64,000 nucleotides of DNA, taken from positions 7,068,001 through 7,132,000 of the forward strand of contig CATNEN010000039.1 in NCBI GenBank assembly GCA_950097015.1, given 5' to 3'. Shown one piece after another: positions 1-64,000 of the stretch (positions within the stretch are counted from its first letter, which is position 1; each line of letters opens with the position of its first letter). The translations under genes and the position numbers were made by a program. A model generated the notes under the pieces. The model was not told the DNA's origin, made no database searches, and saw only the letters and a list, made by a program, of their open reading frames with translations. The stretch is from Macrostomum hystrix. Taxonomy: Eukaryota; Animalia; Platyhelminthes.

Positions 1-364
1 CATTTGCTAAAGTACATAACTCGACGTTTAAGTATTCCATGATAAACATTTTACATTGTCATACACCAGCTGAAAGCAAAAATATATTTGTACTATACAC
101 ACTGTACACCTAGACCTGGTAGTATAGTAGGCCTAGCCCACTGCTACAATTTTGACTTCTGCATCAAATGAATAATGAATCTGCATCAAATTTTAACATA
201 TCATTTGTCCTGGGCTAATGGGTCAAATGTGGCTCCAATAAAAAATGCCATGTCAGGAACACCAGTCTAGAAACTTTTGCAGCACTACTCATATATCTTT
301 CACTGTGTGTTGGATGCCAGAAACAATTATTTGCCTAATGCATCAGATTTTGCTGTGCTTATCC

Positions 365-1001
365 GGTAACAGGACAATTCGGTAACAGACAATTCGGTAA
401 CAGACAGTTCGGTAACACCACAGGACAGTTCGGTAGGGCCTAACATATCAAGGTACAGTTCGGTAACAATTGATTAAACTGGATCGGAAGGGTTCTTTGC
501 GAAATTATTTTATATTTAGTTCGGTGAAGTTACAAAGTAAAGTCAATAGCACTTCGAACCATATTTAGCTTTTCGAAATATGAGTATAAGGTTGCATTTT
601 GCATGTTACATATTTCACATTTGGGCGTCAAATAGTGACAATGTACCGTCATCAAGTCATTCATACAGTCATCAAAAAAGGCCAAATTTCGTGTGATCAC
701 ACAATTTGCACTAATTTTTCATCCCTTTTGTATACATCCCTTTGAACGAGCCTTTACCATACTTGCACACTCTAAATGACGTGTCAGTTTCAGATACATC
801 AGTAACATCAGTCAGTTGTGTCCTAGCAACGATAGTAGAAACATTGTTAGAACAAACCTAGATTGATTTTATTGACTTTCAATTGTTACCGAACTGTCCC
901 CAGTGTGTTACCAAACTGTCTCCTGTATGTTACTGAACTGTCCTTGAGTGTTACCGAACTGTCTGTTACCGAACTGTCTGTTACCGAACTGTCCTGTATT
1001 C
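365..1001. mobile_element. Non-autonomous MULE/Foldback-type DNA transposon (MITE) with tandemly repeated TIRs
   Basis: Left end GGTAACAGGACAATTC with (GGTAACAGACAGTTC)n; right end (GAACTGTCTGTTACC)n..CCTGTATTC is the inverted copy. The direct repeat GCTTATCC flanks both ends (357-364, 1002-1009). No ORF. Confidence 0.85.
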
Positions 1002-1984
1002 GCTTATCCCATGGTCCCATGCTGATAATTCATATCCTGGTTAATTTGTCAACTAGCTATTTCTAAATTAAGTTAATAAATTAACTAATGTTTTTGGTCT
1101 CATTTATATTGCAGTTGACTAAGTGACTAAACTAGTTCAAGTTAAGTTTTGTAATGTAAGTTTTAATGGCTAATGTAATGACTCTAAAGCAGAAATTAGT
1201 GATTTCATCATAATTTAATTTCCTGTAAGTTACTCTTGTAAATTGTGATAAGTGCATAATTTTATTGCTTACATATAAATATAATGTGTTTCTATAAAAA
1301 ATTAAAATAGTATATACTATAACAATCTTAACAGAATGTCATATTTAGTGAAAATATTAAATCACCAATTTCAAGATTTTCTATGAATAACTTTTTGTAT
1401 TAGCCAAACAGGCGTCTTGCCTGTAAATTGTGCAACTAGAACAAACTGCACATTAAACAGCAGAGCAAACTTTGTGGTTTATTTATAGTTTTTTTACTAT
1501 TGCACACATATGAGTGGGGCCTTTGCTGGTTATCATACATGTGCAACATCCTAGCCAAATCTGCCTGCTGAAACAAGTACAAGAGAAACCAAGGAGATAA
1601 GGATATTGGACTAAAGAATTGTGTTCCTAAGTCATAAAGAGAGCAAAGAAACCAGCTAAGTTGTAGGTGAGGTAATACTAATTGAGCCACAGCTATTGTG
1701 TGGTCTATCTGAAGGCTGCATATGTGGCTGTTTATACACATTTTTCTTTTAGCTAGCTTACCACGCTTGTATATTGTCTTAGCCTAAAGTCGAAAGTAAA
1801 TAAGATATGCAATTATTTTTATTTGTACATTTTTTACTAACAGCGACTATGAACCTTATCAGAACTGTCAAGGTCTTTACTTAGGCCCTGTAATTAAACC
1901 TTCCTGCTAGGCTCATGCAGAAAGCATTGGCATTTTCTATTGATGCAAGATAATTTGAATTTTTATGAAATGTTCTTATTACAG

Positions 1985-4168
1985 ATCAGTTCGCGTTCTG
2001 CTTCGTCGAGAGAATGGCCAGTTTTGGCCTAGTGTTTGTCAATTCCTATCCAGTGAGTTTTTGTGTTGATGAATTCTTCATTTAGTAACGTTTAGGAAAG
2101 AGTAGGCCCTACGGCCTGCAGTGTTCTTATGTAAGTCTAATTCCATGCGAAAATAATTAACGCAGAAATCACACGCCTTAGCAGAGTCCAAGTTGCGAAA
2201 TTATAGGCTATTTTTAGCCTTTAGAAGGTCTGACGTCACTCTCTTCACAGCCAATCAGATTTCACCTACCCAAATTCGCATGATAGGCGCTTGCAGTAGC
2301 CTCGCCTACTCCGAAGAGTCTCGCAGCCTGTTTGTCGGCTGCGACTCGGGCTCCGTGTCGGAATTCGCCCTAGCCGAAGATTACAATAGCGTTGAATTGC
2401 GCCGCGAATATCAGGCTCACAATCAGCGCATCACGGCCTGCGTGCACGCCCTGCATCAGGAATGGCTGGTGACCGCAGCCAAGGATCGTTACCTGGTTTG
2501 GCACAGCACACAGACTGGCAGGAGGTGCGGCAGCTACTTGGCCGGAGCTCCTTGCACTGCGCTGCAGTATGACCACCCGACTAGGTGCGATTCTGTTTAA
2601 TTCAGCTGGCTTTCTAAATTCTAAGGACCCATTAGTTATAGCGAGTCGGGAATCGAACCCTGACATTTAAGCCGACACCCTAAACTAAACCATTCAGAAT
2701 AATGCTGTAGTAACGTGAAATTTTAAGGTTTCTTGAATTTTGAACTTTGGATATAAGAAAAAAGGTTTTAGTTTTAATTACATGATCGCTGCAGACAGTG
2801 GCGCATCATTTGGTGACAGTAGACTCGCAGCCAGGAGCCAGCTAGGAGGCAATTCTGCATATTTCGCTGAGCACACGTGCACACATACCGTACGCAGGCA
2901 CGCTCACGCAGGTGTGTACATCTGCCCTGACTTTCTCATCGTCAGGCAGTGTACACTTTCACTGAGCCTTGACGTGTTTGACCGCTCTGCCAATCACATC
3001 GAACATAGGGAGGGATACGCAAGCTTTTTAGTACGGGCCCCACATTTTCAACATTCCTGTTGGACTTTGCGGCACAATGCTGAATCTGTAATCAAATATA
3101 ATGCAGGTACGCGTTCCTAGCCGATCAGTCGGGCGTTGTCACCATCCTGCGTCTAACGGAGAACTCACTGGAACTCATCAACATCCTGAAGGGCCACTCC
3201 GCTGGTGTCACCGACCTGGCCTGGGATGCCAGGCGCAGTCAGCTCTATTCCGCCTCGCAGGACAACGCCGTCATCATGTGGGACATTGGCGGCGGCGAGG
3301 GAAAAGCCTACGAACTGCAGGGCCACCGGGGCGCCGTCAATAGCCTGGTGTTCGCCACCACCTCCAGGGAGTGTATTTCAGGCGGTGCTGACGGCAATTT
3401 GGTGAGACTCTGAGCCTCATTCTTGACCTGTGTGGACACCCTAATCTACCCCCAGGTGTGTGTTCCATCCCAATCTCCCCCCAGGTGTGTGTTCCATCCC
3501 AATCTCCCCCCAGGTGTGTGTTCCATCCCAATGTCCCCCCAGGTGTGTGTTCCATCTTCACCGGTGTGTGTTCCATCCCAATCTCCACCGGTGTGTGTTC
3601 CACCCCAATCTCCACCGGTGTGTGTTCCACCCCAATCTCCACCGGTGTGTGTTCCACCCCAATCTCCACCGGTGTGGAGATTTCAATATTCCCCATCCAC
3701 CCACCCCAGCTATTCTGGTGCATCCCAGTCTACCCCACCCACCAACCCCAGGTATTCTGGTGCATGTCGGTGCCGCGCCGGGAGACGCCCAGTTGGTCCG
3801 AGTCGGACGTCTGTGGCAAGTGCGGCACTCCATTCTTCTGGAATGTGCGCAAGATGTGGTCGGATCGTCGCATCGGTTCTCGTCAGCACCACTGCCGCCG
3901 CTGCGGCGCAGCTGTTTGCGACGCCTGCTCCCAGCGGCGCACCGCCCTGCCGCCAATTGGCTTCGAGTACGCCGTGCGTGTCTGCGACGACTGCCACGCC
4001 GTGGTGACGCCGGAGGACCTGACTCCGCTGGCTGTAGTCTTCGAGGCCAAGCAGGAGGTGCTAAAGCTGGCGCTGTGCGAGACCCGCCGTTGGCTGCTGA
4101 GTCTAGGCCGCGATGGCACCGTGAAAGTGTGGGACCTGGCCTCCGTGCTGCAGCCCAGGTCCGATTGA
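1985..4168 (+). CDS. WDFY2: WD40-repeat and FYVE domain protein (WDFY1/2 family); first coding exon(s) not found, probably left of the window
   Basis: Phase-compatible GT-AG exons 1985-2052, 2287-2584, 3107-3401, 3752-4168. Translation includes SVRVLLRRENGQFWPSV, GH..WD repeats (LKGHSAGVTDLAWD, VIMWDIGGGEGKAYELQGH) and the FYVE domain WSESDVCGKCGTPFFWN..RQHHCRRCG..VRVCDDC. Confidence 0.93.
2787..2971 (-). mobile_element. 3' fragment of tRNA-derived SINE family B, in a WDFY intron
   Basis: Shares GTGTACATCTGCCCTGACTTTCTCATCGTCAG and flanking sequence with 38053-38240. Confidence 0.7.
3445..3751 (+). repeat. Intronic ~27-bp minisatellite plus a 42-bp duplication of the splice acceptor
   Basis: Units CCCCAGGTGTGTGTTCCATCCCAATCT (~9 copies), then CCCCAG/CTATTCTGGTGCAT (3710) duplicating CCCCAG/GTATTCTGGTGCAT (3752). 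Confidence 0.9.
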
Positions 4169-5214
4169 GTTCGAAATTATAATTCGAAATTTGGTCTGTT
4201 GACAACTCGTTTGTTTTTCATTCAAAGTTTCTATCCCAGATCACAGGGCACTCTGATTCCTCATTATCCGCATTTTATCTCTCTCTAACTAATAATCCTC
4301 ATCCCTAGATTAAAATACTAAATAGTAACTTTAGAAAGACCTCGCTATTTTTCCCCGAGGAAAGTCCGCGGCGCAATTTCAACTACCCACTTCACGATAG
4401 GCTCCCAAGGTTATTTAGAGGCCCAGGATTTGATATGCGAAAGTTTGGAATCTTCAGTCTACACCTTATGAATTATGGATATCAAAACCCTGCTCCTTAG
4501 CCGTGAGTTCCGAGTCCCTCATACTTTACATTCTGAATCTCGTCATCGTATTTCATAATCCAGAGAGTAAGCCAAGGCCCTAATGATCAACCATGCTGTT
4601 GACCGCTAAGAAATTTCTGAATTCAGATTTGTTGCAATACAATGCTGTCCTATAATTTTATTTTTTAAGTTGACATTCATTTGTTCATTTTGATTGCTTA
4701 TGAACAGAAGAGAATTGTTGTTTTACTTGAATTTGCTTGACCTGGTTTAGTAATGTCAGTTATCAGGCCAACTGGTCACAAATTGATTTCCCGTGTGTCC
4801 TTCTGTTGTATATTTAAGTAGTATGTCAAGCTTATTTTTCATTGTATTTTCATCTAAACAATTGCAAAGGATAATTATAAAAAAATTTTTATGTCTATAA
4901 AGAACTTTCTTAGAGTTAGTTTTCAGCCTTTGCTTTGAGTGAGCAAAGATATGACTATAAGCTATAGAGAATTTTGTTCGAAGCGTTTTGTATCTAAATT
5001 GTTTTGATTTAATTGTTTTAATCAACGGTAGTAAATCTCACATGCTTCTTTTATTTTTTCTCCAATACACGATCGAAAATAATTTTCTGTTTTAAAGCGG
5101 TGACTTGCGGTAACTGTAATTGTGCTTGTCTCATTTTACCGTTCTTAAAGGCATCGTTTTATTCTGTTCTGTACATTTGTCCCTTCTTAAATGTTGATAG
5201 CTCGAACATAAACT

Positions 5215-6040
5215 GAAGTTCATAAAGGGTCTAGGGTAGGGACAGTGCCAGTTCAGGAAGGGTCTAGGGTAGGGACAGTGCCAGTTCAGGAAGGGTCTAG
5301 GGTAGGGACAGTGCCAGTTCAGGAAGGGTCTAGGGTAGGGACAGTGCCAGTTTATGAAGGGTCTAGGGTAGGGACAGTGCCAGTTCAGGAAGGGTCTAGG
5401 GTAGGGACAGTGCCAGTTCATGAAGGGTCTAGGGTAGGGACAGTGCCAGTTCAGGAAGGGTCTAGGGTAGGGACAGTGCCAGTTTATGAAGGGTCTAGGG
5501 TAGGGACAGTGCCAGTTCATGAAGGGTCTAGGGTAGGGACAGTGGCAGTTCATGAAGGGTCTAGGGTGGGGACAGTGGCAGTTCATGAAAGGTCTAGGGT
5601 AGGGACAGTGCCAGTTCATGAAGGGTCTAGGGTGGGGACAGTGGCAGTTCATGAAGGGTCTAGGGTAGGGAAAGTGCCAGTTCAGGAAGGGTCTAGGGTA
5701 GGGACAGTGCCAGTTCATGGAGGGTCTAGGGTGGGGACAGTGCCAGTTCATGAAGGGTCTAGGGTAGGGACAGTGCCAGTTTATGAAGAGTCTAGGGTGG
5801 GGACAGTGCCAGTTCATGAAGGGTCTAGGGTAGGGACAGTGCCAGTTCATGAAGGGTCTAGGGTGGGGACAGTGCCAGTTTATGAAGGGTCTAGGGTGGG
5901 GACAGTGCCAAATTATGAAGGGTCTAGGGTAGGGACAGTGCCAAATCATGAAGGGTCTAGGGTAGGGACAGTGCCAAATTATTAAGGGTGTAGGGTAGGG
6001 ACAGTGGCAAATTATGAAGGGTGTAGGGTAGGGACAGTGC
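5215..6040. repeat. 33-bp minisatellite (~25 copies)
   Basis: Unit GAAGGGTCTAGGGTAGGGACAGTGCCAGTTCAT. Confidence 0.95.
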
Positions 6041-6481
6041 TGTTAGTGCTGTTAGGGAAGGCTGTTAGTCGTAGGAGGAAAGATAATTAGCTTCTTGTTA
6101 AATATCAGAAGATAGATAAGTTTCAGAAGATTGTTTATAATAATCTAATGAATTGAATATATGCATATTGTTTATTGTTCAGTTTGTACTGTAGCAAACA
6201 TTTTAATTTGTACTTTTTTCTTGAAAAAAGTCGTATTTTCTCCTCCTTTGGTTTTTCTGAAGTGTTCTTTGAAATTACGCAAATAATTTTGGTTTTTTAA
6301 CATTATAAACATTTTCAGAAACTTCCCAATATTCTGATGTTGATTATTGTTGATATTTCGTGTACTTTTATAGCACACACTTTTGAGGATTTCTGTCCAT
6401 ACTTTAGTGGGAATTACGTGAACATCAATGAAATATTCTATTGAAATGCTAAATTCTAATGCAGACGGGAAATTACAGTAT

Positions 6482-6832
6482 CAGGATCCGCAGCTAGAAT
6501 CGTAGCAGGATTCGCAGCTAGAATCGTAGCAGGATCCGCAGCTAGAATCGTAGCAGGATCCACAGCTAGAATCGTAGCAGGATCCACAGCTAGAATCGTA
6601 GCAGGATTCGCGGCTAGAATCGTAGCAGGATCCGCAGCTAGAATCGTAGCAGGATCCGCAGCTAGAATCGTAGCAGGATCCACAGCTAGAATCGTAGCAG
6701 GATCCACAGCTAGAATCGTAGCAGGATCCACAGCTAGAATCGTAGCAGGATCCGCAGCTAGAATCGTAGCAGGATCCGCAGCTAGAATCGTAGCAGGATT
6801 CGCAGCTAGAATCGTAGCAGGATCCGCAGCTA
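6482..6832. repeat. 24-bp minisatellite (~14 copies)
   Basis: Unit CAGGATCCGCAGCTAGAATCGTAG. Confidence 0.95.
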
Positions 6833-7870
6833 AAATCTTATTTACTTTCCATCACTATTGAAGGTCTAGCTATTGGCATCCTTAGACAATGCTTTTGATG
6901 CCTTCTTAATGATAAAGCTTTTGTTTTCCTTGCGCCGATAATCTTAGCTTCGATATGTTAACTGCTAGTAAGCTGGCATCACTGATTCAATATTTTGTGT
7001 TGTCATTTTCTGTGCGCGAACTTGGTTCGCCTACTTGAAGTAGTTAAGTTGCGCACTGTTTGGTCGATAGAGCCAATTATCAGCGTTTTAATACGGAAAT
7101 CACGGTCGCGTCTTATGCAAAAAAGTAATAAAATATTTTAAATACAATATATTATTCAGAGCTTGTTGCTTGACTAACAAAAGTTCAACCTGATTGACTT
7201 AATCGACTCATTGATCGACTTTAGCCCCAGTGCCGTTGTGCTGTGCGAGTTAGTTTCGCAATTCCAGCTGAGCCTTATTGGTCATTGAATTGATTGCGTG
7301 GACCAACAGGGGGCTCCATTTGAGCAGACTCAATCGGTAGAGAAAGCGCTGCAGAGTTTTAAACTGCATGAATTTGTTCAGCATCGACCCGCAGAACCAA
7401 ATTGTTTTTCTCAGCTATTTCCTTCTGCTTGACCATCTGTTAGTCTTCTCAATGCTATGCTAATAATGCCTATTAATATCATGCGCATGCCATGCTACTT
7501 GCAGTAGCGTTCCGGTATCTAACTTTTGCTAGCGAATAGAATCGCAGCTTCTGGACCAACTAGAATACGATTGCTAATACTCAGCCAATACGGGAGGTTG
7601 CTTACAGGAGATCGGCATGAACTGGGATTAAATGATCAGGCTAATATCCCTACTCCTTAGTGATCCCCGCACTATATTTCACTGTGCAGCTGGGGCTGCG
7701 GCATTTTCCAAAACACCTGCTCTGGACGGTGATCACACAGCGTCTCAGGTGAGTTGCTTGTTCCCCATGTTATTTAGGGATCTTATTAACATCTGGGCTT
7801 CCTGTTTCGAATCTTGGCTGAAGATTCCCACATTTGGGTTATGCATTGACTAGGGATTTATGCCATTGTT

Positions 7871-8012
7871 ATCTAGACCGACTGGGGATCTGTGTATTTA
7901 GGATCTAGACCGACTGGGAATCTGTGTATTTGGGATATAGACCGACTGGGGATCTGTGTATCTGGGATCTAGAGCGTCTAGGGATCTGTATATTTAGGAT
8001 CTAGGCCGTCTA
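7871..8012. repeat. Short degenerate ~32-bp tandem repeat (~4 copies)
   Basis: Unit TCTAGACCGACTGGGGATCTGTGTATTTAGGA. Confidence 0.8.
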
Positions 8013-8527
8013 GGGGTCTATCTGAAAAAAGATTCTTAGTAGAGAATCTACTAAGAATGACAGCTAACTTAAGTGGGCCATGCCATCTGGCGGCAAAGCT
8101 GCTACTTTTGGGAAGACTAAGGAGAAACCCTTTGATCAGCAGTTTCATGGCCCCCTCGAGTAGTGCCAACAAGTTCCAAATTTAAATCGATAAAGCAAAA
8201 ATACCACGTTGAAAAACACGCTTTAGAAATTATAACTAACAGTTGTGGCACTTGCTCCTATTTTGACCCCAAAGCACTCTCAGATGAGAAATGCCTTGCA
8301 GCACACCCAATTAACTGCTTGCCGCCAGCCTCTCAAACAGCCTCCATCATCAAACAAACCGACAGTTGGCCGCATCTCCCGCTGGGGCAAATTGGGACTG
8401 GCCGCGGACGAGCTGCGCCGGCTGGAGTAGATTGAAATTGGAGGCTGGCAGAGCGAAAGAATTTTATGCAACTCGCAGTGTACTAACTGCTGGGCATACA
8501 GCAGATACTAGCCAATGAGAATTAACA

Positions 8528-9392
8528 AGACTAGGACTGACAGACTGGGGACTAGGACTGACAGACTGGGGACTAGGACTGACAGACTGGGGACTAGGAC
8601 TGACAGACTGGGGACTAGGACTGACAGACTGGGGACTAGGACTGACAGACTGGGGACTAGGACTGACAGACTGGGGACTAGGACTGACAGACTGGGGACT
8701 AGGACTGACAGACTGGGGAGAATAGGACTGACAGACTGGGGACTAGGACTGACAGACTGGGGACTAGGACTGACAGACTGGGGAATAGGACTGACAGACT
8801 AGGAAGACTAGGACTGACAGACTGGGGAGAATAGGACTGACAGACTGGGGAGAATAGGACTGACAGACTGGGGAGAAAAGGACTGACAGACTAGGAAGAC
8901 TAGGACTGACAGACTGGGGAGAATAGGACTGACAGACTAGGAAGACTAGGACTGACAGACTGGGGAGAATAGGACTGACAGACTAGGAAGACTAGGACTG
9001 ACAGACTGGGGAGAATAGGACTGACAGACTGGGGACTAGGACTGACAGACTGGGGACTAGGACTGACAGACTGGGGAATAGGACTGACAGACTGGGGACT
9101 AGGACTGACAGACTGGGGAGACTAGGACTGACAGACTGGGGAATAGGACTGACAGACTGGGGACTAGGACTGACAGACTGGGGAGACTAGGACTGACAGA
9201 CTGGGGAATAGGACTGACAGACTAGGAAGACTAGGACTGACAGACTGGGGAGAATAGGACTGACAGACTGGGGAGACTAGGACTGACAGACTGGGGAGAA
9301 AAGGACTGACAGACTAGGAAGACTAGGACTGACAGACTGGGGAGAATAGGACTGACAGACTAGGAAGACTAGGACTGACAGACTGGGGGACT
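8528..9392. repeat. 21-23-bp minisatellite
   Basis: Unit GACTAGGACTGACAGACTGGG with G/GAGAA variants. Confidence 0.95.
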
Positions 9393-10170
9393 ATGAGCGT
9401 AGGAGTGTGTCATACTGAATCATCCTGAGACTGAGTTTCTTGCATAGACAAAGAGCTCTAGAGTGGCAGATGAACATTGGAGTTATGACTAAGAGAAGGC
9501 CAAGTGCAAGCCATCTGAGAATAGAGCAGGTATGGGACAGGTACGAGTGCATGTGACAGAGATGCCATGTCCAATCGATTCAAACCCTGGGGCGAGCTCT
9601 TCCCATCATTACTGGCGGTGTTTCCGCACTCGAGCGTGACCAAAGACCAGCTGGCGCAGATGATCCGCTGTCGCCGCGGTAGTGCCCATGCTGAGAATTG
9701 ATGAGTACTTAGTTAATTCTAGTTTACATTTGCGGCATGTTGTCAGCGGATGTTTCCTGGAATCCGGGCGCCAGTATGAATGTGGAATTTGCTCCGTGAA
9801 TTATGGATCGAAATCGATCTGCCGGACAGTCTGAAGACAGGTCCCACGGATTCATTCAATTTACACGCTGGGCCCTCTATCCACCTCTCTCATCTCGATG
9901 GGCCCATTTTTTCTTCTCGCACTAACTCACTCACAGTCGGCGTCATTTTGAGCACTGTGTGCTCACATCTCTCGGCGGCCCCGTGAATGAAGTGTGTAAG
10001 AGCCTGCTATGGGAGAGGATAGAAATAAATGCTGATAGGGTGGAGAAGATGGGGCTGGGCTGGAAGGCACGCCCCGGGCATTTTCCAGTTCTTCTGAGCC
10101 GAATTCGGCTAGGTCTGGATGGTGCCACCGAAGCTGCCCCGCGGGCGACAGCTTCTGAACCAGCCGGCAG

Positions 10171-10217
10171 AGAAAGAGAGAGAGAGAGAGAGTGTGTGTG
10201 TGTGTGTGTGTGTGTGT
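10171..10217. repeat. Compound (GA)n(GT)n microsatellite
   Basis: Read directly from the sequence. Confidence 0.95.
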
Positions 10218-10911
10218 AGCGGAGTATTGCCGTTTGGAACTTTTTCCAGCTCTCCACGGATGAGGAAGGAAGCTGGCGGTCAGCCTGGCGGGGGGAGGGC
10301 GTTCCCCGAGTGTGGGATGATCGCGGCCGAGCTCGAGACAGAACTGGGAAGAGGAGTTGGCAGCGGGGCAGAGTTATCCCACACGGCCAGATGCCAGCCT
10401 TCTGGACTAGAAGAGAAATACTTGAGTAGCAAGCAGAAAGTGGCAGAACAGCTTGCGGGTTAAGCGAAAAGGAACGAGAATACAAACTTTTATTCTCGTT
10501 CAAGTTTCAGTTCTTCTGTTAACAGCTGATATTTTTAGTACATGTCCATGCCGATTTTTCCTTGTCGATTTTCGACTTATTGTTAGATTTTAAACTTGCC
10601 TATGTCCACTTACTGAGCCACAGGGCGTGTGTTGCAAGTCCATCTGTGCCTTGCAGCTCTCCGATCTCTGTCAGCTAATACTAGCGTTCGCCCGCGAGAA
10701 AATTCCATTAGAATCGCTAGCATCGAAAGTTGCGATTTGCATTCGCTTGAAGTCAATGCTGAGCGAGAGGACAGAAAACATTGTTAGGACTTTGGCCCAG
10801 CTCAATGGTCCAAGCACTGCTAGCCGGAGCTTGAGCAGACAAGCAGATTCAGAAATAGAGAAATGAGCTGACTCGATAAGCGAGAGGGACTGGAAAGGGA
10901 TGGACGATATA

Positions 10912-11450
10912 GAGGGGACAGAGGGGACAAAGGGGATAGTGGGGACAAAGGGGACAGTGGGGACAAAGGGGACAGTGGGGACAAAGGGGACAGAGGGGGA
11001 CAAAGGGGACAGAGGGGACAGTGGGGACAAAGGGGACAGTGGGGACAAAGGGGACAGTGGGGACAAAGGGGACAGAGGGGGACAAAGGGGACAGTGGGGA
11101 CAGAGGGGACAAAGGGGACAGAGGGGGACAAAGGGGACAGTGGGGACAAAGGGGACAGTGGGGACAGAGGGGACAAAGGGGACAGAGGGGGACAAAGGGG
11201 GACAAAGGGGACAGAGGGGACAGTGGGAACAAAGGGGACAGAGGGGACAAAGGGGACAGAGGGGACAAAGTGGACAGAGGGGACAAAGGGGACAGTGGGG
11301 ACAAAGGGGACAGAGGGGACAAAGTGGACAGAGGGGACAAAGGGGACAGTGGGGACAAAGGGGACAGAGGGGACAAAGGGGACAGAGGGGACAAAGGGGA
11401 CAGAGGGGACAAAGGGGACAGAGCTGGGACAAAGAGGACAGAGGGGACAG
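10912..11450. repeat. 9-bp G-rich tandem repeat
   Basis: Unit GGGGACA(AA/GA/GT); open in several frames, giving false collagen-like ORFs. Confidence 0.95.
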
Positions 11451-11914
11451 GGAGAATATAAAACTGTATAACAGGTGTGAACCGGCAAAGGCCAAGTCTT
11501 AGAAATTGCTGGGTAAAAAGTATTTCACTGAAACAGTAGCGAGTTAGTGCGGGCTGCAAGGCCGGTCAAGTTTGGGGTGACATTTGAAAGTGAAAAATGG
11601 CTTTCCTTAGCTGGATCCTGTGGGGCAGCTGATTGAGGGGGGTTGTATTATCACAGCAGTCCTGTTACAGCAGTAGGATTGGAAAATTGGCACTGCCCAG
11701 TTAATTGACATTCCGGAGCCAAACCAGCGCCTTGCAGCGCCGCAAAGTTGCCATTTTTGTTGGATTTCCGGTGGATAAAGCCTTCCGCGAACATCTTGCG
11801 AATTCTTCATTTATCCCCACTTTCTATGCCAACTTTTACCTGATAAATCAGGAAATTCCATCCGATTTTTCTTAAAAATCCAAGTCTCTTAAATGTTTTT
11901 TTTCATGTAAGGCT

Positions 11915-13345
11915 GTTTTCCCTTCATTCTCGAGTCAGTTTTCCATTCATTCTCGAGTTAGTTATCCCTTCATTCTCAAGTCAGTTTTCCATTCATTCTC
12001 GAGTTAGTTATCCCTTCATTCTCGAGTCAGTTTTCCCTTCATTCTCAAGTCAGTTTTCCATTCATTCTCGAGTTTGTTATCCCTTCATTCTCAAGTCAGT
12101 TTTCCCTTCATTCTCGAGTTTGTTATCCCTTCATTCTCAAGTCAGTTTTCCCTTCATTCTCGAGTTTGTTATCCCTTCATTCTCAAGTCAGTTTTCCCTT
12201 CATTCTCGAGTCAGTTTTCCATTCATTCTCGAGTTAGTTATCCCTTCATTCTCGAGTTAGTTATCCCTTCATTCTCGAGTTAGTTATCCCTTCATTCTCG
12301 AGTTAGTTATCCCTTCATTCTCGAGTCAGTTTTCCCTTCATTCTCGAGTTAGTTATCCCTTAATTCTCAAGTCAGTTTTCCCTTCATTCTCGCGTCAGTT
12401 ATCCCTTCATTCTCAAGTCAGTTTTCCATTCATTCTCGAGTCAGTTATCCCTTAATTCTCAAGTCAGTTTTCCCTTCATTCTCGAGTCAGTTATCCCTTC
12501 ATTCTCAAGTCAGTTTTCCATTCATTCTCGAGTCAGTTTTCCCTTCATTCTCGAGTCAGTTTTCCCTTCATTCTCGAGTTAGTTATCCCTTCCTTCTCAA
12601 GTCAGTTTTCCCTTCATTCTCGAGTCAGTTTTCCCTTCATTCTCGAGTTAGTTATCCCTTCCTTCTCAAGTCAGTTTTCCATTCATTCTCGAGTCAGTTT
12701 TCCCTTCATTCTCGAGTCAGTTTTCCCTTCATTCTCGAGTTAGTTATCCCTTCATTCTCGAGTTAGATATCCCTTCATTCTCGAGTCAGTTTTCCCTTCA
12801 TTCTCGAGTTAGTTATCCCTTAATTCTCAAGTCAGTTTTCCCTTCATTCTCGCGTCAGTTATCCCTTCATTCTCAAGTCAGTTTTCCATTCATTCTCGAG
12901 TCAGTTATCCCTTAATTCTCAAGTCAGTTTTCCCTTCATTCTCGAGTCAGTTATCCCTTCATTCTCAAGTCAGTTTTCCATTCATTCTCGAGTCAGTTTT
13001 CCCTTCATTCTCGAGTCAGTTTTACCTTCATTCTCGAGTTTGTTATCCCTTCCTTCTCAAGTCAGTTTTCCCTTCATTCTCGAGTCAGTTTTCCCTTCAT
13101 TCTCGAGTTAGTTATCCCTTCCTTCTCAAGTCAGTTTTCCATTCATTCTCGAGTCAGTTTTCCCTTCATTCTCGAGTCAGTTTTCCCTTCATTCTCGAGT
13201 TAGTTATCCCTTCCTTCTCAAGTCAGTTTTCCCTTCATTCTCGAGTCAGTTATCCCTTCATTCTCGAGTCAGTTTTCCCTTCATTCTCGAGTCAGTTTTC
13301 CCTTCATTCTAAAGTCAGTTTTCCCTTCATTCTCGAGTCAGTTTT
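11915..13345. repeat. 23-bp minisatellite (~60 copies)
   Basis: Unit TTTTCCCTTCATTCTCGAGTCAG with recurring variants. Confidence 0.95.
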
Positions 13346-13769
13346 CAGTTTTTCTTATATTTCTCTTCCTTCTATTTCATTTTGCTCAAATTCTTTAGCC
13401 AAACTTGAAGTGGTCGGCAATGAGTTTTTCTTGTTTCGGCGCCAAGACCACATTCTGCTGAGTTCCAACTGCAGCAGTCTTGACAAACATCTCAAGCAAT
13501 CCACTAGCGTGTATTGACCCCTGCATGTTTTCACAAAGAGAATTCCGAAAAACAGCGCAGCCGCTTCAAGAGCGTAGCGGGCACCCTCATTCGTTTGCTC
13601 AGAGTCTGAGCACAACGTACTGCTCAGATGAATTATTGATGATTTTTTTGGACCAGCACACTGCGAATTGCGTGACTAATTTGTCCTAAAACTTTCCTAT
13701 TTTTTCTTAAAGCCTTAATCTGAACAATCGCAATGTCTTTATTTACAGTTCATTATTGTCGTCATGTTG

Positions 13770-15178
13770 TTCTCCAGTTGTGTCACTCTCCAGTTCTGTC
13801 ACTCTCCAGTTCTGTCACTCTCCAGTTCTGTCACTCTCCAGTTCTGTCACTCTCCAGTTCTGTCACTCTCCAGTTCTGTCACTCTCCAGTTCTGTCACTC
13901 TCCAGTTCTGTCACTCTCCAGTTCTGTCACTCTCCAGTTCTGTCACTCTCAAGTTCTGTCACTCTCCAGTTCTGTCACTCTCCAGTTCTGTCACTCTCCA
14001 GTTCTGTCACTCTCCAGTTCTGTCACTCTCCAGTTCTGTCACTCTCCAGTTGTATCACTTTCCAGTTGTGTCACTCTCCAGTTTTGTCACTCTCCAGTTG
14101 TGTCACTCTCCAGTTCTGTCACTCTCCAGTTCTGTCACTCTCCAGTTTTGTCACTCTCCAGTTCTGTCACTCTCCAGTTCTGTCACTCTCCAGTTCTGTC
14201 ACTCTCCAGTTGTATCACTTTCCAGTTGTGTCACTCTCCAGTTTTGTCACTTTCCAGTTGTGTCACTCTCCAGTTATGTCACTCTCCAGTTCTGTCACTC
14301 TCCAGTTCTGTCACTCTCCAGTTCTGTCACTCTCCAGTTTTGTCACTCTCCAGTTCTGTCACTCTCCAGTTCTGTCACTCTCCAGTTCTGTCACTCTCCA
14401 GTTCTGTCACTCTCCAGTTCTGTCACTCTCCAGTTGTATCACTTTCCAGTTGTGTCACTCTCCAGTTTTGTCACTCTCCAGTTGTGTCACTCTCCAGTTC
14501 TGTCACTCTCCAGTTCTGTCACTCTCCAGTTTTGTCACTCTCCAGTTCTGTCACTCTCCAGTTCTGTCACTCTCCAGTTCTGTCACTCTCCAGTTGTATC
14601 ACTTTCCAGTTGTGTCACTCTCCAGTTTTGTCACTTTCCAGTTGTGTCACTCTCCAGTTATGTCACTCTCCAGTTCTGTCACTCTCCAGTTCTGTCACTC
14701 TCCAGTTCTGTCACTCTCCAGTTTTGTCACTCTCCAGTTCTGTCACTCTCCAGTTCTGTCACTCTCCAGTTCTGTCACTCTCCAGTTTTGTCACTCTCCA
14801 GTTCTGTCACTCTCCAGTTGTGTCACTCTCCAGTTGTGTCACTCTCCAGTTGTATTACTTTCCAGTTCTGTCACTCTCCAGTTCTGTCACTCTCCAGTTC
14901 TGTCACTCTCCAGTTCTGTCACTCTCCAGTTCTGTCACTCTCCAGTTGTATCACTTTCCAGTTCTGTCACTCTCCAGTTGTGTCACTCTCCAGTTGTGTC
15001 ACTCTCCAGTTGTATTACTTTCCAGTTCTGTCACTCTCCAGTTCTGTCACTCTCCAGTTCTGTCACTCTCCAGTTCTGTCACTCTCCAGTTCTGTCACTC
15101 TCCAGTTTTGTCACTCTCCAGTTTTGTCACTCTCCAGTTGTGTCACTCTCCAGTTTTGTCACTCTCCGCATGTCACTC
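13770..15178. repeat. 16-bp minisatellite (~88 copies)
   Basis: Unit CAGTTCTGTCACTCTC; 16-aa periodicity in all three + frames. Confidence 0.95.
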
Positions 15179-16189
15179 TAGGAATTCAGATATAACTCTT
15201 ACAAATACTTCCTTTCACTGCAATTTTTGCATAGCTTTTGTAGCCACCCTATAAGCCGCATCTGACCCCAGAGATTGCCGGATCAGAGGCTCATTGTGTC
15301 CTGCCCAGTTACCGTCATCATCTGTCACAGATGGGTGGAAATGAAAGCAGTATGAATCTCTCAGCTGACAGGCGGCCATTCTCTCTGTCTCCAGTGTTTA
15401 CAAGCTTTTCTGTTCAGAGGAAAAACTTGGGCGTCATTAATCAGGCAACGACTGGTTGTCATGGAAACAAAGTACATTAGCGAATAAAAGGTATCCGAAA
15501 ATATGCCCAAAACCAATTTTTTCGGTGAATTGTCAAAAAAAGCCGACATAATAAACGAAGATTATAGCTGAATTTTAGTTTTCATTGTTAATATAAATGA
15601 GTACAATACTCCCATTGCTATGTTCAATGTCAACGGAATCAATCGGGCAGGTGGGCAACAGGTTCTGTGTCGGACTTTCAGTTTTCCAGGCGTGTAAAAT
15701 AGGTTAGCAACAGCAGCACCAGTAGCAGCTGCGGCAGCGAATGTAGCAGCGGCGAATTCTAGCATTAGCGTAAAGGCTTACACTTTGCTATAGGCATCCT
15801 AGGCAGTCAGGCAGCTACAAAAGGCCCCCTTTCCATGCCTGGGGACAAGTTGTCCTGGCGGCTACTGCGGAGGTGTTGCCACCTGGGTCATAAACTATCG
15901 GCTCTGTCCCTCCCTGTCTCTGTTTGGTTAGTATTTTTCTGCTGGTTCGCTTGTCTTTTCAAGCGACATGCTTTGCCATGGAGCCGCTGTGCACTTACTA
16001 TTCCGAATACCGAGATGTTTAGGCCAGCGCTGCTGCCCCAGCAGCTAACATTGTTGTTTGCGCTGAACAAAACTGTAGGAAGCAGTGAAATATCTTCTTT
16101 AGGCGGGGATAGCACAGTTGGGTTGGGGGCTTTTAGTTGAAGTTTTACGACAAAACAGGTAAAAATATCCCCAAGGCTGCAAGGTTCAA

Positions 16190-17318
16190 GATAGAAGACA
16201 GGGGTAGAAGATAGGGGGTAGGAGACAGGGGATAGGAGACAGGGGGTAGGACACAGGGGGTAGAAGACAGGGGTAGGATACAGGGGGTAGGATACAGGGG
16301 GTAGGATACAGGGGGTAGGAAACGGGGGGTAGGATACAGGGGGTAGGAAACGGGGGGTAGGATACAGGGGGTAGGAAACGGGGGGTAGGATACAGGGGGT
16401 AGGATACAGGGGGTGGGAAACGGGGGGTAGGATACAGGGGGTAGGATACAGGGGGTAGGATACAGGGGGTAGGATACAGGGGGTAGGATACAGGGGGTAG
16501 GATACAGGGGGTAGGAAACGGGGGTAGGATACAGGGGGTAGGATACAGGGGGTAGGATACAGGGGGTAGGATACAGGGGGTAGGATACAGGGGGTAGGAA
16601 ACGGGGGGTAGGAGACAGGGGGTAGGATACAGGGGGTAGGAAACGGGGGGTAGGAGACAGGGGGTAGGAAACGTGGGGTAGGATACAGGGGATAGAAGAC
16701 AGGGGTAGGATACAGGGGGTAGGATACAGGGGGTAGGATACAGGGGATAGGATACAGGGGGTAGGATACAGGGGGTAGGATACAGGGGGTAGGATACAGG
16801 GGGTAGGATACAGGGGTTAGGATACAGGGGGTAGGATACAGGGGGTAGGACACAGGGGGTAGAAGACAGGGGTAGGATACAGGGGGTAGGATACAGGGGG
16901 TAGGAAACGGGGGGTAGGATACAGGGGGTAGGAAACGGGGGGTAGGATACAGGGGGTAGGATACAGGGGGTAGGATACAGGGGGTAGGATACAGGGGGTA
17001 GGATACAGGGGGTAGGATACAGGGGGTAGGATACAGGGGATAGAAGACAGGGGTAGGATACAGGGGGTAGGATACAGGGGGTAGGATACAGGGGGTAGGA
17101 TACAGGGGGTAGGATACAGGGGGTAGGATACAGGGGGTAGGACACAGGGGGTAGAAGACAGCGGTAGGATACAGGGGGTAGGATACAGGGGGTAGGAAAC
17201 GCGGGGTTGGATACAGGGGGTAGGAAACGGGGGGTAGGATACAGGGGGTAGGAGACAGGGGGTAGGAGACAGGGGGTAGGAGACAGGGGGTAGGAGACTG
17301 GGGGTAGGAGACAGGGGT
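16190..17318. repeat. 14-bp G-rich minisatellite (~80 copies) just upstream of the GluCl start codon
   Basis: Unit GGGGGTAGGATACA. Confidence 0.95.
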
Positions 17319-17464
17319 TAAAGACGGAGAAGGATATAAGCGAAGTGGCTGCAGAAACCTCAGCGGAAATGACAGAGAAAGAGAAAGCAGAACCAATTAG
17401 AAAATTTACAATTGAATATTTTTCTTTCGTTTTTATTTCTCCAGTGAGTCGCAATAATAATAAC

Positions 17465-20400
17465 ATGAGTGCTTCACCGCTGCTGCTGCTGCTTTTGCTG
17501 CTGCACCTTCAGCTGATGACTGCGCCCTCGGAAGCCGCAGCCAGCTCAGCTGAGAATGCGTGAGTTTGAACCTTGGCCTGCAGCCGTGTAGCAACAAGTT
17601 TTCTAGGAATAGCGGTGGAATTTTGCGCAACCACTAGAAGTTTTGCATGTCTCGGTGACCAGCTGAACTAAAGCAGACAGGCATGTCTTTTGGCCATAGA
17701 CTATCAGCAGTGTTTTTTGGCATTTAATGTGCATCGAAGTCCCGAATATTTTATGTACTCTCGTTGCTCCGTTATGGCGGAGATTATTATCGGGAGAAGT
17801 TTCCTCCAAGGACCACTAGAAGAAGATGCTTCTTGGAAATTTAATAAAGGCTTTTCACATTAAAAAGTTATCAACATTTAACAAAGTTCCTATTTGGCTA
17901 GTGCATTTTTTCGTGAAAATCAGCCCTTAATAAATTTTCCAAGAAACGAAGCGTCCCTTTCTTCTTCTTCTAGTGGTCCTTGGTTTCCTTGCCTAAAAAG
18001 ACCTGCCTACTTCATGGTAGCTCCCAAGCCGAACGCCCGATTTGCGTGAAGGTCCTATCAAACTTTCAAAGCCGTCCGATTCAGCATCGTCAAGATATTC
18101 AGCGATTCCTGTCGGAGACACTAGTGACAAGGATAAAAAACAGCTCTATGTGAACCTCTATGGCAGGGGCGAGTGGGTCAGCGGCTAGCGTCGCTGCCTC
18201 GCACTCCAAAGGACGCTAGTTCGATTCTCCCTTCAAGTCACGATTAATTTCGGGACTTGTTGGAGGGTTTGGACAGTAGCGACCGGCGGAGGTACACCAT
18301 ATTTCGTGCAATCAAAGCTTGAAATAATAGCTTCGCTCCTACCTTCTGTGTGCCTGTTCTGCGTTGTGTGAGTTGTGTGCGTTGGCGCTGGGGCTTGAGG
18401 CCTTGCGGGGGGTGGCTGGGGGCGGGTGTACACCGCCGCGCGCTTTCTGGACTTCCGTCAGCGCGATTGGATAAGTGCACACTTATCACCCCCCTGTGGA
18501 CTGATTTCTTATCAGACTTCCGCCCGTCTTGGTCTGCTCTGTGCGTGTGGGGCTGGGGTGGGGGGCACTGCTGCCTATTCTGGGTGCCTCCTGCCCTCCC
18601 CGGCTGGTCTGTGCTGTTCTGTGTGGTGCCTGCTCAGGGGAGGCGGCGCGATGGGCGCTAAGCGCCTAAGTTCGCCGGTCTGGGGGCATGCCGCTCCGTC
18701 GCTTGTGCGACAAGTGCCCTGGGCCCCTGCAAATAGATAGAACCTCTATGGCGAACCCATACTGGTTAAAAAATGAAGTCACTCCGACGAGAATCGTTGA
18801 ATATCTTGACGATGCCGATTTTTTATGATTTAGGAAGGTTTTTTAATCGGATTTAGCGGAAAATTTTTGCTCATTTTCTGGATTTTCATGGCGATTGGTT
18901 GAATATTTTAGAAGATACAGAATAAGACGTAGGTATTTAAAATACCCTCGTGGTTAAAGTCACCTTGCAGTGAAAGCCGAATTACTTAAAATCAACTCAC
19001 ACACAATCTGTCTAATTTAATTTACCAGTGTAACGCTGTATTACTTCATGTTCACAATTGCACAATGCTTATGCCTGTCTCGCCGAGCACCATGCACTGC
19101 AGAATTTAGTTTCCAAGTCGATTTCGAAAAGGTAGATGAGTAAATCGAAGCTTTTGTTTTATTGGACTCGTTTGCGGTCATTATCCTCGCCCTACCTGAT
19201 TTCAGTCGAAAAAGTGACGGCCTGGTGTAAGCTGAATTACGAATGAGAATCATTCTGACTGTTCAACAAGTTGCAGTGACAGCCAGTTATAGCCTAGAGA
19301 ACTGATTAGCATTGTGCAACAGTTTCTGCTGAAAATTACTGCTCACACTATATTATCTCTGCTATGCTAGACTTCACTAATGCACTTCTGCTTTCTATCA
19401 AACTTATTTTTTGTTTGTTTCTTGCTAGAATAACTCAGGCGGTCCAACGCAGAGCTCCTCATAGTTAGGTATTGGGGCTGACTAACAGGCTAGAAATTAT
19501 GTCTAACAGTTTTGGAATTCTTGTCTAACAGGTCTGGAAGTCTTGTCTAACAGGTTAGAAATCATGTCTAACAGTTTTGGAATTCTTGTCTAACAGGTCT
19601 GGAATTCTTGTCTAACAGTTTTGGAATTCTTGTCTAACAGGTCTGGAATTCTTGTCTAACAGTTTTGGAATTCTTGTCTAACAGGTCTGGAAGTCTTGTC
19701 TAACAGGTTAGAAATCATGTCTAACAGTTTTGGAATTCTTGTCTAACAATGTTAGAAATCTTGCCTAACAGGTTAGAAATCATGACTACAAATCTTAAAA
19801 ATCTTGTCTAACATGATAGAAATCGTGTCTAACAAAGGTTCGAAATCTTGTCTAACAGGTTCGAAGTCGTGTCTAACAGGATAGAAATCGTGTCTAACAG
19901 GATAGAAATCGTTTTGAACAGGATAGAAATCTTGTCTAACAAAGGTTAGATATCTTGACTAACAATCTTAGAAATCTTGCCTAACAGGTTAGATATCTTG
20001 ACTAACAATCTTAGAAATCTTGCCTAACAGGTTAGAAATCATGTCTAACATGTTGCAAAAATTCACTAACAGGTGCGCGATAAAGTCAAACATTTTGAAT
20101 TCCAAGAAGTAGACATATCGGAATGTATTTCTCATATTTAAGTACTCGTAGCATAGTAAATAATGCTTTTGTTATTATGTTTGTTATTTTGTTATATCCG
20201 TCAATTTAAATCAAGTTCTTTAATGCATCTGCAAAGCCTCAAAATTGACAAACGTATTTTATAACCAATAACACTTAACAGAACAAATAATTGAGTTCTT
20301 TACTACGTTTGTTTTTTTAAACGAGCTTCATTAATTAAGAATCGATTGTGCTTCAAAGTTAGTAGTTGATTTGTGGTGCGGGTTTGCCTGCCTACAGTAA

Positions 20401-23400
20401 TGTACTTCTTCTCAAGTTTTTGAGCTGCACCAATTCAAGCAACTCGACTTCATGATACTCTAATCTCACCCGACATTCCAGCAAGCGGGTTGTTGACAAA
20501 ATGCTGAAGAACTACACGCGACAGAACAGTCCAAACGGAGGTAGGTAATTGCTTTCGTATTTTGTTCTTCATGTTAGAAAGTATTTAGATCACTTTATTA
20601 ATCAATTCCACAGACTCCACAACGACTGTGTACATTGGAATCTATGTGATTGGCTTCTATTCAATTAGTGAGGCGACCATGGTGAGTGAACTGCAGTCAG
20701 CTGTCACAGGACACAGCGGGAATCTAGGATTCACAGAATCTAGGATTCACAGAATCTAGGATTCACAGAATCTAGGATTCACAGAATCTAGGATTCACAG
20801 AATCTAGGATTCACAGAATCTAGGATTCACAGAATCTAGGATTCACAGAATCTAGGATTCACAGAATCTAGGATTCACAGAATCTAGGATTCACAGAATC
20901 TAGGATTCACAGAATCTAGGATTCACAGAATCTAGGATTCACAGAATCTAGGATTCACAGAATCTAGGATTCACAGAATCTCGCCTTTCTCTGCTCTGTC
21001 AGGACTATTCCCTGACAATTTACCTGCGGCTGCAGTGGGCGGATCCCAGGCTTAAATTCAACAGCTCAGAGGTTGGCGGAAAGTCAAAAATCAAGCTCGA
21101 GGACAACATCTGGGAGAAGATCTGGGTGCCGGATGTATTTCTCAGGTAGGAGAAATGCTGGCCATTGCATTTTGATATTGATTGCTAATTTTCATCTCTC
21201 ATTTCCGAATTTTCATCTCCCATATCCGAATTTCCATCTCCCATTTCCGAATTTCCAACTCTTATTTCCATCTCGCATTTCCCAATTTCCATCTCGAATT
21301 TCAGAATTTTCATCTCCCATTTCCCAGTTTCCATCTCCCATTTCTGAATTTCCATCTCCTATTTCCGAATTTCCATCTCCCATATCCGAATTTCCATCTC
21401 CAATTTCCGAATTTCCATCTCGAATTTCTGAATTTCCATCCGAATTTCCCATTTCCCAATTTCCATCTTCCATTTCCGAATTTCCATCTCGCATTTCCGA
21501 ATTTTCATCTTCCATTTCCGAATTTCCATCTCGCATTTCCCAATTTCCATCTTCCATTTCCGAATTTCCATCTCCCATTTCCCAATTTCCATCTTCCATT
21601 TCCGAATTTCCATCTCGCATTTCCGAATTTCCATCTCGCATTTCTGTATTTCCATCTCCTATTTCCCAATTTCTATCTCGCATTTCCAAATTTTCATCTC
21701 CTATTTCAGAATTTCCATCTCCTATTTCCCAATTTCTATCTCGCATTTCCGAATTTTCATCTCCCATTTCCCAATTTCCATCCCCCCTTTCCGAATTTTC
21801 ATCTGCCATTTCCGAATTTCCATCTCCCATTTCCGAATTATCATCTCCCCTTTCCGAATTTTCATCTCCTATTTCCGAATTTCCATCTCGCATTTCAGAA
21901 TTTTCATCTCCCATTTCCGAATTTTCATCTCGCGTTTCCGAATTTCCATCTCCCATTTCTGAATTTCCATCTCCTATTTCCGAATTTCCATCTCCCATAT
22001 CCGAATTTCCATCTCCAATTTCCGAATTTCCATCTCGAATTTCTGAATTTCCATCCGAATTTCCATCTCCCATATCCGAATTTCCATCTCCAATTTCCGA
22101 ATTTCCATCTCGAATTTCTGAATTTCCATCCGAATTTCCCATTTCCCAATTTCCATCTTCCATTTCCGAATTTCCATCTCGCATTTCCGAATTTTCATCT
22201 TCCATTTCCGAATTTCCATCTCGCATTTCCCAATTTCCATCTTCCATTTCCGAATTTCCATCTCCCATTTCCCAATTTCCATCTTCCATTTCCGAATTTC
22301 CATCTCGCATTTCCGAATTTCCATCTCCCATTTCTGAATTTCCATCTCCTATTTCCGAATTTCCATCTCCCATTTCTGAATTTCCATCTCCTATTTCCGA
22401 ATTTCCATCTCCCATATCCGAATTTCCATCTCCAATTTCCGAATTTCCATCTCGAATTTCTGAATTTCCATCCGAATTTCCCATTTCCCAATTTCCATCT
22501 TCCATTTCCGAATTTCCATCTCGCATTTCCGAATTTTCATCTTCCATTTCCGAATTTCCATCTCGCATTTCCCAATTTCCATCTTCCATTTCCGAATTTC
22601 CATCTCCCATTTCCCGATTTCCATCTTCCATTTCCGAATTTCCATCTCGCATTTCCGAATTTCCATCTCGCATTTCTGTATTTCCATCTCCTATTTCCCA
22701 ATTTCTATCTCGCATTTCCAAATTTCCATCTCCTATTTCAGAATTTCCATCTCGAATTTCTGAATTTCCATCCGAATTTCCCATTTCCCAATTTCCATCT
22801 TCCATTTCCGAATTTCCATCTCCCATTTCCCAATTTCCATCTTCCATTTCCGAATTTCCATCTCGCATTTCCGAATTTCCATCTCGCATTTCTGTATTTC
22901 CATCTCCTATTTCCCAATTTCTATCTCGCATTTCCAAATTTTCATCTCCTATTTCAGAATTTCCATCTCCTATTTCCCAATTTCTATCTCGCATATCCGA
23001 ATTTCCATCTCCAATTTCCGAATTTCCATCTCGAATTTCTGAATTTCCATCCGAATTTCCATCTCCCATATCCGAATTTCCATCTCCAATTTCCGAATTT
23101 CCATCTCGAATTTCTGAATTTCCATCCGAATTTCCCATTTCCCAATTTCCATCTTCCATTTCCGAATTTCCATCTCGCATTTCCGAATTTTCATCTTCCA
23201 TTTCCGAATTTCCATCTCGCATTTCCCAATTTCCATCTTCCATTTCCGAATTTCCATCTCCCATTTCCCAATTTCCATCTTCCATTTCCGAATTTCCATC
23301 TCGCATTTCCGAATTTCCATCTCCCATTTCTGAATTTCCATCTCCTATTTCCGAATTTCCATCTCCCATATCCGAATTTCCATCTCCAATTTCCGAATTT

Positions 23401-24348
23401 CCATCTCGAATTTCTGAATTTCCATCCGAATTTCCCATTTCCCAATTTCCATCTTCCATTTCCGAATTTCCATCTCGCATTTCCGAATTTTCATCTTCCA
23501 TTTCCGAATTTCCATCTCGCATTTCCCAATTTCCATCTTCCATTTCCGAATTTCCATCTCCCATTTCCCAATTTCCATCTTCCATTTCCGAATTTCCATC
23601 TCGCATTTCCGAATTTCCATCTCGCATTTCTGTATTTCCATCTCCTATTTCCCAATTTCTATCTCGCATTTCCAAATTTTCATCTCCTATTTCAGAATTT
23701 CCATCTCCTATTTCCCAATTTCTATCTCGCATTTCCGAATTTTCATCTCCCATTTCCCAATTTCCATCCCCCCTTTCCGAATTTTCATCTGCCATTTCCG
23801 AATTTCCATCTCCCATTTCCGAATTATCATCTCCCCTTTCCGAATTTTCATCTCCTATTTCCGAATTTCTATCTCGCATTTCTGAATTTCCCTCTCCCAT
23901 TTCCCAATTTCCATTTCGCATTTCCGAATTCCATCTCCCAGTTCCCTTTGCCACCGCCTTCATTAGAATTTCCATATCCAAATCCAGCTGTCCCGCCTCC
24001 CATACCCACTCTTCCTTTTTCTGCAAGTCCAGGTGTTTCAATTTTCAAAGCTAAAGCAGAGAAGTCATGGCGCGCTTATCACGCAGAGGTCTATAATTTT
24101 GCACTCCAAGCCAGAGCCAGTCCTGATTATTGTGCGGCTCGGAAGTGGACATTGCGGGATGAAGTGGGCGGTTGCTCCCATATCCGGGGTCTAACTGCGG
24201 CCTGCTCCCTGCAGATTAGGAAGGGACGCACACAGGCCCAGGGTGAAACAGTATGCAATGCACACCATAACAGTGCAGAGCGACCGACCGAAATGGCTCC
24301 TTTGATTAAATACTGACAGCTGTGATATTGACACACACACACTCACAA

Positions 24349-24379
<31 letters not shown>

Positions 24380-24391
24380 CACACACACACT

Positions 24392-24434
<43 letters not shown>

Positions 24435-27400
24435 TCACACACACACATAGAGCATAGAAACCCACAACTAACTGTATTTGAGCATAGAGACCCACAACTA
24501 ACTGTATTTGAGCATAGAAACCCACAACTAACTGTATTTGAGCATAGAGACCCACAACGAACTGTATTTGAGCATAGAGACCCACAACTAACTGCATTTG
24601 AGCATAGAGACCCACAACTAACTGCATTTGAGCACAGAGACCCACAACTAACTGTATTTGAGCACAGAAACCCACAACTAACTGTATTTGAGCACAGAGA
24701 CACACAACTAACTGTATTTGAGCATAGAGACCCACAACTAACTGTATTTGAGCATAGAGACCCACAACTAACTGTATTTGAGCATAGAGACCCACAACGA
24801 ACTGTATTTGAGCATAGAGACCCACAACTAACTGTATTTGAGCATAGAGACCCACAACGAACTGTATTTGAGCACAGAGACCCACAACTAACTGTATTTG
24901 AGCACAGAGACCCACAACTAACTGTACGCATTCACTTGAATTTCTACCCCCAGGTAATGCTTGGCACCCATTTCACTAGGGAGCACTAAGGATTTGAGTG
25001 CCTTCTTCAAGGACTTCTTTAAAATTAAGCAAATCTTAAAAAACCGCCCAGAAACGAGAAGAAGGCCGACTTTCACTCTGTGACGATTCCGAATAGATTC
25101 ATGAACCTGGAGAGCAACGGCCTCATCTGGTACGTCATCAAGTGAGTAAAACTTCTAAAAGCCTTCCTATAACGTTAGCTACTGTAAGTAGGTTAGTTAT
25201 GAAGTTTTCTATAAATTTTAATGCCACGAATTTTTACACGATTCCAGACTGTCAATTACTCTGTCCTGCGACATGTACTTAAAGAAGTATCCGCTTGACA
25301 CCCAGTTTTGTCCCATGATGTTTGAGAGCTGTAAGTTTCTGTTCTTGACTCACAATACCGGACTTCTGGTCCTTCACTATGTCCCACAATACCTGACCTC
25401 TGGTCCTTCACTGTGTCCCACAATACCTGACCTCTGGTCCTTCACTGTGTCCAACAATACCTGACCTCTGGTCCTTCACTATGTCCCACAATACCTGACC
25501 TCTGGTCCTTCACTGTGTCCCACAATACCTGACCTCTGGTCCTTCACTGTGTCCAACAATACCTGACCTCTGGTCCTTCACTATGTCCAACAATACCTGA
25601 CCTCTGGTCCTTCACTATGTCCCACAATACCTGACCTCTGGTCCTTCACTGTGTCCCATAATACCTGACCTCTGGTCCTTCACTATGTCCCACAATACCT
25701 GACCTCTGGTCCTTCACTGTGTCCCACAATACCTGACCTCTGGTCCTTCACTATGTCCCACAATACCTGACCTCTGGTCCTTCACTGTGTCCCACGATAC
25801 CTGTACTTTAGTAGGTCGCCCATCACCTGTTCTGTGGGTTTCCCATCATAGAATATCTCCAGGATTTGTTCAGTCACCTGTCTATGGTTCATCCCGCACT
25901 CGACAGTCGGTCACACGATGGACACTGTTGCCTTCAAGTGGCTTCAACCACCGCGCGAGCCATACGAAATCTCAAAGGACGTGTCAATGCCCCAGTTCGA
26001 GCTGAAGGCTGTTCACCTGAAGTCGTGCGATATTAATTACACAACAGGAGCTTATCCATGTCTGGCGATGAGCTTTGAATTGAAGCGCGACTTTGGCTAC
26101 TTCCTCATTCAGGTGGGTTAGCCCGTGTTTTCAAAATCGCTTTTGAATGAGCGTTTGGGATCTGGGGGGTGAGTGGCAAAGTGGTTAACATCGTTCCCTC
26201 TCGCACCAAGGTCCCCGAGCTCGATTCCGCGGTGAGGGTACATTCATTTTGGGCGTAGCCGCGGAGAGAAGGCTTGGGGGGCTTTTCGGGCAATTGACAA
26301 GGCAGAATTACCTCCCCGCTGGCTGCGGGTTTTGCACCACCAAAACTATGTGCCAGTGCTCAAAGCCCACCTGCAAATGGTGAGAGTGATCTCACAGTTT
26401 CACTTATATCCCGCAGATCTACATACCGACCATACTGATAGTGATACTCAGCTGGTTCTCATTCTGGCTCAATGTAGACTCAGTGCCAGGTCGAGTTAGC
26501 CTTGGCTTGCTAACTGGTAAGTTTAGGGCAACCAAGGCACAAGATCTTTGTGACCCTCAATTCGATCACAGTGTGACCCTCAATTCGATCACAGTGTGAC
26601 CCTCAATTCGATCACAGTGTGACCCTCAATTCGATCACAGTGTGACCCTCAATTCGATCACAGTGTGACCCTCAATTTGATCACAGTGTGACCCTCAATT
26701 CGATCACAGTGTGACCCTCAATTCGATCACAGTGTGACCCTCAATTTGATCACAGTGTGACCCTCAATTTGATCACAGTGTGACCCTCAATTCGACCACA
26801 GTGTGACCCTCAATTCGATCACAGTGTGACCCTCAATTCGATCACAGTGTGACCCTCAATTCGATCACAGTGTGACCCTCAATTCGATCACAGTGTGACC
26901 CTCAATTCGATCACAGTGTGACCCTCAATTCGATCACAGTGTGACCCTCAATTCGATCACAGTGTGACCCTCAATTTGATCACAGTGTGACCCTCAATTC
27001 GACCACAGTGTGACCCTCAATTCGATCACAGTGTGACCCTCAATTTGATCACAGTGTGACCCTCAATTCGATCACAATGTGACCCTCAATTCGATCACAG
27101 TGTGACCCTCAATTCGATCACAGTGTGACCCTCAATTCGATCACAGTGTAACCCTAAATTCGATCACCCTCAGCTGCTATACTTATACAGGCACTCAGTT
27201 GCTACTTGTACAGGCACTCAGTTGCTACTTGTACAGGCACTCAATTGCTTACTTGTACAGGCACTCAATTGCTTACTTGTACAGGCACTCAGCTGCTATA
27301 CTTGTACAGGCACTCAGTTGCTACTTGTACAGGCACTCAGTTGCTACTTGTACAGGCACTCAATTGCTTACTTGTACAGGCACTCAGTTGCTACTTATAC

Positions 27401-28056
27401 AGGCACTCAGTTGCTACTTGTACAGGCACTCAGTTGCTTCTTGTACAGGCACTCAGTTGCTACTTATACAGGCACTCAGTTGCCTGTACTCAGTTGCTAT
27501 ACTTGTACTTGTCTTCACCCGCAATGTGCCACCCCTGCAATTGCCGCCGGCAGTGCTGACGATCACAACCCAGGCGTCGAGCGCCAAGTCCTCCCTGCCC
27601 AAAGTGTCCTACATCAAAGCCATCGACGTCTGGATGAGCGTCTGCCTCGGCTTCGTCTTCGCCTCTCTGCTGGAGTTCGCCATTGTCAACGTCTATAGCC
27701 GGGAGGACGCCACTCGGGCCGCCAAGAAGCGCCCGACAGCCGCCATTGCAGTTAGCAACCGAGCGCCTGGAAAACGGTCCGGCCTGCTGCGCCGCGTCAT
27801 GCGGAAACGCGGAGGCAGTGGCGGCGGCGGCAGCAGCGGACTGCGCATCCGGACGGACAGCAATTCGCCGGTGTTCATGCGGGACACGGTGCTCATGCTG
27901 GAGGACGATCCGCCGCAGGCGCCGCGACCGCCTCGCAGGCCGGTCCAGACGATGTCAACGGCTAAAAAGATTGACAAATTCTCTCGGCGCTTCTTCCCGC
28001 TCTCGTTCGCTCTGTTCAACGTGGTCTACTGGGTCTACTACCTCATCATGGCCTGA
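17465..28056 (+). CDS. Cys-loop ligand-gated chloride channel subunit, probably a lophotrochozoan-type glutamate-gated chloride channel
   Basis: Phase-compatible exons 17465-17559, 20482-20540, 20614-20681, 21003-21145, 25052-25141, 25248-25330, 25907-26112, 26417-26516, 27554-28056. Signal peptide [13 protein letters not shown]; [11 protein letters not shown]; [12 protein letters not shown]; Cys-loop [15 protein letters not shown]; loop-C pair [12 protein letters not shown]; M1 [18 protein letters not shown]; M2 [16 protein letters not shown]; [13 protein letters not shown]; M4 [21 protein letters not shown]. The first exon is the least certain. Confidence 0.93.
17806..17983. mobile_element. 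178-bp MITE, possibly P-element family
   Basis: Perfect 21-bp TIR CCAAGGACCACTAGAAGAAGA plus internal inverted similarity. Flanks read as TTTCCT/TTTCCT, or as 8-bp GTTTCCTC/GTTTCCTT with CAAGG termini. Confidence 0.75.
18079..18820. repeat. Imperfect ~40-bp inverted repeat pair (old MITE-like element) interrupted by a SINE
   Basis: ATTCAGCATCGTCAAGATATTCAGCGATTCCTGTCGGAG versus CTCCGACGAGAATCGTTGAATATCTTGACGATGCCGATT. Confidence 0.65.
18165..18739 (+). mobile_element. Full-length tRNA-derived SINE (family A) with a 13-bp target site duplication
   Basis: tRNA-like head AGGGGCGAGTGGGTCAGCGGCTAGCG..AGTTCGATTCTCCC with Pol III A/B boxes, tail AAATAGATA, and exact direct repeat GAACCTCTATGGC at 18152-18164 and 18740-18752. 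Confidence 0.88.
19478..20072. repeat. ~21-bp intronic minisatellite
   Basis: Unit TTGTCTAACAGGTTAGAAATC with variants. Confidence 0.93.
20720..20981. repeat. Perfect 16-bp intronic minisatellite (~16 copies)
   Basis: Unit GAATCTAGGATTCACA; fills most of intron 20682-21002. Confidence 0.96.
21187..23940. repeat. 21-bp intronic minisatellite with higher-order block duplications
   Basis: Unit TTTCCGAATTTCCATCTCCCA; blocks of variants recur. Source of the false ~1000-aa ORFs. Confidence 0.96.
24331..24926. repeat. (CA)n microsatellite followed by a 30-bp minisatellite (~16 copies)
   Basis: (CA)n at 24331-24447, then unit GAGCATAGAGACCCACAACTAACTGTATTT. Confidence 0.95.
25350..25802. repeat. 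34-bp intronic minisatellite (~13 copies)
   Basis: Unit CCCACAATACCTGACCTCTGGTCCTTCACTATGT. Confidence 0.95.
26164..26360 (+). mobile_element. Internally deleted tRNA-derived SINE (family B)
   Basis: A-box TGGCAAAGTGG and B-box-like GCTCGATTCC. CATTCATTTTGGGCGTAGCCGCGGAGAGAAGGCTTGG matches the reverse complement of 38261-38300, and the 3' part matches 38060-38115. Confidence 0.75.
26549..27166. repeat. 23-bp intronic minisatellite (~27 copies)
   Basis: Unit TGTGACCCTCAATTCGATCACAG. Confidence 0.96.
27170..27510. repeat. ~23-bp intronic minisatellite abutting the previous array
   Basis: Unit GCTACTTGTACAGGCACTCAGTT. Confidence 0.93.
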
Positions 28057-28904
28057 CCGCGGTGGACTCTTGTCCCACAGGGCGAACACTTTAAAGGGTT
28101 GTGTGACTGAAGACAGCACTTTCTCTGAAAACTGAAGCTTTGCTGCTTTGCCTCGGATGGCAGCATCAGGGACCAGGGGAGGCGGACACTGCACTTAAGA
28201 TCCGCAATATTGAATCCAGATCTCACCTCCTCCCCTCCCACCTGATCCCCCATTCCGATGCCCTGCTTGTACCATCGTAATCCCACCCTGATCCCCTGTA
28301 TATCCCATCGTAATTCCATCGCGGTCCTATCCCGACCCCCAACCTGACCCCAACCTAATCCCGACCTTTGTTCCGCGACAGATAAATCTCCCTCGACAGA
28401 ATCGAACAGCCTCCCCTGGTCCCAAAGTGGCGGGCATCATAAATGTACTGTTAACCATTTACCCACTTCAGTATGTTGCTATCGTGCAAACTTAAAAAGT
28501 GTATCCAAGCGAACACTTCCTAACAGTGTCCCTGTACAATGATTTCTTTCTCTTTTGTCCTTTCAAAACTGGTTGTGCGGTGAGATCAGTCATTGCGACA
28601 CCCGCAGTTTTACAAATAATTATTGCAACTTACTCAACATTTTCATATTAAACCATTGCCCCATAGTACGAGTATATTTGGTTTTTCTGCTTCGAAAAAG
28701 GTTGTACTTTTTAAGATTCATCTTATTCAGTTTTACGATGCATACAATTTGCCGATAGTCTAAAAGGGATTCAAACAGTAAAAAATCATTTAAAACGACA
28801 AATACACGACATGATAAATTTGTTTTAACTGGTATATCATAAATTCAGACTGACTCCAAACACCTGTTTAATTCTCACGTCTAACTTGTAAGAAAATATA
28901 GACA

Positions 28905-30359
28905 CAACAAAGATCCTGCCATCTCGCACGCCTAACCCCACTGCCCGCTCTTCGGTGTACAGCAAAGACCCTACCATCTCGCACCCGAAACCCCACTGCC
29001 CGCTCTTCAATGTACAGCAAAGACCCTACCATCTCGCACCCGAAACCCCACTGCCCGCTCTTCAATGTACAGCAAAGACCCTACCATCTCGCACCCGAAA
29101 CCCCACTGCCCGCTCTTCAATGTACAGCAAAGACCCTGCATGCCATCTCGCATGCCTAACTCCACTGCCCGCTCTTCAATGTACAGCAAAGACCCTGCCA
29201 TCTCGCACCCCAAACCCCACTGCCCGCTCTTCAATGTACAGCAAAGACCCTGCCATCTCGCACCCCAAACTCCACTGCCCGCTCTTCGGTGTACAGCAAA
29301 GACCGTGCCATCTCGCATGCCTAACTCCACTGCCCGCTCTTCGGTGTACAGCAAAGACCGTGCCATCTCGCATGCCTAACTCCACTGCCCGCTCTTCGGT
29401 GTACAGCAAAGACCCTGGCATCTCGCACCCCAAACTCCACTGCCCGCTCTTCGGTGTACAGCAAAGACCCTGCCATCTCGCACCCAAAACCCCACTGCCC
29501 GCTCTTCAATGTACAGCAAAGACCCTGCCATCTCGCACCCCAAAACCCACTGCCCGCTCTTCGGTGTACAGCAAAGACCCTACCATCTCGCACCCGAAAC
29601 CCCACTGCCCGCTCTTCAATGTACAGCAAAGACCCTGCCATCTCGCATGCCTAACTCCACTGCCCGCTCTTCAATGTACAGCAAAGACCCTGCCATCTCG
29701 CACCCCAAACCCCACTGCCCGCTCTTCAATGTACAGCAAAGACCCTGCCATCTCGCACCCAAAACCCCACTGCCCGCTCTTCAATGTACAGCAAAGACCG
29801 TGCCATCTCGCACCCCAAACCCCACTGCCCGCTCTTCAATGTACAGCAAAGACCCCAAACCCCACTGCCCGCACTTCAATGTACAGCAAAGACCCTACCA
29901 TCTCGCACCCCAAACCCCACTGCCCGCTCTTCAATGTACAGCAAAGACCCTGCCATCTCGCATGCCTAACTCCACTGCCCGCTCTTCAATGTACAGCAAA
30001 GACCCTGCCATCTCGCACCCCAAACCCCACTGCCCGCTCTTCGGTGTACAGCAAAGACCCTACCATCTCGCACGCCAAACTCCACTGCCCGCTCTTCGGT
30101 GTACAGCAAAGACCGTGCCATCTCGCATGCCTAACCCACTGCCCGCTCTTCGGTGTACAGCAAAGACCGTGCCATCTCGCATGCCTAACCCACTGCCCGC
30201 TCTTCGGTGTACAGCAAAGACCCTGCCATCTCGCACGCCAAACTCCACTGCCCGCTCTTCGGTGTACAGCAAAGACCCTGCCATCTCGCACGCCAAACTC
30301 CACTGCCCGCTCTTCGGTGTACAGCAAAGACCGTGCCATCTCGCATGCCCAACCCACTG
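28905..30359. repeat. ~55-bp minisatellite (~26 copies) between convergent genes
   Basis: Unit CCACTGCCCGCTCTTCAATGTACAGCAAAGACCCTGCCATCTCGCACCCCAAACC. Confidence 0.95.
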
Positions 30360-31002
30360 CGCTTATCCGCTCCATAGACATCGAATTTTAAGCCTAGCCG
30401 AACAAGTTTAGGCAACGAAACTCGCCGCTTTATGGTAACAATAAAGTGTATTGTATTTTTGTTTTTTTGTAATATTTTTGTAATATCTGCAGCATTTAGA
30501 TGTGCCATTTTCAGCACTAAGCGCACAAGAAATTTCATAAAAATAATTGTCGTACAGGTAAGGAATAGCAAAGTGGCATCTCAATGTATTCTGCTTTATA
30601 TATAAAAGTCACTAAGTCACAGGACTGAAGGAGTGAAAGTCAGTTAAAATATCAGATTACATTATTAAGATTCATTTATGTTACATTTTTAACATACCAG
30701 CCCAGCAAAACAGGCACATCTTGAAATATAAAATTTTCTTTCCTGAAATAGTTTTTTGGAGCGTGCCATTACTGTACTTGACAGACAACTTGCCTATGTC
30801 TGCTCAAACTAATGAGAACTTCTCAAATGTTCGGGGCAGAGGGAAAACATAGAAAATCCAATTAAGTGCATCGCATCGAAGCAGAGCTGATTCCATTAGA
30901 AAGAAAAGTTACAAAATTCAGAAGCAAATCACAGCGAGCTACTTGTACATATGTATGGCACATACTTTGCAATCCCCGAGAGTCCAAACCAGCTTGAGCA
31001 GC

Positions 31003-31690
31003 TCAGTTCTCAGCCAGGCGTCGCCACATCAGGCGGTACCACTGGTCGCCATTGTCGCTGTCGCCACTGCCCCCGTACAGCTGCCCGAAGCTCTGGTTCT
31101 GGTGCGGCTCGAACTCGTGCACCGAGTTGCTGGTCATGTCGAATCGAACTCCACGCCTTGGACCCGCTGATTGGCTGCGGGCCAATCGACTTCGATGACC
31201 TGGCTGCGGCTGCTGCGGCGGCTGCTGGCTTGCGGAAGCCGTTGGAGTTGTGGCTGACACATTGGATGCTGCATCGCCATCATCTGCCGATGCCTCATCA
31301 GTCGTTGGAGTTGCCTTCAATTGAATCTGCTGCTGCTGCTGCTGAATAATTGTAGCTCGCTGGGAGCCCCCAGCTGTGTACGGTCGGTGAATTGAAGTAG
31401 CGGAAACTCGCAACTGTGGCTGCTGCTGCTGCTGCTGAGTCTGTTGTGGCGGCTGCTTCGGTCCCAACGGCGGCTTTTTCAGTATCGACTTTATGGGATA
31501 GATCTCAGTGGTGCAGCTGCCCTCAGTGACAGAGACGAGTGGCTTTGCCGCAGCCGTGTCAACCGCAGCTGTGCCCGTCGGCGCTCCGTTGCTGGACGCT
31601 GCAGCGGGCGTCTCCGTTGCCTGCGCGTATGACGGAGTCGGCTTTGAGCGAGGCGACGGTGGAGGAAGAGAGGTAGACAGGTATTGCTGC

Positions 31691-31721
<31 letters not shown>

Positions 31722-31915
31722 TTTGTTGTTGCTGCGACTGTGGTTGTGGCTGCTGAGGCAGTGGCCCTTGAACATTCTTTAGCTGCTGCTGCTGCTGCTG
31801 AGGCTGCTCTTGAAGCCGGTTGAGAAAATTCATGTAAGAGAAACTGGTAACGCTTCCGCTTGTGCTGCTTGCCGAATGAGCAAAGCTTAGAGTGGCTGCT
31901 GTAGTCGTTGCTGGC

Positions 31916-31947
<32 letters not shown>

Positions 31948-33024
31948 GGCTGTCGACGTTGGCACCACATGCTTTGGAGTCTTGGGCGTTAGACCTGCTC
32001 TAGCAACCATCGACATGGGCTGCTGGGCCTGCGACATCTGCACTGGCTGCTGCGGCTGCCTGACAACGGAATTAGCCTGGCCCGCCGTTGCTGTTGTTGC
32101 TGTCATGGCGGTCGTGACAGCTGCTGAAGATCCCGTCACTGTGGGCAATGAAGTCGTCGTTGTAGGTTTAGTGTTTGTCGATAGAGGCGACGCGGCCGAG
32201 GCAGGCGCGTTTGAAGTTGTCGGCCCTTCGGCAGCCGAAACGGTGGCAGTACTTCCAGCACCGTTTGCGGCACTGTTGTCAACCTTCTCGGCTGTTGCTG
32301 ACGTCGTCTCCGTTGATGCCGGAGTGACGCCGATAGGTGGCGCCTCCACACCAGAAGAGGCTGACACGGAAGCAGCCGCCGCAGTTGGCCGATTCAACTT
32401 GCGGCCTGCTGTAGTCACTGTGTGATGATTCTGCTGTTGCTGCTGCTGCTGCTGCAACCCAGAGCTCGAAGGAGCTGCAGCTGCGGCTGCGGCTGCTGCC
32501 GCCACGCCGGCTGTAGTCAACGGAGTCGCGGCACGGCCTCGCAGAGCTGAAGGCGGCAGGTAGCCACCTTGACCGGCGGGCGGCTCCGGAGTTGGCGACC
32601 GATGGCGAGTGGCCACTCCGCTGAAGCCGCCGCGGGCGCTCCGAGGTCTACGCCGACCCGTGGCTCCGAAGATAGCGCTGTTAGAGCGGGTGGTCCCTAG
32701 CGGTCGCTGCTGCTGGCTGTGCGGCTGCTGCTGTTGCTGGAACTGGTGCGGATAGTGCAGCTGCTGGTGCATGCTCCTGTAGATTCCATAGCCGCTGGCT
32801 GGCCGATAGTTCGGCTGGTGCTGTTGGTGCGCCTCGGCTCCAGCCTTCGCCACGTAGCTGCCGTCTCGGAAGACGGCCAGGCTGAGCCACGGGTGCGGCG
32901 ACGCCTGCCGAGCTTCGATCTTTGCTTTCCAAGCGTTGTACCAGTGCGAGCCCACACCAGCTAGTTGCTGCTGCGGCTGCTGCTGCTGTTGCTGCTGCTG
33001 TTGAGACTGTTGATGATTGTTCAT
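31003..33024 (-). CDS. Intrinsically disordered Q/A/T/P-rich protein, candidate PP1-interacting protein
   Basis: Uninterrupted 673-aa ORF from ATG 33024. Not a tandem array: mixed-codon polyQ/polyA tracts plus non-repetitive islands (SHWYNAWKAKIEAR..PHPWLSLAVFRDGSY; PIKSILKK; RRGVRFDM; QWYRLMW). Confidence 0.75.
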
Positions 33025-35351
33025 AGCTTCTCCAATGCTGCTTTGAGAAGTTAGCAAATATTTAACTTGACGTGCTACAGATTTCGCGACATTTTCTTCT
33101 TCCTGTCAGCAGCCGCTATGAACCCTTCGCCTGGTTGTTGGTTTTTGTTGTTGAACTCTTGGGCACTCAGCACTCAATGTCGATTTGATTTTCGATTTGA
33201 GTCAAATTATGAATAGACTTGAAAGATCTATGATGATTATATTTTCTAAGAAGCGTGTGTTGCTCCTAACCGAGGAGGGTTGCTAAGGCAGGACTCTTTC
33301 TCTCCTCACCCCAGAAGCGGCTCGTGGAGGAGGTTGGGTTGCGGCGGAGCAGCGCACAATGTCTCTGCTAGTGGGTTTCTGGTGTCAGTGTCTCTAGGGC
33401 TCTCAAATAGGTCTCGGTGCAGATTGCAGAAATGGAAGCGTATTTGCAGGACTGCAGGACCGGGGCAGGGGACAGAGCGTTGGATGTTAAGCAAAAAAAT
33501 GACAACGATGATAAAATTTCGTGTCTAACTTAACAATCCATGCGAGGAGCAGCATCTCTCAGCCCTTCACCCTCACTCTCTCTCCCTCTATCTGTATTCT
33601 GTTGTGCTGGGTAGCTGGCTAGCACACACGGCTCTGTGCTCAGATGAGGCTGCAATGGCGGAATAATAACACGGCGACTGCCTGCAGTCGGGCGTACTTA
33701 GGGACTGCCGGAGGGTAGGCGGGTTGCTAGTAGGCGTGACGCAGGCAGCGTCTTTTGTGGTCTAAAATCGCCATACTTGAGTCCTTTTCCACTGCCCTCG
33801 CCATGCCCGCTACCTCCAACCCTCTCGGCACCAGAAGGGCTTATTGGGTGCAGTGCGGCCAAGCGGAGAGAGAGAGGCAGACAGGCCTCTGATATGGAAG
33901 AAGCGCTTTTAGCAGCGCAAAATATTTGATAGCTCTGAGGCCTGTTTGCGTATTGTGCAGTGCTTTTTCTAGCTTTTCGTGTGCACACAGTGCGAGCTTC
34001 TCATTGAGCCTTATATCATAGGCATGAAATTCGCGTACCCTGAACTTGACTATCCTACCCCTGCTTTTGTCTATGCTTGTCAAGCGGACTCGCTGCTATT
34101 TGTTTGTTTTTTGAGCTGTCAACTTATTTTCAGGAGGCCAACGCAGTGCTACCCTCCTGTCAGCTATCGGGGAGACGGTTCTCTCAGGCGAATCTGATTG
34201 GCTGGGACTAATGTCGGGACCATTTGGTACAGGGCCTTGTTCCGCTCTCGTCAGTTTGCGAAGCGTCGAGTCCAGCTGCAGCGTTGGTCTCTGAGCTCGA
34301 ATCCGCGACGAGGTCAATTAGATTCGGGGACTCAGCCGCATTTATCCCAACTTTAGAGCAAATTCCCAAATTACAGCGAGAGTGTACACTGAAGTATCTA
34401 AGCGTATGGTACTTTTTAGAGAAAATGACTGCATTCTTCTGAGTGCAGTTGGTCAGTGCAACATGTATTTTCTGTCAGCAATCAAAGCACAACAGTCTCG
34501 TCTTAGCCTCTTTTGTATAACGTCAACTATTCCAATCTCCATGACAATGAAACTTTTGCTACATCTCCTTGAGACATCTTGAGACACTTTGCATCTCTTT
34601 GGGCAGTCGTTTTCTCTTTCACACCCCTCGTCAAGGCCCCCGAGGAGAAAATGTTCTGAAAAACATTTGTTTTGTTTTGAGTTTTCTTCCCGAGTTGCCT
34701 TTGTGTAGTCGTTACCATGCACCACAGATCCTAAAACACCATCCGAAAACTAAGTTCAGAAAATAGAGGGCTCAAACAGGAACCGAAGTTCGACATCACG
34801 TTGAAAAATTTGACCATACTCCGAGACTATTGGCACTCATAAAAAACAGCAACTTCACACTTCAAAAAGAAAGTAAAAGCTGTTATGTCTAGCTTACTAA
34901 ACAATACAAAAGCTGTTCGTTGTAGGAAACGGTTCTGATATGACTTGATTGTATTTTTGTTTCTATGGATAAATCATCTGTAGGGCAAAAAATGAGCAGA
35001 AAAAAACTTAAAAAAACTCGCAAAGACGCAGCAAGTACAATCCAAGAGTGGATGATCACAGAATCTAAAAATTTAAAAGAGTGGCAGCTCGTAATTGGCA
35101 CGCAGGTCGCGTGATGGCACAGAAAGCAAAGTGCTAGTAAAGTTCTATTTCAAAAGTGCATTAAAAACTGGTTTGGAAAAGTCCATTAGTTCAAAGTGAT
35201 CAGCTATTCGGAAGCCCTGATAGAGAAGGTGTACGTAAAGAACTATTGGTCTCGCGCGATTTCCAACTCAACCCGTGCACTCAGAATCAAGTTATCAACT
35301 TTTCAATCACAATTTCGACATGCACGATTGACTCTTCGCTGCAAGCATCTC

Positions 35352-35440
35352 TCAGTCCTCCTGATAGTCTGGGGGCCCCTCGTCAGCATTAAGCTGAGGA
35401 CTGGCGCCAACTTGAGAGGATTTCTTGCTACTTTTGCTGC

Positions 35441-35471
<31 letters not shown>

Positions 35472-36979
35472 CTGACGGTCGCGAGTCTCGTAAATAACTA
35501 CATGCGGCTCATCATCAGTCTTGGTCACGTGATGAAAGATCACATTGGGTCGTCTCGGCGTCGTCGTCGTCGGCGGCGCTCTTCCGCCCTCGCCTGGTGG
35601 GTTGCTGCTCAGAAACCTGTCGCAGGCGCGCAGAAAGCGCAGGCAGCTTCGGCCGCAGTTGGAGTTTCCACGACAACAGCTTCGGCAGCAGTTCCGGCAG
35701 CCGGCATTCTTTCGATAATGGTAGACAGCGTAGCCGGATATTCCAATGAATATCAAGACTACAGTCATGCTGACGATGATCGCTGTCGTTTTGGACGACC
35801 CGAACTGCTCGTTGAAATCTTCCAGGCTGCAACACATTTGACTGCCGTGCGCGCCGCAACAGTAGATGTCGTCTCTATTGAATGCGTTGTCCAGCAGATC
35901 GTTGGGGCACAAAAAGTAATTGTACATGACGAAATCAGCCGAAGTTCTGTTCCCCTCGCCGGTTGCACTTGTCGGTGCGCTTGTCGTCGAGTTTTCCCAC
36001 GCAAGAAATTCGTCATAGGCGTATGAACCGTTCTTGCTGACTGCATCCCAGCGAACCAGCCCGCTGCAGACTGCGAATTCTTCCACCACGCCATCATATA
36101 GGACCTCCCGACTGGCGAATATGTGCGGCCTCACTGGGTTGGCGATGTACACGGAGCCTGCTAGCAGAATGGCCCGCTTGTTGCTGGTGATACCGCTGCA
36201 TACAGATTGGATTTCAATGCTCTTAAGCATGTCTCTGAATTCGTCAGAAGGTACAGTCTGAGGTCTTACCCCATGCCTTCGGTTGACAGCTTTAGTTGAC
36301 CTTTGTAAACTGATGAGCGGCTACTATAGAAGTATGAGTACCGCGTCGATCTCTGAAAATCCGCTTTAAAAGATCTACAAAATCATTGGTGACGATTTTA
36401 GTCTGAGTTTAACGAGCTCGCATATTTAATTCATAACAGCGATACTTATACATGAAACATAATAACTTAATTTTAGACATTAAAGAACTTTATTTAACTG
36501 CGAGTATCGAGTCGAGGGCAGGTGTGGAGCAATGATTCTTACCTAAGTGACCGGTAGCTGCCGCTTCGGAATCTGGCACTGCTGTACGAGCGACCTCCAC
36601 CATAACGAGCTGCTTCGCTTGCTTCTGATGGAACAAAATAATATTATTTTAAAATTTCTACTAAAAAGTTGTGCTACATTTTAGTTTTGCTAAAATTTAA
36701 CTTGGACTGGACCAATAGGCCGGGCAATAGCCACAGATAAATCAATTGCCTTATAGCTTAGATGCGCTACGAATGTTTATAAAGAGCCATATTTTTGTTA
36801 CATTAGTTCAATAATACACTCATGTATAATATTTATTCACCATTCATGTGTTTTTTATTTATAAGACACAGAAGGTATGTCTTTTATATAAAATATATTT
36901 TTTAAGAGAGCAGTGTAATAAACTTACGAAAGTGCAGCGCAATTAAGAAGCCTAGAATGAAAAGAAGTTTTATACTCAT
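35352..36979 (-). CDS. Single-pass membrane protein with a six-cysteine Shisa/WBP1/VOPP1-like domain, paralog A
   Basis: Exons 36979-36928 (signal MSIKLLFILGFLIALHF), 36624-36543, 36374-36270, 36195-35352. Cys pattern C..CP..CCG..CC (FLCPNDLLDNAFNRDDIYCCGAHGSQMCC), TM helix AIIVSMTVVLIFIGISGYAVY, Cys-rich juxtamembrane segment, C-terminal PPDY. Confidence 0.85.
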
Positions 36980-37834
36980 AATTATTGAAATAATTCTTAA
37001 ATATAGAACGAGTAAAATATATATGTCACCTCACTAACTTAAAAGTAAGTTAAAGTGCAAGTTTTGATCCAATTTTAATTGGAATGTCGTCTCATATGAC
37101 AATTTTACTGAAAAATGTTGCTCTTGAACAATTGAAGTTTATTATTTTATAAACTCATTTTGGTTAAGCAAACAATCAAAGTTAAGTATACTTTAATTAA
37201 TTTTTTGTTTTAGTTTTTAACATTTCACGCCATGGTTTTTAATATCGTGGTTTTGTCTGATGGTTGGTAAACGCAAGAGAAACTATTTTTAAACGGTTAG
37301 ATTTTTTCTCAGGTTTTCCAGCTTTTTAAGCCTGAGTTCACACACCAACGTACGAAGGTTAAAAAGCAAGTCGCATAAAATTGTCCAATTGTCCAAGCAC
37401 TATAAATCCACAGCCCTTTTTTCAGTATGATCGAAATCACGTTTGCATAATACTTTTATGCATGCTGAATTTTTATTGCATGCTGAAGATTTCATAAGGA
37501 CATACAGCATTACCCTTTTAAATTCTTGCAAATATATACATAAAATATATTCAAATATAGTTTAGATTTGAACACGGAGATATTGCGATGGTACGTGTCA
37601 CTTATTCATGATCTGCTATATAAAGCTATAAACGTACATATGACTCTTGAATACATAATGTCTACTACCTAACTAGTTTATGTACGTCTGCCTCAGACGT
37701 ACGTCTGAGGTTTTTGCCTGTAATCCCTTGTTATAATGCAACTTCACACAAAATAGATTTTGTGAAAGATTCTTAGATTGCCTACCTGTTTAGCCACCTC
37801 AATTAACCTACAGATAGCACCAACTTCTGCACTT

Positions 37835-37965
37835 TGCTGATAGCCCCATCCACCTGCTGATAGCCCCATCCACCTGCTGATAGCGTCATCCACCTGCTGA
37901 TAGCCCATCCAACTGCTTATAGCCCCCATCCACCTGCTTATAATTAACCCCCACCTGCTGATAGC
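37835..37965. repeat. Short ~20-bp tandem repeat
   Basis: Unit TGCTGATAGCCCCATCCACC, ~6 degenerate copies. Confidence 0.85.
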
Positions 37966-38052
37966 CTCTCGACGAACGGTTATCCAAATGTTGATAGTCC
38001 TATTCTTATCGACCTGCTGATTAATAAAAATAAAAATCTTTGCATGAGGAGG

Positions 38053-38380
38053 GCTGCGGGCAATGGCACATCATTTGTTGACACTAGACCCGCAGCCAGC
38101 GAAGAGGCATATCTCACCATTTCGCTGACTCCTGAGCACACATGCTAACAGATAACGTACACAGGCACACACTCACACACAGGCGTGTACATCTGCCCTG
38201 ACTTTCTCATCGTCAGTGTACCCTCTCACTGTGCCTTGGAGGTTGCACATGTCCACTGCACCAAGCCTTCTCTCCGCGGCTGCGCCCCAAATGAATGTGG
38301 CCTTGCCGCGGAATCGAGTTCAGGGAACTTGGTGCGAGAGACAAACGCGTTAAAAGCTCTGCTACTCAGATCACCCCCCC
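38053..38380 (-). mobile_element. tRNA-derived SINE family B, most complete copy in the window
   Basis: Head region matches 26164-26277 in reverse complement; body matches 2787-2971. Confidence 0.78.
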
Positions 38381-39362
38381 GACCTGCTAATTGCTGATCC
38401 ATTGACGTTCTGAACTGACTGGAATTGAGTTTAGAAAAATGAAACAACAAGTCGAACTTTTTTGTGTACATAAATGTACATTTTACTTTCTTTGTAAAAA
38501 ATGTGTAATCGAAAGTATACATGCTTTTGGTGTACAAAAGATCTAAAAAATATCTATATGTAGTGCCTAAACTATACAGTTGCAGTACAGTGCATTAAAA
38601 AGTGGCACAATGTGATTCTGAATATTTGGCTGCTAAATTTAAGAGCCAGATTTATAAATTTCTTAAAATAAATAGTTATATAATTTATTCGATGGCAAAA
38701 AACTTATCGAGGATATGTCCGAAAATTTGATAAAAACCTACTGCATAAAAACAGAAGAAGGGATTCACTCTAATAAATAGAAATACAAACACAGTCGAAA
38801 CAGGAAGCCATAGATGAACAAAATAAACGTAGTAAATGATTAAAATCATAAACATATCATCTCAATAGCAACTTTGTGATGATTGAATATTTATCATTGA
38901 AACGGAATCTGATTCATATGATAGTAATAAAAATGTACAGTTACACCTACAACACTCTATATAAGTAGTAAACGTCGAGTAAAAGATTTGACCAAAGCAC
39001 CTTAAAGTCAGGTCAAGGCCATTTTTAAAACCAGCAGCTACAGAAAAATGAATCTAAATATGAGCTTTAATACTCTGTTCCGTCTTCATTAAATTACATT
39101 TTAAAGTTTAAAGTTTTAATTTAATTTAATTTAAAGTTTCGATTCTACTAAACTCTAGCTATAAGGGATGGCTTATCTACTGGAAGAAATAACCCAAACC
39201 AGCTGTGACACGAGTAATATGCTAATAATATGGCGGGACACTAATGCCACTTTGTCATCGTGTCAACGTTTAATTTGCCATCTGTATAGCTTAACTAGCG
39301 ATTATTTCGCGCAGTCCATTCGCCACAGAAAATGTGCACCCTGTCACAGCAGCCATCTAGCC

Positions 39363-41050
39363 TCAGCTGTACTGAGCAGCAGCGTACGATGGCGGCGGGT
39401 GCGACGGCAGAGGCGGCTGCAGAGCTCCGTCACCGTTGACTGGAGGATAGAGCGGGTACTGCGGCTTGGCGCCACCGTCAGTCTGAGGCGGGTAGAACGG
39501 GTACGCTGGCACTGGGTTACCACCGACACTGCCTTCGGCTGGGTGGAGCGGGTACGCCGGCTGCTCAGAGAAGCCGTTTGACGGAGCATTGAAGTCGGCC
39601 GCATAGGGCTGGCCCGAGCCGATGCTGCCGCCAGCAAAGACAACCTGCGGCTCGTCACCAGACTTGGAGACCTGGTGGAAGGCCACATCCGCTCGCGGTG
39701 CCGGAGTGGGCGTGCCGGCACTGCGGCACTTGTTGCGAATCTTTTTGCGAAGAAAGTATAGCAAAAAACAAATAAAACCGACGATGATAAAGGCGAAGGT
39801 CAATACGACGGTGAGCGTCGAATTGGCAGTGTTGCCCAGCTGCTCGTTAAAGTCGTCCTCACTGCAGCACATTTGGCTGCCGGATGGTCCGCAACAGAAG
39901 GTGTCCTCGCTGTCGTATTGATTGTCGAATAGATCGCTGGGGCACAAGAAGTAATTATAAGTCACATAACCTCCCTGAGTTTGGGACGTAGTCCCGACCG
40001 AGCCGTTACCGTAGCCTGGTGATGCAGTGGGCACTGCTAAAGCACTTGTCGTCATTATTGAATTTGTTGTTGTCCCATTTTCTGAGTCCAAATCATCATC
40101 ATAGGCGTATGAGCCGTTCTTGCTAATTGGATTCCAACGAACTAATCCGCTACAGATTGCATAGTCGTCAAGGACGCTATAATGCAGGACTCCGCTGCGA
40201 AGGAAGATTTGTGGCCTGACACTGTAGGCAACGTACACAGAGCCAGCTAGCAGCAGGGCTTGTTTGTTTCCGGTAATTCCACTGTGAGGTGTTTCGGTTT
40301 GACTCAATTGAATCACATTTATACTCGTAGTTATAAACTTTAATTCATTAGAACCAAAGTTCATTTATTTAGCATCGAATTGGTATGAAGCCTTACCCCA
40401 TGCCAATGGTTGAAACCGCAACAGTTGAACTGCGGCGATAATAACTGCTACGGTATCTATATCTTGAAGAGAATCGTATGTTGTACGATCGGTACGATCG
40501 GTAGGAACGGTAGCTGTAGCTGTATCGAGAGCTGCTGTATCGAGAGCTGCTGTATCGAGAGCTGCTGTATCGAGAGCTGCTGTATCGAGAGCTGCTGAAC
40601 CGGGAACTACCACCGAAGCGACCTCCACCCCCGCCTCGGGCAGCATCAGCCGAGTCTGCAAAAATTGATGATAGGTAGGTAGACCTTAAAAATATTGTCT
40701 TCAAATAGTAAATATATAAGTAGGTCTGTAAAAATTAGAAATTTATGCAGTATGACCTGTAAGAGTTTTTCTAAATAATATTAAACTAACTAATTTGAGC
40801 CATTTAAGCTACACACTGAGTCACACGCAGATGAATCACACGTCAAGGCTTGGATAAAAACACTGTACCATATACGCGATAGATACCACTGGCAGGCTAA
40901 AGACGAAGACCTTCGTCTTAACATATAGATTATATAGGGAAAATGAAAGCCCAGAGAACAGATGAGACAGATGCAACAGCAACACTTACAAATGCATGCA
41001 GCGCAAATGAAGACAATGACACTAAGGATTTGCGTTTTCACCGTTATCAT
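39363..41050 (-). CDS. Single-pass membrane protein with a six-cysteine Shisa/WBP1/VOPP1-like domain, paralog B
   Basis: Exons 41050-40990 (signal MITVKTQILSVIVFICAACI), 40655-40397 (ARGGGGGRFGG, SSSRY repeats), 40281-39363. Same phase-2 intron after GMG as paralog A; FLCPSDLFDNQYDSEDTFCCGPSGSQMCC; TM helix; Pro/Tyr-rich tail ending PPPSY. Confidence 0.87.
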
Positions 41051-42135
41051 ATTTTTGATCGCCCACCGACTGAAGAAAACCAGTTGTTGCTTGAAAGCAA
41101 AAGACTAATTAATCCAAGAAAAAAGTGTTTATAGTTAAGAAATTTAGAAATGAAGTTAAATTAAATTAAATTAAATTAAATAAATTTAGAAATTAAGAAA
41201 AGTTAATAGTTAAGAAATAGTTAAGAAATCTCGTACGTTCCTTTCTTCTGTAAGCTTTGTGCTATGCTGAAGAAAAAAGACAAAAAGGAATGAACTTAAA
41301 AAGTATTATCAACTGAAATTGAAAATATATAAACTACTTTGGAAGCCTTGTTACTTCCAAAACCTTACATATGCATGTTTACACAAATTAGCGAAAATTG
41401 CTTTTATCTGCGTAACGAAAAAAGTAAAAAAAATGGTTATAGCGCAGACTTTTCCGGATTAAATTAAGGTGCGCATCTTATGCACGTGTCACACACAAAT
41501 TAAATTAACACTTGCATGGAACCGGATGGGTGCACCCGATTCATTACCATTGTATCGGTATTAAAATGTCTGGATGTCGTGTCCTCTTTCTTTTCTTATT
41601 GGTCTCCCATATGTTCAATGGCGCATATTAGATCAGTATTTAAATTCAATTCTAGGCCTATTAATATAAAGTTTTTAAGAAGTGGTAAAAACATTATAAT
41701 CATGCTGAGTCAATCAATAGATGCTTTTTATTTCTAGCTAGGCCGAGCTATACCCATTATTATCATAAATGCATGATATAAGTAACTAAATATACTTCTA
41801 GATGATTTATTTTAAGCCCAGGACCTACCCTATAATAGCAGTAACTAGGACTAGGCCTAGGCCTACCTAGCAGAGGCTAAATAAAACTAGGCCTAATCTA
41901 TATATTTTTAATCATAAAAACAAACCCTTATAGCCATATGTCTAGAACTTGGTAGCATTGCATATACGTAATATACTACATTAGCTATGCACCTAACAAG
42001 TGAAAGGTCTATAACTTAATCTAAGTTACAATTTTATATTTTTTGCTTGTGTTGTGTTAAGGCTTGCTCACACTAGCTACCATTTGGGCCTATTGCTTGT
42101 ATAGCTTGCTTTTAATTTTTATTACTATTCCAATT

Positions 42136-42736
42136 GAATCCGGTCCATTTCGGCGACAAGTCATTTTGGCGACAACCATTTTGGCGACAAGTCATTTCGG
42201 CGACAACCACTTCGGCGACAAACATTGAAACCGCAGTAATAATGGATCTGATAGTGTTTGCTTATTGAGTATGTAATGTATTTGATTCTTCTACTTGTTA
42301 ATGTATTCCTGTTATAGTAATTATTTTAACATGTAATATAAATAGCGAGTTTGGATCAGTTTGGTCCGCGCTCTATGTGCATCAACCTCACCTGTCTTAC
42401 TTTATAAGTAGCATTGTTTGCCGTCACCAATATTTTATAACTAGGCCTAACATGTTCGTTATCGACTTCATTATTCATTATCGACTTCATTACTTCTACA
42501 CAGGTAGAAGTGCTGTCGCGACTTTCGTCTCTGCCTTCTGTCCTCTATTCACTCTTTTGTTCTCTGCACTTTTCTTGTTTACATCGTCCAGTTCAGTCTA
42601 GTTTTTTCTCTCTCGTTATCTCTGCGGCTTGTTCCACGGCTTCAAAAGTATTGTCGCCGAAATGGTTGTTGCCGAAATGACTTGTCGCCAAAATGGTTGT
42701 CGCCGAAATGACTTGTCGCCGAAATGGACTGTTTCC
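42136..42736. mobile_element. Non-autonomous MULE/Foldback-type MITE with a 9-bp TSD
   Basis: TIRs built of (CATTTCGGCGACAA)n arrays in inverted orientation; exact TSD ATTCCAATT at 42127-42135 and 42737-42745. Confidence 0.9.
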
Positions 42737-43704
42737 ATTCCAATTATTGGAATATAATTGCCCAATAATATATTTTGCTATGAATTGCATGTTATTAAAA
42801 GATCCACAGAATCTAAGAGCTCATTGATCCCTTGAGTGGAATGATCAAGGATAGAGTTGCTGGTCAAAGGACTGTCTATCTGATCATACAGGCAAATGTT
42901 GTCAGGGTCACTATCTAGTCAAGCTGATAAAAAGTAAACAAAAATGCTACAAACTACAGATGGTATCTTTAACAGATGCTGAGACATTTGTGAAGATACT
43001 GGGCATTGCTTCAGGCTTTAGTTAATATTTGCTTAATATGCTGTTATCATTCTTCTAGCAGTGGTACAGATTATAGTCTTGTGTTTCCTATGATGTTTGA
43101 GTGAAGTGCAGTGAGCATATCAAATACTTCTTTGTCAGCACAAAATCTTTCATAGGATTGCCTCTGTTCCACTTTTTCTCAATGGACTCACATTGCTTAG
43201 TAGATAGCAGTGAAAGGTCTTCACTAGCATATTCACTTTGATTGGAACAATAGCAGCAGTTAGTTTAGGGTGGCCATGGGCACCAAGAACAGTTGCAGCA
43301 GTTGGTACAAAGCACAAAGCTCATGCCATGCATCAAATGCAGCTTTTAATCCCACTCCTTTCAATGAGGCTAGACATGTATCTCAAAAATATATATTAAC
43401 TATTCATACCTTCTTTGACATAAAACATCTTGAGACTTCAAAGGTAGTTCAAAAAGTTTTGTCATTTGAGTACTCAGAGCAGCAATTTGGGACAATGCCA
43501 CATTTTTAACATAGTCCCCTTGGCAATCAATGCACTTTTATCTCTGGTCACAAAGCTTCTAGATGCTGCTAGTGTTAAACTCTGCTGGCTAGTCCTTCAA
43601 CCACTGTTTTGCAAGGGTGATGACCTTGTTGGACTTAAATTGGTGCCCTTGGAGTGGCTGCTTCAGCTGGCAAAACAGGTAGAAGTCAGAGGGAGCTAGG
43701 TCTA

Positions 43705-45724
43705 CACCTTTTGACTTTCTATTTTGGAAAAGGTGCACTCGATATTGACATCGTTGCATCCAATTTTGACAGTCTGTGGCAGCGCTAGCTAAAATGTTCA
43801 ACCTATTTTGACAAACTTTGGTTCACTTCTGACAGTTTGTATCCAATATTGACAAACTTCAAGCTTTGTTGACACTTTGCAAGCAACTATAACATTGGGC
43901 ATTCGATTCTGACACTGGGTTACAAATCAATGCCTTTGTCTCGCTGTCTATGGGAACAAGTCTGCTTATATGCATCTATCTTTGACACTGTGCATCCAAA
44001 ATTGACACATTATTCACATAATATTGCTTAAATGTCCTTCAAGTAAAAAACTTTTCCTCAAGTACATATGAACAAATTTCAAATGGGAACAAAACATGTA
44101 CACTGCATATTAACATATTGTTACATGTAGTCTTTTATCTCATCACGTTGACTCCAAGCATTGTGGCCTGTCATTTCAACCATCGATGGGTATCAGTCCA
44201 ATGCACCGAGGCACGTATGCCAAGCAATGATTGTACCAGGCCTGGCAGTTGGCAGGAGTAACAACACCAACCGAATTGTTTGCAAATCTTTCAAGCATGT
44301 CTCATCGGTATGCTGCCTTTGTTCGTCTCGCTAGTTCAAGCTGGCCAGGATTCAGGAATGCATCCATGTTGGTGGCTAGCTCCGCCTTGATGGCAGCCTT
44401 CCATGCAGAAATTGCATTCTCAACAGGCGTGAGAAATGGGCTATATGGTGGCAAACGCTTCATCTCGACGATGCCAGGCAGTTCTTGGTCTTCACCGCCA
44501 TTGTGGCTGCTCACATTGTCAAACACTATATAGGCCGGCTCATTGAAAGCTTGCTGCATGTTGCCCACCAAGATGTTCAGAAATTCGGCAAACCGCTCCT
44601 TCGTCATGCCGGTCGGGTAACTTTGGAAGTGAATGACTCCGACGGCTGGAGAAATTGCACAACAAATAGTCAGCCGTGGTCCCTTCGATCCAGCGACACA
44701 TCGATAGGCTCTCTGACCTTGCTGCACTCTGCCAAATGATCTTCTCATCCAGCAATCAAATCTGAACTCATCAACATAGACCTTTGGGCGGTTCACGACC
44801 TCGGCAGAACACCACCACTCGCAGTAGGCTCAATGCTGCTGGAGATTCTCTAGTGAGTTCCGCTCCACGGGCAGATTCCTCACCAGCTTTGTCGTGTAGA
44901 GAAGCCCATCGAGATGACGACTAATGGTTGTAAGTAACACTTCAGGCTTTGCCGGAAATCGAGCGTGCAGTCCAGCTTTGATCTCAGCCAGAGTAACACT
45001 GGGATTTGTCTCGATTGTATTCTTCATGAACTCCAGCATGTCCTGATCCACTCGTGTGAATGTACGGCCACCTTTTAGTAACTTTTCTACTTGTCCACTG
45101 CTAACAATAGCATACGCAGTGGTTCTCTTGATACCTAAAGCATGAGCAAGGTGAACGAAGTCGTCACCATTTTCATTGGCAATAATTAAGCGCCTCCTGT
45201 CGTCGTCGCTGACTTTGACGTTGACACGCGCCCCGGCCATACAAAAGGTTAAACGGAAGGGCTAACCGAGAAAATTTTTAATAGGACAACAACTATGTAT
45301 TCATCGGAAGCCTAAATCCATGTTACATGTAGGCCGCATAGCTCGTAGATGGTACAAGTAGTCTATGGCAGAAAGGAATAGTTTGTGGAAAAGTTATTAC
45401 TTGTGTTGTGCCAATAATTTGTGTCGATTTTGGATGCACAGTGTCAAAGATGGATTCATATGAGCAGACTAGTTCCCATAGACAGCGAGAAAAAGGCATT
45501 GATTTGTAACCCAGTGTCAGAATCGAATGCCCGATGTCATAGTTGCTTGCAAAGTGTCAACAAAGCTTGAAGTTTGTCAATATCGGATGCAAACTGTCAG
45601 AAGTGAACCAAAGTTTGTCAAAATAGGTTGAACATTTTAGCTAGCGCTGCCACAGACTGTCAAAATTGGATGCAACGATGTCAATATCGAGTGCACCTTT
45701 TCCAAAGTAGAAAGTAAAAAGGTG
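43705..45724 (-). mobile_element. 2020-bp IS630/Tc1/mariner superfamily transposon with ~304-bp TIRs and TA TSD
   Basis: TIRs 43705-44008 and 45421-45724 begin CACCTTTT(G/T)ACTTTCTA; TA at 43703-43704 and 45725-45726; transposase in between. Confidence 0.95.
44176..45240 (-). pseudogene. DDE transposase (DD32E) with two in-frame TGA stops
   Basis: HTH-like N-terminus, YVDE, IVFDNVSSH, LPPYSPFLTPVE. ORFs 44830-45240 and 44302-44796 are in the same frame, which continues to TGA at 44176. Confidence 0.9.
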
Positions 45725-47052
45725 TAGTGAATTGACCATATGTGGAAAGATTTTGAACCCTGCAGTCATTGCAGCATTCACAGAGACTTGGGCTGTGAGC
45801 AGGGGCATTGGCGTGAAGCAGCAGGGGTGGGCACTCAGCTTCCCTTGCCTCTTCTGGACAACTGCCTGACAATGCCAGCCCAGCTTTTCGGTGTACCAAA
45901 CACCTGTGACAATGTGCCCCACAGGCAGGTACTCAGTGAGCAGGATTGCTTGACAATCCTAGATCTTGCCAGCTGAATTTGTCTGCTTGAACTTGTGGGG
46001 GACCCTTCTTCAGGGCGCCACCACTCCATGGTGTCAGGCCTGCACTTGGGGTCGTATTGGTAAATCCAGCTATTATCCCCCGTTATGATTTGATGCTCAA
46101 AACTGTCCATGTTCTCATTTTAAAGGTCAAGCATCAGGCGGCAAAAGTTGAACCTATTCTGCTTGTGGTCTTGCGAGAGCATTTGTGGCACCCATTTGGG
46201 CACTGGCATTGTTGCACCCAAGGATTTGTTGCAGGATCTCCTCTACCAAGCCAGCTGTGATACCCACAGTGTGTGCAAGCACGGCAACACAAATCCAATG
46301 GTCTTCATCCATGAGCTTGGCAACTGTGTCAACTTTCTCCTGATTGGTGCTGGCCGCTGGCTGGTACTCCTGCTTGTATAATTTGCTGAAAACTCTTGGA
46401 GTGCTTTCGAATTTGTGCCAAAATTATTAGATTTATAAAGACAAAAATATAAAAGTTTGCCCTAGACATTGTATCACGCTCGCGCGCGTTAGATGCACGA
46501 TTTACTGTGCGTCTAATGTAGTTGTCTATGGCAATTTTCTATCTGAGTAAAAACAACAAGCGTGCGTCTAATGCGTGTAATGCACGGAAAGTGAGTATAT
46601 TTTAATAAGTATACTTCTGCTACAAGTACAACGAACGAACAACAGGGAATTGTGTAAACAAGCTAGAATGTGTAGACGCCTGACCCAAGTGATTTCCATT
46701 TTAAGTCATTGAAAATGTTTTACATCGCTTATTGTGTATTCACATCGTGGGGGGCTTTGCCCCCCACACCCCCCGTCCTTTCGGTCCCTACACAGGCTTT
46801 TGTAAATCCCTATTACAGTTACAGTAACAGGAACGGTTAACACGTGCACAGACGATTACCTATCATTGACAGGGAAAGCGAATAAAGATGAAGGCGTTCT
46901 GCATTTGGAAGTTCAGTGTGGGAAAAGTTCATTGCTATTACTCACTCTAAGAATTGAGCGTGCAGTTGTTGACAGTGTTGTAGAAGTTGTAAACCACAGT
47001 TGGTTTCTTCTTGGCGTCATCACTTGGCGTCCCACCAGCAACGTCCGACGTG

Positions 47053-48342
47053 TCAAAAATAATCAGTGACTGGCTCATGACGGTAGAAGTCTTTCATAAT
47101 CACGTCTTGCATGGAATCATCCTTGTGTAGTGCAGAAGCCAAGCTGACCGACATGTCTCGCATTTCGCCGTCCCTTCTGGAGCCAAAGCGTAAGTAGCGT
47201 TTTACAGTTCGCGTCTGCTTATGGCCAGTGACTTTGCAGATATCAGACGCGCTGTAACCTGCGTTAGATAGCTCCTTTATTACCGTGGATCGAATGCAGT
47301 ACGCAGTGTATGACTTTGATAAATTCGCCTTCTTTGAAATGACGGTCATCAGCTGGCCCAAAGGATTCACACCAATTGCCTTGTTCGGGCAGTACCATGC
47401 TCCATTCGCCCAACCTGTTTTTTTTTCTGCAGTAAGAAGAAAGGATATCTTTTCACCGTCTCCGAACTGCTTGATGGAATGGATTGCTCACGCTGAGCTA
47501 AATAGAGCTTCATAGCTTCCACAGGGCAGCGGCTTCTGTCTGGCAACGCACTCATAACAGCTTGCTTGACATCGTCACACGAGTTCCTGGAGAGTTCTTT
47601 GCCAACATTCTTTACTGTTCCAGCAACAAAGCGCACCACTTCAATCCCATCGGAATCCGTCTCGAATCGAAAGGAATCATCGCTCAGTGAACGGATCCAC
47701 TCGCGACCTCTGTTTCCAAAGTAGAACATAATGTTGTAGTACACTTCATGAAGTAGCACCTCTGGAGATTTCCGATCGAAGTAGTCAGACAGCCTCTTCA
47801 GATCAACAGGCTCGATCGATTGGAAGTGTCGGGCGCGTCCGCCTCGGGCAATGAAGATTCTGCCCATTGACTTCAGTGTCGTATTGGAAGCATAGAATGC
47901 GTCGTCCGTTAGAATATTGATTCGCCTTGTCGACATGAAATGCCGGTAGAGCGCAGCTCAGATGCAAATCAACGTGGCTGGAGCAAAGTATTCGCTTTCC
48001 TCTTGCGAAGTGAGCCATAGAGGTATCGCAATAGACTATCGATCTCGCGCGGTGTAGAAGTCGCCAAATCACGCTGAACTGACGGATGGTTCTCCAGCAG
48101 CGCGGTGTCCTCGATCTCGGAAACGAGCTGTTCCAATTCAAGTAGTTCAGCTTCTTCGTCAGGTATCTTCTTGAAAAGTGCCTCTTGAGAAGATCCTCCT
48201 CTTCTCGATCAATCGCCGACTCCGGTAGATTATCAGGCTCGTTCAGGATGTCGTCAATCTCATTGGTGAACAAGCCAGAAATCAATTCGTTCGGAAATTT
48301 GCCCAAATTCAGAAGTCTGACTTTAGTTAGTGGCTCAGCCAT
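47053..48342 (-). pseudogene. Crypton-type (DUF3504-like) tyrosine recombinase, frameshifted (copy B)
   Basis: Successive frames give YFDRKSPEVLLHEVYYNIMFYFGNRGREWIRSL (first catalytic R), RCPVEAMKLYL, then YTAYCIRSTVIKELSNAG..ICKVTGHKQTRTVKRY (HxxR-equivalent with H>Y, GH, catalytic Y). Confidence 0.85.
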
Positions 48343-48579
48343 ATTCTCTCACAAGTGATTTTAATTTAATAGCTTCTTATTCCCATCTTCGCAACACTCA
48401 ATCAACTTGCGTGCCTTTCACGCATTTTGTCTATTAGACATTATTGTCTATTAGTTAAGACAAAGTCTAACTGAGCGTGCATCTAACGCGCCATCCAAAG
48501 TAGTAAGCCAACGTAATACAATGCAACTCATACATCGATTTTTGTGCTTAAATGGTCGATGCACGAGTGCGCACATGAT

Positions 48580-49343
48580 GATGAATGCACAGGCCAAAAG
48601 GATCGACTTTCGTGTGGTTGGGTCGTCCGCCGTTACTGTCTTCTCCACACCATCCTTCACCAAGTCGATATATCGAACTCCATCGCATTCGTCAATCCTC
48701 ACGTCGGCCTTCGTCAATTCCCTCAGCCAATCACGGCCCCTGAAGCCGAATTCATACACGATTTTCAACAGAACCTCGAATTGTAGACGCGTCGGTGTCG
48801 TACGGTCGAAATACACACGCAGCCGATGGAAGTCAGAGTCATCAATTGGACAGTGCGTAGACGCATTGCCAATAGACGTTTTCTCCCTCAGAGCCGTCAG
48901 CATGCCTTGTACGTCCGTTCAAACGACAAAAATTCGGTGTTACCTATAATTCGCACGTTCCTTGTCTCCAGCACATACAGATGAATAGGCGCCCTGAAGC
49001 ACACCAGACTTCGGACAGCGTATGGCTTGCCTTCCTGAGTCCTCAGTGACACAAGCCACAGCCGCATATAGGCACAAAGATAGCGGATCGGCATTGTTTC
49101 GATGTTGTCCGGCAGTTTCTGGTCCACCAGATATTTTTTGAAGCGCTTCACATGGAGAGCGGTTTGATCCGTGGTCGATTTGCGTTTGGCAGCCTCTTCG
49201 ATGTCTTGCACAGCAGCTTCCTCTTCTTCCGTCAGTTCCCGCAGAAGCTCGGCATTATTCAGAATGCTTGGATTGGACAATTCTGCGTCAATCAACTCCT
49301 CAAAAAGGCTTACCAGGCACTGCATTTGCGTCTTGTACTTCAT
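48580..49343 (-). pseudogene. Second, divergent Crypton-type tyrosine recombinase, 3'-truncated (copy A)
   Basis: KSTTDQTALHVKRFKKYL..IETMP..LRTQEGKPYAVRSLVCFRAPIHLY, frameshift at ~48900, then YFDRTTPTRLQFEVLLKIVYEFGFRGRDWLRELT. Homologous to copy B; no C-terminal catalytic half seen. Confidence 0.8.
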
Positions 49344-49785
49344 CAGCTAAAAAATGAACATAAAAAAGTTTCATAGACCACAAAAAAGCTGCACACGAAA
49401 TTTCTAAATTCGTTCTCAGCCATGCACCCAGCCATGATCTAGTTTCTGTAGTGTCATTTGCTGTAATTGTTTTAGCCGCATGTTGAACAGCTGGCATATA
49501 TGTGCTGCTGTACCCTATGCCCAGATGTCTCATACATGCTGTGTGTTAATGTTAACATTATACAGCATGTATACAGCATAAACGTCTGCAGCATGAGCCA
49601 ACAGTCAAGGCAATCCCTGAGGAGCAGAGTTCAGCCTCGTAAAATTAGAATATACGGGCTATATATTTAGCTGCGATGTTAAGTGTTTTTGTCATAAATT
49701 GTTTAGTTCTGTCCTATGTAATTCTGTTACATAATTTAAACGTATCCCTTCCACGGCTGCTCTTACAGCTTTGACTAGCCTTTGG

Positions 49786-51861
49786 ATGCAGTCCGCAGCT
49801 GACGATCCTACGGAGAGCGACCGCTACTGCTATCTGCGCCTGTCCGACCTTACTCAATCTGAAATCCCAGCTGGAGCGGCCCAACAATGCGCCGCTCACT
49901 GCCGCTCCGTGGCCGACTTTCAGAAACTAGAACGGATCGGCGAAGGCACCTACGGTGTTGTCTATCGCGCCCGCGACCTAGAAAACGAACAACCCGTGGC
50001 GCTGAAACGGGTGCGCATGAGCCAGCAGGATGGCAGTCGGCACGGCTTGCCAATGTCTTCGCTGCGCGAGATCAGCCTACTGCTCCGCTGCCGGCACGAG
50101 AACATTGTGCAGCTTCGCGAGGTGGCTGTTGGTCGCGGCCTGTCGCACATCTTCCTCGTGATGGAATACTGTGAGCAGGATTTAGCTAGCCTCATCGACA
50201 ACATGCCAGCCCCGTTCACCGAGGCCCAGGTCAAGTGCATCATGCTGCAGGTGAGGCTCCTCTTTACTGACCTTGTGACTTTTGGTTCCTGAGGGGCCAA
50301 TATCCTTGAGCCGAAGAGCTTGATGTCACATTCATTTTGACTTGAGGTCGCTTTCTGAGGGACATACATTAGTAGCTTGTGAGTTGAGGTAGCTTTCTAA
50401 GGGACATACATTAGTAGCTTGTGAGTTGAGGCCGCTTTCTGAAGGACATACATTAGTAGCTTGTGGGTTGAGGTCGCTTTCTGAGGGACATACATTAGTA
50501 GCTTGTGAGTTGAGGTCGCTTTCTGTGGGACTTACATTAGTAGCTTGTGAGTTGAGGCCGCTTTCTGAGGGACATACATTAGTAGCTTGTGAGTTGAGGC
50601 CGCTTTCTGAGGGACATACATTAGTAGCTTGTGAGTTGAGGCCGCTTTCTGAGGGACATACATTAGTAGCTTGTGTGTTGAGGCCGCTTTCTGAGGGACA
50701 TACATTAGTAGCTTGTGAGTTGAGGTAGCTTTCTAAGGGACATACATTAGTAGCTTGTGAGTTGAGGTAGCTTTCTGAGGGACATACATTAGTAGCTTGT
50801 GAGTTGAGGTAGCTTTCTGAGTGACATACATTAGTAGCTTGTGAGTTGAGGTAGCTTTCTGAGGGACATACATTAGTAGCTTGTGAGTTGAGGCCGCTTT
50901 CTGAGGGACATACATTAGTAGCTTGTGAGTTGAGGTCACTTTCTGAAGGACATACATTAGTAGCTTGTGAGTTGAGGTCGCTTTCTGAAGGACATACATT
51001 AGTAGCTTGTGAGTTGAGGTCACTTTCTGAAGGACATACATTAGTAGCTTGTGAGTTGAGGTCGCTTTCTGAAGGACATACATTAGTAACTTGTCGGTGA
51101 TTCGGAGGAATGAAAAAGAAAAACTTCATGATAACTTTGCCATGTTTGCGCTAGGTATTCGACGGTCTAGCCTATCTACACAACAATTTCATAATTCATC
51201 GCGACATCAAGGTTTCCAACCTGTTGCTGACAGATGGAGGCGTTTTAAAAATAGCCGATTTCGGTTTAGCAAGAACTTTCCAGTTGCCTTTGAAACCAGC
51301 TTCCACGCCGGTTGTGGTCACTCTGTGGTATCGGGCCATCGAACTGTTGTTAGGCGATGACAGGCACACCACTGCCATTGACATGTGGTCCGCTGGTTGC
51401 GTCATGGCCGAGCTGCTGCTGAATAAGCCCCTGCTACCCGGACAGTCAGAGATACAACAGGTGAGACTCTTCGATTTGTTATTTCGTGACCCCTGTACGC
51501 TAAGGGTTTATATGTCTATATTAATGGGCACACCATCTAGGTAAACCTGATCATCGAGCTGTTGGGCACTCCGCACGAGGCCATCTGGCCAGGCGTCAGT
51601 CAGCTACCAGCGTTGAGACAATTCAGCCTGCGCCAGCAGCCCTACAACAATCTGCGCCAGAGGCTGCCGGCACTCAGCGAGCGCGGCCTCAGCCTTCTGC
51701 ACCACCTGTTCATGTTCGACCCCGCGCACCGGGCCTCCGCTGCCGAAGCCTACAGCCACAGTTACTTCAAGGAGTCGCCCTATCCCTGCCAGCCCGCCAT
51801 GATGCCCTCGTTTCCGCAGCATCGATTGAAGAGGAGGAAACTTCCACCGCCAAGGGAATGA
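49786..51861 (+). CDS. CDK10: Cyclin-dependent kinase 10
   Basis: Exons 49786-50250, 51155-51460, 51541-51861. [33 protein letters not shown] (PISSLRE equivalent), [62 protein letters not shown]. Confidence 0.95.
50338..51093. repeat. 42-bp minisatellite in CDK10 intron 1 (~18 copies)
   Basis: Unit GAGTTGAGGCCGCTTTCTGAGGGACATACATTAGTAGCTTGT. Confidence 0.96.
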
Positions 51862-51949
51862 GGCTGCGATGTTGACCGAACTCACGCAATCGTGTCACTT
51901 TTGAATAATTGATATTGTAGCCTGTGACGAATGGGTCACTAGATTCACT

Positions 51950-53045
51950 CTCACTGATTCTTCAGCTGAATCACTGCAGTGCTGTCACTGATCATTCAGC
52001 TGAATCACTGCAGTGCTGTCACTGATCATTCAACTGAATCACTGCAGTGCTGTCACTGATCATTCAACTTAATCACTGCAGTGCTGTCACTGATCATTCA
52101 ATTGAATCACTGCAGTGCTGTCACTGATTCTTTAGCTAAATCACTGCAGTGCTGTCACTGATCATTTAACTGAATCACTGCAGTGCTGTCACTGATTCTA
52201 TAGCTAAATCACTGCAGTGCTGTCACTGATCATTTAACTGAATCACTGCAGTGCTGTCACTCATCATTTAACTGAATCACTGCAGTGCTGTCACTGATCA
52301 TTCAACTGAATCACTGCAGTGCTGTCACTGATCATTCAACTGAATCACTGCAGTGCTGTCACTGATTCTTTAGCTGAATCACTGCAGTGCTGTCACTGAT
52401 TCTTTAGCTGAATCACTGCAGTGCTGTCACTGATCATTCAACTGAATCACTGCAGTGCTGTCACTGATTCTTTAGCTGAATCACTGCAGTGCTGTCACTG
52501 ATCATTCAACTGAATCACTGCAGTGCTGTCACTGATTCTATAGCTAAATCACTGCAGTGCTGTCACTGATCATTTAACTGAATCACTGCAGTGCTGTCAC
52601 TGATCATTTAACTGAATCACTGCAGTGCTGTCACTGATCATTCAACTGAATCACTGCAGTGCTGTCACTGATCATTCAACTGAATCACTGCAGTGCTGTC
52701 ACTGATTCTTTAGCTGAATCACTGCAGTGCTGTCACTGATTCTTTAGCTGAATCACTGCAGTGCTGTCACTGATTCTTTAGCTGAATCACTGCAGTGCTG
52801 TCACTGATCATTCAACTGAATCACTGCAGTGCTGTCACTGATTCTTTAGCTAAATCACTGCAGTGCTGTCACTGATTCTTTAGCTAAATCACTGCAGTGC
52901 TGTCACTGATTCTTTAGCTGAATCACTGCAGTGCTGTCACTGATCATTCAACTGAATCACTGCAGTGCTGTCACTGATTCTTTAGCTAAATCACTGCAGT
53001 GCTGTCACTGATCATTTAACTGAATCACTGCAGTGCTGTCACTAA
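51950..53045. repeat. 34-bp minisatellite with a palindromic core, downstream of the CDK10 stop
   Basis: Unit TCACTGATCATTCAACTGAATCACTGCAGTGCTG; core CACTGCAGTG. Confidence 0.96.
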
Positions 53046-53055
53046 TCATGTTTCC

Positions 53056-53480
53056 TTCATGTTCATGTTCATGTTCATGTATTGTAAACTTCATGTTCAT
53101 GTTCATGTTCATGTATTGTAAACTTCATGTTCATGTTCATGTTCATGTATTGTAAACTTCATGTTCATGTTCATGTTCATGTATTGTAAACTTCATGTTC
53201 ATGTTCATGTTCATGTATTGTAAACTTCATGTTCATGTTCATGTTCATGTATTGTAAACTTCATGTTCGTGTTCATGTTCATGTATTGTAAACTTTATGT
53301 TCATATTCATGTTCATGTATTGTAAACTTCATGTTCATGTTCATGTTCATGTATTGTAAACTTCATGTTCATGTATTGTAAACTTCATGTTCATGTATTG
53401 TAAACTTCATGTTCATGTTCATGTTCATGTATTGTAAACTTCATGTTCATGTTCATGTTCATGTATTGTAAACTTCATGT
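53056..53480. repeat. Compound 34-bp repeat (TTCATG)4-TATTGTAAAC
   Basis: Read directly; some units have only two hexamers. Confidence 0.95.
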
Positions 53481-53565
53481 TTACAATACGTTCTATGTTT
53501 CGTATTGTAATTTTGTTAACATTTTTATTCCTTTACTTTATTCAATAGCACATGTATTAGTATTC

Positions 53566-53571
53566 AATAAA
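53566..53571 (+). terminator. Candidate poly(A) signal of CDK10
   Basis: First AATAAA seen after the CDK10 stop, followed by GT/T-rich sequence. Confidence 0.45.
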
Positions 53572-53973
53572 AAAGTTATTTGTAGTGGTGCCTCGTCGTA
53601 CTTGTTTAAAAAATCTGACCTGTTTATCAAATTATGATAAGCACAGTACTCAAAGGCCATAGTTCATTACAATTTCATTGCTTTTGTTGTGCCTTTCACT
53701 GTGACAATTAGTCTACCTTTCTTGAACAAATTGTAAGTTGCTTGTTTGTATTTCTGTTTCTTGAATTACTTACAATTTGTACTTTTAAAATCTAGTTTGT
53801 TGTCATTATTGTCGCTTAATCGAAAATAAAAGCATAGATTATCTAGTTGCCTGATTACCACAACACTACATTGCTTACTGAGTTGAAGGCGTTGTACTGA
53901 CTTTTTTCTGTAGTACTGTTTTAAATACAAAGGAATCGATTTAAGCAAATGTCATAAATGTAATTGGTTCCAG

Positions 53974-54318
53974 TCTACTAGCCGTACAGGGGCATCGGCG
54001 ACTGAGAGCGCAGCGGAGAACCCCGCTGCGCCGCCCCTGGCCACCGTGATTGGCAGCACAGGCCTGAAGCTGACGGTGCTCCAATGGACCGGCGTCGCCA
54101 CGTGGCAATGGCTGGCGAACGATGACACCTGCGGCATCTGTCGGAACGCTTTCGATGGCGTCTGCTCGGAGTGCAAATTTCCCGGCGACGACTGCCCGCT
54201 GGTCTGGGGGCAGTGTTCACATTGCTTTCACATTCACTGCATTATGAAGTGGTTAAACTCGCAGCAGAGCAAACAGCAGTGTCCGATGTGTCGACAGGAA
54301 TGGAAGTTCAAGGAGTGA
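53974..54318 (+). CDS. ANAPC11: Anaphase-promoting complex subunit 11 (RING-H2); no in-frame ATG upstream of the RING domain
   Basis: LKLTVLQWTGVATWQWLANDDTCGICRNAFDGVCSECKFPGDDCPLVWGQCSHCFHIHCIMKWLNSQQSKQQCPMCRQEWKFKE*, intact. Acceptor TTCCAG ends at 53973 in phase 0. Confidence 0.95.
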   Translation, partial: STSRTGASATESAAENPAAPPLATVIGSTGLKLTVLQWTGVATWQWLANDDTCGICRNAFDGVCSECKFPGDDCPLVWGQCSHCFHIHCIMKWLNSQQSKQQCPMCRQEWKFKE

Positions 54319-57300
54319 TTCCAAGCGCGAACCAATGCCCTCACATCATCATATGTTCTTGTCTACATATTTCGATTGAAGTTCAATTCCAATTATTAAT
54401 TTCCGTATAACTGTTGTCAAATATTAAATATAACTCTCTAATATGTGAACTTGCATGTTTCCTTCAAGTGTACCTAATGATAAATCTATATATTTCGTGT
54501 CCTTTTTTCGTCTGTAAATATGCTTCTTTTTTCATGTGATCGATGTATAATCTAGGAACAATTAGCAATGAGAAATCGATTTGAGGTATTATTAAAAAAA
54601 AATGAGACGAGTATGTATGATTATGAGTATGAGTTATGAGGTGTATGAGTTGTATATCCCGCACCCGCACCTACTGTTGATATGTGTTTCGCAGTCATGT
54701 GTATCAGAATTTTCCAATTGGTTAGATCCACTAGCTCTATGCTTTTCACTGTATCTGAAAGCGTGCTTAGTTGTTCCCAAAATACTTATTTGAGTTTGCT
54801 ATTGCGCTTTTTAATGTACATTTTAATCTAATATTATCTGGTACCCTTATATGTAGCAAGCAGACATATATATACCAGTTCTCACTTCTTGCTCAGGCTT
54901 CGTCAAAAAATAGCGCATCCCAAATCTGCCACAGGTTTGTTTCATTCAGTGGCAGGAAGGGCTCAGCTACACGCTTGCACACTAAGAAGTGGTAAAGTTT
55001 AATGCCGCATATCACAGTATTGTTTTTAAATTTTTAAATATCAGACTAAGTTCAGTATTTAAATGTGTCACACGGTATAACAAATACAAAAGCAGTAAAT
55101 CTATTTGTATGCAATACACGAAGAAACTGTACCCTAAGAGTATAATATAAGAGACAACCAAACATCGTAAAATAAATAATAAAATAATTTTAATGGCAGA
55201 TAATTTGCTTTATACTCTCGGTTATTTTGAATAGGTTCAACAAAAAATACGTTTATAGGTTATAAGTTTAAGTTCTCTTCATAGCTTTCGTCTTTATTAT
55301 TGATTTTCGGATCAGGATCGATTGACAAAGTACTGTGAAGAAGAGGGCCTGGTTTCTTGCAACTGACTCTTTTAATTTAACATTATTTCCTTCCAAAAAC
55401 TAGTGCATCTGGTAAACTCACAAAGGAGCACAAGGGTCAAGGTCTGTACTCTAGTCTTTAATCAGTGGCACTACATGTCTTTAATAAGCTATCTATGTTA
55501 GTGTTGCTTTAGCTACTCAGCCTAAATAGGCCTATTAGAAAGCAAGTGTTATCTTGCTACAAGTTCTAGTTTTAGTGTCTATGTGGTTTTTTGTTATATA
55601 AGTTTAACCAAGACTTGACACAGCCTTTCAAATTTAGTTTGAAAGGTTTTATAAAACTACAATATAAAGGTATTGTAAAACTATACAAGCAGATATATAT
55701 TTTCAAAATAGCTATATAAATGCCCTATTATATATTCAGTATCAGAAATCTTAAAGTTAAAGAACAACAGCAACACAATACATGTTTGTGTCAAAATATT
55801 GCTTATATGTACTTGTATTGATCCCAACATATGTAGCTATGGAACAAATATCTATCTAGCAAGTTGCAATATGATAACTAAAACAAAAAATATATAGGGC
55901 CTATTGACATCAAAAGAAAAATCAAGACCCAAAAACAAACTCAGGCCCATGTACTTTTTTGTAAATATTTTTAAAGCCTATTATCTAGAGACAACTATTG
56001 TGCCCTTAAGCATAGGCCTAGTAGTGGCAGATAACTAGGCCTAAGGATGTAGCTGCTTTGACCCTATATGCAAGACTGGGTACATTGTGGCCATGTTGCA
56101 AATTGCAAGTCTACATAGCTAGAGACATGGCTACCAAGGCTTATGGCATAGAAGTGACAATAACTAGGGTAATGTATCATCAACTGAACAGTGTATCTTC
56201 AAAACCAAACAAGAATTTTGACTTCTTCCTTGGTCTCGTGCAAGACAGAAACAAGCTATTGTGTTTCACAGAACAACTAATTTGAAGGTTGAAGAAATTA
56301 TCTACAAGCTGAGGCATGATGTGCAATGAAGCATTAAGAGGAAAGAAAAATATTGACGTTTCAGTAGAAATTTTTATTGCAAAAGCATACTTTTTAACAA
56401 CATTTTTTCAGTATGTACTTTAGACAAAGATTGTATATGGTTGTTTGCCAATTAAATGACCATAAATGTAGTTATTTATAGAGCATGAAAAATGCTATCA
56501 AATTACATAATTCATGATAGTTCACTCCTTAAAATAAGATTAAACCACTCACTCAAATTGTAAAACCAAACATCAAATTCTCTGTTTGGTTTGAAGATAC
56601 ATGAAAATCATTGTTCGGTTTAGATAAAAAGCAGGAATTAACTTTTTTCTATTTGATAAAATAGCAAAAGCAGATACTTTTTAGAAAGATGTAACTGTTT
56701 TCTATAACTCGGCTTTTGATTTATCATCATATCTTAAATAGAAAATCTGTAGCTTAGGTTTGAAGTTAAAAAAATACACATTCTTGTTTGGTTGATGATA
56801 CATTACCCTAAGATCAATGACACTAGGCTATGGCTCTATCCTTAGAAACTGAGATAGATAAACAGACCTGCCATTCTCTAGTCATGGTGTTCAGAAAATC
56901 AACCATATTTAGCTAAGCCTATGATGTATCCTTAACACATATGATTCCATCAATTTGATAGAAATAAAGACATTTTTGTATTTTTTTGTTTCTATTAAAA
57001 ATATTCAACTTTTTAAAAGGAAAGTGCTTAGCTACAACAATGCTGCTCATTGACTCTGCACAAAAGCCACTGTTTGTAAGGCATTGATTAGCAGTTCCTA
57101 GTGATGTAGGAGTGTCTTGATTCCACTGGAAACTGAATAACTGAAGATCTAAGTGGCTAGGGAGACTTTCATTTTCTGGCCTAATTAGAGGCTGAAATAT
57201 CTAAGTGACTAGCTTCTGTCCTTGTTGTAATAGTCAATGACCTGGCCTTGCAGATGCTTGATGGTTACACACTTGTTAAATGGTAGTAATTTCTTCCTTA

Positions 57301-57519
57301 GCTGAACTGGCACAATGAATTCTCCAGATATTTTTATTACAATGATATGACTAATTTTGACAATCTTTGCTCCCTCTGCAATAGTTTTTTGTCCCTTTCA
57401 TTTGAGATGCAACTGAATTGCACAAGTTTGGGTGGGTACATATTTTACACCTTCTCTTCTGTTCTTATAATGGATAATCATTCTAGGTCTTCTTGAACAA
57501 TCATGAGGCAACACTAGTT

Positions 57520-57797
57520 CCTTGTCTGGCAAAGCATTCCATTGCAAGTGCTTGAGTTTGATTGTGTCTTTGAAGCTCACAAATTTAGGCACTGTCTGTA
57601 AAATGTTTATTGCAGACTCTTAGGCCTTTTCTGATTTCATTGAGATCCAAGAAGTTGAGCTCTAGGATTTGCTGTGAGCATCTTGCCATATTATCATTGT
57701 TTGGAAAGGGATAAAATTTAATTGGAATTCTATCTTCAGTTGGCAATGTAACAGAACTCATACTAGTAGAAGTGCAGCAGAGCCAACTATAAGTCAA
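57520..57797 (-). pseudogene. Degenerate THAP-type zinc-finger fragment, probably a DNA-transposon relic
   Basis: IKFYPFP..LRVCNKHFTDS, then after a frameshift KLKHLQWNALP, matching the THAP pattern FP..C-x2-HF..L..AVP. Confidence 0.55.
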
Positions 57798-60227
57798 GAA
57801 TGCAAATAAATTAATCTTAGTGTCTCTACTTTAAAAAAAGCAAAATGATCTCTTAATAAGTAATACAGACAGGCACTTTAAACCAAGGAAACAATGAGCT
57901 GTTGTCTTGATTAATCAGTGAGAGCTTTCTATATAGGCACAGTAGGCCCAGCTTTTGGCTAGGCTATGTGATCCTATCTTTCTGCCTCATTTGCGATTTG
58001 CTCATGCAGTGACCCTTGTACCCTCCTCACTCCAATGTCTTGTTTAGAGATAACAACTATACCCTGCATCCACCACTTTATTTCTTACAAGTGTTCTTAT
58101 GTCTACCTGCTAAAGGTACATTATGTCTAAAGGTACATTTTAGTGGGCATCATCTAATGTACATTTAGCTGAACTGATAATTAAGTTGTTTATGTCTCTA
58201 TTCCTCACTTGTAAACCACACAAGCCTTTCTTTTGTATAAGGAACTTCTGGATTCTTTACTTGCTACTGAACTGAAAGTAGGAAATCGAAAAAGCAAAGA
58301 CATTTGCCAAAGTGCCAATCTTGTTATTATATTATCTGTTCAGTTAATTGCTAGCTGCACATTATTGTCACACACCAAGCCTGCCATAGCTCTGACTGGC
58401 TCTAGGAATAAGAGGTCACAAAAAAACTCTTCATTTCTAAAATGCTATAACTAAGGAAGATATTTTCTTTGTTGACATTCTTAAGTAGGTAGATCTTATA
58501 AGGTTGCTCATAGGCTATTGTTTCACATATTTGTTTATTGTAAGTATATAAAAATAAATACTTGCTTGAGAATCCCAGAAATAGCTTTTTAGAAATACCT
58601 CAAAAATCAACTTACATAAATTGTTTTTATTGGCTGTGGTGTAGGATAAATGTGCAAGCTTTCTTTTTTGTTAAGATTTGAATTCCCTATATTTTGGTAA
58701 AATGTCTAGTTTTAAACACTAGCTACGTCATAGCACCTACTGCATGGCTTCTCTTTTAACTTTTAATAAATTATATAAAAAGTGAAATTATATGAAAATT
58801 AATATAACACCCATTATAATCTAAATTAACAATTAACTTACATGATACATGTTTTTCTATATGCATTTTTGTTTGCATATTTTCTATTGAGTGAAGAGTT
58901 TTGCGTGTTAATCAGACACACAAAACTCCCACTTCTAGACAATGGGGGACAATTGCCTAGGAATTTATAACAGTCACGTGACACTGCAATTGCTTCTTAT
59001 TCCGTAAGTAGTTTGTAGTCTTCTTGATCCTTGTAGTCCTTGTTCTTCTTCTTCTTATTCTGGTCAACCATGAGGTTTCGAGTCTGTTTCTTGAGTCTTT
59101 GGAGTCTTGTCTTCTTTTGTCTTCCTGGCAGCTGCTTGAGTTTGTCTGTTGGCCAATAAATGATGAGAGCGAATCAGATTGTTGGTTTCCTTGAGCTTGA
59201 AATTCACATTAGAAATGTGCGCCCTAGTGAACAATTGAAATGTCTCTTGTATATCTCTAATAGGTCACCTGAAGGGCATCTTCTTCGTTACCTCCAAAAG
59301 ATAATGGATAACTCAAATTAAATCAATCAATAATCCTCTAGGAATGTATCCTAGGAAACAAGGAGGCCTTTTTCAAATGTATCAACAATATGTGGCTCTC
59401 GTGAACTTAGTTCAATTCAACAACTATTGCTAGCAATAAATAACTCTGTCTAGTAAAGCGCTTACCACTTGTCTTTCCATCAGAGATGAGTCCTCTTCTT
59501 CGTAAGATGTTTTGAAGTCCGGTGGAATGCTCCAAGTCTGAATTTTCAGCTCGGATTTTCGCTTGTATTTATAGTAAAATTTTGGGGGAAAACTGGTTCT
59601 ACTACCGGGTGTTTACTTAGGTCACACATATTTGTTTAGTGAGTCATGATTGTGAGTTTTACCATATTTAAAATTCAAGCAAATACAGCTGTCAAGAACT
59701 GGTTCTCCAGTTTAATGTCACATGACTTTGTTTCTAAAAATAGCGCATGACTCATTCCTAAAAATAGATTAAACATTCTATCTAAGCTTTCGTTGTGATA
59801 TTACTTTAAGAAGCGCGTAAGAAAATAGAATATTATACTACTCTCTACATGGGGACATTGTCAGGGTTGATTTTTTTAATGCCTTGAATAACAGAAAGCT
59901 ACAAGTTTATAAGAAAATAATAGTCTAAAATAGCCTTCATATATTGCCTTCAATAAAACGTTCACATATCAGCTGTGTTAGGAATATGTAATTTTTTCCT
60001 ATTGCGTATATGAATTTAACTTTTTTACTTTTGTATAACTATTCTCGGAATCAATTAATTGTATATTTTTTGTTTCAGCATTCTGAAGCTCCCAAAGAAG
60101 ACAAAAACTTGTATCTAGCCTGCCTATATTCATAAGAACATTTAGTTCAGACTTACAAAGCTTCAGCAGAGCACAAGCTTTAACACACGCCAAGTGTGCT
60201 TGGTGCAACACTGAAGCAGCTTGGGCC

Positions 60228-63200
60228 ATGGCTATGATAATTCGGCTGCAGAATCTATCATGGAGTGCGCAGGCGGCCGACATTAGGCGCTTTTTTTCTG
60301 GACTGTTTATACCGGAGGGAGGCGTCCATATTGTTGGCGGCGAATTCGGCGATGCGTTCATTACGTTTGGCGGCGAAGACGACGCCAGGTTGGCGTTGCG
60401 ATTGGATGGCCAGCAGCTCTGCGGCGAGATAGTTAAGCTTTTCATCAGTTCAACTAGCGAGATGCAGAATGTTGTGGCTCGAGCTAAGCAAGCAGCAGCA
60501 GCTGCTGCAGTCGTCCCTGCACTTCAGCCTCAGCACCAGCAGCAACTACCTCAGTCAACGACGAGTCGCCAGCCGCCTTTCGTCGCTACTGTTCCGCCTC
60601 CTAATGCTCTAATGCAACTGCCAACTACTCAACAGGTCAGAATTATATGATATCTCTTGTTTGCAGTACACTCATCTGCTTTGTTGGAACGCCTATGGGG
60701 TAATTTTTTATAGTGCGGAAAGTTTCGAATATGCTCTTGATTTTTAGTTAGGCTTACCTTCCTGTGAGACTCGGAAGGCACATGACACAAGTAAATCTAA
60801 GAATCGTAGGTCCAATACTTTTTCTCTCAATCTTAGACCTTCAACCTTAATATTTCAACAATAGCTGGCCTTTTCGTTATAGGTTGCATTAAGATCGAAG
60901 GCACACAATTGTTATCTAGTAATTAAGTAGCACGACTATATTAATCATAACCTTTTAAATTTCAGCCTCAGAGCTTCTCGCGGGATCTGGCTGTCGGATA
61001 TCCGCCAGAAAAACGTAGCCGAGGAGCCGCCGATCCTTACGGCTATGCTGACTACGACCACCAGACAGTGAGCAGCGTTGCCATGGCATCTGGCAAAGCA
61101 AGTGTTGATGACCACAGTATCAATTCTTCTGCAAAAATTCGTGATAATGCGTCAAGTTTCACAAGAACAGACGATAAAGCGTTCAACGGGCGTTCGCAGT
61201 ATCAGCGATCTAATGAAGTGGTTGACAGTGTCGGCTATATAAGAAAAGATAGATCTGATGCTGGTAATCAATTTCATTCAGAAGCAGGTGGCATGCTTCC
61301 TGCTGCCATGGATCGGTTTGAACCTGGTAGTGGCGTTCAATTTCAGTCTGGTCGGAGTCATGCTATTAGCGATCAATTTCCACACGGCAGCGGTCCGTTT
61401 CCGCCTAGTAGCGGTGATCGCATTCTACCTGGCAACGTTGATCAAGTTCAAACTGCCATCGGCGATAGATTTTCTTTGATGCGCAATTATCAGCGTTCAA
61501 ATGTCGGCAGCGAACGAAAACCACCAGGCAGTGGCAACGCCTACTTTAGACAGGAGCATCCCCAACTGACTGAACCAGAACCTGGCTTGCAGCTGCGTAG
61601 TGAAGTACCGTCACAACTGTATGCTCAATCCAACTGTGAACACGATCCTATAACTGCATTTAGCGGCAACATGAGCCAGCTCTATGCAAATCGGTTTATA
61701 AACCCTCATCATCCTGATCAACCTTCAGATCCAGCGAGTCATGCTGACAGAGATGAAGCTATAGCTCCTCACCTAGGAGGAAATCGTCGTGAACCTGTGC
61801 AGCAACAGCAATCTGGAGAGTTACCAAGACGAGATTTACAGCATAGCAGGTCTGAGAATCGTCAACACTACCCACAGAGTGGTGCTGAAAAATCGAATGT
61901 AGTGAGCGATTTTCCTCCACATCAGACATCGCAGCAGCGTCCGCCTCTTAATAGCCGCGCCAGAATAGATGCAGAAAAATCCGTTATGGCTTTCAATGAA
62001 CAATCAAATTCAAATGTTGAAGATTTGGCTTACTCATCTTTCAGTGAGCAGCGTATCTTGGCGAACGATTTCTTCCATTGGCCCTCGTTGCAAGAGACCA
62101 TGGGGCGCGGACGTGGTCGTGGCACTGGTCGCAGTGCTTTCACTGATAAAAACTTAGATCACACGCATCAGCAGGGTTTCGATTATCAAGAGAGACCAAT
62201 TGCAGTAAAAGACTACCAGTTCCAGTCTTCAGATGATGGAATCACTCAACACAGCTTCTTCGAAAGAGAATACGGCGAACAAGATATTCAAGGACATCAA
62301 GATGCTCTGTTACTAGAAACAAAGGAAAAGGTACATAGCTTTGAAGAGCGTTCTGATTTAACCAAAAAACGAGACGGTTTGACTGGTGTCTCCGAAAAAC
62401 GTGGCGGTGAATCCGGCTTTGCTGAAGAACAGGATCGCCACCCTGCCTTTACTGAAGGACGTGGCGGTGGACCTGGATTTTCTATGGGCCGTGGCAGTCG
62501 ACCTGGATTTTCCATAGGCCGTGGCGGTGGACCCGGATTTTCTATTGGCCGAGGCGGTCGACCTGGAGTTACCGAAGGCCGTGGCGGTGGACCAGGATTG
62601 TATGAAGGCCGTGGCAGTCGACCTGGATTTCCCGAAGCCCGTGGCGGTCGACCTGGATTTCCCGAAGCCCGTGGCGGTCGACCTGGATTTCCCGAAGGCC
62701 GTGGTGGTAGACCTGGATTTACCGAAGGCCGTGGTGGTAGACCTGGATTTACCGAAGGCCGTGGTGGTGGACCAGGATTGTCTGAAGGCCGTGGCAGTCG
62801 ACCTGGATTTCCTGAAGCCCGTGGCGGTCGACCTGGATTTCCTGAAGCCCGTGGCGGTCGACCTGGATTTCCTGAAGCCCGTGGCGGTCGACCTGGATTT
62901 CATGAAGCCCGTGGCGGTCGACTTGGATTTAACGAAGGTCGTGGCGGACGACCTGGAATTTCCGAAGGTCGTGGTGGTCGAGCTGGTTTTACCGAAGGAC
63001 TGGGCGGTCGGCCTGGATTTAACGAAAGACGCGGTGGTCGGCCTGGCTTTACAGAAGGACGCGGCGGTCAACGTGGTACCATCGAAGCTCGTGGCGTTCG
63101 ACAAGGATTCAATGAAGGACAAGGCAAACAGTCAGGCTTCATTGAGGAAAAAGATAGCTTATTTCAGGAGCATGACCTTTTGTCTAGCCCTTTTGAAGGG

Positions 63201-64000
63201 CGAAGTGGTGGTGGAGAATCAAGTATTTTAGAAGAATCGGGCAGGCATGTGGACTTTCAGGAAAGCGGTCCTAGTCATGCAGACTTTAATGAGGGTGGAG
63301 GCGATAAAACTAGATTTCAAGGACGATCTAGCTTCTCTGATGAAATTGTTGGCGAGACTTGTCTTTTGAAACATCCTTACGAGCAACCTTTAGAATCTGG
63401 AGCTCTTTCTAAGTACGCATTCTCTGAACGAAAAGGCCATCTTTCTGGCTTTTCTGTGAGCCGAGATAGCGGTTCGAATCTCACTGAACAACATGTAACC
63501 CATGTCACGTCACAGAAAGGCAGCCACCCGTTTGGTTCTAAAGAATCCGGTGTTGCTAATAAGAGAATTTTTTCTGCTAGACAAAGCGGTGTTTCTGGCT
63601 TCTCTGAAAGTGGAGAAAATTTGTCCGATACCACCGAAAGGCGAGTCTCTCAGTCAAGCCTTCTGGATGGTCCTCCAGACCATCTTATTCGTTTTGATGG
63701 ACGAAGCCTATTATCTGCATCAGAAGTTCAATCTTCTGATTTCTCTATTGGCCAGGATGTTCGACACGAAGCTAGTTACTCTACTGGAAAGGGTGGACAG
63801 GCGATGCGGGGCATGTCTAGTGACCAAGCTACTCTGCCTGGCAGTTCAAATCGCTCGAATGAACACCGGTCTTCTGAACGGGATTTTCAAGCCTCGAATT
63901 GTCTACCTCTTACTCGCACATCACCACTGATGCTTCCGCCGACCAGACTTCCAGAAGAACCTCGTCCTTTGATGGAAAATGCACTTCAGCCAAGGCCTGA
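60228..64000 (+). CDS. RBM12: RBM12/RBM12B-like RRM protein; continues beyond the window
   Basis: Exon 60228-60635 MAMIIRLQNLSWSAQAADIRRFFSGLFIPEGGVHIVGGEFGDAFITF..EDDARLAL (the RBM12 N-terminal RRM). Phase-0 exon from 60966 is in the same frame at 62460 and at 64000, with no stop seen. Confidence 0.88.
62457..63090 (+). repeat. Coding 30-bp repeat encoding ~21 RGG-box decapeptides
   Basis: Unit GGCCGTGGCGGTCGACCTGGATTTCCCGAA = GRGGRPGFPE in the RBM12 exon frame. Confidence 0.9.

What the first reader, a model, noticed from the sequence alone, without database searches (positions are those of the whole stretch)
53911..54318. APC11 has no genomic start codon before its RING domain; the initiator Met is probably donated by a trans-spliced leader
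Seen: the APC11 frame is intact but bounded upstream by TAG (53911-53913), and the first in-frame ATG is inside the RING domain (54244). The position of the canonical Met (MKVKI in other animals) is CTG (54064). A TTCCAG acceptor ends at 53973 in phase 0, where AT-rich sequence switches to GC-rich coding-like sequence. The nearest GTAAGT donor (53733) supplies no in-frame ATG for any of the acceptors at 53973, 53981 or 53989. Known: flatworm spliced leaders end in AUG, which can initiate translation. Inference: SL-AUG plus TCT ACT AGC.. yields APC11 with a ~30-aa N-terminal extension, making an essential mitotic E3 subunit dependent on trans-splicing. The alternative is CUG initiation at the ancestral site.
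Basis: partly seen in the sequence, partly recalled or inferred. Interest (0 to 1): 0.85.

Follow-up and report, generated by a model that had tools for sequence, protein, structure and literature searches.

The report
APC11 start codon supplied by spliced leader
In this flatworm (Macrostomum hystrix) the only APC11 cell-division gene has no start codon of its own, and its mRNA carries the trans-spliced leader whose last three letters, AUG, sit exactly in frame; the mechanism is already known in flatworms, so this is a clean new example.

Summary
Every sequence observation was confirmed. They are the in-frame TAG at 53911, CTG (54064) at the position of human Met1, the first in-frame ATG at 54244 inside the RING, the TTCCAG acceptor ending at 53973, and a GTAAGT donor at 53733 that supplies no usable ATG.

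Assembled contigs from three public runs in two studies start exactly at the acceptor. They carry a non-genomic leader, GCGAAGACTCAATTTATTGCAT, then G, then TCTACTAGC. No cis-spliced form was seen.

This leader is the published 35-nt Macrostomum SL. The genome encodes it in canonical SL RNA genes elsewhere: GTAAG donor, Sm-like site, three hairpins. The joined form is absent from genomic DNA.

The SL AUG is the first AUG of the mRNA and opens a 115-codon frame covering all of APC11. Every other AUG before 54244 is out of frame.

Assembly size and contig count match the published M. hystrix assembly. APC11 is single-copy there. Both M. lignano APC11 models are deposited as "partial" and lack a Met.

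Trans-splicing is shown. Initiation at the SL AUG is inferred (about 0.8).

The mechanism is known (Cheng et al. 2006), so this is a new member of a known kind. First-stage notes flag other ATG-less genes in this genome; I did not test them.

The parts
53591..53973 (+). Outron (minimum extent), removed by trans-splicing. It contains the unused GTAAGT at 53733-53738 and the in-frame TAG at 53911-53913.
   Evidence: Low-depth unspliced contigs lie on 53591-53741 (X15) and 53649-53858 (X1). They run through the GTAAGT, so that donor is not used in them. The region is AT-rich. Its 5' limit and promoter are unknown.
53968..53973 (+). Trans-splice acceptor TTCCAG. It fits the M. lignano SL-acceptor motif [T/C]TNCAG.
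   Evidence: Contigs of X15, X16 and X1 switch from SL letters to genome letters here. The motif is taken from PMC8629364.
53974..54063 (+). N-terminal extension of 30 codons (STSRTGASATESAAENPAAPPLATVIGSTG). It is read in frame directly after the SL AUG and is low-complexity and GC-rich.
   Evidence: The frame is open with no stop. Its C-terminal part, ATV(I/T)GSTG, is conserved in both M. lignano copies; the rest differs by substitutions and a 9-residue length difference.
54046..54048 (+). In-frame GTG in a GCCACC-GTG-A context. It is a possible near-cognate start (rival reading).
   Evidence: There is no evidence that it is used.
54064..54066 (+). CTG (Leu) at the position of Met1 of human APC11.
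   Evidence: Alignment to PDB 5g04_B: human residues 2-84 align to query residues 32-114. Relatives with a genomic ATG further upstream also have Leu here.
54064..54318 (+). Conserved APC11 core (RING-H2) plus the TGA stop at 54316-54318.
   Evidence: Pfam PF12861 E 7.7e-36 and human APC11 E 1e-42. 100% self-hit, and the only APC11-type match in the genome.
54319..54475 (+). 3' UTR. Contigs end at 54472 (X15) and 54475 (X16). An ATTAAA lies at 54423-54428.
   Evidence: table 8. The poly(A) site itself was not seen because contigs carry no tail.

Best explanation
This is the single-copy, single-exon APC11 gene of Macrostomum hystrix. APC11 is the RING-H2 catalytic subunit of the anaphase-promoting complex.

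Its pre-mRNA is processed by spliced-leader trans-splicing. The 35-nt SL (CGGTCTCTTACTGCGAAGACTCAATTTATTGCATG) comes from SL RNA genes on other contigs and is joined to the TTCCAG acceptor, so the exon starts at 53974. This step is shown.

The terminal AUG of the SL then lies in phase 0 with the exon. It is the first AUG met by a scanning ribosome. It opens a 115-codon frame: Met, a 30-residue low-complexity extension, and the 84-residue conserved APC11 core. This is the initiator (inferred).

The genome supplies no usable start. The next in-frame ATG is inside the RING domain. All intervening ATGs are out of frame, with ORFs of 5 to 41 codons.

Production of functional APC11 therefore depends on trans-splicing. 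The same arrangement appears to hold for both M. lignano copies.
For::
- Contigs of 522 nt (X15) and 525 nt (X16) lie on 53973-54472/54475, each with 22 loose letters GCGAAGACTCAATTTATTGCAT before 53973.
- X1, from another study and organism label, shows the same join with 14 loose letters.
- No joints were found in any of the four runs.

SL identity and source:
- the published M. lignano SL is identical, and the acceptor motif [T/C]TNCAG fits.
- the genome holds 29 exact SL sites, and the arrayed ones are followed by GTAAG.
- the 104-nt SL RNA folds into three hairpins with an Sm-like AUAUUUUUAG (z -3.55).
- no SL-like sequence in the window.
- the SL-exon junction is absent from the genome, so the joined form exists only in the sequenced runs.

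Reading frame and copy number:
- the SL AUG gives a 115-aa ORF, and the other AUGs before 54244 are out of frame.
- there is only one APC11 locus.
- the RBX1 paralogue has a normal ATG.

Comparison and literature:
- M. lignano PAA60152.1 and PAA91259.1 are 'partial', 105 aa, lack Met, and start ST.../SSST... like this exon.
- in S. mansoni the SL AUG is in frame in 28% of trans-spliced transcripts, and more than 40 cDNAs need it (Cheng et al. 2006).
- the authors of the M. hystrix genome paper describe the final ATG of the SL as a translation start codon.
Against: Translation from the SL AUG was not observed; there are no proteomic or ribosome-profiling data.

The SL AUG has a weak context (U at -3, U at +4), so leaky scanning is likely.

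An in-frame GUG at 54046 sits in a perfect GCCACC context, and the CUG at 54064 has G at -3. Either could contribute.

The runs are not on record as RNA (kind '?' or 'RNA?'). They were laid as contigs, which drop rare isoforms, so a minor cis-spliced form cannot be excluded.

Confidence: 0.82

Rival explanations
1. The mRNA is trans-spliced, but ribosomes largely skip the weak-context SL AUG. They initiate at a near-cognate codon: GUG at 54046 (GCCACC context) or CUG at 54064 (the position of human Met1). The product would be a nearly canonical 84- to 90-residue APC11.
For: The SL AUG context is poor: UUGCAUGU. GCCACC precedes the GTG at 54046. The CTG lies at the Met1 position. Only the last ~10 residues of the extension are conserved between species.
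Against: A ribosome that skips the SL AUG must also ignore nothing else before 54046, yet near-cognate codons are normally far weaker than any AUG.

The frame stays open from the very first exon base in this species. Both M. lignano 5'-partial models also read from their first residue and differ in length by whole residues, although their phase could not be checked at DNA level. An open frame would not be needed for an untranslated leader.

Relatives with their own upstream ATG carry an internal Leu at the same position (P0003, P0006, P0018, P0120). The Leu therefore needs no special role.
Confidence: 0.12
2. A cis-spliced isoform from an unannotated upstream exon, or from the CDK10 transcription unit, supplies a genomic ATG. 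The SL form would then be a by-product.
For: There is low-depth transcription upstream of the acceptor, at 53591-53858. CDK10 lies 2.1 kb upstream on the same strand.
Against: No joint was seen in four runs. The upstream contigs are unspliced and run through the only good donor. That donor gives no in-frame Met with any of three acceptors. The SL-bearing contigs have the highest depth at the locus, 28-40 against about 6. The stretch that was laid began at 53482, so a donor further upstream would have appeared as a loose end at 53973; only SL letters were seen there.
Confidence: 0.03
3. The locus is a decaying or non-functional copy, for example a retrogene, whose missing ATG reflects loss of function.
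For: It is intronless, and its GC content differs sharply from the flanks.
Against: It is the only APC11 in a highly complete assembly. Neighbouring CDK10 exons have the same GC-rich composition. All residues aligned to human APC11 are conserved at E 1e-42 with no stop or frameshift. It is expressed. Two M. lignano copies show the same architecture.
Confidence: 0.03

Closest known systems
Flatworm SL 3'-terminal AUG used as initiator methionine (Cheng, Cohen, Ndegwa & Davis 2006, J Biol Chem 281:733; cited in PMC9851317 and PMC12582326); 'slORFs'
   Same: The SL ends in AUG. The AUG is in frame with the recipient ORF. The recipient gene has no usable genomic start, so a correct protein needs the SL AUG.
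   Different: The published cases are from Schistosoma mansoni. This one is in a free-living macrostomorphan and concerns APC11. Translation was tested experimentally there, not here.
Macrostomum lignano SL trans-splicing (Wasik 2015; Wudarski 2017; Ustyantsev & Berezikov 2021, PMC8629364) and the M. hystrix/M. cliftonense genome paper (PMC10468722)
   Same: The 35-nt SL is identical. The SL RNA gene has the same architecture (GTAAG donor, Sm-like site, three hairpins). The acceptor motif is the same. The M. hystrix paper already describes the SL ATG as a start codon.
   Different: The passages of those papers that I searched say nothing on which genes depend on the SL AUG, and APC11 did not come up in them. 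I did not search them for APC11 by name.
M. lignano APC11 gene models PAA60152.1 and PAA91259.1 (BOX15_Mlig024862g1, BOX15_Mlig031823g1), deposited as 'partial'
   Same: 96% identical over the aligned part. Both lack Met, have Leu at the Met1 position, and begin with Ser/Thr-rich residues like the M. hystrix exon.
   Different: Their extension is 21 residues rather than 30. They are two copies (M. lignano is a hidden polyploid). The missing start is recorded only as 'partial' and is not explained.
Canonical metazoan APC11 (human ANAPC11, 84 aa; PDB 5g04 chain B)
   Same: RING-H2 core with all aligned Cys/His conserved and the same C-terminus, EWKFKE.
   Different: Human APC11 starts at a genomic ATG (MKVKI...). 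Here that codon is CTG, preceded by a 30-residue extension. Many invertebrate and metagenomic relatives also have 20- to 60-residue extensions, but with their own ATG.

Membership tests
APC11 (anaphase-promoting complex subunit 11, RING-H2) | Match to the zf-ANAPC11 profile above the curated cut-off | tested here: met
   PF12861 at 122.4 bits against a cut-off of 25, E 7.7e-36.
APC11 (anaphase-promoting complex subunit 11, RING-H2) | Full-length collinear similarity to experimentally solved APC11, better than to RBX1/RBX2 | tested here: met
   Human APC11 E 1e-42 over residues 2-84. The best RBX1 match is E 3e-20.
APC11 (anaphase-promoting complex subunit 11, RING-H2) | Distinct from the RBX paralogues of the same genome | tested here: met
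   One 100% locus. The other matches are 43-44% identical and RBX-like. One of them has a normal ATG.
SL trans-spliced mRNA (flatworm type) | Transcripts carry a common non-genomic leader joined at an AG acceptor | tested here: met
   There are 22-nt and 14-nt loose ends at 53973 in three runs from two studies. The leader is absent from the window and the junction is absent from the genome.
SL trans-spliced mRNA (flatworm type) | The leader is the 5' exon of a small SL RNA gene with a GT donor, an Sm site and a three-hairpin fold | tested here: met
   SL|GTAAGA, AUAUUUUUAG between hairpins 2 and 3, MFE -32.6 kcal/mol, z -3.55.
SL trans-spliced mRNA (flatworm type) | The runs holding the joined form are RNA | tested here: inconclusive
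   The run kind is '?' or 'RNA? (a guess)'. RNA origin is inferred from contigs bounded by the exon and carrying the SL, and from the junction being absent in DNA.
SL-AUG-initiated ORF (Cheng et al. 2006; slORF) | The SL ends in AUG, in frame with the main ORF, with no stop between | tested here: met
   a 115-codon ORF from the SL AUG.
SL-AUG-initiated ORF (Cheng et al. 2006; slORF) | No genomic in-frame AUG can give a functional protein | tested here: met
   TAG at 53911. The next in-frame ATG, at 54244, leaves 24 aa.
SL-AUG-initiated ORF (Cheng et al. 2006; slORF) | The protein is actually initiated at the SL AUG | not testable with these tools
   This needs N-terminal proteomics, ribosome profiling or a reporter assay.
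Downstream gene of an SL-resolved operon (CDK10-APC11) | Same-strand upstream gene at less than 1 kb repeat-adjusted distance (criterion of PMC8629364), and a polycistronic precursor | tested here: inconclusive
   The distance from stop to acceptor is 2112 nt, of which 1526 nt are tandem repeats, leaving 586 nt. No precursor was examined, because the laid stretch began at 53482.

The most novel reading that the evidence does not exclude
Loss of the genomic APC11 start codon is fixed across the genus Macrostomum (at least two species and three loci). APC/C activity, and with it mitosis of the neoblasts, would then be strictly contingent on SL trans-splicing. The weak-context SL AUG would act as a built-in throttle on APC11 dosage. 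[quoted passage not shown]
Probability: 0.3. Interest if true: 0.55.

Novelty: new member of a known kind. Interest (0 to 1): 0.38.

Why it matters
The case shows, with transcript evidence, an essential and universally conserved cell-cycle gene whose reading frame cannot be completed from the genome alone.

It has a practical consequence for annotation. Pipelines that trim the SL, or that demand a genomic ATG, will call such genes partial, truncated or pseudogenes. That has happened for both M. lignano APC11 models.

First-stage notes suggest the pattern recurs in this genome (ENDOV, PAFAH1B, PRA1).

It also gives a simple, testable handle on why monocistronic genes are trans-spliced in flatworms. 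It does not reveal a new mechanism.

Tried and rejected
The M. lignano APC11 loci could not be fetched, so acceptor phase in that species was judged from protein models only.
- AlphaFold2 on the 7-row alignment gave mean pLDDT 48.9. This is too poor to say anything about the extension, so no fold search was made.
- An Rfam scan of an SL locus found no SL family, only the neighbouring U1. The SL gene was therefore judged by its donor, Sm-like site and fold.
- I considered a cis-splice from the GTAAGT at 53733 and rejected it.
- I considered a retrogene or pseudogene and rejected it.
- I considered a cis origin of the leader and rejected it. There is no SL-like sequence in the window at up to 3 mismatches. 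The nearest site on the same contig is about 6.2 Mb away and differs in a letter that the contigs do not share.
- The joined product (SL Met plus 114 residues) was not sent to any search tool. All searches used the exon by reference (window:53974-54315). The join was made only inside a local script to list AUGs.
- Two short patterns copied from tool output were typed for pattern searches: the 23-nt SL and the 25-nt SL-exon junction.

Full report
**Observation**

- An in-frame TAG lies at 53911-53913.
- The frame is then open to the TGA at 54316-54318.
- The first in-frame genomic ATG is at 54244 and would give only a 24-residue fragment.
- TTCCAG ends at 53973, so an exon starting at 53974 is in phase 0.
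- GC content rises from about 0.36 to 0.61-0.70 at that point.
- GTAAGT lies at 53733-53738. Joined to 53974, 53982 or 53990 it provides no Met after the last upstream stop.

The product is APC11. Pfam zf-ANAPC11 scores E 7.7e-36. Human APC11 (PDB 5g04_B) matches at E 1e-42, with its residues 2-84 aligned to residues 32-114 of the frame. Human Met1 therefore corresponds to the CTG at 54064.

**Organism**

The window's genome has 220,453,370 bases in 42 contigs. These are exactly the figures given for the Macrostomum hystrix assembly in Table 1 of PMC10468722.

APC11 is single-copy there. The other RING-box matches are 43-44% identical RBX-type genes. One of them was checked and has an ordinary genomic ATG.

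GC-rich exons in AT-rich surroundings are normal for this locus. The neighbouring CDK10 exons look the same. The composition therefore does not point to a foreign gene or a retrogene.

**Transcript evidence**

A run search with the exon and 3' UTR found holders in several studies. Four runs were laid on window:53482-56481.
- In X15 and X16 (study P8, organism G), contigs of 522 and 525 nt lie on 53973-54472 and 53973-54475. They have no differences from the genome. Each has 22 further letters that lie on nothing in the stretch: GCGAAGACTCAATTTATTGCAT.
- In X1 (study P1, organism A), a 383-nt contig shows the same junction with 14 such letters.
- X2 has a contig from 53975 without a leader.

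Position 53973 is the G of the acceptor AG, and the leader gene ends in ATG. The G belongs to the leader, so the mRNA reads ...TTGCATG|TCTACTAGC.

No joint (cis-splice) was reported in any run.

Low-depth contigs on 53591-53741 and 53649-53858 are unspliced and run through the GTAAGT. I read them as outron or pre-mRNA. The alternative is a trace of DNA.

The runs are not on record as RNA. That they are RNA is my inference, based on three points:
- The contigs are bounded by the exon.
- The contigs carry the leader.
- The 25-nt junction is absent from the genome at up to 2 mismatches.

**The leader**

The published M. lignano SL is CGGTCTCTTACTGCGAAGACTCAATTTATTGCATG, and its acceptor motif is [T/C]TNCAG (PMC8629364).

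The 23-nt 3' part of the SL occurs 29 times exactly in this genome. It does not occur in the window.

In arrays on contigs C15, C17 and C42 it is preceded by CGGTCTCTTACT and followed by GTAAGA.

The 104-nt RNA folds into three hairpins, with AUAUUUUUAG between the second and third (z -3.55). This is a canonical SL RNA gene.

**Reading frame on the mature mRNA**

A local script prefixed the SL AUG to the exon. Its results:
- The first AUG opens a 115-codon frame containing all of APC11.
- The AUGs at 54084, 54108, 54122 and 54155 are out of frame, with ORFs of 13, 5, 41 and 30 codons.
- The next in-frame AUG is at 54244.

By the scanning model (established knowledge) the SL AUG is the expected initiator.

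Its context is weak (U at -3, U at +4). An in-frame GUG at 54046 sits in a GCCACC context. A contribution from near-cognate starts therefore cannot be excluded.

**Comparison with relatives**

The best database hit is M. lignano PAA60152.1, 96% identical over the aligned part. It clusters with PAA91259.1. Both are deposited as 'partial', both are 105 aa, and neither has a Met. They begin STAAAAEAAAAPQATVTGSTGLKL and SSSTAAEAAAAPQATVTGSTGLKL.

All three Macrostomum loci thus lack a start, have Leu at the Met1 position, and begin with Ser. They differ in the extension by substitutions and a 9-residue length difference, with the frame intact. This is what one expects of a translated but weakly constrained tail.

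The DNA of the M. lignano loci could not be fetched, so the acceptor phase there is not proven.

Many close relatives have 20- to 60-residue N-terminal extensions with their own ATG and an internal Leu or Arg-Leu at the same position. Examples are Schistosoma mekongi P0120, Plectus P0118, and the unnamed P0003, P0006, P0010 and P0018. The Leu is therefore older than the loss of the genomic ATG. It is not a sign of CUG initiation.

**What is known**

All reported flatworm SLs end in AUG (PMC12582326).

Cheng et al. 2006 reported that the SL AUG is in frame in 28% of S. mansoni trans-spliced transcripts, and that more than 40 cDNAs need it (as summarised in PMC9851317).

The M. hystrix genome paper itself calls the final ATG of the SL a translation start codon. 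Its authors left the ATG on the reads for annotation.

The mechanism is therefore known. What is new is this particular, well-supported case in an essential mitotic gene of a free-living flatworm, and an explanation for two 'partial' M. lignano models.

First-stage notes on this genome list other ATG-less genes: s1-843808 and s1-848211. I did not test them.

**Open points**

It is unknown whether APC11 has its own promoter or is the downstream gene of a CDK10-APC11 operon.
- The distance from the CDK10 stop (51861) to the acceptor is 2112 nt.
- Of this, 1526 nt are two 34-nt-period tandem arrays.
- That leaves 586 nt, which is under the 1-kb repeat-adjusted criterion of PMC8629364.
- No precursor RNA was examined.

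The poly(A) site is only approximated by the contig ends.

**Verdict**

Trans-splicing is shown. SL-AUG initiation is inferred at about 0.8. This is a new member of a known kind, of moderate-to-low interest.

Noticed in passing
L011:1432-2000 (G000:C15), and arrays on C15, C17, C42: SL RNA genes sit in tandem units of about 11,645 bases. Each unit also holds a U1 snRNA gene (Rfam RF00003, 151.7 bits) about 300 nt upstream on the same strand. There are 29 exact SL sites and 14 one-mismatch sites in the genome. Several of the latter end in ATA instead of ATG.
   Followed up: partly
L006, L007, L008, L009 (around position 1480-1525 of each): Dispersed SL copies keep the SL plus about 10 letters upstream of its published 5' end (gCCGTAAAGA). 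They are followed by unrelated sequence instead of the GTAAG intron. They look like retroposed 5' ends of trans-spliced mRNAs. If so, the true SL may be about 44-45 nt rather than 35 nt.
   Followed up: partly
window 51951-53481: Two tandem arrays of 34-nt period (32 and 12 copies) fill most of the CDK10-APC11 spacer. Without them the spacer is 586 nt, within the published operon criterion for M. lignano.
   Followed up: partly
window 50338-51094: A 42-nt tandem repeat of 18 copies at 95% identity lies between the first and second coding blocks of CDK10. It creates a long spurious ORF on the minus strand.
   Followed up: no
window 54573-55153: Low-depth contigs (depth 6-11) in X15 and X16 lie just downstream of APC11, in AT-rich sequence with no obvious ORF. 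They could be an unannotated transcript or read-through.
   Followed up: no
window 56162-56481: A highly covered segment (depth up to about 390) has several different loose ends before 56165 and many variant letters. It looks like an exon of a multi-copy or alternatively spliced gene, or a repeat.
   Followed up: no
window 54040-54050: A GCCACC-GTG-A Kozak-like context surrounds an in-frame GTG six codons upstream of the Met1-equivalent CTG.
   Followed up: partly
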